A DNA stretch of 37,118 bases from a virus: positions 1 through 37,118 of the IMG/VR virus record IMGVR_UViG_3300045988_101868. One strand, given 5' to 3'. Below the pieces are notes generated by a model. The model made no database searches. It had not been told where the DNA came from and saw nothing but the letters and a program-made list of their open reading frames with translations. Both the position numbers and the translations under genes were made by a program. Below, one piece after another: positions 1 through 37,118 of the stretch. Positions within the stretch are counted from its first letter, which is position 1, and every line of letters begins with the position of its first letter.

Positions 1-48
1 AAAAGAAAAACCGCATACAAGCCTTAAAAACGGCTTGGTAATGCGGTT
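1..48 (-). terminator. Rho-independent terminator downstream of the tRNA fragment (left copy)
   Basis: Outer stem AACCGCAT/ATGCGGTT (9-16/41-48) with inner AAGCC/GGCTT (19-23/32-36). On the minus strand it is followed by TTTCTTTT (rc of 1-8). Confidence 0.6.
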
Positions 49-54
49 TATTTG

Positions 55-99
55 TGGAGCTGGTGAACGGACTTGAACCGTCGACCTACTGATTACGAA
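55..99 (-). pseudogene. Orphan 3' fragment (45 nt) of tRNA-Thr(CGU), anticodon loop to CCA
   Basis: The rc reads TTCGTAA (loop, anticodon CGT), TCAGT, AGGTC, GACGG-TTCAAGT-CCGTT (T arm), CACCAGC, T, CCA. Bases 100-104 (acatt) cannot form the anticodon stem, so this copy is truncated. Confidence 0.8.
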
Positions 100-153
100 A
101 CATTACAAGAATTTGAAAAAGTGCAGTAAACAAGCGTATTTTTATTATACATT

Positions 154-173
154 GACTAACATCAGACTAACAT
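154..173 (+). promoter_or_regulatory. Two direct GACTAACAT repeats 11 bp apart: candidate arm-type integrase sites (left arm)
   Basis: GACTAACAT at 154-162 and 165-173. The same pair with the same spacing and orientation occurs at 36952-36960/36963-36971. Confidence 0.55.
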
Positions 174-1352
174 CATTTTTTGCGGTTCTGCAATCGCAGA
201 GATGTAATCGTTTAGGTCTATAATTTTATTGATTTTCTTAATCTGATTTGTTTGCACTAAATGTGTATAAATATTCAAAGTCGTTTCGGGCTTTGCGTGT
301 CCGAGTTGGTTTTGGACATAAAGTAAATCTTGACCGCAAAAGAACAAGTTTGTAGCAAAAGTATGTCTTAGATAATGTGCGGTGAATCTTTCAATAACAA
401 AAGGAACGCCTTTTGGGTCGAACTTACTTTTCGGCTTTCGCTCATATTCGGAAAAATCTCCGTATTTAAGATTGAGGTCTGCCATATAGCTGTCCCACAG
501 TTCTCGCCACGCTGTTGTTGAGAAGAACTCCCCTTTTGTTGTAAGTACAACAAAGTCGGATTGTTTATGGTTCTTTTGATTTTTCAGAAAATCCACCAGG
601 GTGTGGGGAATATTGACTGTTCGTATGCCAGCCTTTGACTTTGCTCCTTGCACAATGTGCGGAGTTCCTGTCATTACAAGTTTTTGATGAACACTAATTT
701 GAGCATTTTCAAGGTCAATGTCATACCATTGCAACGCAAGGCATTCACTTAATCTTAAACCAGACAGCATCATGATCATAGCAGGAAGTTGTGCTCTGTG
801 TGGCATTTCCATAACCCACCGCTGTTCTTGCTCGGTCAATGCCCTGCGCTCGCTTACAGGTGCATTTTTCGGTATTCTGACATATGTTAATGGATTGTAG
901 TCAAGTATGCGGTTTTCAACAGCAAAGTCAAACACCTGCCTTGCGGTCATTCTGTAATCACGCAGAGTTTTCTTTGAAGTCGGTTTGCCTGTATGTGGAT
1001 TTCGTGCGAAATAGTCATTTATGATACATTGAAAATCTGCTTTTACAAGTTTGCTGATTGCAACATCGCCTAATACAGAAAACGGTTTAAGGTTTGTTTT
1101 ATAACTCTTATACTGCTTGTCAGAAGAAAGCAGAGCCTTTTTGTATATCAGCCAATTTTCGCAGAGTTCACTGAACGGCATATTCTCGCTAAGAATATCC
1201 ATACCTTTGCTGATTTTTAGCTTGATTTCATTTGCTTTGCGTGTAACCTCAGCTTGCGTTTTGCCAAATACAGACTTATACATAGCTTTGCCGTTTTCAT
1301 CTCGTCCGATATAGATATTTTTTTGATATCTGCCGTCTTTACGCTTTTTCAT
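162..1352 (-). CDS. int: Tyrosine recombinase / phage integrase
   Basis: Catalytic signature seen in translation: GLRLSE (R), KSKAGIRTV (K), HYLRHTF (HxxR), LGHAKP (H), NIYTH (Y). Start moved to ATG 1352 (MKKRKDGRY), which follows AAGGAG. Adjacent to attL. Confidence 0.95.
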   Translation of the reverse strand: MKKRKDGRYQKNIYIGRDENGKAMYKSVFGKTQAEVTRKANEIKLKISKGMDILSENMPFSELCENWLIYKKALLSSDKQYKSYKTNLKPFSVLGDVAISKLVKADFQCIINDYFARNPHTGKPTSKKTLRDYRMTARQVFDFAVENRILDYNPLTYVRIPKNAPVSERRALTEQEQRWVMEMPHRAQLPAMIMMLSGLRLSECLALQWYDIDLENAQISVHQKLVMTGTPHIVQGAKSKAGIRTVNIPHTLVDFLKNQKNHKQSDFVVLTTKGEFFSTTAWRELWDSYMADLNLKYGDFSEYERKPKSKFDPKGVPFVIERFTAHYLRHTFATNLFFCGQDLLYVQNQLGHAKPETTLNIYTHLVQTNQIKKINKIIDLNDYISAIAEPQKMMLV

Positions 1353-1386
1353 TTTATAACACTCCTTTTGTTTTAAAAAAGGGTGC

Positions 1387-1433
1387 AAAAATCCCTTGTG
1401 TTTTTATTCGATAAACTTGCAAAACACAAGGGA
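1387..1433 (-). terminator. Terminator-like or attenuator hairpin in the int leader
   Basis: Perfect 13-bp inverted repeat TCCCTTGTGTTTT / AAAACACAAGGGA (1392-1404 / 1421-1433) with a 16-nt loop. On the minus strand it is followed by TTTTT (rc of 1387-1391), 35 nt before the int start. Confidence 0.5.
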
Positions 1434-1445
1434 GTATGGTACAAT
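1417..1445 (+). promoter_or_regulatory. SigA-type promoter with no downstream ORF (drives the candidate sRNA)
   Basis: TTGCAA (1417-1422), 17-nt spacer, TACAAT (1440-1445). Confidence 0.55.
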
Positions 1446-1472
1446 TATATTGCTGTTTAAGTACCGTTGCAC
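1444..1472 (-). promoter_or_regulatory. Possible int promoter, face-to-face with the plus-strand promoter
   Basis: Minus strand reads GTGCAA (rc of 1467-1472), 17 nt, TATAAT (rc of 1444-1449). Its -10 box overlaps the plus-strand TACAAT by 2 bp. Confidence 0.35.
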
Positions 1473-1528
1473 CCTATGTGTAATGGTTTCCGCTCTACCC
1501 TGCGCCAACAGGATAGGGCGGATTTTTT
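1452..1528 (+). ncRNA. Candidate small RNA (about 75 nt) between int and the DUF4041 gene
   Basis: Bracketed by the 1417-1445 promoter and the 1490-1533 intrinsic terminator. No RBS-preceded ORF inside. Both neighbouring genes are on the opposite strand. Ends are predicted, not measured. Confidence 0.45.
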
Positions 1529-1533
1529 ATTTT
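1490..1533 (+). terminator. Intrinsic terminator, plus-strand oriented
   Basis: Stem CCGCTCTACCCTG / CAGGATAGGGCGG (1490-1502 / 1509-1521) with one mismatch and one G.T pair, and a 6-nt loop. It is followed by ATTTTTTATTTT. On the minus strand no T run follows. Confidence 0.7.
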
Positions 1534-1554
1534 AATAAATGTTACTGTAAAACC

Positions 1555-2874
1555 CTACGGCTTTAGTTGCTCTTTAATTTTAAGAGATTCACGATACTGT
1601 TCAGCCGGAGCAAGTCGAGTAAATTCTACCGTTTTATCGTAATTCTTTTTTACAACTTCTTCTATTTCATCAAGAGTAACATTAAAGAACTCTCGTCTTG
1701 TGTTAATCATATTGACTTTTCTATCCTCAAAGGCTTTATGTAAAGCTGCTTCAAGTGAAGGAGCATCGTCGGAAAAAATCATTGCGTGAACATCAAAGTT
1801 AAACGGAACAGAAGCGTCCCCAAGCTCATCAACTCGATCCATTGGTTCAAGTCTGCGTGTCATACCTATTTTATACACATTCTCTCCAAATGAACCAACA
1901 TTAGATATAATGTACACATAACCTGCTCTTGCATTTGCGGCTCTGTAATCAATATCTTTCATAGATTTATCAATTTCAGAAAGCTCGTTAATGATTTGTT
2001 CTTTTTTCTTGAGTAATTCTTCTTTATCAACATCGGCTGCGGTTTTAATTTGCTGTTCAAGATGTGATAGAGCGTTTTGATAGTGAGTTTGTTCCTTAGC
2101 TATTTTTTTACGAGTTTCTTCAATTTCTTTTTGTAGTTTAGCCTCTTCACGCATACGAGCTCTTATTTCTTTTTGTTCTTCCTTTTCATCTTGCTTTTTC
2201 TTTTTGTATTCAAGTGATAAGCAAAGTTCTTCGTGCTTGGCATTAAAATATTGAGTAGTTATTGCAATTCCCATAATGTTGCCAAGTTTTGAAATTGCTT
2301 CACAGGAACTACGCATCCTTTTTAATGCCGTATCAAAAGTATTGTACTTAACTTTATCAATAAGTTCATCACATTCACTATTGAATGCTCTAAGCAAAAG
2401 TTTTTGCATATCTTTAACCATTTTTTTGCCCTGACTTTTACTTCCATTTACAGTCCAATTAGTGTTACCGGTAACAGCCTGACCGTTTTTTATAAGAGCT
2501 TTTTGTGTATCTCGGATTTGAGATAATCTGTTTTTATACAATTCAGAAGAAGCAAAGTCATACTTAGGAGTATAAAGTCCGAAACTTTGTAACTCAATTT
2601 GTTCATCCATACAGATTATTTGAGATTGTTTGTTATTTATAGTGTTATTTAAACCGATAATTTTGTTGTTTAAATTATTGATCTCGTTATTTTTTTGCCC
2701 AATAACTGCATTTAAGTTATTAATATCATTTTGCAATTTCTGTGTGAGCATAAGTAAATTTTGGGCATTATACATTTCAGGAGTAAATGTGCTTCTAAGC
2801 TGATTAAGTTCAGCTTGTAAGCGTTCTACTTCTGACTTATATTGATTACCCTTAAAGGTATCAAGAAATCCCAT
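1555..2874 (-). CDS. DUF4041 plus C-terminal T5orf172/MUG113 (GIY-YIG-like) domain protein with an N-terminal Asn-rich coiled coil
   Basis: C-terminal GYVYIISN..YKIGMTRRLEPMDRVDELGDASVPFNFDVHAMIFS..EFF matches the T5orf172 pattern. The central FGLYTPKYDF..LLLRAFNSECD region matches the DUF4041 pattern. Start moved to ATG 2874 after AAGGAGA. Last gene of the repressor operon. Confidence 0.75.
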   Translation of the reverse strand: MGFLDTFKGNQYKSEVERLQAELNQLRSTFTPEMYNAQNLLMLTQKLQNDINNLNAVIGQKNNEINNLNNKIIGLNNTINNKQSQIICMDEQIELQSFGLYTPKYDFASSELYKNRLSQIRDTQKALIKNGQAVTGNTNWTVNGSKSQGKKMVKDMQKLLLRAFNSECDELIDKVKYNTFDTALKRMRSSCEAISKLGNIMGIAITTQYFNAKHEELCLSLEYKKKKQDEKEEQKEIRARMREEAKLQKEIEETRKKIAKEQTHYQNALSHLEQQIKTAADVDKEELLKKKEQIINELSEIDKSMKDIDYRAANARAGYVYIISNVGSFGENVYKIGMTRRLEPMDRVDELGDASVPFNFDVHAMIFSDDAPSLEAALHKAFEDRKVNMINTRREFFNVTLDEIEEVVKKNYDKTVEFTRLAPAEQYRESLKIKEQLKP

Positions 2875-2888
2875 ATCAATTCTCCTTA

Positions 2889-3107
2889 TCAAATAGCATT
2901 AGCCTCAAGCTCGTTATGAACAACAGGCTCATAATCATAAAAATGCTCGGATGTAATGTGCTTTAATTCGTGCTTAGCGGCTTTCTGTTGAGTATCATAG
3001 CTAAGCAGAATATTAATATATACATTGTAATTGCCGTCCTCATCTAAGACCGTTACGCCTCGTACGGTCAGCGGCAATTCTAAACCTCTAATAAAAATTT
3101 TTCCCAA
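2889..3107 (-). CDS. Minimal ImmA/IrrE-like metallopeptidase (72 aa)
   Basis: HELKH (HExxH) followed by SEH. TTG start 2 nt after the repressor stop. The XRE-plus-ImmA pairing is typical of ImmR/ImmA-type switches. Confidence 0.55.
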   Translation of the reverse strand: MGKIFIRGLELPLTVRGVTVLDEDGNYNVYINILLSYDTQQKAAKHELKHITSEHFYDYEPVVHNELEANAI

Positions 3108-3109
3108 AG

Positions 3110-3493
3110 CTATTCATCCTTTTTTAATGCTTCAATAATTCTGACTGCTTTTTTCACATCTTCTTTTGTAGCACCCTTAGTAAGACTAAATAACATTCTT
3201 AGTTCACTTCTGTTCTTGAGCTCCTCGAGGTATTTTTGGAGTTCAATGTCATCAGTCATTTTTGATGTTTTGTGTTCCTCTGTCAAATCAGATTTAAGAA
3301 TACCAAAATAGTCAGCCAAAAGTTGCATTTTGTCAACACGAGGGTATTTCTTTTCGTTTGCCCAGTCAGAAACAGTCGAAGCTGTTAAATTCAGATCCGT
3401 TACAAGATTCGATTGGGTTTTATTGTTAGTAGTCATATAATAGTTTAAATTCTTTGCAAAAATTTTTTTGTTAAGCTCACTATTATCGCTCAT
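3110..3493 (-). CDS. XRE-family HTH lysogeny repressor (CI-like)
   Basis: HTH segment KTQSNLVTDLNLTASTVSDWANEKKYP. Divergent from the Cro-like gene across a promoter/operator region. Confidence 0.85.
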   Translation of the reverse strand: MSDNSELNKKIFAKNLNYYMTTNNKTQSNLVTDLNLTASTVSDWANEKKYPRVDKMQLLADYFGILKSDLTEEHKTSKMTDDIELQKYLEELKNRSELRMLFSLTKGATKEDVKKAVRIIEALKKDE

Positions 3494-3522
3494 TAGATCA
3501 CCTACTTTTATGTTATATTTGC

Positions 3523-3551
3523 ATTATACACTAAAAGCGTAAAAAATTCAA
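3523..3551 (-). promoter_or_regulatory. Repressor-operon promoter
   Basis: Minus strand: TTGAAT (rc of 3546-3551), 17 nt, TATAAT (rc of 3523-3528). The spacer contains GCTTTTAGTGT. Confidence 0.65.
3528..3538. promoter_or_regulatory. Operator candidate O1 (ACACTAAAAGC, rc GCTTTTAGTGT)
   Basis: The 11-mer is identical, in inverted orientation, to 3591-3601. It lies in the spacer next to the -10 box of the repressor promoter. Confidence 0.55.
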
Positions 3552-3552
3552 G

Positions 3553-3568
3553 ATATTTTTAAAAATAT
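3553..3568. promoter_or_regulatory. Perfect 16-bp AT palindrome between the two -35 boxes
   Basis: ATATTTTTAAAAATAT is its own reverse complement. It lies between the -35 boxes at 3546-3551 and 3581-3586. Confidence 0.35.
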
Positions 3569-3580
3569 TTTGCTTTTTGC

Positions 3581-3609
3581 TTGACATTATGCTTTTAGTG
3601 TGATATTAT
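3581..3609 (+). promoter_or_regulatory. Early (Cro-side) promoter
   Basis: TTGACA (3581-3586), 17 nt, TATTAT (3604-3609). The spacer contains GCTTTTAGTGT. Confidence 0.7.
3591..3601. promoter_or_regulatory. Operator candidate O2 (GCTTTTAGTGT)
   Basis: Same 11-mer as O1, in the same position relative to the -10 box of the early promoter. Confidence 0.55.
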
Positions 3610-3635
3610 ATATGTGTACCAAGGAGGTGAGGCAA

Positions 3636-3860
3636 ATGGAATATCCTAAAATCACGTTAAAAGCTGCAAGGGTAAATGCTGGTTTATCTCAAAAAGAAGC
3701 AGCTGATATGCTTAATATTAGCAAGGAAACTCTTTCTAACTACGAAAAAGGAACATATTCGCCAAGTTGGGATATGGTGCATAGAATAGGTGAACTGTAT
3801 AGATTTCCTGTTGACTTTATTTTTTTGGGAAAAGATTTACGCTTAAAGCGTATTACTTGA
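3636..3860 (+). CDS. Cro-like XRE-family HTH protein
   Basis: GLSQKEAADMLNISKETLSNYEKG HTH. Start moved to ATG 3636 after GGAGGTG. Confidence 0.85.
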   Translation: MEYPKITLKAARVNAGLSQKEAADMLNISKETLSNYEKGTYSPSWDMVHRIGELYRFPVDFIFLGKDLRLKRIT

Positions 3861-3958
3861 TTTCTGTTATTTATCTTACAATTCAGTATAGCAAATCAGC
3901 TGTACAATAAGCCGGATTTTTAGACAGCAGAAAACAGCATAGGAAAGGAGGAGAGAAG

Positions 3959-4138
3959 ATGGGAGGAAAAATGATTGGCAACTATGCAAATGACGGAACA
4001 CTTTATATATCTGCAACAAATATTCAGGAGTTTAAATGCCTTATAAATAAGGCAAAAAAACAAGCTGACGAACTGCAAGATACAATTAATCAGCTTGAGT
4101 TTTTCAATTTTCATTTTAAGTTTGCGACTGATGAGTAG
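3959..4138 (+). CDS. Hypothetical 59-aa protein (below the ORF-track cut-off)
   Basis: ATG preceded by AGGAAAGGAGGAG. Translation is MGGKMIGNYANDGTLYISATNIQEF...FATDE. Preferred over the low-complexity antisense ORF 3920..4153. Confidence 0.45.
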   Translation: MGGKMIGNYANDGTLYISATNIQEFKCLINKAKKQADELQDTINQLEFFNFHFKFATDE

Positions 4139-4829
4139 CTTTTTGTTCTTCAATCATATTTTCAGCTATTGCTACAGAAATATCTGAATCTATAAAAGAC
4201 ACAATAGCATTTATAAATTCGACCAGGTTATCTATATTGTAATCTTTAAATTTTCGCTCGTAATGTGTTTCATCATTACCAAGCCATGAAGAGGCTACAG
4301 CTAATTTTTTAATTCTTTTGTTGTCAATATAATCGTTGATACATCTTGATAACGGTGCTTTAACAATTTTATCTTTATCCTCAGGGTGTAACAATATAGC
4401 ATAATCTTTTACTAAAAATTCTAAAGATTTTCTGTAAGCCATACCTGAAATATCTTTTAAACCATACTGTTCAGAAGCGTATGCTTGGTTATATATGTCG
4501 CAAAAATCAGGTGACAAGTCTTTTATGTGTTTAGGAAATTCTCGTTCTTCTGTATTGTAAACAGGCTCAAAACTTTTAAATTCAGTTTTATTGTAATAAG
4601 GTCCTATATAGTAATTCCCTAAAAATGTTCTTTCACAATTTTGGCAGAAAAAATGAACAAAAAGATTTGGGTTGGTAAGTTCATCTTCGATATAGTAAGA
4701 ACTTAAACAAAATGGGTTGCCCGCTTTGTGGCACATGGGGCAACCAGGCGGATATTCGATTTCAAGATTTTTATGGTGTTTTTCATCGTTCAATGATTTA
4801 CAGTTGTATATGATCTTTCGGATAGTCAA
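4116..4829 (-). CDS. Zn-ribbon (CxxC...CxxC) plus DUF4145 domain protein
   Basis: N-terminal CPMCH...CQNC. C-terminal YRKSLEFLVKD...LAVASSWLGNDETHY matches the DUF4145 pattern. TTG start after AAAGGAG with short spacing. Oriented against the early operon. Confidence 0.7.
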   Translation of the reverse strand: MTIRKIIYNCKSLNDEKHHKNLEIEYPPGCPMCHKAGNPFCLSSYYIEDELTNPNLFVHFFCQNCERTFLGNYYIGPYYNKTEFKSFEPVYNTEEREFPKHIKDLSPDFCDIYNQAYASEQYGLKDISGMAYRKSLEFLVKDYAILLHPEDKDKIVKAPLSRCINDYIDNKRIKKLAVASSWLGNDETHYERKFKDYNIDNLVEFINAIVSFIDSDISVAIAENMIEEQKATHQSQT

Positions 4830-4857
4830 GGACTCCTTTCAGTATAGTATTGAAAAT

Positions 4858-4886
4858 ATTGTAACATCTAATTACAAATAATACAA
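4858..4886 (-). promoter_or_regulatory. Candidate own promoter of the DUF4145 gene
   Basis: Minus strand: TTGTAT (rc of 4881-4886), 17 nt, TGT-TACAAT (extended -10, rc of 4858-4866). Confidence 0.45.
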
Positions 4887-4909
4887 CAAAAATCGAGGAG
4901 GTGAGGAAA

Positions 4910-5116
4910 ATGGCAAAACTTAAACTTATTGACACAAAGGACAAGTTTCTTCTTGAAATTGACGGAACAGAAATCCCGTATGTTACAAGCTATCAGATTA
5001 CCCGAACAGTAGGCGATGTGGTACTGCTCAAGCTGGCACTCAGCGTTGCAAATGTGGAAAAGGTTGAAATCGTATCAGACAAAATTACAGAGGATAACAG
5101 AGGTGTAAGGCAATAA
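4910..5116 (+). CDS. Hypothetical protein
   Basis: ATG 4910 after GGAGGTG. Same strand as the early operon. Confidence 0.7.
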   Translation: MAKLKLIDTKDKFLLEIDGTEIPYVTSYQITRTVGDVVLLKLALSVANVEKVEIVSDKITEDNRGVRQ

Positions 5117-5135
5117 ATTTATAAGGAGGGTATAT

Positions 5136-5390
5136 ATGCCAAAATCTAAGAAAACAGTAACCAACTGGGACGATGTTCCGATCTACATAGATTTGCCATT
5201 GCTGGCAAATCTTTGGGGGTTCTCGGTTGATTGTTTAAAGAAAAAAGCACAGTCGGGCGTTTTGCCGGCGGCAAAGATGTTCGGTGAGTGGAGAATATCT
5301 AAAGAGGACGCAAAGGCTTACTTCGAAAAGGCTTACAACGAAACGCAGGAGGGAATAAAAAAAGATGGAAGTAATTATCAACAAATCTAA
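5136..5390 (+). CDS. HTH_17/excisionase-family DNA-binding protein (Xis candidate)
   Basis: GVLPAAKMFGEWRISKEDAKAYF resembles the excisionase/MerR-type winged HTH signature. AAGGAGG RBS. Confidence 0.55.
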   Translation: MPKSKKTVTNWDDVPIYIDLPLLANLWGFSVDCLKKKAQSGVLPAAKMFGEWRISKEDAKAYFEKAYNETQEGIKKDGSNYQQI

Positions 5391-5604
5391 ATCGTATTCG
5401 TTTAAGGAGGTTGAAATCGGAGATGTGTTCTCTGATGATTTAGGACGCTTTATGATGAAAGTATCATACGAAACAGCAATTTGTTTAGATGATAATACAG
5501 TCTATGGCATTAACAGCAAGACAAAATGCTATCTGAGGGACTGTGTGATTATAGAGCGTGAACTGCTCGAAAATCTCAAGAAAGGAGCAAACGGATATGA
5601 GTAA
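5365..5604 (+). CDS. Hypothetical protein
   Basis: ORF within the early operon. Overlaps the upstream gene by 26 nt. GGAGGG lies 11 nt upstream. Confidence 0.55.
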   Translation: MEVIINKSKSYSFKEVEIGDVFSDDLGRFMMKVSYETAICLDDNTVYGINSKTKCYLRDCVIIERELLENLKKGANGYE

Positions 5605-5836
5605 GCTTGAAAACTTACAAATCTGCATCAAAGACGGCGAGGTTATAGTTTTGCAGGGACTTGACACCGTTACGGCTGAAAGGCTTGAGGACATTTTAAA
5701 CTATGTTGCAGAAGTCAAGGAAAGCCTTGACAGGCACAAGCTAAACAATAGAGCAACAGGCATTAAGCGTGCGGCTCACAATTGCAAGAAGTTTATTAGG
5801 TGCTTAAAAGGTGCCTTATCTGATGAGGAGGTGTAA
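5597..5836 (+). CDS. Hypothetical protein
   Basis: Start moved to ATG 5597 (MSKLENLQ) after AAAGGAG. Overlaps the stop of the previous ORF. Confidence 0.65.
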   Translation: MSKLENLQICIKDGEVIVLQGLDTVTAERLEDILNYVAEVKESLDRHKLNNRATGIKRAAHNCKKFIRCLKGALSDEEV

Positions 5837-5839
5837 CGG

Positions 5840-6082
5840 ATGACATATCTTGAATTTATAAGCAGGAACGGTCACATATGTTCAGAAAGCGAATTTGAAA
5901 TTGCAAGAGCACAAGCAAAGAATAAACTTGCAGTTATAGTAAATCGTTTTGGTGATGCAAATGGTTTGAGACTGAAAAGTGATTATTTAAATCAGATTGT
6001 ACTTGAAGAAATTAGAGCTGAAAGGTATTCATCAACAATGTTTGATTTGTTTAGTTGCAAAAGAATATCCCACATTGCGTGA
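5840..6082 (+). CDS. Hypothetical protein
   Basis: ATG after GGAGGTG. The 3' end is embedded in a 13-bp hairpin. Confidence 0.7.
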   Translation: MTYLEFISRNGHICSESEFEIARAQAKNKLAVIVNRFGDANGLRLKSDYLNQIVLEEIRAERYSSTMFDLFSCKRISHIA

Positions 6083-6100
6083 GCCTTGCAATGTGGGATA
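6066..6100 (+). other. Perfect 13-bp stem-loop spanning a stop codon
   Basis: TATCCCACATTGC (6066-6078) / GCAATGTGGGATA (6088-6100) with a 9-nt loop that holds the TGA at 6080-6082. No T run follows. Confidence 0.6.
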
Positions 6101-6165
6101 AGAGCTAAAGAAATTTAAACTACTATTATTATATCACAAACAATAAAAAAATCAATAGTAGGAGG

Positions 6166-6414
6166 ATGAAAATATTGCAGTCATGTGATATATGTTTGAG
6201 TTCGCCCTGCAAAGCTTCTTGCCCGAATGCCCCAGAGCCTCCTGTAATGGGTCATTGCAAAATGTGCAATGACGAACTTAGATACGATTACAATTATTTT
6301 AGAGATACAAACGATGATATTTTCTGCTCTCGCGAATGTGCTGACGCATTCCACGGGATTACAGAGGAAGAATGGTCATCAGACGATATTGAAGAAGGAG
6401 ATTATTATGACTAA
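6166..6414 (+). CDS. Small Cys-rich protein with an FCS/TRASH-like zinc finger
   Basis: CKMCN...IFCSRECADAF (CxxC...FCSxxC). The start is uncertain because ATG 6166 abuts the RBS; TTG 6175 has better spacing. Confidence 0.6.
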   Translation: MKILQSCDICLSSPCKASCPNAPEPPVMGHCKMCNDELRYDYNYFRDTNDDIFCSRECADAFHGITEEEWSSDDIEEGDYYD

Positions 6415-7363
6415 GATTATTGGACCAGTTAATTTACTTGAAACATCCGACGAGGCTGATGAGGTTGCTATTCAGCCTACCGAGGTTACAGAAAACGAAC
6501 CAGAGCAGCTTATTGTAGTTAAGCAGATACCGATTATCATTGAAAAACTTGAATCTGTAAAGGCAGAAATCGAGCACAAAGTAAATGTTGCTTGTTCAAT
6601 GGTTTGTACGGACGAGAATTACAAGGAAGTAAAGAAAATTCGTTCGGCTCTCAACAAAGAGCTTGCCGAGTTTGAAAGTCAGAGAAAAACCGTTAAGTCC
6701 GAGGTAATGACACCGTACGAGCATTTTGAAAGCGTGTATAAGGAGTGTATTTCCACACCTTATAAAAAAGCTGATTCAGCATTAAAGAGCAAGATTGAGG
6801 CTATCGAGCAAGGGCTTAAACAGGAAAAGCACGATAAATCAAAAGCGTATTTTAACGAGTACGCCCAAACGCTCGGCATTGATTTTGTAAAGTACGAGCA
6901 AGTCGGCTTGAGCATTACGATGACGGTTACGCTTAAAAAGCTCAGAGAAACAATCAAGGCTTTTCTTGACAAGGTTATGGACGACATAAAGCTCATTGCA
7001 GTGCAGGAGCATAAAGACGAAATTCTGTACGAGTACAAGCAAACTTTGAATGTATCTGCTGCAATAACTTCCGTAACCGAAAGATACAAGGCTATTGAAG
7101 AAGAAAAAGCAAGGGCAGAGGCAGAACAGCTCGAACGCAAAAAGGCAGAGCTTAACGAGCAGATTAATATTAAGGAATATGAGCCGTTTACAGCTAATGT
7201 TCCTACCGAGGTGGCCGCACCGGTTGAAGAAGAACAGCCTGCAAAGGCAGATGAAAAAAGATATCCGCTTAGCTTTACGGTTTACGGAACAAAAACACAG
7301 CTTAAAGACTTTGCCTTGGCGGTAAAACAGTTAATTAATGAAAGAGGTTTAAAATATGAGTAA
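6407..7363 (+). CDS. DUF1351-like coiled-coil protein (recombination-module partner of RecT)
   Basis: Start moved to ATG 6407 after AAGGAG. Long helical, charged sequence directly upstream of recT. Family assigned from memory of this gene order; not searched. Confidence 0.6.
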   Translation: MTKIIGPVNLLETSDEADEVAIQPTEVTENEPEQLIVVKQIPIIIEKLESVKAEIEHKVNVACSMVCTDENYKEVKKIRSALNKELAEFESQRKTVKSEVMTPYEHFESVYKECISTPYKKADSALKSKIEAIEQGLKQEKHDKSKAYFNEYAQTLGIDFVKYEQVGLSITMTVTLKKLRETIKAFLDKVMDDIKLIAVQEHKDEILYEYKQTLNVSAAITSVTERYKAIEEEKARAEAEQLERKKAELNEQINIKEYEPFTANVPTEVAAPVEEEQPAKADEKRYPLSFTVYGTKTQLKDFALAVKQLINERGLKYE

Positions 7364-8243
7364 TTATAATATGACAAAATCAAGCAACACAGCAATGCAG
7401 GGAAAGCCCAAATTTTCGGCTATGCTTAGCACGAAGGGATTTCAGCAGGCACTTGCAAATTCACTTAAAAGCCATAAGGAAATTCAGAAATTTTCAGCCG
7501 CAATTACTTCCGTAGTAAGTACCAACAAGGAACTTGAAAAGTGCGATGCCGGTACTATTCTTTCTGCGGCACTCTGCGGTCACTCTCTCGGACTTCCACC
7601 GTCACCACAGCTCGGACAGTATTACTTGGTGCCGTTTAACGACAGAAAGAACAACAGAACAGTTGCTACATTCGTACTCGGCTATCGTGGCTATATTCAG
7701 CTTGCTATTCGTAGCGGCCAGTACAAGCGACTTAATGTTGTTGAAATTAAAGAGGGTGAGCTTGTTAGTTGGAATCCGCTTACGGAGGAAATTGAGGTAA
7801 AACTCATTTCAGATGAAAGCGAAAGAGCGGTTGCAAAAACCATTGGATATTACGCTTGTTTCAGATATATAAACGGCTTCGAAAAGGCTCTTTATTGGAG
7901 CAAAGAGAAGATGAAAGAACATGCTATCAGATACTCGGCAGGTTACAAAAACGATGTAAATAAAGGTACTTCATACACCTTTTGGGCAAAGGATTTTGAC
8001 AGTATGGCAAAGAAAACAATGCTTAGACAGCTTATTTCAAAGTGGGGCGTAATGAGCGTGGAAATGCAAAATGCTTTTGAGGCTGACACACACGCAATTA
8101 ACAGCGACGGCAGCGTTGATTATGAGGTGAGCGAGGAATACGATACAGAGCCGAATTTAGACGATATACCGCCGTTTGAGGAAGAACCGCCTGTAATGTC
8201 CGTCGAAAGTGAGCCGTTTTCGATTGACGACCTTGCAGAATGA
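7356..8243 (+). CDS. recT: RecT-family single-strand annealing recombinase
   Basis: GLPPSPQLGQYYLVPF...VLGYRGYIQLAIRSGQY...SMAKKTMLRQL are RecT-like blocks. Confidence 0.9.
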   Translation: MSNYNMTKSSNTAMQGKPKFSAMLSTKGFQQALANSLKSHKEIQKFSAAITSVVSTNKELEKCDAGTILSAALCGHSLGLPPSPQLGQYYLVPFNDRKNNRTVATFVLGYRGYIQLAIRSGQYKRLNVVEIKEGELVSWNPLTEEIEVKLISDESERAVAKTIGYYACFRYINGFEKALYWSKEKMKEHAIRYSAGYKNDVNKGTSYTFWAKDFDSMAKKTMLRQLISKWGVMSVEMQNAFEADTHAINSDGSVDYEVSEEYDTEPNLDDIPPFEEEPPVMSVESEPFSIDDLAE

Positions 8244-8908
8244 TTAACTTAAAAATAATCTCGACAGGCAGTAAAGGCAATGCGGTTTTGCTTGATAATC
8301 AGATCTTGATTGACTGCGGTGTGCCTTACTGCCGACTGTCGGCTTTAGCCGATAGGATAAAATATATTTTTCTTACGCATCGGCACAGCGACCACTTAAA
8401 CACAAGCACATTACGCAGGCTTTGCACAGAGCACCCGAGCATTAAGGTGATATATAACCGCTACCTTGCAGGCGCTTTGTATAAAGACTGTTCGGATTTT
8501 ATTTTTAAAAGCTCTTTTATTACAGAACCACGAAAATGGTACCAAATAGGAGCTGTTACATTTGAAAACGAAATGCTCATACATGATGTGCAAAATTGTG
8601 CGTGGAAGATTTTTATTAAATCGAACTATGGCGATACATTCAGAGTGATTTACGCTACAGATACAAACAGCCTTGAGCATATCAGAGCTAAGGGCTACGA
8701 ACTCTATTTAATAGAGGCTAATTACGATAAAGACGAAATTATAAAACGAATGAAAGAAAAAACAGCCTGCGGCGGCTATATGTACGAGGACAGAGTGCTT
8801 AAAACGCATTTATCAAAGCAGCAGGCGGACGAATGGCTTTATAAAAATATGTGCGAGTACAGCTCGTTTATTTATATGCATACTCACGAAGATTCTCACG
8901 AAGATTAA
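8240..8908 (+). CDS. MBL-fold metallo-hydrolase
   Basis: FLTHRHSDHL (HxHxDH motif). ATGA overlap with the recT stop. Confidence 0.85.
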   Translation: MINLKIISTGSKGNAVLLDNQILIDCGVPYCRLSALADRIKYIFLTHRHSDHLNTSTLRRLCTEHPSIKVIYNRYLAGALYKDCSDFIFKSSFITEPRKWYQIGAVTFENEMLIHDVQNCAWKIFIKSNYGDTFRVIYATDTNSLEHIRAKGYELYLIEANYDKDEIIKRMKEKTACGGYMYEDRVLKTHLSKQQADEWLYKNMCEYSSFIYMHTHEDSHED

Positions 8909-8927
8909 ATTGAATAGGAGTGATGTA

Positions 8928-9761
8928 ATGGCTGGACAACCAAAGCAAGGTTTAGACTTTGCCGCTTGGGATGTTCACATTTTCGATGACGATGAGAGAT
9001 TTGATGTGCTTATCGATGCACAGGGATGGAGCGGCTTTGGCGTGTTCTTCTATATTTGCACGAAAGCATATGCCACTAATGGTTATTACTATGAGTGGCG
9101 AGAAAAAACCAGTGCGGCCGCAATAGCGAAACGAATGAGCGGTGGAATTAAATCAGATACGGTAAAACAGGTAGTACAGCTTTGCTTACAAATTGGGCTG
9201 TTTGACAACGGGCTGTTTGATAGGGAGAGAATACTGACAAACAAAATGATGCAAGAACGGTATATGTACGCTATTGAGAAACGCTCTAAGCGAGGTCGCA
9301 CAATTAATAAAGATTACTGGCTTTTGAAAGAAGATGAAACAAAGGCTTATATAATTGTACCCGAAAATGAGCATAATCTCTCCGAAAATGGGAATAATCT
9401 CGCCGAGAATGACATAAAGAAAAGTAAAGTAAAGGAAAGTAAAGAAAAAGAAAAGAAAAGCGATGTTTTTATTTCTTTATTGTTAAAAGAAGAAAGCACT
9501 TATCAAGTGACATTTTCTCAGCTGAATAATTTTAAAAATATTTACACATTGATTGATGTTGAAAACGAACTCGTAAAGATGTCTAAGTATTTTGAGCTGC
9601 ACCCCGACAGCAGAAAAACACTTGATGATATCGAGAATTATATAAACCGTTGGTTATTAAAGAGGAGTGATGAAGTTGACAGCATACGAAAGAATAATTC
9701 AAAAGTACCTGCCAAAAAACGGAGCACAGGAGCGTTTAACACAGGCGAGGTTGTACTCTGA
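8928..9761 (+). CDS. DUF4373 (Lin1244/DnaD-like) replisome organizer
   Basis: N-terminal FAAWDVHIFDDDE...GWSGFGVFFYI...GYYYEW pattern. Start moved to ATG 8928 after AGGAGTG. Lies upstream of the helicase loader. Confidence 0.7.
   Translation: MAGQPKQGLDFAAWDVHIFDDDERFDVLIDAQGWSGFGVFFYICTKAYATNGYYYEWREKTSAAAIAKRMSGGIKSDTVKQVVQLCLQIGLFDNGLFDRERILTNKMMQERYMYAIEKRSKRGRTINKDYWLLKEDETKAYIIVPENEHNLSENGNNLAENDIKKSKVKESKEKEKKSDVFISLLLKEESTYQVTFSQLNNFKNIYTLIDVENELVKMSKYFELHPDSRKTLDDIENYINRWLLKRSDEVDSIRKNNSKVPAKKRSTGAFNTGEVVL
9361..9460. repeat. Candidate origin: 21-bp iterons followed by a purine-rich AGTAAAG tract, inside the organizer gene
   Basis: CCGAAAATGAGCATAATCTCT (9361), CCGAAAATGGGAATAATCTCG (9382) and a partial CCGAGAATGAC (9403). 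Then AAAGTAAAGTAAAGGAAAGTAAAGAAAAAGAAAAGAAAAG. Confidence 0.4.
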
Positions 9762-10530
9762 GCTTACGGCAGAGGAAAAGGCACAGCGAGAGGCGGATAT
9801 TTTTAATGCGCAAACAGGCAGGCTGACAGGCTATGACTGCGATAAATGCAAAAACAAGGGTACGATATACAGCACAGTAAAAAGGGATTTTTGCGGTACA
9901 GAAACCTTTGAGGTGGTTAGCCGACCCTGCGAGTGCTTAAAGGTGAGAGCAGAGCTTAAGAGAATTAAGAAAAGCGGACTTGCAAGGCTGATTGAAAGGT
10001 ACAATTTCGGAACATATATTGTCAAGAGCGAATGGCAGGCTTACATAAAGAAATGTGCCGAGGATTTCGCAAACAATCCTGTAGATTGGTTTTACATCGG
10101 CGGCCAGTCGGGCTGCGGTAAAACGCATATTTGCACCGCAATAATCGGTTCGCTGTTAAAGCAGGGCAGATCCGCAAGGTATATGCTTTGGGGCGATGAC
10201 ATAACGGCTATTAAGCAAGCAGTAACAAACGCTGAGCAGTACGAAAAACTTATGAGCAATGTAAAAAATGCCGGTGTGCTGTATATTGACGATTTTTTCA
10301 AAACACGCAGCGGCGAGGGAATAAGCAACGCCGATGTGAATACAACCTTTAAAATCATAAACCACCGCTACAATGAGCAGCTGCCAACAGTGATAAGCTC
10401 CGAACTTTCCATAAACGAAATTGCGGCAATTGACGAGGCATTAGGCAGCCGCATAGCCGAAATGACAAGAACGCATAAGATTTACATTTCAAAGGATAAA
10501 AGCAAAAATCAGAGGTTTTACTATGGATAA
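9670..10530 (+). CDS. DnaC/IstB-like AAA+ helicase loader with an N-terminal Cys cluster
   Basis: Walker A GGQSGCGKTH and Walker B VLYIDDF. The start is uncertain (GTG 9667, ATG 9670 or TTG 9676). Overlaps the upstream gene by about 90 nt. Confidence 0.85.
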   Translation: MKLTAYERIIQKYLPKNGAQERLTQARLYSELTAEEKAQREADIFNAQTGRLTGYDCDKCKNKGTIYSTVKRDFCGTETFEVVSRPCECLKVRAELKRIKKSGLARLIERYNFGTYIVKSEWQAYIKKCAEDFANNPVDWFYIGGQSGCGKTHICTAIIGSLLKQGRSARYMLWGDDITAIKQAVTNAEQYEKLMSNVKNAGVLYIDDFFKTRSGEGISNADVNTTFKIINHRYNEQLPTVISSELSINEIAAIDEALGSRIAEMTRTHKIYISKDKSKNQRFYYG

Positions 10531-10927
10531 ATCAGTAACAGAATTTTTTATGAAAATGGAAAAAGTGCCGACTGTAACAGCTCAGGAACGCAGAGTAAGG
10601 ACCGTTAAGGGCAAGCCGGTATTTTACGATTCACCGAGAATAAAATCGGCTAAGGCTTTACTTGTGGCTCATCTAAAACAGCATAGACCGCTAAAGCCGT
10701 ATGATAGTGGTGTAAGGCTGAGGGTAAGCTGGCTTTTTCCAAAAGGCAGACACAAAGACGGTGAGTATCGTATTACAAAACCCGACACAGATAACCTGCA
10801 AAAAATGCTCAAGGACTGTATGACGCTCTGCGGATTTTGGACAGATGACGCACTTGTGGCAAGCGAGATATGCGAAAAGCTTTGGGCAGATGTGCCGGGC
10901 ATTTACATAAGGATTGAACAGTTATGA
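10523..10927 (+). CDS. rusA: RusA-family Holliday junction resolvase
   Basis: KPDTDNLQKMLKDCM...WTDDALV matches the RusA acidic-residue pattern. Confidence 0.85.
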   Translation: MDKSVTEFFMKMEKVPTVTAQERRVRTVKGKPVFYDSPRIKSAKALLVAHLKQHRPLKPYDSGVRLRVSWLFPKGRHKDGEYRITKPDTDNLQKMLKDCMTLCGFWTDDALVASEICEKLWADVPGIYIRIEQL

Positions 10928-11115
10928 ACATCTCGCAGGTTAAACGCAGTCTTGGGCGAAAGGTGCTTTACAACGGCGCAAAATACATTCTGACAGGCTG
11001 TATCATCAGACGAGGCATAACAGGAAAGTTTTATTATCAGGCTGAAATAAAGGATTTAAACGCTAATTCTGCATTGTTGTATTGCAGACTTGAAGATTTG
11101 GAGGAGATGAAATAA
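10924..11115 (+). CDS. Hypothetical protein
   Basis: ATGA overlap with the rusA stop. Confidence 0.6.
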   Translation: MNISQVKRSLGRKVLYNGAKYILTGCIIRRGITGKFYYQAEIKDLNANSALLYCRLEDLEEMK

Positions 11116-11538
11116 ATGTATTCAGCTATATGTCAAATATGCGGTAACGAATTTACCGCAAGAGCAAAAACAACAAAATATTGTTCAGCTTGTGTCAGTA
11201 AAGCCAAACCCGAGGCGGCGCTACACAGAAAAGAGCAGTTAAATAGACCGCCGACAACCGATACAGAATTTTTAATATGTTTATATACATACAGAGGTGA
11301 TTCGATATCACGCATTGCAACGGATTTGAACAGAAGCGAAGAGGATGTTCAAAGCATATTAAATGAAGCAAAAGCAAGCGGTCGTTATAACATGCACATA
11401 CAAAAACATCTTAACTCTGTGAATTACAAAAGTACACTTAGTGACGATTATGTAGACAGCGTGTGGGACAGCGAGAAAGCAGGAAAAAAGAAAAGGCAGG
11501 TAAAAAATGAGAAGGAACTGGACGCAGGAAGAGGTTGA
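11116..11538 (+). CDS. Zn-ribbon plus sigma-region-4-like HTH protein
   Basis: CQICGNEF...YCSACV, then DSISRIATDLNRSEEDVQSILNEA. GGAGGAG RBS. Confidence 0.6.
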   Translation: MYSAICQICGNEFTARAKTTKYCSACVSKAKPEAALHRKEQLNRPPTTDTEFLICLYTYRGDSISRIATDLNRSEEDVQSILNEAKASGRYNMHIQKHLNSVNYKSTLSDDYVDSVWDSEKAGKKKRQVKNEKELDAGRG

Positions 11539-12682
11539 TTACTTACGGAATGTGTGGGGAAATGTTAGTGTAAAAAACATTACAAAACATTTATCACGCT
11601 CTGTTTATTCGGTACTTAACAAAGTTAATAAATTAAAGCTTGGAACTTTTCTGAGCTGTGGAGAAAGATATGTAACTTTATCATATTTGAGCGAAGCTGT
11701 TTATGGTAATCAAAGTAGCGGAGGTTACATCAAAATTTCTTGGGCACAAAATAGAGGTCTTCCTTTACATACGATTTGCAGGCAGAAAGAAAAGTTTGAG
11801 GTAGTTTATATTGATGAATTTTGGGAATGGGCATACAAGAATCAGAGCTTTTTGAATTTCTCTAAATTTGAAAAGTATTATCTTGGTGTAGAACCTGATT
11901 GGGTTGATAAAAAGCGAAGAACTGATATAAGGCACAGCTATAAATTTATTACATCACCTTGGACTACTGTTGAAGATGAGCGACTTAAGAAATTTCTTGC
12001 TGAACATAAATATAGCTATAGAGAATTATCGATACTGCTTAATAGAACGGAAGGAGCAATACAGAGAAGAATATTAGACATTGATATTAAGGAGCGACCA
12101 GTTAAGGCAAATAATCACATAAAGTGGACGGCTGAAGAATTTAAGAAGCTTGGTGAAATGATTAAATCAGGCTATAAGTATGAAGAAATGTCAGATGTGC
12201 TTGGCAAATCTGTTAAAGCTATCAGAGGTCGAGTATTTGACTATTACTTGACTGAAAGGCTTGATAAGGTAAGAGCATACATTGGCAATGGTCAGTTTGG
12301 CGATAATCTTCCGGACAGGACGATTAAATACAAGAGGTTTATGTCTGAAGAGGACAAGGAGAAGATAAAAGTCTTGTTATCTATGCTTGCAGGTGAAATT
12401 AAATGTGTTGCGAAAGAGAACTCAAATGTTGAGAGTGAGTACGCTGATTTCTGGCAGAAGGAATATTGCACACACTGGGACAGCGTCAAAGGCTGCACGG
12501 CAAACGAAAAAGACTGTGACAGCTGCACATCATTTAATAGAATAGAACCACAATTCTGCAAAAGGTGTGGAATTACCTTTTATGAACGAAAAAGCAATGA
12601 CATTTGTAAGGACTGCAGAACCGCGAGAATTAAGCAAGCTCAGAGGAAATATGCGATACTGAACAATAAAAGGAGAATATAA
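11507..12682 (+). CDS. Protein with three Myb/SANT-like repeats and a C-terminal Cys-rich module
   Basis: Repeats NWTQEEVDYL..., PWTTVEDERL..., KWTAEEFKKL..., each followed by a helix ending in R/K. The C terminus has nine or more Cys in CxxC pairs. Confidence 0.7.
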   Translation: MRRNWTQEEVDYLRNVWGNVSVKNITKHLSRSVYSVLNKVNKLKLGTFLSCGERYVTLSYLSEAVYGNQSSGGYIKISWAQNRGLPLHTICRQKEKFEVVYIDEFWEWAYKNQSFLNFSKFEKYYLGVEPDWVDKKRRTDIRHSYKFITSPWTTVEDERLKKFLAEHKYSYRELSILLNRTEGAIQRRILDIDIKERPVKANNHIKWTAEEFKKLGEMIKSGYKYEEMSDVLGKSVKAIRGRVFDYYLTERLDKVRAYIGNGQFGDNLPDRTIKYKRFMSEEDKEKIKVLLSMLAGEIKCVAKENSNVESEYADFWQKEYCTHWDSVKGCTANEKDCDSCTSFNRIEPQFCKRCGITFYERKSNDICKDCRTARIKQAQRKYAILNNKRRI

Positions 12683-13060
12683 ATGAGAGAAATATTATTC
12701 AGAGGAAAATTCGGGAACGAATGGAAGTACGGCTTTTTGAGTATTGAACCCAGAGGCTTGGTAATCAAAGAGCAGTACAAAAATGGTAGTTCAAATGTGT
12801 GGCATATCGAAAGCGACACAATAGGTCAGTACACAGGAATGACTGACAAGAATGGCACGAAAATCTTTGAGGGTGATATCATTGATTTTCTTTACCGCTC
12901 GGATGGTGACGACTATGGAATCGTTCAGTACGATGTTGATGAAACTGAATTTGGATTTGTGTATAATTTAATCTATGATGGATTGGGCAGACACTATTGT
13001 TCAAGAGATATTGAAGTTATCGGCAATATCTATGACAGCCCCGAACTTTTAAAGGAGTAA
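12683..13060 (+). CDS. YopX-family protein
   Basis: MREILFRGK...IGQYTGMTDKNGTKIFEGDII...EVIGNIYDSPELLKE. Confidence 0.85.
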   Translation: MREILFRGKFGNEWKYGFLSIEPRGLVIKEQYKNGSSNVWHIESDTIGQYTGMTDKNGTKIFEGDIIDFLYRSDGDDYGIVQYDVDETEFGFVYNLIYDGLGRHYCSRDIEVIGNIYDSPELLKE

Positions 13061-13065
13061 AAATT

Positions 13066-13491
13066 ATGACAAGATATGAACTCGAAAGACATTTAGGGAA
13101 ATATGTTGAAATCGTACTTTTTGACGGAACGGTGATTGAGGGCATTTTACATAAAACAGGTGAAAAAGCCTTTGAAAATGACGCTAATTTGTCAATACCA
13201 AAGTTACGATATTTCTGCACTTGTGGGGATAAGGTTGTTAGTAATTGTGTTTTTAGATTGTCCCACATTAAAAAAATCAGTCGTATAAAAATTAAACTTA
13301 AAGTTGTTGACGAAGTTAAACTCTCAAAGTGGGTAAAAAAGAAAGAAAGAAAAGTAGGTGAAGCGGAAGCATACTGCTTAACTTGCGGGAGAGAGGTTGT
13401 TTATCAAGTCATTAACAACCGTTATCAATTTGAAAACTATTGCCCACATTGCGGAGCAAAAATGGATTTGGAGGATAAAGAAAATGATTGA
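13066..13491 (+). CDS. Hypothetical protein with a C-terminal Zn ribbon
   Basis: CLTCG...CPHCG. AAAGGAG RBS. Confidence 0.65.
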   Translation: MTRYELERHLGKYVEIVLFDGTVIEGILHKTGEKAFENDANLSIPKLRYFCTCGDKVVSNCVFRLSHIKKISRIKIKLKVVDEVKLSKWVKKKERKVGEAEAYCLTCGREVVYQVINNRYQFENYCPHCGAKMDLEDKEND

Positions 13492-13870
13492 TTGTTCAAG
13501 AACTGAAAATTACTTTATTGAAAAGTCGAGAATGACGAAACGACAGAAGAACGTAATATGCAAACTTGACTGTTCAGATTGCCCTTTGAGCAGTTCAAAT
13601 AATGGCACAGGCATTTCGTGCACGAACCTTGAAATGAGTTATCCAGAAAAGGCAATCGCAATTGTACAGAAATGGAGTGATGAACACCCGCAGAAAACAT
13701 ATTTGAGTGAATTTTTGAAACATTATCCGAATGCTCCGCTTGGCGATGGCGGAACGCCTACAGGCATATGTCCTTATGAATTGGGACTTATGGGTGCAGG
13801 TGATTGCCGAAACAACGATGACTGCGTTAAGTGTTGGAATCAGCCTATTGAGGAGAGTGAAAGTAAATGA
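13484..13870 (+). CDS. Hypothetical Cys-rich protein
   Basis: Start moved to ATG 13484 after GGAGGATAAAG. Confidence 0.65.
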   Translation: MIDCSRTENYFIEKSRMTKRQKNVICKLDCSDCPLSSSNNGTGISCTNLEMSYPEKAIAIVQKWSDEHPQKTYLSEFLKHYPNAPLGDGGTPTGICPYELGLMGAGDCRNNDDCVKCWNQPIEESESK

Positions 13871-13935
13871 GAGAAATATTATTCAGAGGTCAAACTCGCA
13901 GATATGGCGAAAAAGTCAGAACTTTAAAGGAGTAA
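13867..13935 (+). pseudogene. 22-codon remnant of a second yopX-like gene (N terminus fused to the C-terminal tail)
   Basis: 13867-13889 is identical to the first 23 nt of yopX (12683-12705). GAACTTTAAAGGAGTAA (13919-13935) mirrors the yopX 3' end GAACTTTTAAAGGAGTAA (13043-13060) with one T fewer. Confidence 0.5.
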
Positions 13936-13941
13936 TATAGA

Positions 13942-14340
13942 ATGAGTAATAGAAAATCTATATCAAAACATACGAGGCTTAAAGTATATCAAAAATATAA
14001 TGGTCATTGTGCTTATTGTGGTTGTGAACTTGCGTTAAAGGAAATGCAAGTTGACCATATACAGAGCGTGTATTGGTATGACGGTGCAAACGATATTGAA
14101 AATTATAATCCTGCTTGCAGAATGTGTAATTTTTATAAATCTACAATGTCAGTTGAAGATTTTAGAGAGCAATTAGGTAAAATACTATCAAGACTGGAAA
14201 AGGGTTTTATTTTTAGATTAGCTAAGAAATACGGCTTAATCAGAGAAATAAAAGAACCTGTAATATTTTATTTTGAAAAAGAAAATTTGAAAAAAGTTGT
14301 GGATTTTGAGCGTGAAAAGCTATCCCTCCAAGAACTATAA
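13942..14340 (+). CDS. HNH endonuclease
   Basis: CAYCG...VDHIQSV...NYNPACRMCNFYK (CxxC, H, N, CxxC pattern). Confidence 0.85.
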   Translation: MSNRKSISKHTRLKVYQKYNGHCAYCGCELALKEMQVDHIQSVYWYDGANDIENYNPACRMCNFYKSTMSVEDFREQLGKILSRLEKGFIFRLAKKYGLIREIKEPVIFYFEKENLKKVVDFEREKLSLQEL

Positions 14341-14355
14341 ATAAGGAGGACTATT

Positions 14356-14454
14356 ATGAGAAAGAAAATCAGTTTAACGGCAGCTGCATTGACTGCACAA
14401 AACAATGGCTTGAAAGTGAGGCAGAAGAATGACCGCAAAAGAGACTATGTATAA
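14356..14454 (+). CDS. Possible 32-aa ORF
   Basis: Strong TAAGGAGGA RBS 5 nt before the ATG. Very short, and it overlaps the MazG-like start. Confidence 0.3.
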   Translation: MRKKISLTAAALTAQNNGLKVRQKNDRKRDYV

Positions 14455-14689
14455 AGCAATCAATACATACGGTGTGGAAAATCAGATGATAAAGACGGTC
14501 GAAGAGTTGTCTGAATTGTCGCAGGCTTTGTGTAAAAGCCTTATAAGATTAAATTATACTAAAGAAAAAATATCACTTGAAGATGATTTGAAATCTGTTG
14601 ATAATATTTTTGAAGAAATGGCAGATGTTGAAATTATGCTTGAACAATGCAAGATAATGTTTCAATGTGATAAAGAAGTGAATAAATGA
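14429..14689 (+). CDS. MazG-like nucleotide pyrophosphohydrolase domain protein (short form)
   Basis: EELSELSQAL...EEMADVEIMLEQ (paired EExxE/D helices). Ends at a TGA that is followed in frame by 16 open codons. Confidence 0.65.
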   Translation: MTAKETMYKAINTYGVENQMIKTVEELSELSQALCKSLIRLNYTKEKISLEDDLKSVDNIFEEMADVEIMLEQCKIMFQCDKEVNK

Positions 14690-14739
14690 AAAGAGAAAAA
14701 GATTGAGAGGCTTGAAAAAAGACTGGAGGGTGAAAATTA

Positions 14740-14919
14740 ATGACACTTGACGAATTAAAAGCTGAAATATCTGAACGCATAGAAAGTGAACAGGACAAGT
14801 TGGACAGTCTTAACAACAGAAAAAGTCGAAAAGACAGAAACTATTACATAAGTGAGGGAATGTTGCTTGCATATGACATTGTGGCTGATTATCTTGATGA
14901 TTTGGAGGTGATAACTTGA
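14740..14919 (+). CDS. Hypothetical 59-aa protein (below the ORF-track cut-off)
   Basis: ATG after GGAGGGTG. Its stop overlaps the TTG start of the next gene (TTGA). Confidence 0.5.
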   Translation: MTLDELKAEISERIESEQDKLDSLNNRKSRKDRNYYISEGMLLAYDIVADYLDDLEVIT

Positions 14920-15281
14920 CGGCTAAAGAGATTAAGGAGATTAACCGAGAGATTTCGAGACTGAGGGCGAAGATAGTACGCATTTCTGCCGAGGCGGATA
15001 ACACAGCAGGCACGCTGGGTGAACGAATCGTTCCGTCAGGTCAGACCTCCGACAAGGTAGGCAATGTGGTGGTGCAGATTGCAGATATTCAGAGAGAGAT
15101 ACAAAACCTTGAAATCCGCCGAAACGCAGCGCTCAACAGCCTCTCCCGTGACGAGTTTGTTGAGAACTGTTTGTTTATGCACCTTAGCTTGCGATACAGC
15201 TGGGCGAAGATAGCAGTTGATACAGGCGGAATAAATACACCGGATAACATAAGAATTATGTGCAACCGCCACCGTTGGTAA
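14916..15281 (+). CDS. Candidate late-gene regulator (coiled coil plus sigma-region-4-like HTH; ArpU/RinA-like position)
   Basis: LSLRYSWAKIAVDTGGINTPDNIRIMCNRH resembles a region-4-type HTH. Last gene before the packaging module. TTG start after GGAGGTG. Confidence 0.5.
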   Translation: MTAKEIKEINREISRLRAKIVRISAEADNTAGTLGERIVPSGQTSDKVGNVVVQIADIQREIQNLEIRRNAALNSLSRDEFVENCLFMHLSLRYSWAKIAVDTGGINTPDNIRIMCNRHRW

Positions 15282-15379
15282 AAGTTGTTCGGTTTTTCGG
15301 TTTAGGTGCAGTATAATATAAAATGAAGAAATCGATAATAAGAGGCATTTTGTAGTTCTCCTTTTTCAAAAAATAACGG

Positions 15380-15407
15380 CAGACCGCTCTCGTTTGAGGG
15401 CGGTCTG
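15380..15407. terminator. Bidirectional intrinsic terminator closing the early/middle operon
   Basis: CAGACCGCTCTC GTTT GAGGGCGGTCTG (12-bp stem with one G.T pair). The plus strand continues with a T-rich sequence. The minus strand continues CCGTTATTTTTT. Confidence 0.7.
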
Positions 15408-15479
15408 TGTTGTGTGTGGTTATTTTATACAAATTATTACTTTCTTAATTGTGCGGTTTACAGAAAAATGTAAAATCTG

Positions 15480-15508
15480 TTGAATTGTGTCAAATAATAT
15501 GATAGATT
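15480..15508 (+). promoter_or_regulatory. Own promoter of the NDT/DNPH1-like cassette
   Basis: TTGAAT (15480-15485), 17 nt, TGA-TAGATT (extended -10, 15500-15508). Confidence 0.5.
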
Positions 15509-15539
15509 AGTGATATATTACAACTAAGGAGAGTTGCAT

Positions 15540-16205
15540 ATGAGCGAAGAAAATAAGGTAAAAACCTGTTTTGTTATAATGCCTATATCAGACCAGCCAA
15601 AATATCCTGCAGGTCATTTTGATAAAATATACAAACAGATAATTGTTCCTGCTGTCCAAATAGCAGGATTTGAACCTATAAGAGCAGATAGCGATCAAAT
15701 ATGTGATTCGATAATGAAAAAAATTTTGAAAAATTTAGTTGAATGTGATATGGCAATTTGTGATTTAAGTTCAAGAAATCCGAATGTTATGTATGAATTA
15801 GGAATTCGACAAGCCTATGGTAAAAAAGTAGTTTTGGTACAGGATGATGCTACTGATAAAATTTTTGATGTAGCAGGAATTAATACTGTTTTTTATAAGA
15901 GAGATAGATTGTATGAAAATGTTATTAAGGCAAAAGATGATATTGCTAATGCGATAAAGGAAACTTATGCAAATGGTTCATTTTCGTTAATGAGTATAGC
16001 AAATTTAGAAAATGCAACTGTAGATAATTCCAAAGTTGATGAGGCTGTTTTTGGTAGATCTATGATGAAATCAATATATTCAAAGTTAGATGCTATGGAA
16101 GACTCAATAAGATTGCTTTCTAATACGCAAAATGTTAGCGATAAATTAAAGTTTGACCTTAATAATCATAAATTTAATCGTAATACAACGCTAGTTACGG
16201 AATAA
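15540..16205 (+). CDS. Nucleoside 2-deoxyribosyltransferase / DNPH1(RCL)-like (TIR-related fold) domain protein with an uncharacterized helical C-terminal third
   Basis: CFVIMP (beta1) ... CDMAICDLSSRNPNVMYELGIRQAYGKKVVLV parallels the DNPH1 segment ADVVVAEVTQPSLGVGYELGRAVAFNKRILCLF, including the catalytic-Glu position. Start moved to ATG 15540 after AAGGAGAG. Confidence 0.6.
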   Translation: MSEENKVKTCFVIMPISDQPKYPAGHFDKIYKQIIVPAVQIAGFEPIRADSDQICDSIMKKILKNLVECDMAICDLSSRNPNVMYELGIRQAYGKKVVLVQDDATDKIFDVAGINTVFYKRDRLYENVIKAKDDIANAIKETYANGSFSLMSIANLENATVDNSKVDEAVFGRSMMKSIYSKLDAMEDSIRLLSNTQNVSDKLKFDLNNHKFNRNTTLVTE

Positions 16206-16358
16206 AAAATACATAGAGGAGCTGTCTAGATGATCTCAATTTATGTTTCATAATAAGAACGATAAACGATTCGCACCTAAAGACTATCTAAATGTGAAAA
16301 ATACACTGATAGAATTGAATGACAGAATTAATGCTTTAACGCTTAATACTGATTAATG

Positions 16359-16390
16359 GAGAGTGCATTTAGTACTCTCTTTTCTTTTGC
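16359..16390 (+). terminator. Intrinsic terminator closing the cassette
   Basis: GAGAGTGC ATTTA GTACTCTC (16359-16379) followed by TTTTCTTTTGC. Confidence 0.7.
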
Positions 16391-16409
16391 TTATTTTACA
16401 TAAAGAGAG

Positions 16410-16817
16410 GTGGTGACGGTGGCAAAAGGAAAGTATGAAAAGTGGTTGAAAGAAGAAAATTTACTACTGCTTGAGGGCTGGGCAAGGGACGGTCTGACCG
16501 ATGAGCAGATAGCTAAGAATATAGGAATTACAGTATCAACATTTTATGAGTGGAAGAAAAAGTATTCGGAGATTTCGGAGTCCCTAAAAAAGGGCAAAGA
16601 GGTTGTGGACTATGAAGTTGAAAATGCTTTGTTGTCCTCTGCTCTTGAGGGCAACACTACTGCACAAATATTTTGGCTGAAAAACCGTCGCCCCGACAAG
16701 TGGCGGGATAAGCAAAAAGAGGAAACCGACAAGACCGCACTCGACAAGCTCGACAGCATTTTGAAAGAAATCAAAGATGACGCAGAAAGGAGCACAAACA
16801 ATGCCGTACACGATTAA
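16410..16817 (+). CDS. terS: Terminase small subunit
   Basis: GLTDEQIAKNIGITVSTFYEWKKKY HTH and AQIFWLKNRRPDKWRDK. GTG start (16410, 16413 or 16419). Confidence 0.85.
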   Translation: MVTVAKGKYEKWLKEENLLLLEGWARDGLTDEQIAKNIGITVSTFYEWKKKYSEISESLKKGKEVVDYEVENALLSSALEGNTTAQIFWLKNRRPDKWRDKQKEETDKTALDKLDSILKEIKDDAERSTNNAVHD

Positions 16818-18063
16818 ACAAAAAGAATATATCGCAAACGCTACACATCGTTGGAACATAAAAAGCGGTGCGGTGCGTTCGGGCAAAAGTTTTGTTGATG
16901 TCACCTGTATTGTGCCTATGCGTATTCGAGAGCGAATAGGTAAAGACGGTTTGTGCTTTATCATCGGAGTGTCAAAGGAAACAATCGAGCGAAATGTTTT
17001 ACAGCCTATGCGTGAGCGTTACTCTTCCGACATTGTGGGTACAATCAACAGCCGAAACATTGCGAAGGTGTGCGGTGAAGATGTGTATTGTTTGGGTGCG
17101 GAAAAGGTCAGTCAGGTTGCTAAAATTCAGGGTGCGTCGGCAAAATATATTTACGGTGATGAGGTTGCAAAGTGGAACGAAGATGTTTTCAATATGCTTA
17201 AATCCCGACTTGACAAGCCTTATTCGTGCTTTGACGGCAGTTTAAACCCTGAACACCCAACTCATTGGCTCAAGAAATTCATTGACAGTGACGCAGATAT
17301 TTATTTGCAGGAATACACGATTTTCGATAATAAATTCTTATCCGAGGAGTTTGTGAAGAACCTTTGCAATGAATATGAGGGTACAATTTTCTATGACCGT
17401 CTTATACTCGGGAAATGGGTGCGTGCAGAGGGTGCGATTTACCGCAGATTTGCCGACAATCCAAAGAATTTTTACTGCCGAATTACCGATAAAATCAACA
17501 CGGATTTACCGTACAGGCAGTTTTTGAAATCGGAACTTGAAGAAGTGACAATCGGCATTGACTTTGGCGGCAATAAATCGGGTCACGCATTTGTGGCAAC
17601 GGCAAAGACAAGAGGCTACAATAATTTAATAGCGTTGAAAAGCGAACGGCACTTCGGTGAATACGACGGAAACGACATTGACAGGCTGGCAATTAATTTT
17701 GCACAGTCTGTTTTTGATTTGTGCGGTGTTGTTGACTTTGTGTATTGGGATAACGCCGAAACCGTGCTCGGCAGAGGCATTAAACGAGCGTTTGAAGAGC
17801 ATTTCCCAAATACCATAGTCAGACCCGCACGCAAATACCCCGTACAGGACCGTATTCAATGCCTGCTGCGACTTATGGGCGCGGGCAGATTCTTTTACAC
17901 TGACGGCTGCGATACGCTTAAAACGGCATTGTGCGAGGCTGTATGGAATGATAAAAAACTTGTTGACGAAAGACTTGACGACGGTTCAACCGACATCGAC
18001 AGCCTCGACGGTTTTGAATACACATTTGAACGGGATATAAAAAGATTTATAAGGGCGGTGTGA
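16801..18063 (+). CDS. terL: Terminase large subunit (PBSX/Terminase_3-like)
   Basis: Walker A GAVRSGKS. Start moved to ATG 16801 after AAAGGAG. Overlaps the terS stop. Confidence 0.95.
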   Translation: MPYTIKQKEYIANATHRWNIKSGAVRSGKSFVDVTCIVPMRIRERIGKDGLCFIIGVSKETIERNVLQPMRERYSSDIVGTINSRNIAKVCGEDVYCLGAEKVSQVAKIQGASAKYIYGDEVAKWNEDVFNMLKSRLDKPYSCFDGSLNPEHPTHWLKKFIDSDADIYLQEYTIFDNKFLSEEFVKNLCNEYEGTIFYDRLILGKWVRAEGAIYRRFADNPKNFYCRITDKINTDLPYRQFLKSELEEVTIGIDFGGNKSGHAFVATAKTRGYNNLIALKSERHFGEYDGNDIDRLAINFAQSVFDLCGVVDFVYWDNAETVLGRGIKRAFEEHFPNTIVRPARKYPVQDRIQCLLRLMGAGRFFYTDGCDTLKTALCEAVWNDKKLVDERLDDGSTDIDSLDGFEYTFERDIKRFIRAV

Positions 18064-18064
18064 A

Positions 18065-19390
18065 ATGCAATTCATAAATTTTTTGAAAGGAGTGTGGCAG
18101 AGAATGTTCCCTCTAAAGGATATTAAACAGGCTTTGGGCGTTAAACTTGCGATTACGGATGATATGATGCAAAGCATTGAAATGTGGCAGAAATGCTTTG
18201 CGGGGCAGGCTTTTTGGCTTTCCGACAGCGTTATAAGTTTAAGGCTTGAGCAGGCGATTACAAGAGAGTTTGCAAACATCACGCTTAACGAAATGACTGC
18301 AAGCGTAAGCAATGATAAATTGCAGAAAATCTTTGAAACCGCAACGGAAGACCTTAACTCCGAATTGCAGTCGGGACTTGCAACAGGCGCAATGGTGATT
18401 AAACCGTTAGGCGGCGACAAGGTGCAGTATATTTCCGCAAATGCCTTTGTGCCGATTGAATTTGACGCAAGGCATAGGCTTGTAAAAGTCATCTTTCCTG
18501 AATTTAAGAAGATCGGCGACAACTATTACACAAGGCTTGAGTATCACAGCCTTGATACCGAAAAGGGATTGACAATTACCAACACTGCTTATGTGTCTGC
18601 AAGTGAGGGGCAACTTGGAAGAGAAATTCCGCTTGCGGCAGTTGACGAGTGGGCAAGCCTGCCGAATGCTGTTACATACCCTGCAATGCTCCGCCCTGCT
18701 TTCGGTTATTTTCGCACACCGATTAAAAATACGATTGACGGCTCATCTTGCGGTGTTTCTGTCTACGCAAATGACATAAATCTTATTCGTAAAATAGACA
18801 CACAATTCGGCAGACTTGATTGGGAGTTTGAGAGCGGCGAAAGGGCAATACATGTTGATGCCGCAGCTTTCAAGAAAGAGGGTACTGAAAAACTCAACAA
18901 AAGACTTTACAAAGCTGTAGATGTTGACCTCGGAGATAATGAATTGTTCAAAGATTTTTCTCCTGCAATTCGTCAATCTGATATTACGGACGGGCTAAAT
19001 ACATATCTTCGCAGACTTGAATTTTCGGTCGGTCTTGCATATGGCGACCTATCCGACCCCGACACTGTCGCAAAGACGGCTACGGAGATATTATCGGCTA
19101 AGAACCGAAAGTACAACACTGTATCGGCAATTCAGAAACAGCTTAAATATTGTCTTGACGATTTGGTGTATGCTCTCGCCTTTTACAATTCGCTGACAAC
19201 AAGCGGTTACACATTCGTTTGTGACTTTAAGGACAGTATTCTCACCGATGAACAGACCGAACGCACACAGGATATTCAGGACTTGAGTCTTGGAATTATG
19301 CGACCTGATGAGTATCGTATGAAATGGTACGGAGAGGACGAAAAGACAGCAAAAAAGAACCTGCCGCAGTCCTCGGAGGTTGTTGACTGA
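18065..19390 (+). CDS. Portal protein (SPP1 gp6-like)
   Basis: 441 aa directly after terL and before the MuF gene. Confidence 0.88.
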   Translation: MQFINFLKGVWQRMFPLKDIKQALGVKLAITDDMMQSIEMWQKCFAGQAFWLSDSVISLRLEQAITREFANITLNEMTASVSNDKLQKIFETATEDLNSELQSGLATGAMVIKPLGGDKVQYISANAFVPIEFDARHRLVKVIFPEFKKIGDNYYTRLEYHSLDTEKGLTITNTAYVSASEGQLGREIPLAAVDEWASLPNAVTYPAMLRPAFGYFRTPIKNTIDGSSCGVSVYANDINLIRKIDTQFGRLDWEFESGERAIHVDAAAFKKEGTEKLNKRLYKAVDVDLGDNELFKDFSPAIRQSDITDGLNTYLRRLEFSVGLAYGDLSDPDTVAKTATEILSAKNRKYNTVSAIQKQLKYCLDDLVYALAFYNSLTTSGYTFVCDFKDSILTDEQTERTQDIQDLSLGIMRPDEYRMKWYGEDEKTAKKNLPQSSEVVD

Positions 19391-21228
19391 TGTTTACTCC
19401 CGAAGTTACAGAGGCAATCCCGATTGCGCTCGAGCAAATTTTTGACAGCCTGCAAATGAGCATAATGACGGAAATAGTAAGAATGTTACTTGAAGCTGCG
19501 GAGATTATACCGTCAACAGGCTATAAAATGAGCAGATTATACGATTTAGGTACAAGCAAAAAGCGAATCAAAGACATTGTCGCAAGGACACTTAACCTTA
19601 GCGATAAAGAAGTTGAAAACATCTTTACAAATATAACGGAAAGCGGATATAACGAGGCGGAGAGTGCTTTTATTGAACAAGGCAAGGAGTTTATACCATA
19701 TTCAGAAAACGAGCCACTACAGCAATTTGTGAGGGCCGTACAAGAGCAGACACAAAACGAATGTAAAAACATTACACAGTCAATGGGCTTTGCAAAGCGA
19801 CAGCCTGACGGCAGTTTGGGCTTTACTCCCGTTGCAGACTATTATCAAGAAACACTTGATAAAGCTGTCACGGAAATTGCAAGCGGTGCGAGTGATTATA
19901 ATACCGTACTCGAAAAAACCGTAACCGAAATGACAAACAGCGGATTGCGTACGGTTGACTATGCAAGCGGTCACAGCAATAGAGTTACCGTTGCGGCAAG
20001 GCGTGCGGTGTCAACAGGACTGAATCAGGTTGTGGGCAAAATCAATGAGGAAAACGCCGAAAAACTCGGCACAAATTACTTTGAGGTATCGTGGCACAGT
20101 GGAGCAAGGCCGAGCCATCAGGTGTGGCAAGGCAGAGTGTACAGTAAGGAAGAACTCGAGAGCGTGTGCGGACTTGGCACGGTAACAGGACTTTGCGGCG
20201 CAAACTGCTATCACTCATATTCGCCTTTCACTCCCGGCATAACTCCACGCACATACACAGATGAACAGCTCGACAAGATGAACGCAGAGGAAAACAAGCC
20301 TGTAGAATACAACGGCAAGACATACACAAAGTACGAGGCAACCCAAAGACAGCGCAGACTTGAAACCACAATGCGGGCACAAAGGCAGAAAATAAAATTG
20401 CTTGAAGAAGGCGGGGCTGACGAGCAAGCAATAATTAACGCTCGTGCAAGATATGTAAAAACTTCCGATGAATATGTGAACTTCTCAAAAAGCGTCGGAC
20501 TTTCTCAACAATGGGACAGGGTAACGGTTGGCGGCAGCAGCGTTGAGGGTATTACAAAGCCTAAAAAAGCCAGTTCACCGATAGGCGGAATAAAAACTAC
20601 TTCTTTGCCGATTAAAAACACAGAAAATCATACCTTTAAAGGTAAATTCGGTGTTGAAAAATCGGGCGGTAGTGGTATAATAAAAGAGGAAAATAAAAAG
20701 CCTATTACGCCAATAACAGATAAAGCTATCGAGCGAGTGCCGAAAGTTGATATTGCCGGATATTCTGAAGAACAAAGGGTTGAAATTCAAAAACAACATA
20801 AGGAACTTTTGAAATTTTCAAAAGAACAAAATGACAATAAAGAAGTTGCATTTGTTTTTCGCGACGGATTGGTTGACTATAAACCATTTACAGGTTCTGA
20901 TGAAAAAATTGACTTTGGCACATACTTGGAGACAAAAGGAAAAAATTTAACTATTTTACATAATCATCCGAGAAACAGTAGTTATTCTATGAACGATTTG
21001 GATGTATTTGCAAATAAAAATGTTAGAACAATTACTATTGTAAAAAACAACGGCACAGTTGAATATTTAACTAAAACCGATGATTTTGACAACAATAGAT
21101 TTGCTCTTGAGTGTAATAGATTGTATAAGAAGATAGTGGTTAAGGAAACCGATGAGGAAAAAGATAGATTTGTTAAAACTTTGCTAAATAAATCAAAAGC
21201 TGGGGTGATTTGGAGTGGAAGAAAATAA
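19390..21228 (+). CDS. MuF/SPP1 gp7-like minor head protein with an extra C-terminal JAB/RadC-like domain
   Basis: MuF block NYFEVSWHSGARPSHQVWQGRVYS. After a low-complexity linker, the C-terminal EVAFVF...LTILHNHPRNSSYSMNDLDVF carries a JAMM-like E...HxH...S..D pattern. Confidence 0.85.
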   Translation: MFTPEVTEAIPIALEQIFDSLQMSIMTEIVRMLLEAAEIIPSTGYKMSRLYDLGTSKKRIKDIVARTLNLSDKEVENIFTNITESGYNEAESAFIEQGKEFIPYSENEPLQQFVRAVQEQTQNECKNITQSMGFAKRQPDGSLGFTPVADYYQETLDKAVTEIASGASDYNTVLEKTVTEMTNSGLRTVDYASGHSNRVTVAARRAVSTGLNQVVGKINEENAEKLGTNYFEVSWHSGARPSHQVWQGRVYSKEELESVCGLGTVTGLCGANCYHSYSPFTPGITPRTYTDEQLDKMNAEENKPVEYNGKTYTKYEATQRQRRLETTMRAQRQKIKLLEEGGADEQAIINARARYVKTSDEYVNFSKSVGLSQQWDRVTVGGSSVEGITKPKKASSPIGGIKTTSLPIKNTENHTFKGKFGVEKSGGSGIIKEENKKPITPITDKAIERVPKVDIAGYSEEQRVEIQKQHKELLKFSKEQNDNKEVAFVFRDGLVDYKPFTGSDEKIDFGTYLETKGKNLTILHNHPRNSSYSMNDLDVFANKNVRTITIVKNNGTVEYLTKTDDFDNNRFALECNRLYKKIVVKETDEEKDRFVKTLLNKSKAGVIWSGRK

Positions 21229-21361
21229 ATCAAGAAACGCAATTATCGACGGACCTATTGAATTGCAAATAAAATGTATGGAAGAATTTCTTTCTACATT
21301 AACAGACGAAGAAAAAGAACGCTCAATGTCGAGTGAATTTGACTACTTGGAAGAAGACTAA
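21215..21361 (+). CDS. Possible 48-aa acidic ORF overlapping the MuF stop
   Basis: GTG 21215, translating as EENKSRNAIIDGPIELQIKCMEEFLSTLTDEEKERSMSSEFDYLEED. Ends at the terminator. Weak RBS. Confidence 0.3.
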   Translation: MEENKSRNAIIDGPIELQIKCMEEFLSTLTDEEKERSMSSEFDYLEED

Positions 21362-21385
21362 CCGCTCCTTGTGGGCGGTTTTGTT
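21360..21385 (+). terminator. Intrinsic terminator after the MuF gene
   Basis: AACCGC(T)CC TTGT GGGCGGTT followed by TTGTT. Confidence 0.55.
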
Positions 21386-21409
21386 ATGCGTGAATTTAAT
21401 ACAGAGATT

Positions 21410-21442
21410 AGCACTTAATCAATCAGATTGAGTGCTTTTTTA
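21410..21442 (+). terminator. Second intrinsic terminator
   Basis: AGCACTTAATC AATCA GATTGAGTGCT (11-bp stem with one G.T pair) followed by TTTTTT. Confidence 0.65.
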
Positions 21443-21471
21443 ATACCCAAAATCAGAAAGGCGGTGACAAA

Positions 21472-21630
21472 ATGAAAGTAAAAGTAGTTGTGTCGTTTAA
21501 CGATAAAATGAACGGTCTTATCAACAGACCTGTCAATGAAGTCTTTGAATGTACCAAAGACCGAGCGAAAAGCCTTATTGACAGAGGTTTTGTTATTGAG
21601 GTTGAAGACAACAAAAATAAAGCAGATTAA
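21472..21630 (+). CDS. Hypothetical 52-aa head-module protein (below the ORF-track cut-off)
   Basis: ATG after AAAGGCGGTG. Translation is MKVKVVVSFNDKMNGLINRPVNEVFECTKDRAKSLIDRGFVIEVE. Preferred over the antisense ORF 21415..21642. Confidence 0.55.
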   Translation: MKVKVVVSFNDKMNGLINRPVNEVFECTKDRAKSLIDRGFVIEVEDNKNKAD

Positions 21631-21668
21631 GCACCCTTGCATTTGATTGCATAGGTGCTTTTATTTTA
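21629..21668 (+). terminator. Terminator-like hairpin
   Basis: AAGCACC..TGCA / TGCA..GGTGCTT with an internal bulge, followed by TTTATTTT. Confidence 0.45.
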
Positions 21669-21745
21669 CCCCGCCGTTGGTTTATACGGCTGAATTTCTA
21701 CCGCAGGCAAAGCGGAATATAAGCTATGCAGAAAGGATTTATATT

Positions 21746-22306
21746 ATGAAGAACATACACACACTTCTCTCTGAAATTGGTATTACGATTCCCGATGAGA
21801 AAAAGGCAGAGTTTGACAAGGCGGTGCTTGCAAATTACAAGACTGTTGCAGAGGTTGAAAAAATCACAACAGCAAGAGATAATTACAAATCACAGCTTGA
21901 AACAGCACAGACAGCACTTAAAGAGTTTGAGGGCATAGATGTCGAAAATCTTAAAGGCGAGATCGCAAAACTCAACACAAGCCTTAAAGACAAAGAAACC
22001 GAGTATCAGACAAAAATTGCCGATATGGAGTTTAACTCTGTACTTGACGGCGCTATTTCAAAGAGCGGTGCGAGAAACGCAACGGCGGTCAAGGCTTTGC
22101 TTGACCTTGACAGTCTTAAAACATCAAAAAATCAGGCAGACGATATTACTAAGGCTCTTGAAAGCGTTAAGAGCGAAAACAGCTATATGTTCGGTTCTGA
22201 TGAGCCGTTCCAAAATCCTGTAAAGAATACAGGAAACGCAGGTATTAAGTCAAACCCTCTTGCAAGTATGAGAGCGGCAATGGGACTTAGTACAGACGAA
22301 AAATAA
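21746..22306 (+). CDS. Scaffolding protein (GP20-like)
   Basis: Helical, charged protein of 186 aa just before the capsid gene. Start moved to ATG 21746. Confidence 0.8.
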   Translation: MKNIHTLLSEIGITIPDEKKAEFDKAVLANYKTVAEVEKITTARDNYKSQLETAQTALKEFEGIDVENLKGEIAKLNTSLKDKETEYQTKIADMEFNSVLDGAISKSGARNATAVKALLDLDSLKTSKNQADDITKALESVKSENSYMFGSDEPFQNPVKNTGNAGIKSNPLASMRAAMGLSTDEK

Positions 22307-22324
22307 TTGATGAGGTGAAATTTT

Positions 22325-23203
22325 ATGGCAAATTCTATTGCACTTTTTAAAACTTACACAGCCTTGCTCGATGAGGTTTATAAGCAGTCGGCACTTACAA
22401 GCGAGCTTGACGGTGCGACTGATCTTGCAACAGCTGGTGCAAACTCAAACGAGCTTATTATTCCGATGATTTCAATGGACGGTCTTGCGGATTACAGTCG
22501 TAACAGCGGTTATGTGAACGGTGATGTTACACTCACAAACGAAACCGTAAAATGCAATTTTGACCGAGGCAGAATGTTCAATGTGGACACAATGGACAAT
22601 ATCGAAACCGCAGGCGTTGCGTTCGGCAGACTTTCGGGCGAATTTATCCGCACCAAGGTTGTGCCGGAGCTTGACGCATTTCGCTTTGCTGCATACGCAA
22701 GTCACGCAGGTATTACCTCTGCCACACCTGCAAACCTTACCACAGGTGCGGCAGTAATCGAGGCACTCCGCAAGGGTACTACTCAGATGGACGAGGACGA
22801 AGTTCCGTACGAGCAGCGTTACCTTTACATTACACCAACTCTTTACGGACTTGTGCAGGATTTGGACACAACAAAGTCAAGAGAGGTTCTCAGCAGATTT
22901 GCTAAGATTATCACAGTGCCGCAGACACGCTTTTATACAGCGATTGAACAGCTTGACGGCACATCAAGCGGCAAGACCAAGGGCGGCTATCAGAAAGCCA
23001 CTGCCGCCTCAAACATCAACTTTATGATTATTCATAAGCCTGCCCTTATCCAGTTTACTAAGCACCTTGACACTAAGGTAATTGAACCGTCGGTAAATCA
23101 GGACTCGGACGGTTACAAGTTCGGTTACAGAATGGTAGGCATTGCAGATGTGTACGAAAACAAGACCGCCGGTATTTACTGTCACACAGCGGTTAAGTCT
23201 TAA
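22325..23203 (+). CDS. Major capsid protein
   Basis: 292 aa after the scaffold gene. GAGGTGA RBS. Position in an SPP1/A118-like head module. Confidence 0.85.
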   Translation: MANSIALFKTYTALLDEVYKQSALTSELDGATDLATAGANSNELIIPMISMDGLADYSRNSGYVNGDVTLTNETVKCNFDRGRMFNVDTMDNIETAGVAFGRLSGEFIRTKVVPELDAFRFAAYASHAGITSATPANLTTGAAVIEALRKGTTQMDEDEVPYEQRYLYITPTLYGLVQDLDTTKSREVLSRFAKIITVPQTRFYTAIEQLDGTSSGKTKGGYQKATAASNINFMIIHKPALIQFTKHLDTKVIEPSVNQDSDGYKFGYRMVGIADVYENKTAGIYCHTAVKS

Positions 23204-23216
23204 AGGAGTGTGAAGT

Positions 23217-23585
23217 ATGACCGTTTACGCTGACGAAAACTATTATAAATCCGTATATCTATGTGGCAGAAAAGCGGTCATTACCTCCGCTTTTGCCTAC
23301 TATGCAAGAGAGGCAACGCTTATTATTAATGCTTACACAGGCTCAAATATTGACGATACAAAGGATATAATCGAGCCTGTGAAACTTTGTTGCTGTGAGG
23401 TCGCAGAGCTGATGTATAAAGCCGATAATATGAGCGGCAGTGAGGGCATAACATCAGAAAAAGTCGGAGATGTGTCACGCTCGTATGAAAGCTGTGAGGT
23501 TCGCAAAAAGCAACTTACACGATGTGTTAAATCCGCAGTATATAAGTATCTTGCAGACACAGACCTTTTGTACAGAGGTGTTTGA
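23217..23585 (+). CDS. Head-tail connector (gp15/gp6-like adaptor)
   Basis: Position and size. N-terminal YADENYYKSVY...AREATLIINAYTG is typical of this slot. Confidence 0.65.
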   Translation: MTVYADENYYKSVYLCGRKAVITSAFAYYAREATLIINAYTGSNIDDTKDIIEPVKLCCCEVAELMYKADNMSGSEGITSEKVGDVSRSYESCEVRKKQLTRCVKSAVYKYLADTDLLYRGV

Positions 23586-23587
23586 TT

Positions 23588-24007
23588 ATGTTTACGGATA
23601 CTATGCTGACCCTTTACAGATTTAACGGCAAAGGCTTTGACAGGCTTATTATTCCGCATTGCCATTGGCAGGAGTGCAAAGCCGCTAATGTACTTAAAAG
23701 CGGAATGCAGAACGCTGACGGAATAGCTATATACATTCCGTTAAATGCGCTTGTTCTTGCTCCGAATGATTTTTTATTTCCGAGCAACGGTCTGTTTCTA
23801 AACGCTGATATATCCCCTCTGTGCCCCTCTCAAGACATTATTGTAAAAGGTGAGTGTAATTTCATCTTTGATAATTCAAGCGACAGGAGCGTATCAGAGA
23901 GCCTAAAAACCTTGCGTGACAAATACGAAATTCACACAGTAATGAGTATTGACCGTTTGCTTTACGGCCCTGCGGATTTACAGCACATCAAAGTATCTGC
24001 GAGGTGA
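23588..24007 (+). CDS. Head-tail joining protein (hypothetical)
   Basis: Position. Start moved to ATG 23588 after AGAGGTG. Confidence 0.55.
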   Translation: MFTDTMLTLYRFNGKGFDRLIIPHCHWQECKAANVLKSGMQNADGIAIYIPLNALVLAPNDFLFPSNGLFLNADISPLCPSQDIIVKGECNFIFDNSSDRSVSESLKTLRDKYEIHTVMSIDRLLYGPADLQHIKVSAR

Positions 24008-24011
24008 TTAA

Positions 24012-24521
24012 ATGCTTTTTAATGTGAATCAGCCGTCTGATGTTAGCGGCACTCTTTCTCTCAAGTGGAGCAAGAACTTTGCAGGCAATCTGAATAATAA
24101 CCTGTTACTTGCTCAAAAAGAGGTTGACGAGGATTGCATTAAGCTGATGAAGCCGTACACACCTTTTAAAATGGGCGTACTCGAAAACTCCGCAACTATA
24201 CATACCGTTATAGGCAGTGGAGAAATTAAACAGATTACACCTTATGCAAGGTATCTTTACTATGGCAAGGTGTATGGTCCTAACTATCCGATCGTGCGAG
24301 AGAAAGACGGTACGGAGCATATCGTATTCGGGCGCTATAGCGGTGACGGCGGTTGGCGAAGTCCTAAAGGCAAGAAAAAACACCCGACAGGCAGAGATAT
24401 TCAGTACAGCAAGGACAAGCACCCGCTTGCGGGCAAAATGTGGTTTAAGCGAATGAAAGCCGACCGCAGAGACGAAATTTTGCAGGCGGCGGCAAAAATA
24501 TTAGGGAGTAATGCAAAATGA
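24012..24521 (+). CDS. Minor capsid / head-tail joining protein
   Basis: Position within the translationally coupled connector gene string. Confidence 0.6.
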   Translation: MLFNVNQPSDVSGTLSLKWSKNFAGNLNNNLLLAQKEVDEDCIKLMKPYTPFKMGVLENSATIHTVIGSGEIKQITPYARYLYYGKVYGPNYPIVREKDGTEHIVFGRYSGDGGWRSPKGKKKHPTGRDIQYSKDKHPLAGKMWFKRMKADRRDEILQAAAKILGSNAK

Positions 24522-24946
24522 ATATAATCGAACTTGTAAGGTCCGTTGTGCAGGAGTTTCCGAAAATCGGCGAGCTTGTACACATTGATTATTCAACAAA
24601 CAAAGTACAGGATTTTGGACTTTCTCCGACAGGCGACACGCTTGTCAGCGAAGACATTTTAGGAAATCAAACACGCAATCACACCTTTATCCTGTACGCT
24701 ACCTGTCAGTCGCTCAACGACTATGACCGACTTGTAAACAGCGGAATGTTGCTTGAACTGCAAATGTGGCTTGAACGGCACGCAGAGGGTGACATAGAAG
24801 TTGAAGTCGGCGACAACATTTTATATGGTGAGCTTAAAAAACTCACTTGCTCAAACGGAATGCTTTACAGCATACCTGACGAAAACAACAACGGCGGTGT
24901 GCAGTACCAATTGCAAATCACCGCCCAATACGCTATTGAAAATTGA
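24518..24946 (+). CDS. Tail completion / minor capsid-family protein
   Basis: ATGA overlap with the upstream gene. Position before the major tail gene. Confidence 0.6.
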   Translation: MNIIELVRSVVQEFPKIGELVHIDYSTNKVQDFGLSPTGDTLVSEDILGNQTRNHTFILYATCQSLNDYDRLVNSGMLLELQMWLERHAEGDIEVEVGDNILYGELKKLTCSNGMLYSIPDENNNGGVQYQLQITAQYAIEN

Positions 24947-24972
24947 TTAAAAATTGAAAGTGAGGAATTATT

Positions 24973-25479
24973 ATGGCAGTATCAACACCCGATATCGGTA
25001 AACTCAAAAGAAGTTACCTTTTACATTTTATTGACGCAAGCTTTGGCACAGGCGAAAGTCCAAAGTGGTATCTTATCGGCAAGGACATTGACGATATGTC
25101 GGTCGAGCTTAGTCCGGACACAAGCACAGTAAAGAACATTCTTGATGAAACCTCTGTAAATGACAATGGCTACGAGCCTACCCTTGACGCAGGAACATAT
25201 TACGCAAATACAGGTGACAGCATTTACCCGAAAATCAAGGATATTGCAATGAACCGCCTTACCGGTGATGACTGCAAAACCAAAATTCTTGAAGTGCTCA
25301 TTGACAAGAAAACAGGCTCTTATGATGCTTGGATTGAGGACTGCATCGTTAAACCGCAGTCATACGGCGGTGCACAGGGCGGTGTAAACATTCCGTTTAA
25401 TGTTACATTTGACGGCAACAGAAAGCAGGGTACAGCGACAATCTCAGATAAGGTACCGACATTTACCGAAACTGTATAA
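24973..25479 (+). CDS. Major tail protein
   Basis: 168 aa directly upstream of the chaperone genes. Confidence 0.72.
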   Translation: MAVSTPDIGKLKRSYLLHFIDASFGTGESPKWYLIGKDIDDMSVELSPDTSTVKNILDETSVNDNGYEPTLDAGTYYANTGDSIYPKIKDIAMNRLTGDDCKTKILEVLIDKKTGSYDAWIEDCIVKPQSYGGAQGGVNIPFNVTFDGNRKQGTATISDKVPTFTETV

Positions 25480-25490
25480 GGAGTGATTCT

Positions 25491-25916
25491 ATGCAGAGTT
25501 TGAATTTTAAAACACCCTTAAAAACATATGCAATCAACAATGATGAAAACACAGTGATCAAGATTAACACCACAGACTACTCACTCGTTGAGCGACTCAA
25601 CAAGCTGACAGAACGCACCGAAGCGCTTGTGCAGAAGTACAAGAATATGAAACCCGAGGATGTAACCTTTGAAATTTTTCTTGATGTTGACAAGGAAATC
25701 CGCAAAGAAATAGACTATGTTCTCGGTGCAGGTGTAAGTCAGGGTGCGTTTGGCGATGTAAATTGCCTTTCAATCTGTGATGATGGCAGTATGATTTTTG
25801 AGAACTTTCTCAACTGCGTTGTGCCGGTCATCGTAAGTGACATTGAAAACGCACACGCTCAGCAGAGCAAGCATATTGAGAAGTACCTCAATCAAGCAAA
25901 GAGGCTTGCAAAGTGA
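25491..25916 (+). CDS. Tail assembly chaperone candidate
   Basis: Position between the major tail gene and the Gp15-like gene. Confidence 0.55.
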   Translation: MQSLNFKTPLKTYAINNDENTVIKINTTDYSLVERLNKLTERTEALVQKYKNMKPEDVTFEIFLDVDKEIRKEIDYVLGAGVSQGAFGDVNCLSICDDGSMIFENFLNCVVPVIVSDIENAHAQQSKHIEKYLNQAKRLAK

Positions 25917-26470
25917 TTGGATTACTTCCTACAAGCCTTGAAATAGACGGAGAGCAGTACGAGATTAATTCCGATTTTCGTATTGCTCTCTTGATTTTCG
26001 AGGCTTATGCCGACAAAGAGCTATCCTACTGCGAAAAAGCGGCAGTATGCTTGAATTGCTTATACAAGGAAGTTCCAAAGAATGTTGAGGAGGCACTCAA
26101 AAAGGCATTGTGGTTTCTTGACGGCGGAGATGTGCCGAAATCGAAAAAAGCTCCAGTCAAAATTATTGATTGGAGCTATGACGAAAGCATTATTTTCCCA
26201 GCACTTAACAAGGTTGCAGGCTTTGAAACAAGGATTGCAAGCTATGTGCATTGGTGGACTTTTCTCGGCTATTTCAGTGAGGTAGGCGACGGCTTGCTCT
26301 CGCAGGTAATGAACATAAGAGGCAAGCGTGCTAAGGGCAAAAAGCTTGAAAAATGGGAGCGTGATTTTTACAATGAGCACAAAGAGCTTGTTGACATCAA
26401 GGAAAAGCTCTCTCCCGAACAGCAAGCAGAACTTGACGCCGAAGAAGATTTTATAAACAATCTTGTATAG
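25913..26470 (+). CDS. Bacteriophage Gp15-family protein (tail assembly)
   Basis: LEIDGEQYEINSDFRIALLIFEAY pattern. GTG start overlapping the upstream stop (GTGA). Confidence 0.65.
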   Translation: MIGLLPTSLEIDGEQYEINSDFRIALLIFEAYADKELSYCEKAAVCLNCLYKEVPKNVEEALKKALWFLDGGDVPKSKKAPVKIIDWSYDESIIFPALNKVAGFETRIASYVHWWTFLGYFSEVGDGLLSQVMNIRGKRAKGKKLEKWERDFYNEHKELVDIKEKLSPEQQAELDAEEDFINNLV

Positions 26471-26489
26471 GTGTTACACAAAATTATTG

Positions 26490-26518
26490 TTGACAATAAA
26501 CAAACTTTGTTATATTAT
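26490..26518 (+). promoter_or_regulatory. Near-consensus SigA promoter of island unit 1
   Basis: TTGACA (26490-26495), 17 nt, TATTAT (26513-26518). Confidence 0.7.
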
Positions 26519-26537
26519 GTAACAAAGGAGTGATTTT

Positions 26538-26993
26538 ATGAACAGCAAATTTTACAAAGGTATAACAGTCGTACTATTGATACTTGGTGCAGTCGGAGGA
26601 ATAGCTTTAGGCGCAGTTTTCCAAAGCGTACATACAAATATTCTTACCGATACGGTAACTCGTAGTTTTAATATTACCTTAATGCTTGTATGCTGGGTAT
26701 CAACTGTATTTTTATGTCTAATATTTGGGGGCATCGCAAAAATACTTGCATACCTCGAAGAATTAGGTGCGGGTAAAAATTCAGTGATTACCAAAACAAC
26801 AGATTGGGAATGCCCTAAATGTCATTGCATGAATAAAGCAGAGGCGACGGAATGTTCTAACTGCCATTTACCGCATAACAGTAACAAACAGCAAAAACCT
26901 GTTAGTAATGATAAATGGGAGTGTCCACAATGCCATTGCGTTAATTCTTATAGCAATATAGCAGAATGTCCTAATTGTCATTGGCGACCATAA
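26538..26993 (+). CDS. 2-TM membrane protein with two C-terminal RanBP2-type zinc fingers
   Basis: TM1 ITVVLLILGAVGGIALGAVF. TM2 ITLMLVCWVSTVFLCLIFGGIAKIL. WECPKCHCMNKAEATECSNC fits W-x-C-x2-C-x3-N-x6-C-x2-C exactly. WECPQCHCVNSYSNIAECPNC fits with x7. Confidence 0.8.
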   Translation: MNSKFYKGITVVLLILGAVGGIALGAVFQSVHTNILTDTVTRSFNITLMLVCWVSTVFLCLIFGGIAKILAYLEELGAGKNSVITKTTDWECPKCHCMNKAEATECSNCHLPHNSNKQQKPVSNDKWECPQCHCVNSYSNIAECPNCHWRP

Positions 26994-27014
26994 TTGATTT
27001 AAAAACAATGTAAA

Positions 27015-27045
27015 AGCCACTCCAAACGGGGTGGCTAAAATTTTT
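27015..27045. terminator. Intrinsic terminator (usable on both strands)
   Basis: AGCCACTCC AAAC GGGGTGGCT (one G.T pair) followed by AAAATTTTT. The rc is followed by TTTTACATTGTTTTT. Confidence 0.7.
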
Positions 27046-27066
27046 CAAATTATTTTTAAATAGGTA

Positions 27067-27095
27067 TTGACATATGAACATAAACGGTGTACTAT
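27067..27095 (+). promoter_or_regulatory. SigA promoter of island unit 2
   Basis: TTGACA (27067-27072), 17 nt, TACTAT (27090-27095). Confidence 0.65.
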
Positions 27096-27104
27096 ATGAA
27101 CATA
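27072..27104 (+). promoter_or_regulatory. Two direct ATATGAACATA repeats 22 bp apart (operator candidates for the RHH protein)
   Basis: 27072-27082 abuts the -35 box. 27094-27104 overlaps the -10 box and the start region. Confidence 0.55.
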
Positions 27105-27119
27105 GGAGGTGAATGACGA

Positions 27120-27455
27120 ATGAGAAAAGCTTTTAGGACAACAATAGATGAAGATGTACTATTCGAATTGAAGAAAATGGCACTTGAAAAGGGGTGTCAT
27201 GTAAATGACATAATAGAAAAATTAGTCATTGATAATCTTCATGAACAGTATTTTACTAAGGACCTCAAAAAATTTCCTGAAATGAATTTAGCAGAAAAGC
27301 AATCTTATTTAAAAAGAAGAGTGTCAAAAGTAATACAGGATGTTATGGATGAGTGTAATCTTAAAATAAAACCGTCTAATTTTACTGATATTATGGCAAG
27401 AACCATATCAGACTTAATTCTTTCGGACGATATATTGTTTCCTAAAAAGAAATAA
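27120..27455 (+). CDS. Ribbon-helix-helix (Arc/CopG/MetJ-type) DNA-binding protein
   Basis: N-terminal KAFRTTIDEDVLFELKKMALEKGCHVNDIIEKLVIDNL fits a strand-helix-helix layout. GGAGGTG RBS. Confidence 0.72.
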   Translation: MRKAFRTTIDEDVLFELKKMALEKGCHVNDIIEKLVIDNLHEQYFTKDLKKFPEMNLAEKQSYLKRRVSKVIQDVMDECNLKIKPSNFTDIMARTISDLILSDDILFPKKK

Positions 27456-27494
27456 CGGCAACTATCCACCGACCAAAGCGATTAGTTACCGTTA
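27444..27494 (-). terminator. Minus-strand intrinsic terminator
   Basis: The minus strand reads TAACGGTAACT (rc of 27484-27494), a 20-nt loop, AGTTGCCGTTA (rc of 27453-27463), then TTTCTTTTT (rc of 27444-27452). The plus strand has no T run after the hairpin. Confidence 0.55.
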
Positions 27495-27519
27495 CAAAAA
27501 GACAGAAGTATCTCTATCT
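27445..27519 (-). ncRNA. Candidate antisense sRNA (about 75 nt) opposing the RHH/ORF6N operon
   Basis: A consensus promoter and a terminator on the minus strand with no ORF between them. Complementary to the RHH stop-codon region and the intercistronic mRNA. Ends are predicted. Confidence 0.5.
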
Positions 27520-27526
27520 GAAATCT

Positions 27527-27555
27527 ATTATATCATTTAGCGGAACTTCTGTCAA
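27527..27555 (-). promoter_or_regulatory. Full-consensus extended -10 SigA promoter on the minus strand
   Basis: Minus strand: TTGACA (rc of 27550-27555), a 17-nt spacer ending in TGA, then TATAAT (rc of 27527-27532). Confidence 0.65.
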
Positions 27556-27582
27556 ATTAAAATTATGATAGGAGTTTTTATT

Positions 27583-27786
27583 ATGGCTTGTGTAAAGAAT
27601 GTAAAAAATGTAATCAAAAGTGTTCGTGGCACTATTAATCCATATTATGATATGGGCTACGAGAACGTTACGGAAATTTATCGTACCAATTCAAGTGTAT
27701 GTGATATGATTTGCGATGCATTCGCATTTGGATATGCTCAAGGCATTAAAGCTGCAAAAGCTGAAATGAGAAAGGCGGTTAAATGA
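27583..27786 (+). CDS. Hypothetical 67-aa protein
   Basis: Start moved to ATG 27583 after TAGGAG. Its stop lies 1 nt before the ORF6N start. Confidence 0.6.
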   Translation: MACVKNVKNVIKSVRGTINPYYDMGYENVTEIYRTNSSVCDMICDAFAFGYAQGIKAAKAEMRKAVK

Positions 27787-27787
27787 T

Positions 27788-28357
27788 ATGAAAGCTATGG
27801 AATACAAAGGACAGAAAGTTATTACAACTGCAATGCTAGCAGAGGCATACGGAACAAGTACAAGTTATATCAGCAACAATTTTTCCCGCAATAAAAGTAA
27901 ATTTGTTGAGGGAAAGCATTACTTTTATCTCGATGGTGAAGAATTTAAAGAATTTAAGACCAGTCATCTTAAAGATGAGTGGTTGAAACGAGCAAGTCAT
28001 TTATATTTGTGGACTGAAAGAGGAGCAAATCACCACTGCAAAATTCTTGATACAGACAAGGCGTGGGAGCAGTTTGAAAATCTCGAGGAAACATATTTCA
28101 GAGTAAAAGAAGCGGTTAATGCATTTGTTTCTCCGGATACGGTAAAGTATCTTAACGGTGTTGCTAATTATCTGCGTATTCAGCGTGCAATTATGAAAGA
28201 CAAAGGTTGCACACCTCTTGAAATTGCTCAAATGGATAAACTGACTTGCGATACATATGGAATACCTGTTCCGGACAGCCTGTCAGCCCCTAAGGCATAC
28301 GAACAGCTTGCGATTGCAGGTATAACACAAAAGAAACTTGAAGCAAAGAACTCATAA
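27788..28357 (+). CDS. ORF6N-domain (KilA-N superfamily) protein, antirepressor/Rha-like
   Basis: YKGQKVITTAMLAEAYGTSTSYISNNFSRNKSKFVEGKHYFYL...LYLWTERGANHHCKIL matches the ORF6N pattern. Confidence 0.7.
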   Translation: MKAMEYKGQKVITTAMLAEAYGTSTSYISNNFSRNKSKFVEGKHYFYLDGEEFKEFKTSHLKDEWLKRASHLYLWTERGANHHCKILDTDKAWEQFENLEETYFRVKEAVNAFVSPDTVKYLNGVANYLRIQRAIMKDKGCTPLEIAQMDKLTCDTYGIPVPDSLSAPKAYEQLAIAGITQKKLEAKNS

Positions 28358-28376
28358 CAACTAAATAAGCTAATTA

Positions 28377-28407
28377 CAGCGTACATCTTCGGGTGTGCGC
28401 TGTTTTT
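28377..28407 (+). terminator. Intrinsic terminator closing island unit 2
   Basis: CAGCGTACA TCTTCGGG TGTGCGCTG (one G.T pair) followed by TTTTT. Confidence 0.7.
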
Positions 28408-28412
28408 ATACC

Positions 28413-28446
28413 AAGGGTGTAGCATTTTTGCAACGCCCTTATTTTT
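28413..28446 (+). terminator. Second hairpin plus T run immediately upstream of the tape measure RBS
   Basis: AAGGGTGT / ACGCCCTT (28413-28420 / 28433-28440) with inner GCA/TGC pairs, followed by ATTTTT. Confidence 0.5.
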
Positions 28447-28467
28447 ATGCAGAAAGGATGTGATTAT

Positions 28468-31400
28468 ATGGCGGTTGACGGCAGTTTGATTTTTAATACC
28501 AAAATCGACACAAGCGGTCTTAACAGCGATATTGCAAGAATCAATAAAGCTATCGAGGCGGCTCAGAGCAAGGCTCAGGCAGGTGCTAAGACTACTGCTC
28601 AGACTGCACAAAATGCAACTCAACAAGTGTCAAATTCTGCCGACAAAATAGTTGATGAAGTTAAAAACAACACATCAGATATTGGCGCTCAGATACAAAA
28701 TATAATTGCTGATACAGAGAGAAGTGCAAAGTCGAAAGCAATGTCTATTGCTTCTATTCTGAAACGAACAGGAATGACACAAGCAGAGGCAATGCAGGCA
28801 GCTTGGGATAAAGTAAACAGTTCTGTTTCACAGCAAGTGAAAAAAACAAATTCAGAGGTTGAGCAAGAAACAGAAAAAACAGGCAAAAATATTAAAGAGA
28901 ATACTGATTTATACAGTAAACAGGTTCTTGATGTGCTGAAAAGCATTGATAAAAATGTTGCAGACAGCTCAAAAAATATATCTGAAAAGGTACAGAAAGC
29001 AGTGACTTTGAGTGCAAGTAAAGCTAAGCAGTCGCTTACAACAGTCAGAACGGCTGTTGACAGACTGCAAAGCAAGGCGAAAATGATTGGTAGAACGCTG
29101 CTTACCGCTTTCGGTACGGCGGCGGTTGTGAGCTTTGGCAAGGAAAGCATAGAGCTTGGCTCGGACCTTGCAGAAGTGCAGAATGTAGTTGATGTTACTT
29201 TTAGTCATATGTCTGCAAGTGTGGACGATTGGGCAAAGTCGGCACAAAAAGCCTACGGCTTGTCTGAAACTATGGCTAAAAAATATGTCGGCACTTTTGG
29301 TTCTATGGCGGAGGCTTTCGGCTTTACAGAACAGCAGGCATTTGATATGTCCACATCATTAACCGCTCTTACGGGCGATGTGGCGTCATTTTATAACATC
29401 ACACAAGACGAGGCGTACACAAAGCTGAAATCTGTTTTCAGCGGTGAAACCGAAACGCTCAAAGACCTTGGTATTGTGATGACGCAGAACGCACTTGACA
29501 ATTACGCAATGGCTAACGGCTGGGGCAAGACCACATCTGCTATGACTGAGGCAGAAAAGGTAACGCTTAGATATAACTTTGTACTCGGTCAGTTGAGCAA
29601 TGCAACGGGTGACTTTGCACGCACTCAGAACAGTTGGGCAAATCAAACGAGAATTTTACAGCTGCAGTTTGACAGTATCAAGGCTACAATCGGTCAAGGC
29701 TTGATAAATGCTTTTACTCCACTGCTTAATTGCATTAATCAGTTTATCTCAAGACTTAGCGTTGCGGCACAGAAGTTTAAAGACTTTACAGCTCAGGTGT
29801 TCGGCTATTCTACGGCAACAAGCAATGCGACAAGCTCAGCTGTAAGCGATATGTCAGACCTTGCAAGTCAAGCGGACAGTTCTACATCTGAGATTGAAAA
29901 AACATCGGAGGCAGCTGAAGACTTGAAGAAAAACCTTGCAGGCTTTGATGAACTCAATGTGATGAGCGACACCTCGGACAACAGTTCAGACACAAGCACG
30001 CAAGCACCAAGCTCTGAAATCAAATCAATGCAAAATGCACTTGAGCAAGCTATGCTTGAAAGCGACAGGCACACAAGCAAGACTATTGACAATATTGTAA
30101 ATTCACTTGACAAGGTAAAAAACGCCTGCGTAACAATTAAAAATTCGTGGGAGAAAGTGTGGAATAACGGCACAGGCGAAAAGGTGCTTGAAAATATCAA
30201 CTCATTAATTAACACTTTTGTAAGCACAGTTGGCGACATTGCAGAGGCTTTTACAAATGCTTGGGACAAAGCAGGCTTAGGCGACAGCGTGGTGCAATCG
30301 TTTATCGACAAGTGGAACAGCCTTGTTGAGCTTTTGGATACGGTAGGCGATACATTCAGGCAGGTGTGGAATGACGGTAAGGGCGAGAAAATTTGGAGCA
30401 ATATACTTGAGATTATCCGCAACTGCAATAACTATACTGAAACTCTCAGAACCAAAATTAAAGACGCTTGGGAGAAAAACGATAAAGGTAAGAAAATATG
30501 GGAGAACATTCTCGGTATAGTAGAGGATATAACAGGTTTTCTTGATGATATGTCGCAAATCAGGCTTGAGTGGCTTGAAGACCTAAACCTTGACCCTGTT
30601 GCAAAAGCGGTTGAAACACTTAGCGGAGCTTTCCGAGAACTGTTAAAAGCCTGCGGCGATAAGCTAAAACAAGCCTATAAAACTATTCTTTTGCCTTTGG
30701 CAAAGTGGACTATTGAAAAGGTTGTACCTGATTTGCTTAATGCATTTGCCGGAGCGCTTAAAGATATTTCAGATATTATAGAAAAAATAAGCCCATCTGT
30801 GTTAAAAGCAGTAGCAGTAGGTATTAGTGCTGTTGCAACGGCAGTTATCACATTCAAGACAGGTAAGACTATTGCGAGTGGTATAAGTGAAGTCACATCA
30901 GCAGTTAAAAATATTAGCTCTGTGATTTCAGCTAACCCTCTGCTTGTTATAGCAAGCGCAATAACGGGTATTGTTTTAGCCGTACAGGCTTACAACGATT
31001 GCAGGTGGAGCAATTCCGAGGCAAAAAAATTTTGTGATGAGTTGCAGGTTATTTCAGATGATTTGCAAGGTACTTGTGACGGTATTACTGAAAAGATTGA
31101 GAATACTCTTAATACTCTTGACCAAAATTACGCTGAAAACACTTTGATTGATAACTATCAAGAAAAGCTCGAAACTTTGCTTAATAAAGCAGAACTTTCA
31201 CCCTCAGAAATGGCTCAATTACAAACTATTGTTACCTATTTTGAAGACAATGTTGACGGATTTAAAGATACTTGGGATAGATATGTTGAAATAAGTGATG
31301 GTAATACAGTAAATCTTAAAGGCAATTTGGGCGAAGTATCTTCGGGACTTAACAATCTCATTGATAATTATCAGAAAACCGCAAATGCTGCGGCTCTGTC

Positions 31401-32625
31401 AGCATTACAGCAAGAAAATGCACTTGAAAAGATTACAGCTACTAAGAATTTATCGGAAGTCAAAGAAACAATGAGTTCAAAAATGAAGGAGATTGATTCT
31501 GCTTATACACAGTTGGAGAAAAAACTCTCCAGCCGTGGTTACACAATGAATGATTTCTTTCAAAGTTACGGTACTATCAACGGTGGTATCAACTTTAGAG
31601 AAGAAAGTCAAATGTATGACGATATTAAGGAAATGTGTAATGCTTATGACGATTTGAAAGAGCAGTATAATGAGGCTACCGCAAAAGTTAATGAGCTTAC
31701 TATGACTAACGATGATTTGATAGATGTTCAAAAAGTCCTGAACGGAGACTATTCTGATGCCGCTGCAGTATTAATGGCATATAATCAACAGATGATTTCA
31801 CAAAATGATATTCTTTCCGCAACGGATGAAAATGGAGAAAAGATTTGGAAGTCACTAAGTGATGTTAAAGTAGCGGCGGAAGATAGCGGTAAAAATACAG
31901 TAATCGGTTTAGTCAAAGGTACTCAAACTTATAAAGACGCTCTCGTTAAAAACAGCAACGGACTTGCTAACATTGTATTAAGCGAATACGACAGTGCAAT
32001 GGGTATAAATTCTCCGTCAAAAGAAATGTATAAGCGTGGACAATATACAGTTTTAGGTCTTGTCAATGGTTTATCTGATACAGGTATAAAAGTACAGAGT
32101 GTCATTACCATGATGTTAAAGAATATAAGCAAAGCGTTAGAGCCTATAAAAACAGTTTTTTCAAATGTTTTTGAACCCTTGTATAACATCATCAAAAAGC
32201 CTCTTAACAATGTTTTAACCGGACTTGAAAATTTTATCAATGGCTTTATTTCTGCAATCAATAAAATGTTGTCGGGTGTGGACACGGTTGCAAATTCGAT
32301 AGGCAAGTTGTTTGGGCAGGAATGGCACGCAGGTCGGCTTGATAAGGTGCACATCCCCAAACTTGCTACAGGCACATATGTACCTGCTAATTACGGTGAA
32401 TTTCTTGCCGTACTTGGCGACAACAAGAGAGAACCTGAGGTAGTATCTCCTATTTCTGCTATGAAACAGGCTATGGCTGAAGTGCTTTCTGAATACGGCG
32501 GAGCGGGCAACGGCGGTGATATTCACATTACCTTGACTATGCCTGACGGCAGAGTGCTTTTTGAGGCTGTTGCTGATGAGAGCAACAAAATCAAGAAACG
32601 CACAGGCAGGTCCGCTTTTGCATAA
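28468..32625 (+). CDS. Tail tape measure protein
   Basis: 1385 aa. Core region GETETLKDLGIVMTQNALDNYAMANGWGK. Central TM-like segment. Start moved to ATG 28468 after AAAGGATGTG. Confidence 0.95.
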   Translation: MAVDGSLIFNTKIDTSGLNSDIARINKAIEAAQSKAQAGAKTTAQTAQNATQQVSNSADKIVDEVKNNTSDIGAQIQNIIADTERSAKSKAMSIASILKRTGMTQAEAMQAAWDKVNSSVSQQVKKTNSEVEQETEKTGKNIKENTDLYSKQVLDVLKSIDKNVADSSKNISEKVQKAVTLSASKAKQSLTTVRTAVDRLQSKAKMIGRTLLTAFGTAAVVSFGKESIELGSDLAEVQNVVDVTFSHMSASVDDWAKSAQKAYGLSETMAKKYVGTFGSMAEAFGFTEQQAFDMSTSLTALTGDVASFYNITQDEAYTKLKSVFSGETETLKDLGIVMTQNALDNYAMANGWGKTTSAMTEAEKVTLRYNFVLGQLSNATGDFARTQNSWANQTRILQLQFDSIKATIGQGLINAFTPLLNCINQFISRLSVAAQKFKDFTAQVFGYSTATSNATSSAVSDMSDLASQADSSTSEIEKTSEAAEDLKKNLAGFDELNVMSDTSDNSSDTSTQAPSSEIKSMQNALEQAMLESDRHTSKTIDNIVNSLDKVKNACVTIKNSWEKVWNNGTGEKVLENINSLINTFVSTVGDIAEAFTNAWDKAGLGDSVVQSFIDKWNSLVELLDTVGDTFRQVWNDGKGEKIWSNILEIIRNCNNYTETLRTKIKDAWEKNDKGKKIWENILGIVEDITGFLDDMSQIRLEWLEDLNLDPVAKAVETLSGAFRELLKACGDKLKQAYKTILLPLAKWTIEKVVPDLLNAFAGALKDISDIIEKISPSVLKAVAVGISAVATAVITFKTGKTIASGISEVTSAVKNISSVISANPLLVIASAITGIVLAVQAYNDCRWSNSEAKKFCDELQVISDDLQGTCDGITEKIENTLNTLDQNYAENTLIDNYQEKLETLLNKAELSPSEMAQLQTIVTYFEDNVDGFKDTWDRYVEISDGNTVNLKGNLGEVSSGLNNLIDNYQKTANAAALSALQQENALEKITATKNLSEVKETMSSKMKEIDSAYTQLEKKLSSRGYTMNDFFQSYGTINGGINFREESQMYDDIKEMCNAYDDLKEQYNEATAKVNELTMTNDDLIDVQKVLNGDYSDAAAVLMAYNQQMISQNDILSATDENGEKIWKSLSDVKVAAEDSGKNTVIGLVKGTQTYKDALVKNSNGLANIVLSEYDSAMGINSPSKEMYKRGQYTVLGLVNGLSDTGIKVQSVITMMLKNISKALEPIKTVFSNVFEPLYNIIKKPLNNVLTGLENFINGFISAINKMLSGVDTVANSIGKLFGQEWHAGRLDKVHIPKLATGTYVPANYGEFLAVLGDNKREPEVVSPISAMKQAMAEVLSEYGGAGNGGDIHITLTMPDGRVLFEAVADESNKIKKRTGRSAFA

Positions 32626-32637
32626 GGAGGGATAGGA

Positions 32638-33054
32638 TTGGGTGAATTTAAAGGCTATTTAATTAAATTCCCGAAAAACGGCTTGCAGTTTCCGCATAAG
32701 CTCATAGCTAAAGAGAGTTATCAAGCCACACCTTTACAGCGTACGGAGATTAAAGCCTATCGTGACAGCAACAACCTTTTAAGGCGAGTAACTTCGCCAA
32801 ACAACAAGACGAAGATTACATTCAATACCAAGGACGGTCTTACCCTTGCTGAAATGAGAACTATTCGCAGTGTTTTAAACGGTGCTATGTCAAATTCTCA
32901 GCAACGCAAGCTCAATGTTGAATACTGGGACGATGAACTTCTTGCGTACCGCACTATGACCGCATATATACCCGATATAACATACACGCCAAAGCTTATT
33001 ACCGCAGACAACATTAAATATGCGGCGGTAACATTTACATTTATTGAATATTAA
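32638..33054 (+). CDS. Distal tail protein candidate (small)
   Basis: First gene after the tape measure gene. TTG start after GGAGGG. Assigned by position only. Confidence 0.45.
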   Translation: MGEFKGYLIKFPKNGLQFPHKLIAKESYQATPLQRTEIKAYRDSNNLLRRVTSPNNKTKITFNTKDGLTLAEMRTIRSVLNGAMSNSQQRKLNVEYWDDELLAYRTMTAYIPDITYTPKLITADNIKYAAVTFTFIEY

Positions 33055-33057
33055 GAG

Positions 33058-34350
33058 GTGGTTAATTTGCTTGAGGTTTCAAGCCTGCACAAAAAGCAGA
33101 CTATTGAAAATCTGATTGAAAATATACTGACAATCTCATTTCCCGACGGTGAATATCCGGATATAACAGAGAAAAATATAGCGAGTGAAAGTATGAGCCT
33201 TACACAGTCAATTTGTGACGAAAGTAAATTAAAATTCGGCGGTTGTATTGCTTCTGAATTTGATATTGACCTTGTAAATTCAGACGACAGAATTTTTACA
33301 ACAGACCTTGTCGGTAAATGGATAAGTGTAAAATTAACGCAGCGTTTTCCGAGCGGAGAAAAGCTGCTGCCATCTGCAAAGCTGTTTTTAGGTACATCAC
33401 TTTTGCCGGGAGAAACCGTAGCTGCAAAGGAATATTATTTGTTTAGCGGTATTATTGACAGTGCCAAGCTTGACAAGAATAACCGCAATAAGCGACACAT
33501 TGTCGCTTATGACGCACTCTCTATGTTATATGATATTGACGCAACAAATAAGCTGTTTAATTTATGGAAAACTTATCCAAACGGCTATAAAATCGGCGAA
33601 TTGGTTGTGCTATGCCTTAACTACAACGGAAAGCATATGATTCAGGTCGAGGATAACAAAGAAATTCTCGACGAAGTAATAAACCAACAGTCAGGGCTTA
33701 CCGTGCGTGATTTTCCGACATATAATCAGGCGTGGCTTGAAAATTCAGACACGATTACATACGGCGAGATACTAAAAAATTGTTGTGAAATGCTCGGTTT
33801 ATTCGGTGCTGTTGTGCCGAATAAAGGTAAAGGTGTATTCAGATATATTGAACTTGGCAAAAATACAGAAACGTATGATTTTTACGAAAATCTATATGCT
33901 GAGGAATATAACAGCAGCGGCTATAACGGCTTTAGTTTTTCTTACGGTTACTCGTTAAATGACAGAAAAGCTAAAACCACCGTGGCAGAGTCACAGTGGG
34001 GCGAGGATGTTGTAACATATGATTTTACTAAAAATGTAGTCTGTTGGCAGAAAGATGACGGCATTGGCGGCGGACTGGTGCACGATGTGCAAAGTTTATT
34101 GCATGGAAAAACAGGCGAACGATTTTATAATTGTTCCTACACACCGCTTGCAGCTACTCTTGACGGCAGGCCTTGGGTGCAGATTGGTGACGGATTAGAA
34201 ATTGAAAGCTATGTTACTGATTCAAACGGTGATTTTGTCTATGATAACGCAGGACAACCTAAAAAAGAGAAAGTAAAAGCCTATGTGTTGAGCCGTACAC
34301 TGAGCGGAATTAAAGCTCTGACAGACAGCATAGAGGCAAAGGGGGAATAA
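33058..34350 (+). CDS. Tail-associated / baseplate hub protein candidate
   Basis: 430 aa, second gene after the tape measure gene. The start is GTG 33058 or TTG 33067. Confidence 0.55.
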   Translation: MVNLLEVSSLHKKQTIENLIENILTISFPDGEYPDITEKNIASESMSLTQSICDESKLKFGGCIASEFDIDLVNSDDRIFTTDLVGKWISVKLTQRFPSGEKLLPSAKLFLGTSLLPGETVAAKEYYLFSGIIDSAKLDKNNRNKRHIVAYDALSMLYDIDATNKLFNLWKTYPNGYKIGELVVLCLNYNGKHMIQVEDNKEILDEVINQQSGLTVRDFPTYNQAWLENSDTITYGEILKNCCEMLGLFGAVVPNKGKGVFRYIELGKNTETYDFYENLYAEEYNSSGYNGFSFSYGYSLNDRKAKTTVAESQWGEDVVTYDFTKNVVCWQKDDGIGGGLVHDVQSLLHGKTGERFYNCSYTPLAATLDGRPWVQIGDGLEIESYVTDSNGDFVYDNAGQPKKEKVKAYVLSRTLSGIKALTDSIEAKGE

Positions 34351-34355
34351 ATATT

Positions 34356-35096
34356 ATGGCATACACAAAAACAAATTGGGAAGACGCACCGAGCACAGCT
34401 ACGCCACTTTGCGCAGAAAGCCTGAACAAAATCGAAAACGGCATATACGAGAACAGCATAGACATAGCGCTTGCAGGTGGCAACATCAACACGCTAAGCG
34501 AGAGAATAATTGCGATTAACACAGCCTTATCTGCAAAGGCAGATAAAACCGAGCTTGAAGATGAAATAACAGACATTGACGAAACAGTGACAATGAAGAT
34601 TAATCTTAAAGCTGATAAGGACAGTGTAGACAATGCAGTCGCTCAGCTAAGCAAGCAAATTGCAGACAATAAGTCCTCAGCTGATGAGTCAATCAGTACT
34701 CTGAGTCAGACAGTAACAGACAACAAAGCAGCGACAGACAAGTCGCTTGCGGCTAAATATGATAGCTCAAATTTTGAGAGTGGTACAGGAACATTAGCAC
34801 CAGCCCAAGAAATATATGCTGGTTGCGAGGGCAGTTTTGTATATTCTAAAAATGGTAATATTGTAACTGTATCGGTCAATATTACGGCACTGCTCTCTCA
34901 TAAAAAATATATTCAGATGTCAGGTTTACCGTATGCGGCAAAAAACGAAAGTAGGTTGTCTAGTTTTGTTGTATATTCAACAGCAAATAAATTAATAAAC
35001 ATCAGACTTGACGGCTCTTGGATTTATGTCAGTTCAACGGACATTTTTGCAGAGGACGAAAAAATCAATTTCATTATTACTTACATAATCAGATAA
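34356..35096 (+). CDS. Tail fibre / receptor-binding protein
   Basis: N-terminal YTKTNWEDAPSTATPLCAESLNKIENGIYEN is typical of Firmicute prophage fibres. A central coiled coil is followed by a C-terminal head domain. Confidence 0.7.
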   Translation: MAYTKTNWEDAPSTATPLCAESLNKIENGIYENSIDIALAGGNINTLSERIIAINTALSAKADKTELEDEITDIDETVTMKINLKADKDSVDNAVAQLSKQIADNKSSADESISTLSQTVTDNKAATDKSLAAKYDSSNFESGTGTLAPAQEIYAGCEGSFVYSKNGNIVTVSVNITALLSHKKYIQMSGLPYAAKNESRLSSFVVYSTANKLINIRLDGSWIYVSSTDIFAEDEKINFIITYIIR

Positions 35097-35109
35097 GGAG
35101 CGAGTTACT

Positions 35110-35322
35110 ATGGAAATCAAAGAAAGAATTACACTCGATATGCTCACAAAAGACAGTGTAAGCGTATTAAGACAGAAGTTTATCAATCTCGGTGGCGAAG
35201 ATGTGCAGGTCGGTGAGAATGTCCGCAACGCATATATGAATTGTGAAAACGACAGGGAAATACTTAAAGCAGAGCTTTCAGAGGAATATTATAACGCTAT
35301 TATGGCGGTGTGGGAGGTATAA
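35110..35322 (+). CDS. Hypothetical protein between the fibre and lysis genes
   Basis: TAAGGAG RBS. Confidence 0.6.
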   Translation: MEIKERITLDMLTKDSVSVLRQKFINLGGEDVQVGENVRNAYMNCENDREILKAELSEEYYNAIMAVWEV

Positions 35323-35324
35323 AT

Positions 35325-36284
35325 ATGTCTTATAAATTTAAAGAAATATGGTGCAACAAAGGTAATTTTACAGAGGACAACAGAAAATCTTCGGAAATTG
35401 ATACACTTGTTATTCATTACACCGGCAACAACGGCGACACAGCAGAAAACAACGGTAACTACTTTAAGAATAATGTAGTTGAAACATCTGCACATTATTT
35501 TGTCGATGATACAACAGTTGTACGATCTGTCGCTGACAAAAATATTGCTTGGCACGCAGGTGACTGGAATATTAATTGTCGCTCAATCGGCATTGAGATT
35601 GCAGGCTCAACAAGTGAGTGCAAGGGAAAAACGCTTGAGAATGTAATTCTGCTTACTCAGCGACTTATGAGAAAGTACAAAATCAGTAAAGAGAGGGTGA
35701 TTCGTCATTATGACGCAAACGGCAAAATCTGCCCAGGGTTTTGGTGCGGTTCATCAGCAAAGGACAAGCTGTGGAAAGAACAGTTTTTAAATAAACTTGA
35801 GAGTAATTCTGAAAGCAAAGAGGAATCAAAAGTTGAAAAAGATGATAAACCTACGATTGAATATTGCGTATTTGCAGGCGGTAAGTGGTTACCAACTGTA
35901 AAAGGTTTATCAGACTTCGCAGGCATTGCCGGCGAGGCAATCAGCGGTCTTGCAATCAGAGTAACAAAAGGTAAGATTAAGTACAGAGTGCATATTAAAG
36001 GCGGTCACTGGCTTAGCTGGGTTACAGGCTTTAATCTTAATGATGATGTAAACGGCTATGCCGGTATTCTCGGAATGGATATTGATGCTGTACAGATTTA
36101 TTATACAACTCCTGCTGATGTTAAGTCCGCACACGGCAGCTACTATAAGGCTACATACAGAGTTTCTGCAGTTAATGAAGACTATTACGATTGGCAGCAC
36201 GATGACGAAAAAGACAGTAAGCAGGACGGATACGCAGGAACAAAGGGCAAGGCTATTGACCGTATTGAGCTTACTTTAACTTGA
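35325..36284 (+). CDS. N-acetylmuramoyl-L-alanine amidase endolysin (Amidase_2/PGRP) with three ChW-like C-terminal repeats
   Basis: VIHYTGN...AHYFVDD...AWHAG...IGIEIAG...RHYDANGKICPG. Repeats YRVHIKGGHWLSWV...GYAGILGMDIDAVQI and two degenerate copies. Start moved to ATG 35325. Confidence 0.88.
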   Translation: MSYKFKEIWCNKGNFTEDNRKSSEIDTLVIHYTGNNGDTAENNGNYFKNNVVETSAHYFVDDTTVVRSVADKNIAWHAGDWNINCRSIGIEIAGSTSECKGKTLENVILLTQRLMRKYKISKERVIRHYDANGKICPGFWCGSSAKDKLWKEQFLNKLESNSESKEESKVEKDDKPTIEYCVFAGGKWLPTVKGLSDFAGIAGEAISGLAIRVTKGKIKYRVHIKGGHWLSWVTGFNLNDDVNGYAGILGMDIDAVQIYYTTPADVKSAHGSYYKATYRVSAVNEDYYDWQHDDEKDSKQDGYAGTKGKAIDRIELTLT

Positions 36285-36304
36285 TTTGGAGGTATAACTA
36301 AACT

Positions 36305-36760
36305 ATGAAAGACAATATTATTCAAACTACTGTTTCAGTAGCTATCGGAGCATTGGCGGCTTATTTTAACATCTTATTAATTCCTGTTCTTGTTCTCTTT
36401 GCGGTAATGGTTATAGATTACTGCACAGGAATGGCATCTGCATACAAAAATAAAGAGATTAAGAGCAAGACAGGCTTGATTGGCATACTCAAGAAATTGA
36501 GCTATCTTGTTCTCGTATGCGTGGGCGGTGTTGTTGATTATCTCATCGGTGCAGGACTTGCCACAGCAGGGATTGAGTTTTCAAGCTATTATTTCGGCTT
36601 GATAGTTGCAGTATGGCTCATCATAAACGAATTAATCTCAATTCTTGAAAATCTATCGGAGTTAGGTACACCGATTCCGAAATTCCTTGTAAATATCGTC
36701 CGCCGATTGAAAAATACAGTCGAAAGCAAGACAGATTCAGAAACAAATAAAAAAGAATAG
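36305..36760 (+). CDS. Holin (phage_holin_4_1/TcdE-like)
   Basis: DYCTGMASAYKNKEIKSKTGLIGILKKL...ISILENLSELGTPIP. Several TM helices. Confidence 0.85.
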   Translation: MKDNIIQTTVSVAIGALAAYFNILLIPVLVLFAVMVIDYCTGMASAYKNKEIKSKTGLIGILKKLSYLVLVCVGGVVDYLIGAGLATAGIEFSSYYFGLIVAVWLIINELISILENLSELGTPIPKFLVNIVRRLKNTVESKTDSETNKKE

Positions 36761-36773
36761 CGTAAATAAATTT

Positions 36774-36814
36774 AGCCCCTCGAGTACCAAATTGGTATCC
36801 GAGGGGCTGTTTTT
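36774..36814 (+). terminator. Strong intrinsic terminator ending the late operon
   Basis: AGCCCCTCGAGTACCAA / TTGGTATCCGAGGGGCT long stem with two central mismatches, followed by GTTTTT. Confidence 0.8.
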
Positions 36815-36887
36815 AATTGTTATCATCAATAAACTATTTTTAAAACTTTTTCGTGTTATCAGATATTCGCAATGAATAAATATAGAT

Positions 36888-36910
36888 TGAGTATGTAAAT
36901 GAGTATGTAA
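36888..36910 (+). repeat. Direct TGAGTATGTAA repeats, 12-bp phasing
   Basis: 36888-36898 and 36900-36910. Confidence 0.5.
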
Positions 36911-36934
36911 GAAAAAGTCAGTAAACACCCGATT

Positions 36935-36987
36935 TTTTGAACTTTAAAGCTGACTAACATTTGACTAACATTTTTGAAATTTAAAGC
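36935..36987 (+). promoter_or_regulatory. Right-arm site cluster: TTTTGAAnTTTAAAGC, GACTAACAT x2, TTTTGAAnTTTAAAGC
   Basis: TTTTGAACTTTAAAGC (36935-36950). GACTAACAT (36952-36960 and 36963-36971). TTTTGAAATTTAAAGC (36972-36987). Confidence 0.55.
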
Positions 36988-37019
36988 AGTTTTAGGCAAT
37001 GTTTTACGGGAAACAGGCA

Positions 37020-37067
37020 AAAAGAAAAACCGCATACAAGCCTTAAAAACGGCTTGGTAATGCGGTT
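37020..37067 (-). terminator. tRNA terminator (right copy)
   Basis: Same hairpin and T run as 1..48. Confidence 0.6.
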
Positions 37068-37073
37068 TATTTG

Positions 37074-37118
37074 TGGAGCTGGTGAACGGACTTGAACCGT
37101 CGACCTACTGATTACGAA
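37074..37118 (-). tRNA. 3' 45 nt of tRNA-Thr(CGU). Partial at the window edge; the 5' half is expected beyond 37118.
   Basis: Same sequence as 55..99: anticodon loop TTCGTAA, variable loop AGGTC, T arm, acceptor strand, encoded CCA. Whether the 5' half follows cannot be seen. Confidence 0.7.

What the first reader, a model, noticed from the sequence alone, without database searches (positions are those of the whole stretch)
1555..3551. DUF4041/T5orf172 nuclease-like protein co-transcribed with the lysogeny repressor
The XRE repressor (3493-3110), mini ImmA (3107-2889) and a 439-aa DUF4041 plus T5orf172/MUG113 protein (2874-1555) are packed with gaps of 2 and 14 nt. They lie behind a single TTGAAT-17-TATAAT promoter. 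The nuclease-like protein should therefore be made whenever the repressor is made, that is, in the lysogen. The gene is very A+T rich (15/60 G+C at 2641-2700). It has an Asn-rich coiled-coil N terminus that is unlike the core phage genes. T5orf172 is a GIY-YIG-related module. Genes in the slot between integrase and repressor are classic positions for superinfection-exclusion or abortive-infection functions. XRE plus ImmA-like peptidase plus a variable third gene is also a recurrent three-gene conflict module.
Basis: partly seen in the sequence, partly recalled or inferred. Interest (0 to 1): 0.65.

Follow-up and report, generated by a model that had tools for sequence, protein, structure and literature searches.

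The report
Prophage-carried SNIPE anti-phage nuclease gene
The gene next to this temperate phage's repressor is a membrane-anchor-less relative of SNIPE (PD-lambda-1), a known bacterial nuclease that cuts the DNA of incoming phages as it is injected, so this is a new example of a known defence system and not a new kind of system.

Summary
Genes for a 127-aa XRE repressor, a 72-aa HExxH protein and a 439-aa DUF4041 plus T5orf172 protein sit 2 and 14 nt apart on the minus strand. They lie behind one promoter in a divergent switch region, and a terminator separates them from the integrase gene. The 439-aa protein is a full-length homologue of PD-lambda-1, renamed SNIPE (PADLOC E 4e-164). It is 41% identical to the characterised E. 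coli protein, and the catalytic Glu is conserved (E414 aligns with E375). SNIPE is a single-protein nuclease that cleaves siphovirus DNA during injection (Nature 2026). The window is a complete 37-kb temperate siphovirus from gut Clostridia. The repressor and mini-peptidase pair is constant in related phages. The slot between that pair and the integrase gene is variable cargo: SNIPE, a TIR protein, a CapR-like protein, another T5orf172 protein, or nothing. One less ordinary feature remains. This copy has no transmembrane helix. It starts with a conserved peptide (MG-φ-φ-D-φ-F-K) that replaces the anchor in close relatives and resembles MinE's membrane-targeting sequence. This is a testable lead, not a result.

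The parts
3523..3551 (-). Promoter-like site TTGAAT-17-TATAAT for the XRE / mini-peptidase / SNIPE operon
   Evidence: 10 of 12 matches. It lies in the divergent intergenic region. Its -10 hexamer abuts one arm of the 15-nt inverted repeat.
3528..3601 (.). Candidate operator pair: 15-nt inverted repeat with arms at 3528-3542 and 3587-3601
   Evidence: 93% complementary, 44 nt between arms. One arm abuts the minus-strand -10 hexamer. The other lies in the spacer of the plus-strand promoter at 3581-3609.
3110..3493 (-). 127-aa XRE-family repressor (N-terminal HTH plus a roughly 50-aa C-terminal part)
   Evidence: Pfam HTH_26 and HTH_3. PHROG 2967 transcriptional regulator, E 7e-19. It is divergent from the Cro-like HTH gene at 3636-3860.
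2889..3107 (-). 72-aa minimal M78 (ImmA/IrrE-like) metallopeptidase core
   Evidence: HExxH (H46, E47, H50) and E66/E68 (ELEAN) are invariant in 35 homologues. Distant family members carry PF06114, or are named ImmA by their source. The window protein itself has no Pfam hit even at E 10.
1555..2874 (-). 439-aa SNIPE / PD-lambda-1 homologue without a transmembrane helix
   Evidence: PADLOC PD-Lambda-1 E 4.4e-164, covering residues 13-437. PHROG 1847 E 1.4e-158. 41% identity to the E. coli SNIPE protein over residues 2-434. The highest 19-residue Kyte-Doolittle hydropathy is 0.75, so no TM helix is predicted.
2836..2874 (-). Codons 1-13: conserved N-terminal peptide MGFLDTFKGNQYK
   Evidence: The motif is present in 56 of 84 homologous loci but in only 7 of 729 background ORFs. 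It is absent from all 78 TM-bearing representatives. In relatives that are 70% identical it is replaced by a zinc ribbon plus TM helix.
2584..2835 (-). Codons 14-97: Asn-rich coiled-coil stalk
   Evidence: AlphaFold2 predicts helices at 4-28 and 32-97, with pLDDT up to 95. Only generic coiled-coil Pfam hits were found.
2236..2403 (-). Codons 158-213: DUF4041 (PF13250, now named SNIPE in Pfam)
   Evidence: The renamed family label appears.
1645..1923 (-). Codons 318-410: T5orf172 / GIY-YIG-type nuclease domain, with the catalytic Glu E375 at 1750-1752
   Evidence: E. coli E414 aligns with E375. Y319, Y321, G337, R340, R341, E375, N388 and N391 are invariant, and Y334 nearly so, in 44 homologues. 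Foldseek matches T5orf172 proteins at 2.6-3.6 Å rmsd.
1489..1535 (+). Hairpin plus T-run that marks the 3' edge of the mobile cassette; it reads as a terminator on the plus strand
   Evidence: Fold. The 95%-identity block shared with L085 ends here, and the central 20 bp is inverted between the two phages.
1386..1433 (-). Intrinsic terminator-like hairpin (13-bp stem) plus U-run between the SNIPE gene and int
   Evidence: -18.5 kcal/mol, z-score -4.0, followed by AUUUUUG.
162..1352 (-). Tyrosine integrase
   Evidence: Pfam Phage_integrase E 3.8e-20.

Best explanation
The 439-aa gene encodes a homologue of SNIPE (PD-lambda-1). SNIPE is a single-protein defence nuclease that, in E. coli, sits at the inner membrane, binds DNA through DUF4041, associates with the tape measure protein of an infecting siphovirus, and cuts the phage genome as it is injected. 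In this window the gene is cargo in the lysogeny operon of a complete 37-kb temperate siphovirus of gut Clostridia. The operon order is promoter/operator, XRE repressor, 72-aa M78-type peptidase core, SNIPE, terminator, then int. The protein should therefore be made whenever the repressor is made. It should protect the lysogen, and so the prophage, against other phages. It should not harm the resident prophage, because SNIPE does not act on DNA already inside the cell. What is shown: family membership, conserved catalytic residues, the gene layout, and the variable-cargo nature of the slot. What is inferred: expression in lysogens, anti-phage activity in this host, and the mode of localisation. 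This copy has no transmembrane helix. I propose that its conserved N-terminal peptide (MG-φ-φ-D-φ-F-K, where φ is a hydrophobic residue) substitutes for the anchor, either as a MinE-like amphipathic membrane-targeting sequence or as a docking peptide. The XRE and mini-peptidase pair is the phage's own ImmR/ImmA-type immunity switch and is not a partner of SNIPE.
For: Family membership:
- PADLOC PD-Lambda-1 scores E 4.4e-164 over residues 13-437, and Pfam finds DUF4041 plus T5orf172.
- The protein is 41% identical to the E. coli phage PhiR26_1 protein annotated PD-lambda-1. That protein carries all nine residues named in the SNIPE paper, and its E414 aligns with window E375.
- The GIY-YIG motif residues are invariant in 44 homologues.
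- The AlphaFold2 model has the same elongated layout as SNIPE: helix, DUF4041, long helices, then a nuclease domain. Foldseek matches the nuclease domain to T5orf172 proteins.

Mechanism of the family, from PMC13190303:
- SNIPE cleaves DNA during injection and associates with the tape measure protein.
- It has no effect on prophage induction.
- 34% of homologues lack a TM helix.
- A Gram-positive homologue protects S. thermophilus against phages.

Operon:
- The gaps are 2 and 14 nt, and each gene has a Shine-Dalgarno sequence.
- The promoter and operators lie in the divergent region, and a terminator follows the gene.

Cargo slot:
- Homologues of the 72-aa gene always follow an XRE gene, but the next gene varies: int directly, a CapR-like gene, a ThsB_TIR gene, a 488-aa T5orf172 gene, genes of unknown function, or SNIPE.
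- The mini-peptidase plus SNIPE cassette recombines with two XRE alleles and at least three integrase types.
- The same position is found in EJ-1, Javan180, PLE3 and CDMH1.
- The upstream neighbour is an HTH, M78 or S24 protein in many of 78 loci. The downstream neighbour is an integrase or recombinase in 28 of 75 loci.
- 60 of 80 IMG/VR loci lie less than 4 kb from a contig end.

Phage context:
- The window encodes a tape measure protein, portal, terminase, major head protein and endolysin.
- A 99-nt terminal overlap indicates a complete genome.

N-terminal peptide:
- Searches give its distribution. MinE's membrane-targeting residues are listed in PMC5473585.
Against: - There are no expression data and no phenotype for this gene or this host.
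- There is no transmembrane helix. In E. coli, removing the TM helix made SNIPE toxic and sent it to the nucleoid. This copy must therefore be restrained in a way that the sequence does not show.
- The peptide's similarity to MinE rests on a short motif. A simple hydrophobic-moment calculation does not separate it from background, and does not separate MinE's own sequence either.
- Promoter-like sites are no more frequent in the region than in shuffled sequence.
- The hairpin directly after the stop codon is oriented as a terminator for the opposite strand.
- The PDB fold search gave no significant match. Only weak Slx1 GIY-YIG matches appeared.
Confidence: 0.8

Rival explanations
1. The three genes form one regulated defence unit of the CapH/CapP type. 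In this reading the XRE protein represses the nuclease gene, and the M78 peptidase cleaves it after DNA damage or infection. The nuclease would then be induced on demand and not made constitutively in lysogens.
For: The XRE protein weakly matches the PADLOC capH profile (E 0.0012) and RmrA profiles. CapP/CapH, IrrE/DdrO and ImmA/ImmR are related pairs (PMC13228613). The C-terminal third of the XRE gene travels with the mini-peptidase and SNIPE genes in one block that is 95% identical between phages.
Against: - The XRE gene faces a Cro-like gene across an operator-bearing switch region, and it is the only repressor candidate of the phage.
- The nuclease gene lies downstream in the same transcription unit as the XRE gene. 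It would therefore be made together with the repressor, not repressed by it from a separate promoter.
- The XRE plus 72-aa pair occurs with unrelated cargo genes, or with none.
- The 72-aa protein lacks the C-terminal domains that CapP and IrrE use to sense ssDNA.
Confidence: 0.08
2. The protein is a toxic or abortive-infection nuclease. It would be held in check by the 72-aa protein or by the repressor, and it would kill the infected cell instead of cutting incoming DNA.
For: The protein has no membrane anchor. E. coli SNIPE without its TM helix is toxic and binds the nucleoid. T5orf172 domains occur in several candidate defence systems, for example PDC-S57.
Against: - SNIPE is a direct defence in which infected cells survive.
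- The 72-aa gene is not linked to SNIPE homologues below about 75% identity: it is present in only 5 of 55 viral loci with homologues below 70% identity.
[quoted passage not shown] This argues for the same mode of action with a different tether.
Confidence: 0.07
3. The gene serves the phage's own life cycle, for example as a replication or recombination factor, a helicase or ATPase, or a homing endonuclease. Several database records annotate homologues in this way.
For: Homologues are annotated as 'replication', 'helicase', 'AAA-ATPase' or 'chromosome segregation ATPase'. T5orf172 and GIY-YIG domains also occur in homing endonucleases (general knowledge).
Against: - No ATPase or helicase domain is found by Pfam, NCBIfam or PHROGs.
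- The gene is transcribed with the repressor, away from the early and replication genes.
- It is absent from otherwise similar phages that share the same XRE and mini-peptidase pair, so it is dispensable cargo.
Confidence: 0.04

Closest known systems
SNIPE / PD-lambda-1 of E. coli (Vassallo et al. 2022, PMC9519451; Saxton et al. 2026, PMC13190303)
   Same: Both have a coiled-coil stalk, DUF4041, a long helix and a C-terminal GIY-YIG/T5orf172 nuclease. The two proteins are 41% identical over about 430 residues, and the catalytic Glu is conserved. Both are single-gene systems and both are found on prophages.
   Different: The window protein has no N-terminal periplasmic tail or TM helix. It starts with a 13-residue conserved peptide instead. 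The host is a Gram-positive-type gut Clostridia bacterium, not E. coli. The gene is placed in the repressor operon next to int. In PhiR26_1 it lies near ren and rha.
TM-less SNIPE homologues described in the same paper (34% of 474 homologues, with DivIVA-like, PH or DUF4428 N-termini, or none)
   Same: The window protein lacks both a TM helix and a globular N-terminal domain, like the example shown in that paper's Extended Data Fig. 10b.
   Different: The paper's text does not contain the word 'amphipathic', and the sections I read describe no short conserved N-terminal peptide. Here that peptide is present in 56 of 84 related loci, and it is mutually exclusive with TM helices.
Ltp superinfection-exclusion lipoprotein of S. 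thermophilus phage TP-J34 (PMC3952083)
   Same: It occupies the same slot and orientation: cI, a 122-aa putative metalloproteinase, the exclusion gene, then int. It is transcribed in the prophage and blocks entry of incoming phage DNA.
   Different: Ltp is an unrelated 142-aa extracellular lipoprotein that blocks injection. It is not a cytoplasmic nuclease that cuts the DNA.
ImmR/ImmA of ICEBs1 and phage repressor plus M78 anti-repressor pairs
   Same: An XRE repressor gene is immediately followed by an HExxH M78-type gene, upstream of int.
   Different: The peptidase here is only 72 aa. It ends right after the third metal-ligand motif (ELEAN), and it falls below Pfam detection.

Membership tests
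SNIPE / PD-lambda-1 | Full-length match to the family profile (PADLOC PD-Lambda-1) | tested here: met
   PDLC03976 scores E 4.4e-164 over residues 13-437, matching profile positions 53-476 of 491.
SNIPE / PD-lambda-1 | Central DUF4041 domain (PF13250) | tested here: met
   E 2.4e-20, 72.6 bits against a cut-off of 27, over the full profile 1-56.
SNIPE / PD-lambda-1 | C-terminal GIY-YIG/T5orf172 nuclease with the catalytic Glu (E414 in E. coli) | tested here: met
   T5orf172 scores E 1.4e-19. E414 aligns with E375, which is invariant in 44 homologues. Foldseek matches T5orf172 proteins.
SNIPE / PD-lambda-1 | N-terminal transmembrane anchor | tested here: not met
   The highest 19-residue Kyte-Doolittle hydropathy is 0.75. 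The profile match starts after the anchor region. The authors report that 34% of homologues also lack a TM helix. This feature therefore defines the E. coli protein, not the sequence family.
SNIPE / PD-lambda-1 | Membrane localisation, and cleavage of phage DNA during injection | not testable with these tools
   This needs microscopy or fractionation, and labelled-DNA injection assays.
SNIPE / PD-lambda-1 | Acts alone as a single-gene system | tested here: met
   The neighbours of homologues vary, and no partner gene is conserved.
ImmA/IrrE (peptidase M78), for the 72-aa protein | HExxH plus a downstream Glu metal ligand | tested here: met
   H46, E47, H50, E66 and E68 are invariant in 35 homologues.
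ImmA/IrrE (peptidase M78), for the 72-aa protein | Match to Pfam PF06114 | tested here: inconclusive
   The window protein has no hit even at E 10. Two 70-aa relatives at 53% identity carry PF06114, and one relative is named ImmA by JGI. A profile search against PDB sequences found nothing relevant.
ImmA/IrrE (peptidase M78), for the 72-aa protein | Adjacent to, and downstream of, its XRE-family substrate repressor | tested here: met
   This holds in the window and in every related locus examined.
CapH/CapP regulator pair | A peptidase with a C-terminal GAF-like domain that forms an ssDNA-binding groove | tested here: not met
   The protein is 72 aa and ends after the catalytic core. The feature is described in PMC13228613.

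The most novel reading that the evidence does not exclude
TM-less SNIPE homologues of Firmicutes phages may reach the site of phage DNA entry through a short conserved N-terminal peptide (MG-φ-φ-D-φ-F-K...). This peptide would act like MinE's amphipathic membrane-targeting sequence, giving peripheral and possibly reversible membrane binding in place of a fixed anchor. That would explain how a nucleoid-binding nuclease without a TM helix can be tolerated in a lysogen. It would also add a second, exchangeable tethering mode to the SNIPE mechanism.
Probability: 0.35. Interest if true: 0.45.

Novelty: new member of a known kind. Interest (0 to 1): 0.3.

Why it matters
The result places a recently explained defence mechanism, cutting phage DNA at the point of entry, inside the lysogeny operon of temperate phages of human and animal gut Clostridia. 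No such function has been tested in these hosts. The survey shows that the slot between the repressor/mini-peptidase pair and the integrase gene is a swap site for defence cargo. That slot could be mined for further systems. The result also gives a concrete handle, the N-terminal peptide, on an open point of the SNIPE model: how homologues without a transmembrane helix are kept off the host chromosome. The core finding itself is ordinary for a specialist.

Tried and rejected
- **Megablast of window 1-6000 against GenBank phages:** no match, so there is no close cultured relative.
- **Rfam and ARAGORN on the whole window:** nothing found.
- **NCBIfam:** no informative hit for any of the three proteins.
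- **Foldseek of the full-length model against the PDB:** no match at E <= 0.001. Coiled-coil proteins dominate the list. Slx1 GIY-YIG nucleases appear only weakly (probability 0.33-0.63).
- **Profile of 44 homologues against PDB sequences:** only coiled-coil matches, the best being P22-type tail needle gp26 at E 0.0035.
- **Profile of the 72-aa family against PDB sequences:** nothing relevant.
- **Pfam on the N-terminal 110 residues at E <= 10:** the 25 best-scoring of 46 matches were all generic coiled-coil families. Neither DivIVA nor PspA was among those listed.
- **Hydrophobic moment of the N-terminal peptide:** not informative, because MinE's own membrane-targeting sequence also scores low.
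- **An apparent F-x-D-x-F match just after the TM helix of E. coli SNIPE:** rejected as chance, because other TM-bearing homologues lack it.
- **The idea that the 72-aa protein is a dedicated partner of SNIPE:** rejected, because the two are linked only in near-identical cassettes, and the 72-aa gene follows XRE genes regardless of cargo.
Full report
**What is in the sequence**

Three minus-strand ORFs lie at the stated coordinates:
- a 127-aa XRE-family protein (3493-3110);
- a 72-aa ORF with a TTG start (3107-2889);
- a 439-aa ORF (2874-1555).

They are separated by 2 and 14 nt, and each has its own Shine-Dalgarno sequence. A tyrosine integrase gene follows on the same strand (1352-162).

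Upstream, a 142-nt intergenic region holds two promoter-like sites. TTGAAT-17-TATAAT (3551-3523) is on the minus strand. TTGACA-17-TATTAT (3581-3609) is on the plus strand and faces a 74-aa Cro-like HTH gene (3636-3860). Promoter-like matches are no commoner in this region than in shuffled sequence. The argument for these two sites therefore rests on their position, and on a 15-nt inverted repeat (3528-3542 / 3587-3601) that abuts or overlaps both. This is the layout of a phage genetic switch.

Downstream of the 439-aa gene, on the sense strand, is a 13-bp-stem hairpin followed by AUUUUUG (1433-1386; -18.5 kcal/mol, z-score -4.0). It lies just before int. The anatomy therefore supports one transcription unit of XRE, 72-aa gene and 439-aa gene that ends before the integrase gene. 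This is an inference from sequence. There are no expression data.

**The genome context**

Bases 1-99 are identical to bases 37020-37118, so the window is a complete, circularly assembled genome of 37,019 bp. It encodes a 1392-aa tape measure protein, a portal protein, a large terminase subunit, a major head protein and an endolysin. It also carries the 3' part of a tRNA next to int, as expected for an attachment site. ARAGORN finds no whole tRNA. The window is therefore a temperate siphovirus.

It has no close relative among GenBank phages. The 439-aa protein recurs at 96-100% identity in many gut metagenome assemblies and IMG/VR contigs. At 53-76% identity it occurs in genomes labelled Acutalibacteraceae, Ruminococcus, Lachnospiraceae and other Clostridia.

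**What the 439-aa protein is**

Pfam confirms DUF4041 (E 2.4e-20) and T5orf172/MUG113 (E 1.4e-19). The PADLOC profile for the defence system PD-Lambda-1 matches almost end to end, at E 4.4e-164. Current Pfam labels PF13250 as 'SNIPE'.

PD-lambda-1 was found in a functional screen of E. coli DNA (PMC9519451). It was characterised in 2026 as SNIPE (PMC13190303). The paper reports the following:
- The protein is an inner-membrane-anchored nuclease.
- Its DUF4041 domain binds DNA.
- It associates with the tape measure protein of the infecting siphovirus and cleaves the phage genome during injection.
- It spares DNA already in the cell, so prophage induction is unaffected.

The protein annotated PD-lambda-1 in E. 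coli phage PhiR26_1 carries all nine residues that the paper names. It aligns with the window protein at 41% identity over residues 2-434. The catalytic E414 falls on window E375.

The GIY-YIG-type motif residues (Y319, Y321, G337, R340, R341, E375, N388, N391) are invariant in 44 homologues, and Y334 is nearly invariant.

An AlphaFold2 model (mean pLDDT 76) shows the same elongated plan:
- helices at 4-28 and 32-97;
- a compact domain over roughly residues 106-205;
- helices at 207-278 and 281-316;
- an alpha/beta domain at 318-420.

Foldseek against viral models matches a full-length siphovirus protein at E 1e-17. It then matches T5orf172 domains at 2.6-3.6 Å rmsd. The PDB search was uninformative apart from weak Slx1 GIY-YIG matches.

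The family is large. 1595 clusters at 50% identity score E <= 1e-30. A homologue from S. thermophilus gives more than a 3-log reduction in plaquing by some dairy phages, so the system works in Gram-positive hosts.

**The two upstream genes**

The 72-aa protein belongs to a tight family in which H46, E47, H50 (HExxH) and E66/E68 (ELEAN) are invariant. This motif pair is the pattern I recall for the metal-ligand residues of ImmA/IrrE M78 peptidases. The protein stops directly after it.

The window protein gives no Pfam hit even at E 10. Two 70-aa relatives carry PF06114, and one relative is named ImmA by its source. 'Mini ImmA' is therefore a fair description, but catalytic activity is unproven.

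In every related locus examined, this gene directly follows an XRE gene of 115-128 aa. What comes next differs:
- int directly (L088);
- a CapR-like gene (L089-L091);
- two genes of unknown function (L092);
- a ThsB-type TIR gene (L093);
- a 488-aa T5orf172 gene (L094, L095);
- SNIPE (the window, L085).

Conversely, SNIPE homologues below about 75% identity rarely have this 72-aa neighbour. The XRE plus mini-peptidase pair is therefore the phage's immunity switch, of the ImmR/ImmA type. The third position is a cargo slot. SNIPE needs no partner, as published.

A block that is 95% identical between this phage and L085 runs from the last third of the XRE gene to a hairpin just after the SNIPE stop codon (window 3244-1490). 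In IMG/VR this cassette is combined with two XRE alleles and at least three integrase types, in all combinations.

**Recurrence of the position**

The order repressor, optional peptidase, DUF4041 gene, integrase is found in several phages:
- Streptococcus prophages EJ-1 and Javan180;
- Lactobacillus phage PLE3;
- C. difficile phage CDMH1.

Among 78 genomic loci, the upstream neighbour is an HTH protein in 15, an M78 peptidase in 11 and an S24 peptidase in 10. These counts overlap, because one protein can match more than one family. Among 75 loci, the first sizeable downstream gene is a tyrosine integrase in 20 and a serine recombinase in 8. Of 80 viral contigs, 60 have the gene within 4 kb of a contig end.

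The same slot in S. thermophilus phage TP-J34 holds ltp. This gene is expressed in the prophage and encodes a lipoprotein that blocks DNA injection. It lies between int and a 122-aa putative metalloproteinase gene (PMC3952083). The two proteins are unrelated, but they occupy the same place and block the same step of infection.

**The one unusual feature**

The window protein has no transmembrane helix (highest 19-residue hydropathy 0.75). The PADLOC match starts at profile position 53, after the anchor region.

The SNIPE paper reports that 34% of homologues lack a TM helix. It proposes other membrane-directing N-termini, such as DivIVA-like and PH domains. It also shows that E. coli SNIPE without its TM helix is toxic and binds the nucleoid.

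Here the protein begins MGFLDTFKGNQYK. A peptide of the form M-[GSA]-φ-φ-D-φ-F-[KN]..K, where φ is a hydrophobic residue, starts 56 of 84 homologous loci. It starts only 7 of 729 other ORFs from the same loci. Among 134 full-length family representatives:
- the strict form occurs in 10 of the 56 TM-less proteins, and a looser form in 25 of the 56;
- the strict form occurs in 0 of the 78 TM-bearing proteins, and the looser form in 5 of the 78.

In relatives that are 70% identical from residue 20 onwards, the first 19 residues are replaced by a zinc ribbon plus TM helix. The peptide is therefore the exchangeable counterpart of the anchor.

It resembles the N-terminal membrane-targeting sequence of MinE, which has hydrophobic L3, L4, F6, F7 and L8 followed by a basic cluster (PMC5473585). 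This is a lead based on a short motif. A hydrophobic-moment calculation did not discriminate it. The word 'amphipathic' does not occur in the SNIPE paper, and the sections I read describe no such peptide. A docking function for a host or phage protein is equally possible.

**Verdict**

The protein is a member of an already named and mechanistically described defence family, carried as prophage cargo in a position that is typical for such genes. It is a new member of a known kind. The TM-less N-terminal peptide is the only element that goes slightly beyond what is published.

Noticed in passing
window 1-99 and 37020-37118: The first and last 99 bases are identical. The window is therefore a circularly assembled, complete phage genome of 37,019 bp.
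   Followed up: yes
window about 55-107, minus strand: The 3' part of a tRNA gene (T-arm and acceptor end) lies next to int. It is probably the attP core. ARAGORN finds no complete tRNA.
   Followed up: partly
window 1490-1526; L085 7354-7386: The hairpin directly after the SNIPE stop codon is the point where homology with a related phage ends. Its central 20 bp (loop and inner stem) is exactly inverted between the two phages, which is a small flip within an inverted repeat.
   Followed up: partly
window 1417-1535, plus strand: A TG-extended promoter-like site (TTGCAA-17-TACAAT) is followed by a strongly structured stretch of about 85 nt that ends in a hairpin plus U-run (-33.6 kcal/mol, z-score -4.3). 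This is a candidate small RNA that converges on the 3' end of the SNIPE gene. It has no Rfam match. Its 5' part is not conserved in L085, although the terminator hairpin is.
   Followed up: partly
window 4116-4829, minus strand: A 237-aa gene points against the early genes and has about 30% G+C. Its N-terminus has a CxxC...CxxC pattern. It matches PHROG 1305 ('DNA binding protein', E 7e-40) but nothing in Pfam or PADLOC. It may be a second gene expressed in lysogens.
   Followed up: no
L088-L096 (relatives of the 72-aa gene): In related prophages the slot between the XRE/mini-peptidase pair and int carries different cargo. Examples are a ThsB-type TIR protein, a CapR-like protein, a 488-aa T5orf172 protein without a DUF4041 hit on record, and two proteins of unknown function (159 and 231 aa). 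In one case the slot is empty. It is a hotspot that could be mined for defence genes.
   Followed up: partly
L097-L113 (IMG/VR): The near-identical mini-peptidase plus SNIPE cassette is found with two XRE alleles (96% identical over the full length, or 54% identical over the C-terminal part only). It is also found with integrases at 100%, 73% and 28% identity. XRE and integrase types occur in all combinations. One recombination joint lies inside the XRE gene, between the HTH domain and the C-terminal domain.
   Followed up: partly
window protein residues 41-107 (nt 2554-2754): The Asn-rich heptad region weakly resembles the coiled coil of P22-type tail needle gp26 (PDB 4lin, E 0.0035). The SNIPE paper notes such similarity for some homologues. 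It may be no more than coiled-coil composition.
   Followed up: no

What the first reader, a model, noticed from the sequence alone, without database searches (positions are those of the whole stretch)
26471..28446. Self-contained 2-kb island between the tail chaperone genes and the tape measure gene, with a P22 sieA/immI-like architecture
In siphoviruses the chaperone genes normally abut the tape measure gene. Here 1.98 kb separate the Gp15-like stop (26470) from the tape measure start (28468). The island holds two autonomous units. Unit 1 is TTGACA-17-TATTAT (26490-26518), a 2-TM protein with two zinc fingers, and a terminator (27015-27045). Unit 2 is TTGACA-17-TACTAT (27067-27095) carrying two ATATGAACATA repeats, an RHH protein, a minus-strand consensus promoter plus terminator (antisense sRNA candidate), a 67-aa protein, an ORF6N protein and tandem terminators. 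A spot count gives 18/60 G+C at 27181-27240 against 29/60 in terL (17041-17100), which suggests foreign origin. The gene logic is membrane protein, RHH repressor, antisense RNA, then antirepressor-type DNA-binding protein, all embedded in the late operon. That mirrors the Salmonella phage P22 sieA-mnt-arc-(sar)-ant region. No sequence homology to P22 is claimed. Alternatively this could be an undescribed exclusion or defence module expressed from the prophage.
Basis: partly seen in the sequence, partly recalled or inferred. Interest (0 to 1): 0.75.

Follow-up and report, generated by a model that had tools for sequence, protein, structure and literature searches.

The report
Swappable accessory cassettes before tape-measure gene
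Between the tail-chaperone and tape-measure genes of a gut Ruminococcus prophage lies a variable accessory slot holding a membrane-protein gene and a tightly repressed antirepressor-like operon with its own small antisense RNA; the layout resembles known phage "moron" and immI regions, but the parts are new and no function has been tested.

Summary

The Gp15|TMP junction is a hypervariable accessory hotspot: the gap is 23-30 bp in 3 relatives and up to 2.6 kb in others. It has a conserved scaffold: P1, cassette 1, T1, then optionally P2/operator, regulator, antisense RNA, small ORF and effector, then T2, T3 and TMP.

Each slot has non-homologous alternatives:
- Slot 1: ZnTM, a lipoprotein, a TM-OB-LRR protein, or a 243-aa protein.
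- Slot 2: RHH111, RHH58, or an XRE pair.
- Slot 3: p67 or C6.
- Slot 4: ORF6N or BroN-KilAC.

Operator repeats change with the regulator. A ~90-bp core is conserved in every variant. It holds a 12/12 minus-strand promoter and encodes a predicted ~75-nt two-hairpin antisense RNA, seen in 12 sequence variants.

Unit 1 is a classical moron at the position of HK97 gp15, the first moron described, and is probably a superinfection-exclusion protein. Unit 2 is built like P22 immI (Arc-sar-Ant) and P1 immI (icd-ant coupling), without detectable homology to the P22 proteins that were compared. The effector's function is only inferred.

Verdict: new variant of a known kind; moderate interest.

The parts
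26490..26518 (+). P1, sigma-70-type promoter of cassette 1 (TTGACA-17-TATTAT)
   Evidence: 11/12 match. One of only 3 near-consensus sites in the window. The promoter and leader are conserved in relatives whatever gene follows: ZnTM, C8, or a short ZnTM-like ORF plus lipoprotein.
26538..26993 (+). ZnTM: 151-aa protein with two N-terminal transmembrane helices and two C-terminal CxxC...CxxC zinc ribbons; slot-1 cargo, putative superinfection-exclusion or lysogenic-conversion protein
   Evidence: Hydropathy and CxxC positions. Weak Zn_ribbon_RanBP hit. Narrow ORFan family with 10 clusters and no names. No PADLOC hit. Occurs alone at this junction in 16 of 72 relatives.
27015..27045 (+). T1, intrinsic terminator of cassette 1
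   Evidence: 9-bp G+C-rich stem plus a T-rich tail. dG -16.4, z -4.8. Conserved after different slot-1 genes, with compensatory stem variants in L036 and L068.
27067..27111 (+). P2 (TTGACA-17-TACTAT, 27067-27095) with two direct operator-like repeats ATATGAACATA(N7) at 27072 and 27094, overlapping the region just after -35 and the -10/RBS
   Evidence: In relatives the sequence is shared up to TTGAC and then switches with the regulator type. RHH58 variants carry GCC(C/A)GACAA twice, about 23 bp apart, in the same geometry.
27120..27455 (+). RHH111: 111-aa putative ribbon-helix-helix autorepressor (slot 2)
   Evidence: PHROG 3180 'Arc-like repressor', E=8e-8, residues 1-36. No Pfam or PDB sequence hit. 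Replaced in relatives by RHH58 (DUF6290/RHH_1-like) or by an XRE HTH pair.
27445..27520 (-). Predicted ~75-nt antisense RNA: a 5' small hairpin plus a long terminator hairpin (27452-27495) and a U-run that overlaps the RHH111 stop codon
   Evidence: dG -28.8, z -6.0 on the minus strand against -13.5 on the plus strand. Twelve distinct sequence variants in relatives all keep the two-hairpin, U-tail architecture, and all fold better on the minus strand. No Rfam family matches. The TSS is inferred from the -10 position.
27527..27555 (-). Promoter of the antisense RNA (TTGACA-17-TATAAT with TG), the only 12/12 site in the window
   Evidence: The -35, -10 and TG are invariant in 15 aligned core variants while the spacer varies.
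27501..27578 (+). Conserved sense-strand leader. 5' arm GACAGAAGT (27501-27509), 3' arm / anti-SD ACTTCTGTC (27545-27553), slot-3 RBS GATAGGAGT (27567-27575). Two alternative hairpins are possible: 5' arm with 3' arm, or 3' arm with RBS.
   Evidence: Inverted repeat I1. Hairpin 1 has dG -17.6, z -4.8; hairpin 2 has dG -12.6, z -3.4. When the antisense-covered part is blocked, the RBS unpaired probability falls to about 0. The inner part of the arms covaries between type A and type B variants. The core is present with every regulator type and every slot-3 gene.
27583..27786 (+). p67: 67-aa helical protein of unknown function (slot 3); its stop lies 1 nt before the ORF6N start
   Evidence: 14 clusters, conserved, unnamed. 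AF2 model has three helices, pLDDT 71, with no fold match. Replaced in relatives by the non-homologous C6 (~90 aa).
27788..28357 (+). ORF6N-domain protein, 189 aa (slot 4): N-terminal winged-helix-like DNA-binding domain plus a helical C-terminal domain of unknown family; antirepressor-type effector
   Evidence: PF10543, 1.2e-23. PHROG 'anti-repressor' families down to 1e-36. AF2 pLDDT 74; the N-domain resembles the Ski/Dachshund/Mbp1 folds weakly. 1489 homologues found; the N-domain is also fused to ORF6C or KilAC elsewhere. Replaced by BroN+KilAC in L026, L068 and L125.
28376..28446 (+). T2 (28376-28403, cUUCGg loop) and T3 (28413-28440), tandem intrinsic terminators just upstream of the TMP RBS
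   Evidence: Present in all island-bearing relatives, including those with only a slot-1 gene. The T3 stem covaries.

Best explanation
The 2-kb stretch is an accessory ('moron') hotspot at the tail-chaperone | tape-measure junction of a temperate siphophage of Ruminococcus/Ruminococcoides. It has a fixed scaffold of promoters and terminators into which alternative cargo genes are exchanged by recombination.

Cassette 1 (P1-ZnTM-T1) is a stand-alone moron. It is presumably expressed from the prophage. Its membrane-anchored zinc-ribbon protein most likely acts at the cytoplasmic membrane against superinfecting phage DNA entry, as HK97 gp15 does at the same genomic position. This function is inferred.

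Cassette 2 is an immI-type, multiply silenced effector operon. The proposed mechanism has four steps:
1. RHH111 is made first from P2. It binds the two 22-bp-spaced repeats that overlap P2 and its own RBS, and so auto-represses. This is inferred from the geometry and from operator/regulator co-switching.
2. Transcripts that read past RHH111 carry p67 and ORF6N. There is no plus-strand terminator between them; this is shown by the sequence.
3. A constitutive consensus promoter inside the leader fires convergently and makes a ~75-nt antisense RNA that ends at the RHH111 stop codon. The RNA is predicted and is conserved in 12 sequence variants. It would lower p67-ORF6N expression in two ways: by transcriptional interference, and by pairing with the 5' arm of the leader. 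That pairing frees the anti-SD ACUUCUGUC to close the p67 RBS. This step is inferred from folding.
4. ORF6N translation is coupled to p67 (stop and start 1 nt apart).

The effector (ORF6N, or BroN-KilAC in relatives), perhaps together with p67, is most likely an antirepressor-type protein. It would act on the XRE-type prophage repressor of this or related phages. It would be made in a burst on infection or late in induction, before RHH and the antisense RNA accumulate. This is inferred from annotation and from the P22/P1 analogy.
For: Hotspot and scaffold:
- The gap is 23-30 bp in L050, L051 and L057 and up to 2636 bp elsewhere.
- There are four slots with non-homologous alternatives.
- P1, T1, T2 and T3 are conserved irrespective of cargo.
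- The same scaffold occurs in lineages with unrelated chaperones and a TMP only 26-55% identical.

Promoters:
- Two of the three best sigma-70 sites in 37 kb lie here.

Autoregulation:
- The repeats are exact, unique in the window and spaced 22 bp.
- The operator sequence switches at the -35 together with the regulator type.

Antisense RNA:
- The promoter is 12/12 plus TG, with invariant hexamers.
- Folding shows strand asymmetry and z -6.
- Twelve variants with about 9 unrelated terminator stems all end in U-runs.
- P22 sar has the same size and placement, with its terminator overlapping the arc stop.

RBS switch.

Effector class:
- PF10543 and PHROG anti-repressor hits.
- Slot shared with a BroN+KilAC protein.
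- The HTH92 variant has a divergent CI-like/Cro-like pair upstream, like Mnt/Arc.

Accessory, not structural:
- 16 of 72 contigs carry the module.
- The same CI (96% identical) occurs in contigs with and without it.

Precedent for cassette 1: HK97 gp15 (PMC3594210) and P22 SieA (PMC10883804).
Against: - No expression data exist. All promoters, the TSS and the RNA are predictions.
- RHH111 is called RHH only by one PHROG profile. Pfam, NCBIfam and the PDB sequence search are silent.
- No ORF6N-only protein with this C-terminal domain has, to my knowledge, been shown to be an antirepressor.
- hhalign and BLAST find nothing in common with P22 Ant or Arc.
- The antisense RNA does not overlap the RBS.
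- In type-B core variants the RBS hairpin forms even without the antisense RNA. The switch model therefore fits the window's type-A core better than all variants.
- ACTTCTGTCA overlaps the -35 and GGAG is the SD, so their invariance has other explanations.
- ZnTM has no homologue of known function and no defence-database hit.
- Three terminators upstream of TMP are unexplained. No antiterminator was found.
Confidence: 0.55

Rival explanations
1. Cassette 2 is a prophage-encoded defence, abortive-infection or toxin-antitoxin-like module. The ORF6N or BroN-KilAC protein (a 'Kil'-type DNA-binding protein), with p67, would be a growth-arresting effector. It would be held off by the RHH regulator and the antisense RNA, and released when an infecting phage perturbs transcription or RNA turnover.
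For: - RHH proteins are typical antitoxins and autoregulators.
- RHH58 hits DUF6290/RHH_1 weakly, and a lone RelB antitoxin occupies the hotspot in L044-L046.
- ORF6N hits the PADLOC candidate family PDC-S05 at 3.5e-10.
- The hotspot's other cargo looks like exclusion or defence genes.
- The layout of a labile antisense RNA over a silenced effector resembles type I/III TA logic.
- The module is dispensable and uncoupled from the CI type.
Against: - No known toxin family is detected in p67, C6 or ORF6N.
- A 127-nt regulated spacer separates the RHH gene from the next ORF, unlike the overlapping genes of type II TA operons.
- p67 is soluble and helical, not a hydrophobic type I toxin.
- The PDC-S05 hit covers only the ORF6N DNA-binding domain.
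- The alternative slot-4 protein carries the KilAC 'ANT' domain typical of proteins annotated as phage antirepressors.
Confidence: 0.2
2. The slot-4 protein is a sequence-specific DNA-binding transcription regulator of the phage's own lysis-lysogeny or late programme. It could be an activator or a second repressor, and would not act as a protein-protein antirepressor. p67 would be a modulator or leader peptide.
For: - ORF6N belongs to the KilA-N/APSES-like DNA-binding fold class; the model resembles the Ski/Dachshund/Mbp1 DNA-binding domains.
- Nothing shows a repressor-binding surface.
- The strict multilayer control is equally expected for a developmental regulator.
Against: - The same CI-type phages exist with and without the module, so it cannot be an essential regulator.
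- Non-homologous proteins (ORF6N and BroN-KilAC) fill the slot interchangeably with the same upstream control region. That is easier to understand for an effector acting on a common target than for a site-specific DNA binder.
Confidence: 0.15
3. The island is a passive mosaic remnant. The genes are expressed only by read-through with the late genes, or not at all, and the consensus-like signals have no function.
For: The total count of promoter-like sites in the region (14 against 9.4 +/- 3.3 in shuffles) is not by itself significant. No expression data exist.
Against: - All signals are conserved across dozens of contigs while the cargo changes.
- Terminator stems covary.
- The operator co-switches with the regulator.
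- The proteins are under evident purifying selection.
- Three terminators would block simple read-through.
Confidence: 0.04

Closest known systems
HK97 gene 15 moron (Juhala et al. 2000; Cumby et al. 2012; reviewed in PMC3594210)
   Same: [quoted passage not shown] It has its own promoter and terminator and a deviating G+C. It encodes a small inner-membrane protein expressed from the prophage that blocks DNA entry of superinfecting phages. Cassette 1 here (P1-ZnTM-T1) has the same anatomy.
   Different: There is no sequence relation. gp15 is a YebO-like small membrane protein; ZnTM has two TM helices plus two zinc ribbons. The host is Gram-positive. The site here is a multi-allelic hotspot with at least five alternative cargos. 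Exclusion by ZnTM is untested.
Salmonella phage P22 immI region with sieA (sieA, mnt, Pant/Oarc, arc, sar, ant; record NC_002371)
   Same: Both are embedded in the late operon next to a tail gene, with a membrane exclusion gene beside the module. In both, a small RHH-type repressor gene is first in the operon under an operator-bearing promoter. In both, a convergent ~70-nt antisense RNA lies between the repressor gene and the effector, and its terminator overlaps the repressor's stop codon. An antirepressor-type gene and a terminator follow. Both are dispensable.
   Different: No homology was detected to Ant (P22_AR_N/C) or Arc; Mnt and SieA were not compared. There is no divergent Mnt in the window. 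In P22 the sar promoter lies inside ant and sar covers the ant RBS; here the promoter lies upstream of the RBS and an anti-SD hairpin is the proposed link. An extra small ORF (p67) precedes the effector. sieA is on the opposite strand in P22.
Phage P1/P7 immI (c4 antisense RNA, icd, ant1/2). From my own knowledge of the literature; not checked in a record here.
   Same: A small ORF (icd, ~73 codons) precedes the antirepressor gene and is translationally coupled to it. An antisense RNA controls the small ORF's translation and thereby the antirepressor. Here p67 (67 codons) ends 1 nt before the ORF6N start, and the riboregulation targets the p67 RBS.
   Different: c4 is processed from the same transcript and acts on upstream target sites; here the RNA is convergently transcribed. 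P1 immI has no RHH repressor. No homology was tested.
ORF6N / Bro-N / KilA-N / KilAC 'antirepressor' proteins of Firmicutes phages (Pfam PF10543, PF02498, PF03374; PHROG anti-repressor families)
   Same: The slot-4 protein is a bona fide PF10543 member (83.6 bits against a cut-off of 27.8). Relatives carry BroN+KilAC in the same slot.
   Different: The C-terminal ~80 residues match no known family or fold. In most annotated phages these genes sit in the early/lysogeny region (e.g. hits H9-H15), not before TMP. The family's 'antirepressor' label is largely annotation transfer.
Gram-positive superinfection-exclusion membrane proteins and lipoproteins (TP-J34 Ltp, Tuc2009 Sie2009; cited in PMC10883804, PMC3952083)
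   Same: These are prophage-expressed membrane or lipoproteins that block TMP-dependent DNA injection of siphophages. The slot-1 alternatives here include a lipoprotein (C3) and TM-anchored surface proteins (C2).
   Different: Those genes lie in the lysogeny module. No homology was found or tested beyond the Pfam/PADLOC scans. ZnTM's soluble domain is predicted to be cytoplasmic (zinc ribbons), unlike surface-exposed Ltp.

Membership tests
Moron (Juhala/Hendrix definition) | Own promoter upstream of the inserted gene(s) | tested here: met
   P1 11/12 and P2 10/12 consensus matches. Conserved in relatives regardless of cargo. Activity not measured.
Moron (Juhala/Hendrix definition) | Own factor-independent terminator downstream | tested here: met
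   T1, T2 and T3 have z-scores from -4.8 to -7.1 and covarying stems.
Moron (Juhala/Hendrix definition) | Present in some and absent from other closely related phages at the same junction | tested here: met
   The gap is 23-30 bp in L050, L051 and L057 and 500-2636 bp in the others. There are 19 architectures.
Moron (Juhala/Hendrix definition) | Base composition differs from the flanking genes | tested here: met
   0.350 against 0.427. Modest: 11th percentile of sliding windows.
Moron (Juhala/Hendrix definition) | Expressed from the repressed prophage | not testable with these tools
   Needs RNA-seq of a lysogen.
P22-type immI region | Arc/Mnt-family RHH repressor(s) (PF03869) | tested here: inconclusive
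   PHROG 3180 'Arc-like repressor', 8e-8. There is no Pfam Arc/RHH hit and no BLAST similarity to P22 Arc.
P22-type immI region | Ant homologue (P22_AR_N PF10547 / P22_AR_C PF10548) | tested here: not met
   P22 Ant hits those families. The window protein hits PF10543 only. hhalign probability is 0.4%.
P22-type immI region | Convergent small antisense RNA between the repressor gene and ant | tested here: met
   Prediction only. 12/12 promoter, two-hairpin ~75-nt RNA, 12 conserved variants. Same placement as sar, with the terminator over the stop codon.
P22-type immI region | Antisense RNA complementary to the ant ribosome-binding site | tested here: not met
   The predicted RNA spans 27445-27520. 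The p67 RBS is at 27567-27575.
P22-type immI region | Divergently transcribed maintenance repressor (Mnt) | tested here: not met
   None in the window. A divergent CI-like XRE gene exists only in the HTH92 variants such as L041.
P1-type immI region | Small ORF translationally coupled to the antirepressor gene | tested here: met
   The p67 stop is at 27784-27786 and the ORF6N ATG at 27788. In C6 variants the reading frames overlap. Coupling itself not measured.
P1-type immI region | Antisense RNA processed from the same (sense) transcript | tested here: not met
   The RNA here has its own promoter on the opposite strand.
ORF6N domain family (PF10543) | Score above the Pfam gathering threshold over the full domain | tested here: met
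   83.6 bits against 27.8; residues 2-86 match profile positions 2-86 of 86.
Type II toxin-antitoxin operon | Antitoxin gene directly adjacent to or overlapping a recognisable toxin gene | tested here: not met
   A 127-nt spacer with a convergent promoter lies between them. No toxin family is detected in p67 or ORF6N.
Known anti-phage defence systems (PADLOC-DB v2) | Profile match of the island proteins to a defined system | tested here: not met
   Only ORF6N matches, to the candidate family PDC-S05 (3.5e-10, domain-level). ZnTM and p67 have no hit; RHH111 has only a marginal hit (PDC-M07A, 0.0017).

The most novel reading that the evidence does not exclude
The conserved ~90-bp core is a previously undescribed, portable riboregulatory module. 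It comprises a consensus minus-strand promoter, a ~75-nt antisense RNA, an anti-anti-SD/anti-SD/SD leader and a coupled small ORF. Gut Ruminococcaceae phages would use it as a universal 'safety catch' for interchangeable antirepressor-type effectors, with interchangeable repressors plugged in upstream. Together with the slot-1 genes this would form a plug-and-play secondary-immunity and exclusion locus at the chaperone|TMP junction. It would govern cross-induction and superinfection among the very abundant R. bromii-group prophages of the human gut.
Probability: 0.35. Interest if true: 0.65.

Novelty: new variant of a known kind. Interest (0 to 1): 0.5.

Why it matters
Secondary immunity (immI) regions with antisense RNA control are textbook material. 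They are known experimentally almost only from enterobacterial phages (P22, P1/P7).

If this module works as proposed, it would show that the same regulatory logic arose in siphophages of strictly anaerobic gut Firmicutes, built from unrelated parts. It would also show that the logic is packaged as exchangeable cassettes (repressor/operator, riboregulator core, effector) at the archetypal moron site.

It gives concrete, testable handles for a keystone gut genus in which phage biology is almost unexplored:
- a predicted sRNA;
- operators;
- four ORFan protein families;
- a cultured lysogen, Ruminococcoides intestinihominis CLA-AA-H171, that carries a variant of the module.

These could be used to study prophage induction, cross-talk between co-resident prophages and superinfection exclusion. 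If the effector turns out not to be an antirepressor, the locus still defines a new accessory-gene hotspot and a new small RNA.

Tried and rejected
- Phage GenBank collection, blastn distant: no close relative. Only scattered 66-80% matches to ORF6N N-domains and TMP, so the annotation of relatives could not be borrowed.
- Rfam, E up to 1: nothing for the antisense RNA or the terminators. One spurious Plasmodium RUF6 hit lies on T1.
- PDB sequence searches for RHH111 and ORF6N: nothing meaningful.
- Pfam on the isolated RHH111 N- and C-terminal halves: nothing.
- NCBIfam: nothing for any island protein.
- PADLOC: no defined system.
- Structure prediction and Foldseek against the PDB. ORF6N (pLDDT 74) gave only weak winged-helix/APSES-like matches for the N-domain and nothing for the C-domain. 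p67 (pLDDT 71, three helices) gave no match.
- p67 against C6 by hhalign: no homology (probability 2%), despite a shared FxxG(F/Y) C-terminal motif.
- MAFFT/RNAalifold on the antisense RNAs: the terminator stems are too dissimilar to align, so no formal covariation count was obtained. I replaced it with per-variant folding. The count of structure pairs was not used, because indels between core types A and B prevent a column-wise structure string.
- CI operator in P1. The inverted repeat TGTTACA...TGTAACA around P1 is not conserved in relatives. It is unlike the CI/Cro-region repeats ACACTAAAAGC. Rejected as a CI operator.
- Correlation of the module with CI type. The same CI (96%) occurs with and without the module. 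The sample is too small for more.
- Literature searches: no description of this locus or of R. bromii-group phage immunity regions.

Full report
**1. What is in the sequence**

The window is a temperate siphophage or prophage. Its gene map is as follows:
- integrase, 162-1388 (minus strand);
- a PD-Lambda-1 defence homologue, 1555-2892 (minus);
- an ImmA-like HExxH ORF, 2889-3107 (minus);
- an XRE CI-like repressor, 3110-3493 (minus);
- a Cro-like gene, 3600-3860 (plus);
- replication genes, then terminase, head and tail genes.

The Gp15-like tail chaperone gene (PF06854) ends at 26470. The tape measure gene starts at 28468.

Two corrections are small. p67 starts at 27583. The minus-strand terminator is the long hairpin 27452-27495 plus a U-run, not the short stem that the simple scan reports.

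The signals are more than chance. Only three sites in 37 kb match TTGACA-N17-TATAAT with at most one mismatch, against 0.5 expected. One is the Cro-side early promoter. The other two are P1 and the antisense promoter of the island. The 11-nt repeat occurs exactly twice in the window, both times in P2. The G+C dip is real but modest: 0.350 against 0.427.

**2. Comparative anatomy**

The core motif is found in Ruminococcoides intestinihominis and in two Ruminococcus MAGs. The host is therefore the R. bromii group.

Searches with the Gp15-like protein, the ORF6N protein and a core DNA motif returned about 180 IMG/VR loci. In these, the distance from the chaperone stop to the TMP start ranges from 23-30 bp, the 'canonical' state seen in three contigs, up to 2636 bp.

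Clustering of the ORFs in this gap gives a modular picture:
- Slot 1: ZnTM, a 287-aa lipoprotein, a zinc-ribbon/TM/OB/BspA-LRR protein, a 243-aa protein, or a lone RelB-type antitoxin.
- Slot 2: RHH111, RHH58, or a divergent CI-like/Cro-like XRE pair.
- Slot 3: p67 or C6. These are not homologous.
- Slot 4: ORF6N, or a BroN+KilAC (PF03374) protein.

Among 72 independent Gp15-type contigs, 16 carry slots 2-4. Three carry nothing. The rest carry only a slot-1 gene.

The scaffold stays constant while the cargo changes. This holds for the P1 promoter and leader, for T1 (AGCCACTCC-loop-GGGGTGGCT), and for T2 and T3. The same scaffold sits before TMP in lineages whose chaperones are unrelated and whose TMP is only 26-55% identical. 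The genes are therefore accessory and not virion components.

**3. The regulatory core of cassette 2**

*Operators.* Upstream of slot 2 the sequence is shared up to the -35 TTGAC and then switches with the regulator. RHH111 genes follow ATATGAACATA twice, 22 bp apart. RHH58 genes follow GCC(C/A)GACAA twice, about 23 bp apart, in the same geometry around the -10. This co-switching is the strongest available evidence that the repeats are the regulator's operators. It remains an inference.

*Conserved core.* Between slot 2 and slot 3 a ~90-bp core is present in all 25 variants, whatever the regulator and whatever the slot-3 gene. It contains the 12/12 minus-strand promoter with an extended -10. 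The hexamers are invariant and the spacer is variable.

*Predicted antisense RNA.* The predicted transcript is about 75 nt and folds into a small 5' hairpin plus a long terminator hairpin with a U-tail. It folds far better on the minus strand (-28.8 kcal/mol, z -6.0) than on the plus strand (-13.5). Twelve distinct versions, with roughly nine unrelated terminator stems, all keep this architecture and this strand asymmetry. The U-tail is supplied by the lysine codons at the end of the regulator genes. Rfam has no such family.

*Sense leader.* On the sense strand the core forms an inverted repeat, GACAGAAGT ... ACTTCTGTC. Its inner part covaries between two core types: GTAACCC/GGGTTAC against GTTACCC/GGGTAAC. 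The 3' arm can pair instead with the invariant TGATAGGAGT that contains the slot-3 Shine-Dalgarno sequence. When the segment covered by the antisense RNA is blocked, the RBS becomes fully paired.

In the window's type-A core the free leader prefers the arm-arm hairpin. In type-B cores the two states are nearly isoenergetic, or the RBS hairpin already forms. I therefore regard the 'antisense frees the anti-SD' switch as plausible but not general.

*Coupling.* The slot-3 stop and slot-4 start are 1 nt apart, or the frames overlap in C6 variants. This suggests translational coupling.

**4. The proteins**

- ZnTM has two TM helices and two CxxC-X-CxxC ribbons. It belongs to a 10-cluster ORFan family.
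- RHH111 matches only the PHROG 'Arc-like repressor' profile, at 8e-8. Reading the sequence directly, residues 1-40 fit a strand-helix-G-x-helix pattern.
- p67 is a conserved three-helix ORFan.
- The slot-4 protein is a clear PF10543 member. It has a winged-helix/APSES-like N-domain and a helical C-domain without relatives of known fold.
- None of the island proteins matches a defined defence system.

**5. Mechanism**

See Best explanation for the full statement. Three things are shown. First, the anatomy. Second, the conservation, co-switching and covariation of the signals. Third, the accessory status of the genes.

The following are inferred:
- promoter activity;
- the RNA itself;
- autorepression;
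- the RBS switch;
- translational coupling;
- what the proteins do.

The antirepressor reading rests on three points. The first is family annotation. The second is the interchange with a KilAC-domain protein. The third is the architectural identity with immI regions. The same CI (96% identical) occurs in phages with and without the module. So if the effector is an antirepressor it is an optional one, as in P22.

**6. Comparison with known systems**

I compared the region with the annotated P22 record. That record shows sieA; then mnt; then the overlapping Pant/Pmnt promoters with Oarc and Omnt. arc, sar, ant and a terminator follow, and then gene 9. sar is 70 nt. Its terminator overlaps the arc stop, and its promoter lies inside ant.

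The window shares several features: the order of the parts, the size and placement of the antisense RNA, the position in the late operon, and the neighbouring membrane-protein gene.

It differs in several ways:
- it lacks Mnt;
- it has an extra small ORF, as in P1 icd-ant;
- its antisense promoter lies upstream of the RBS;
- no homology to P22 Arc or Ant was detected.

Cassette 1 corresponds to the very first moron, HK97 gene 15. [quoted passage not shown] P22 SieA, Ltp and Sie2009 are functional analogues (PMC10883804).

**7. Verdict**

The locus is a new variant of known kinds: a moron hotspot plus an immI-like secondary-immunity operon. It is built from ORFan parts, in an unexplored host group. 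It includes a well-supported but unverified new small antisense RNA.

Interest is moderate (0.5). A specialist would find the cassette logic and the conserved riboregulator attractive and testable, but not paradigm-changing.

The main unexplained point is how late transcription passes the three strong terminators directly upstream of the essential TMP gene.

Noticed in passing
window 1555-2892 (-): A 445-aa protein between the integrase and the ImmA/CI genes matches the PD-Lambda-1 anti-phage defence protein (PADLOC E=3.4e-164; PHROG 1847). This is a second prophage-borne defence cargo, at the lysogeny-module hotspot.
   Followed up: partly
window 2889-3493 (-) and 3494-3610: The master switch looks ImmR/ImmA-like. 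A 72-aa ORF with an HELKH metalloprotease motif lies directly downstream of the XRE CI-like repressor. The CI/Cro intergenic region holds the inverted repeats ACACTAAAAGC (3528) and GCTTTTAGTGT (3591), and an 11/12 consensus promoter at 3581-3609.
   Followed up: partly
window 27015-27036, 28376-28403, 28413-28440 (and all island-bearing loci, e.g. L004, L005): Three strong intrinsic terminators lie in series between the chaperone genes and the essential TMP gene, even in relatives that carry only a slot-1 gene. Late transcription must read through them. No antiterminator or TMP-proximal promoter was identified.
   Followed up: partly
L125, L130, L178 versus L068 (terminator hairpin of the antisense RNA): The ~18-nt loop of the hairpin is reverse-complemented between otherwise identical stems (tccccgaccaaagcgact against agtcgctttggtcgggga). 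This suggests the loop flipped by recombination across the inverted stem arms. The loop motif CGACCAAAG / CUUUGGUCG recurs in several unrelated stems.
   Followed up: no
L041 8602-9350; L116: In HTH92 variants the regulator slot holds a divergent pair. A 134-aa CI-like XRE repressor lies on the minus strand and a 92-aa Cro-like HTH on the plus strand. This is effectively a second immunity switch in front of the antisense core and ORF6N, reminiscent of Mnt/Arc.
   Followed up: partly
L044-L046, island of 514 bp: A lone RelB/DinJ-type antitoxin gene (PF04221, 8e-19), with its own promoter and no adjacent toxin ORF of at least 45 aa, occupies the hotspot in one lineage.
   Followed up: no
L005, L006, L015, L016, L023, L025 (slot 1): A truncated ZnTM-like ORF (the same first ~10 codons as ZnTM) precedes the 287-aa lipoprotein gene. 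This suggests cargo replacement by recombination inside the ZnTM 5' end.
   Followed up: no
L100 6579-7295; L071 slot 1: C2-type slot-1 proteins combine an N-terminal zinc ribbon (CPHCG...CDKCG), one TM helix, a tRNA_anti-like OB domain and, in long forms, BspA-type LRRs. They are candidate surface-exposed conversion or exclusion proteins.
   Followed up: no
L125 (Ruminococcoides intestinihominis CLA-AA-H171, contig 8) 5410-7390: A cultured isolate carries the variant C2_TM > RHH58 > p67 (73% identical) > BroN-KilAC with the conserved core. It is a practical strain for experiments.
   Followed up: partly
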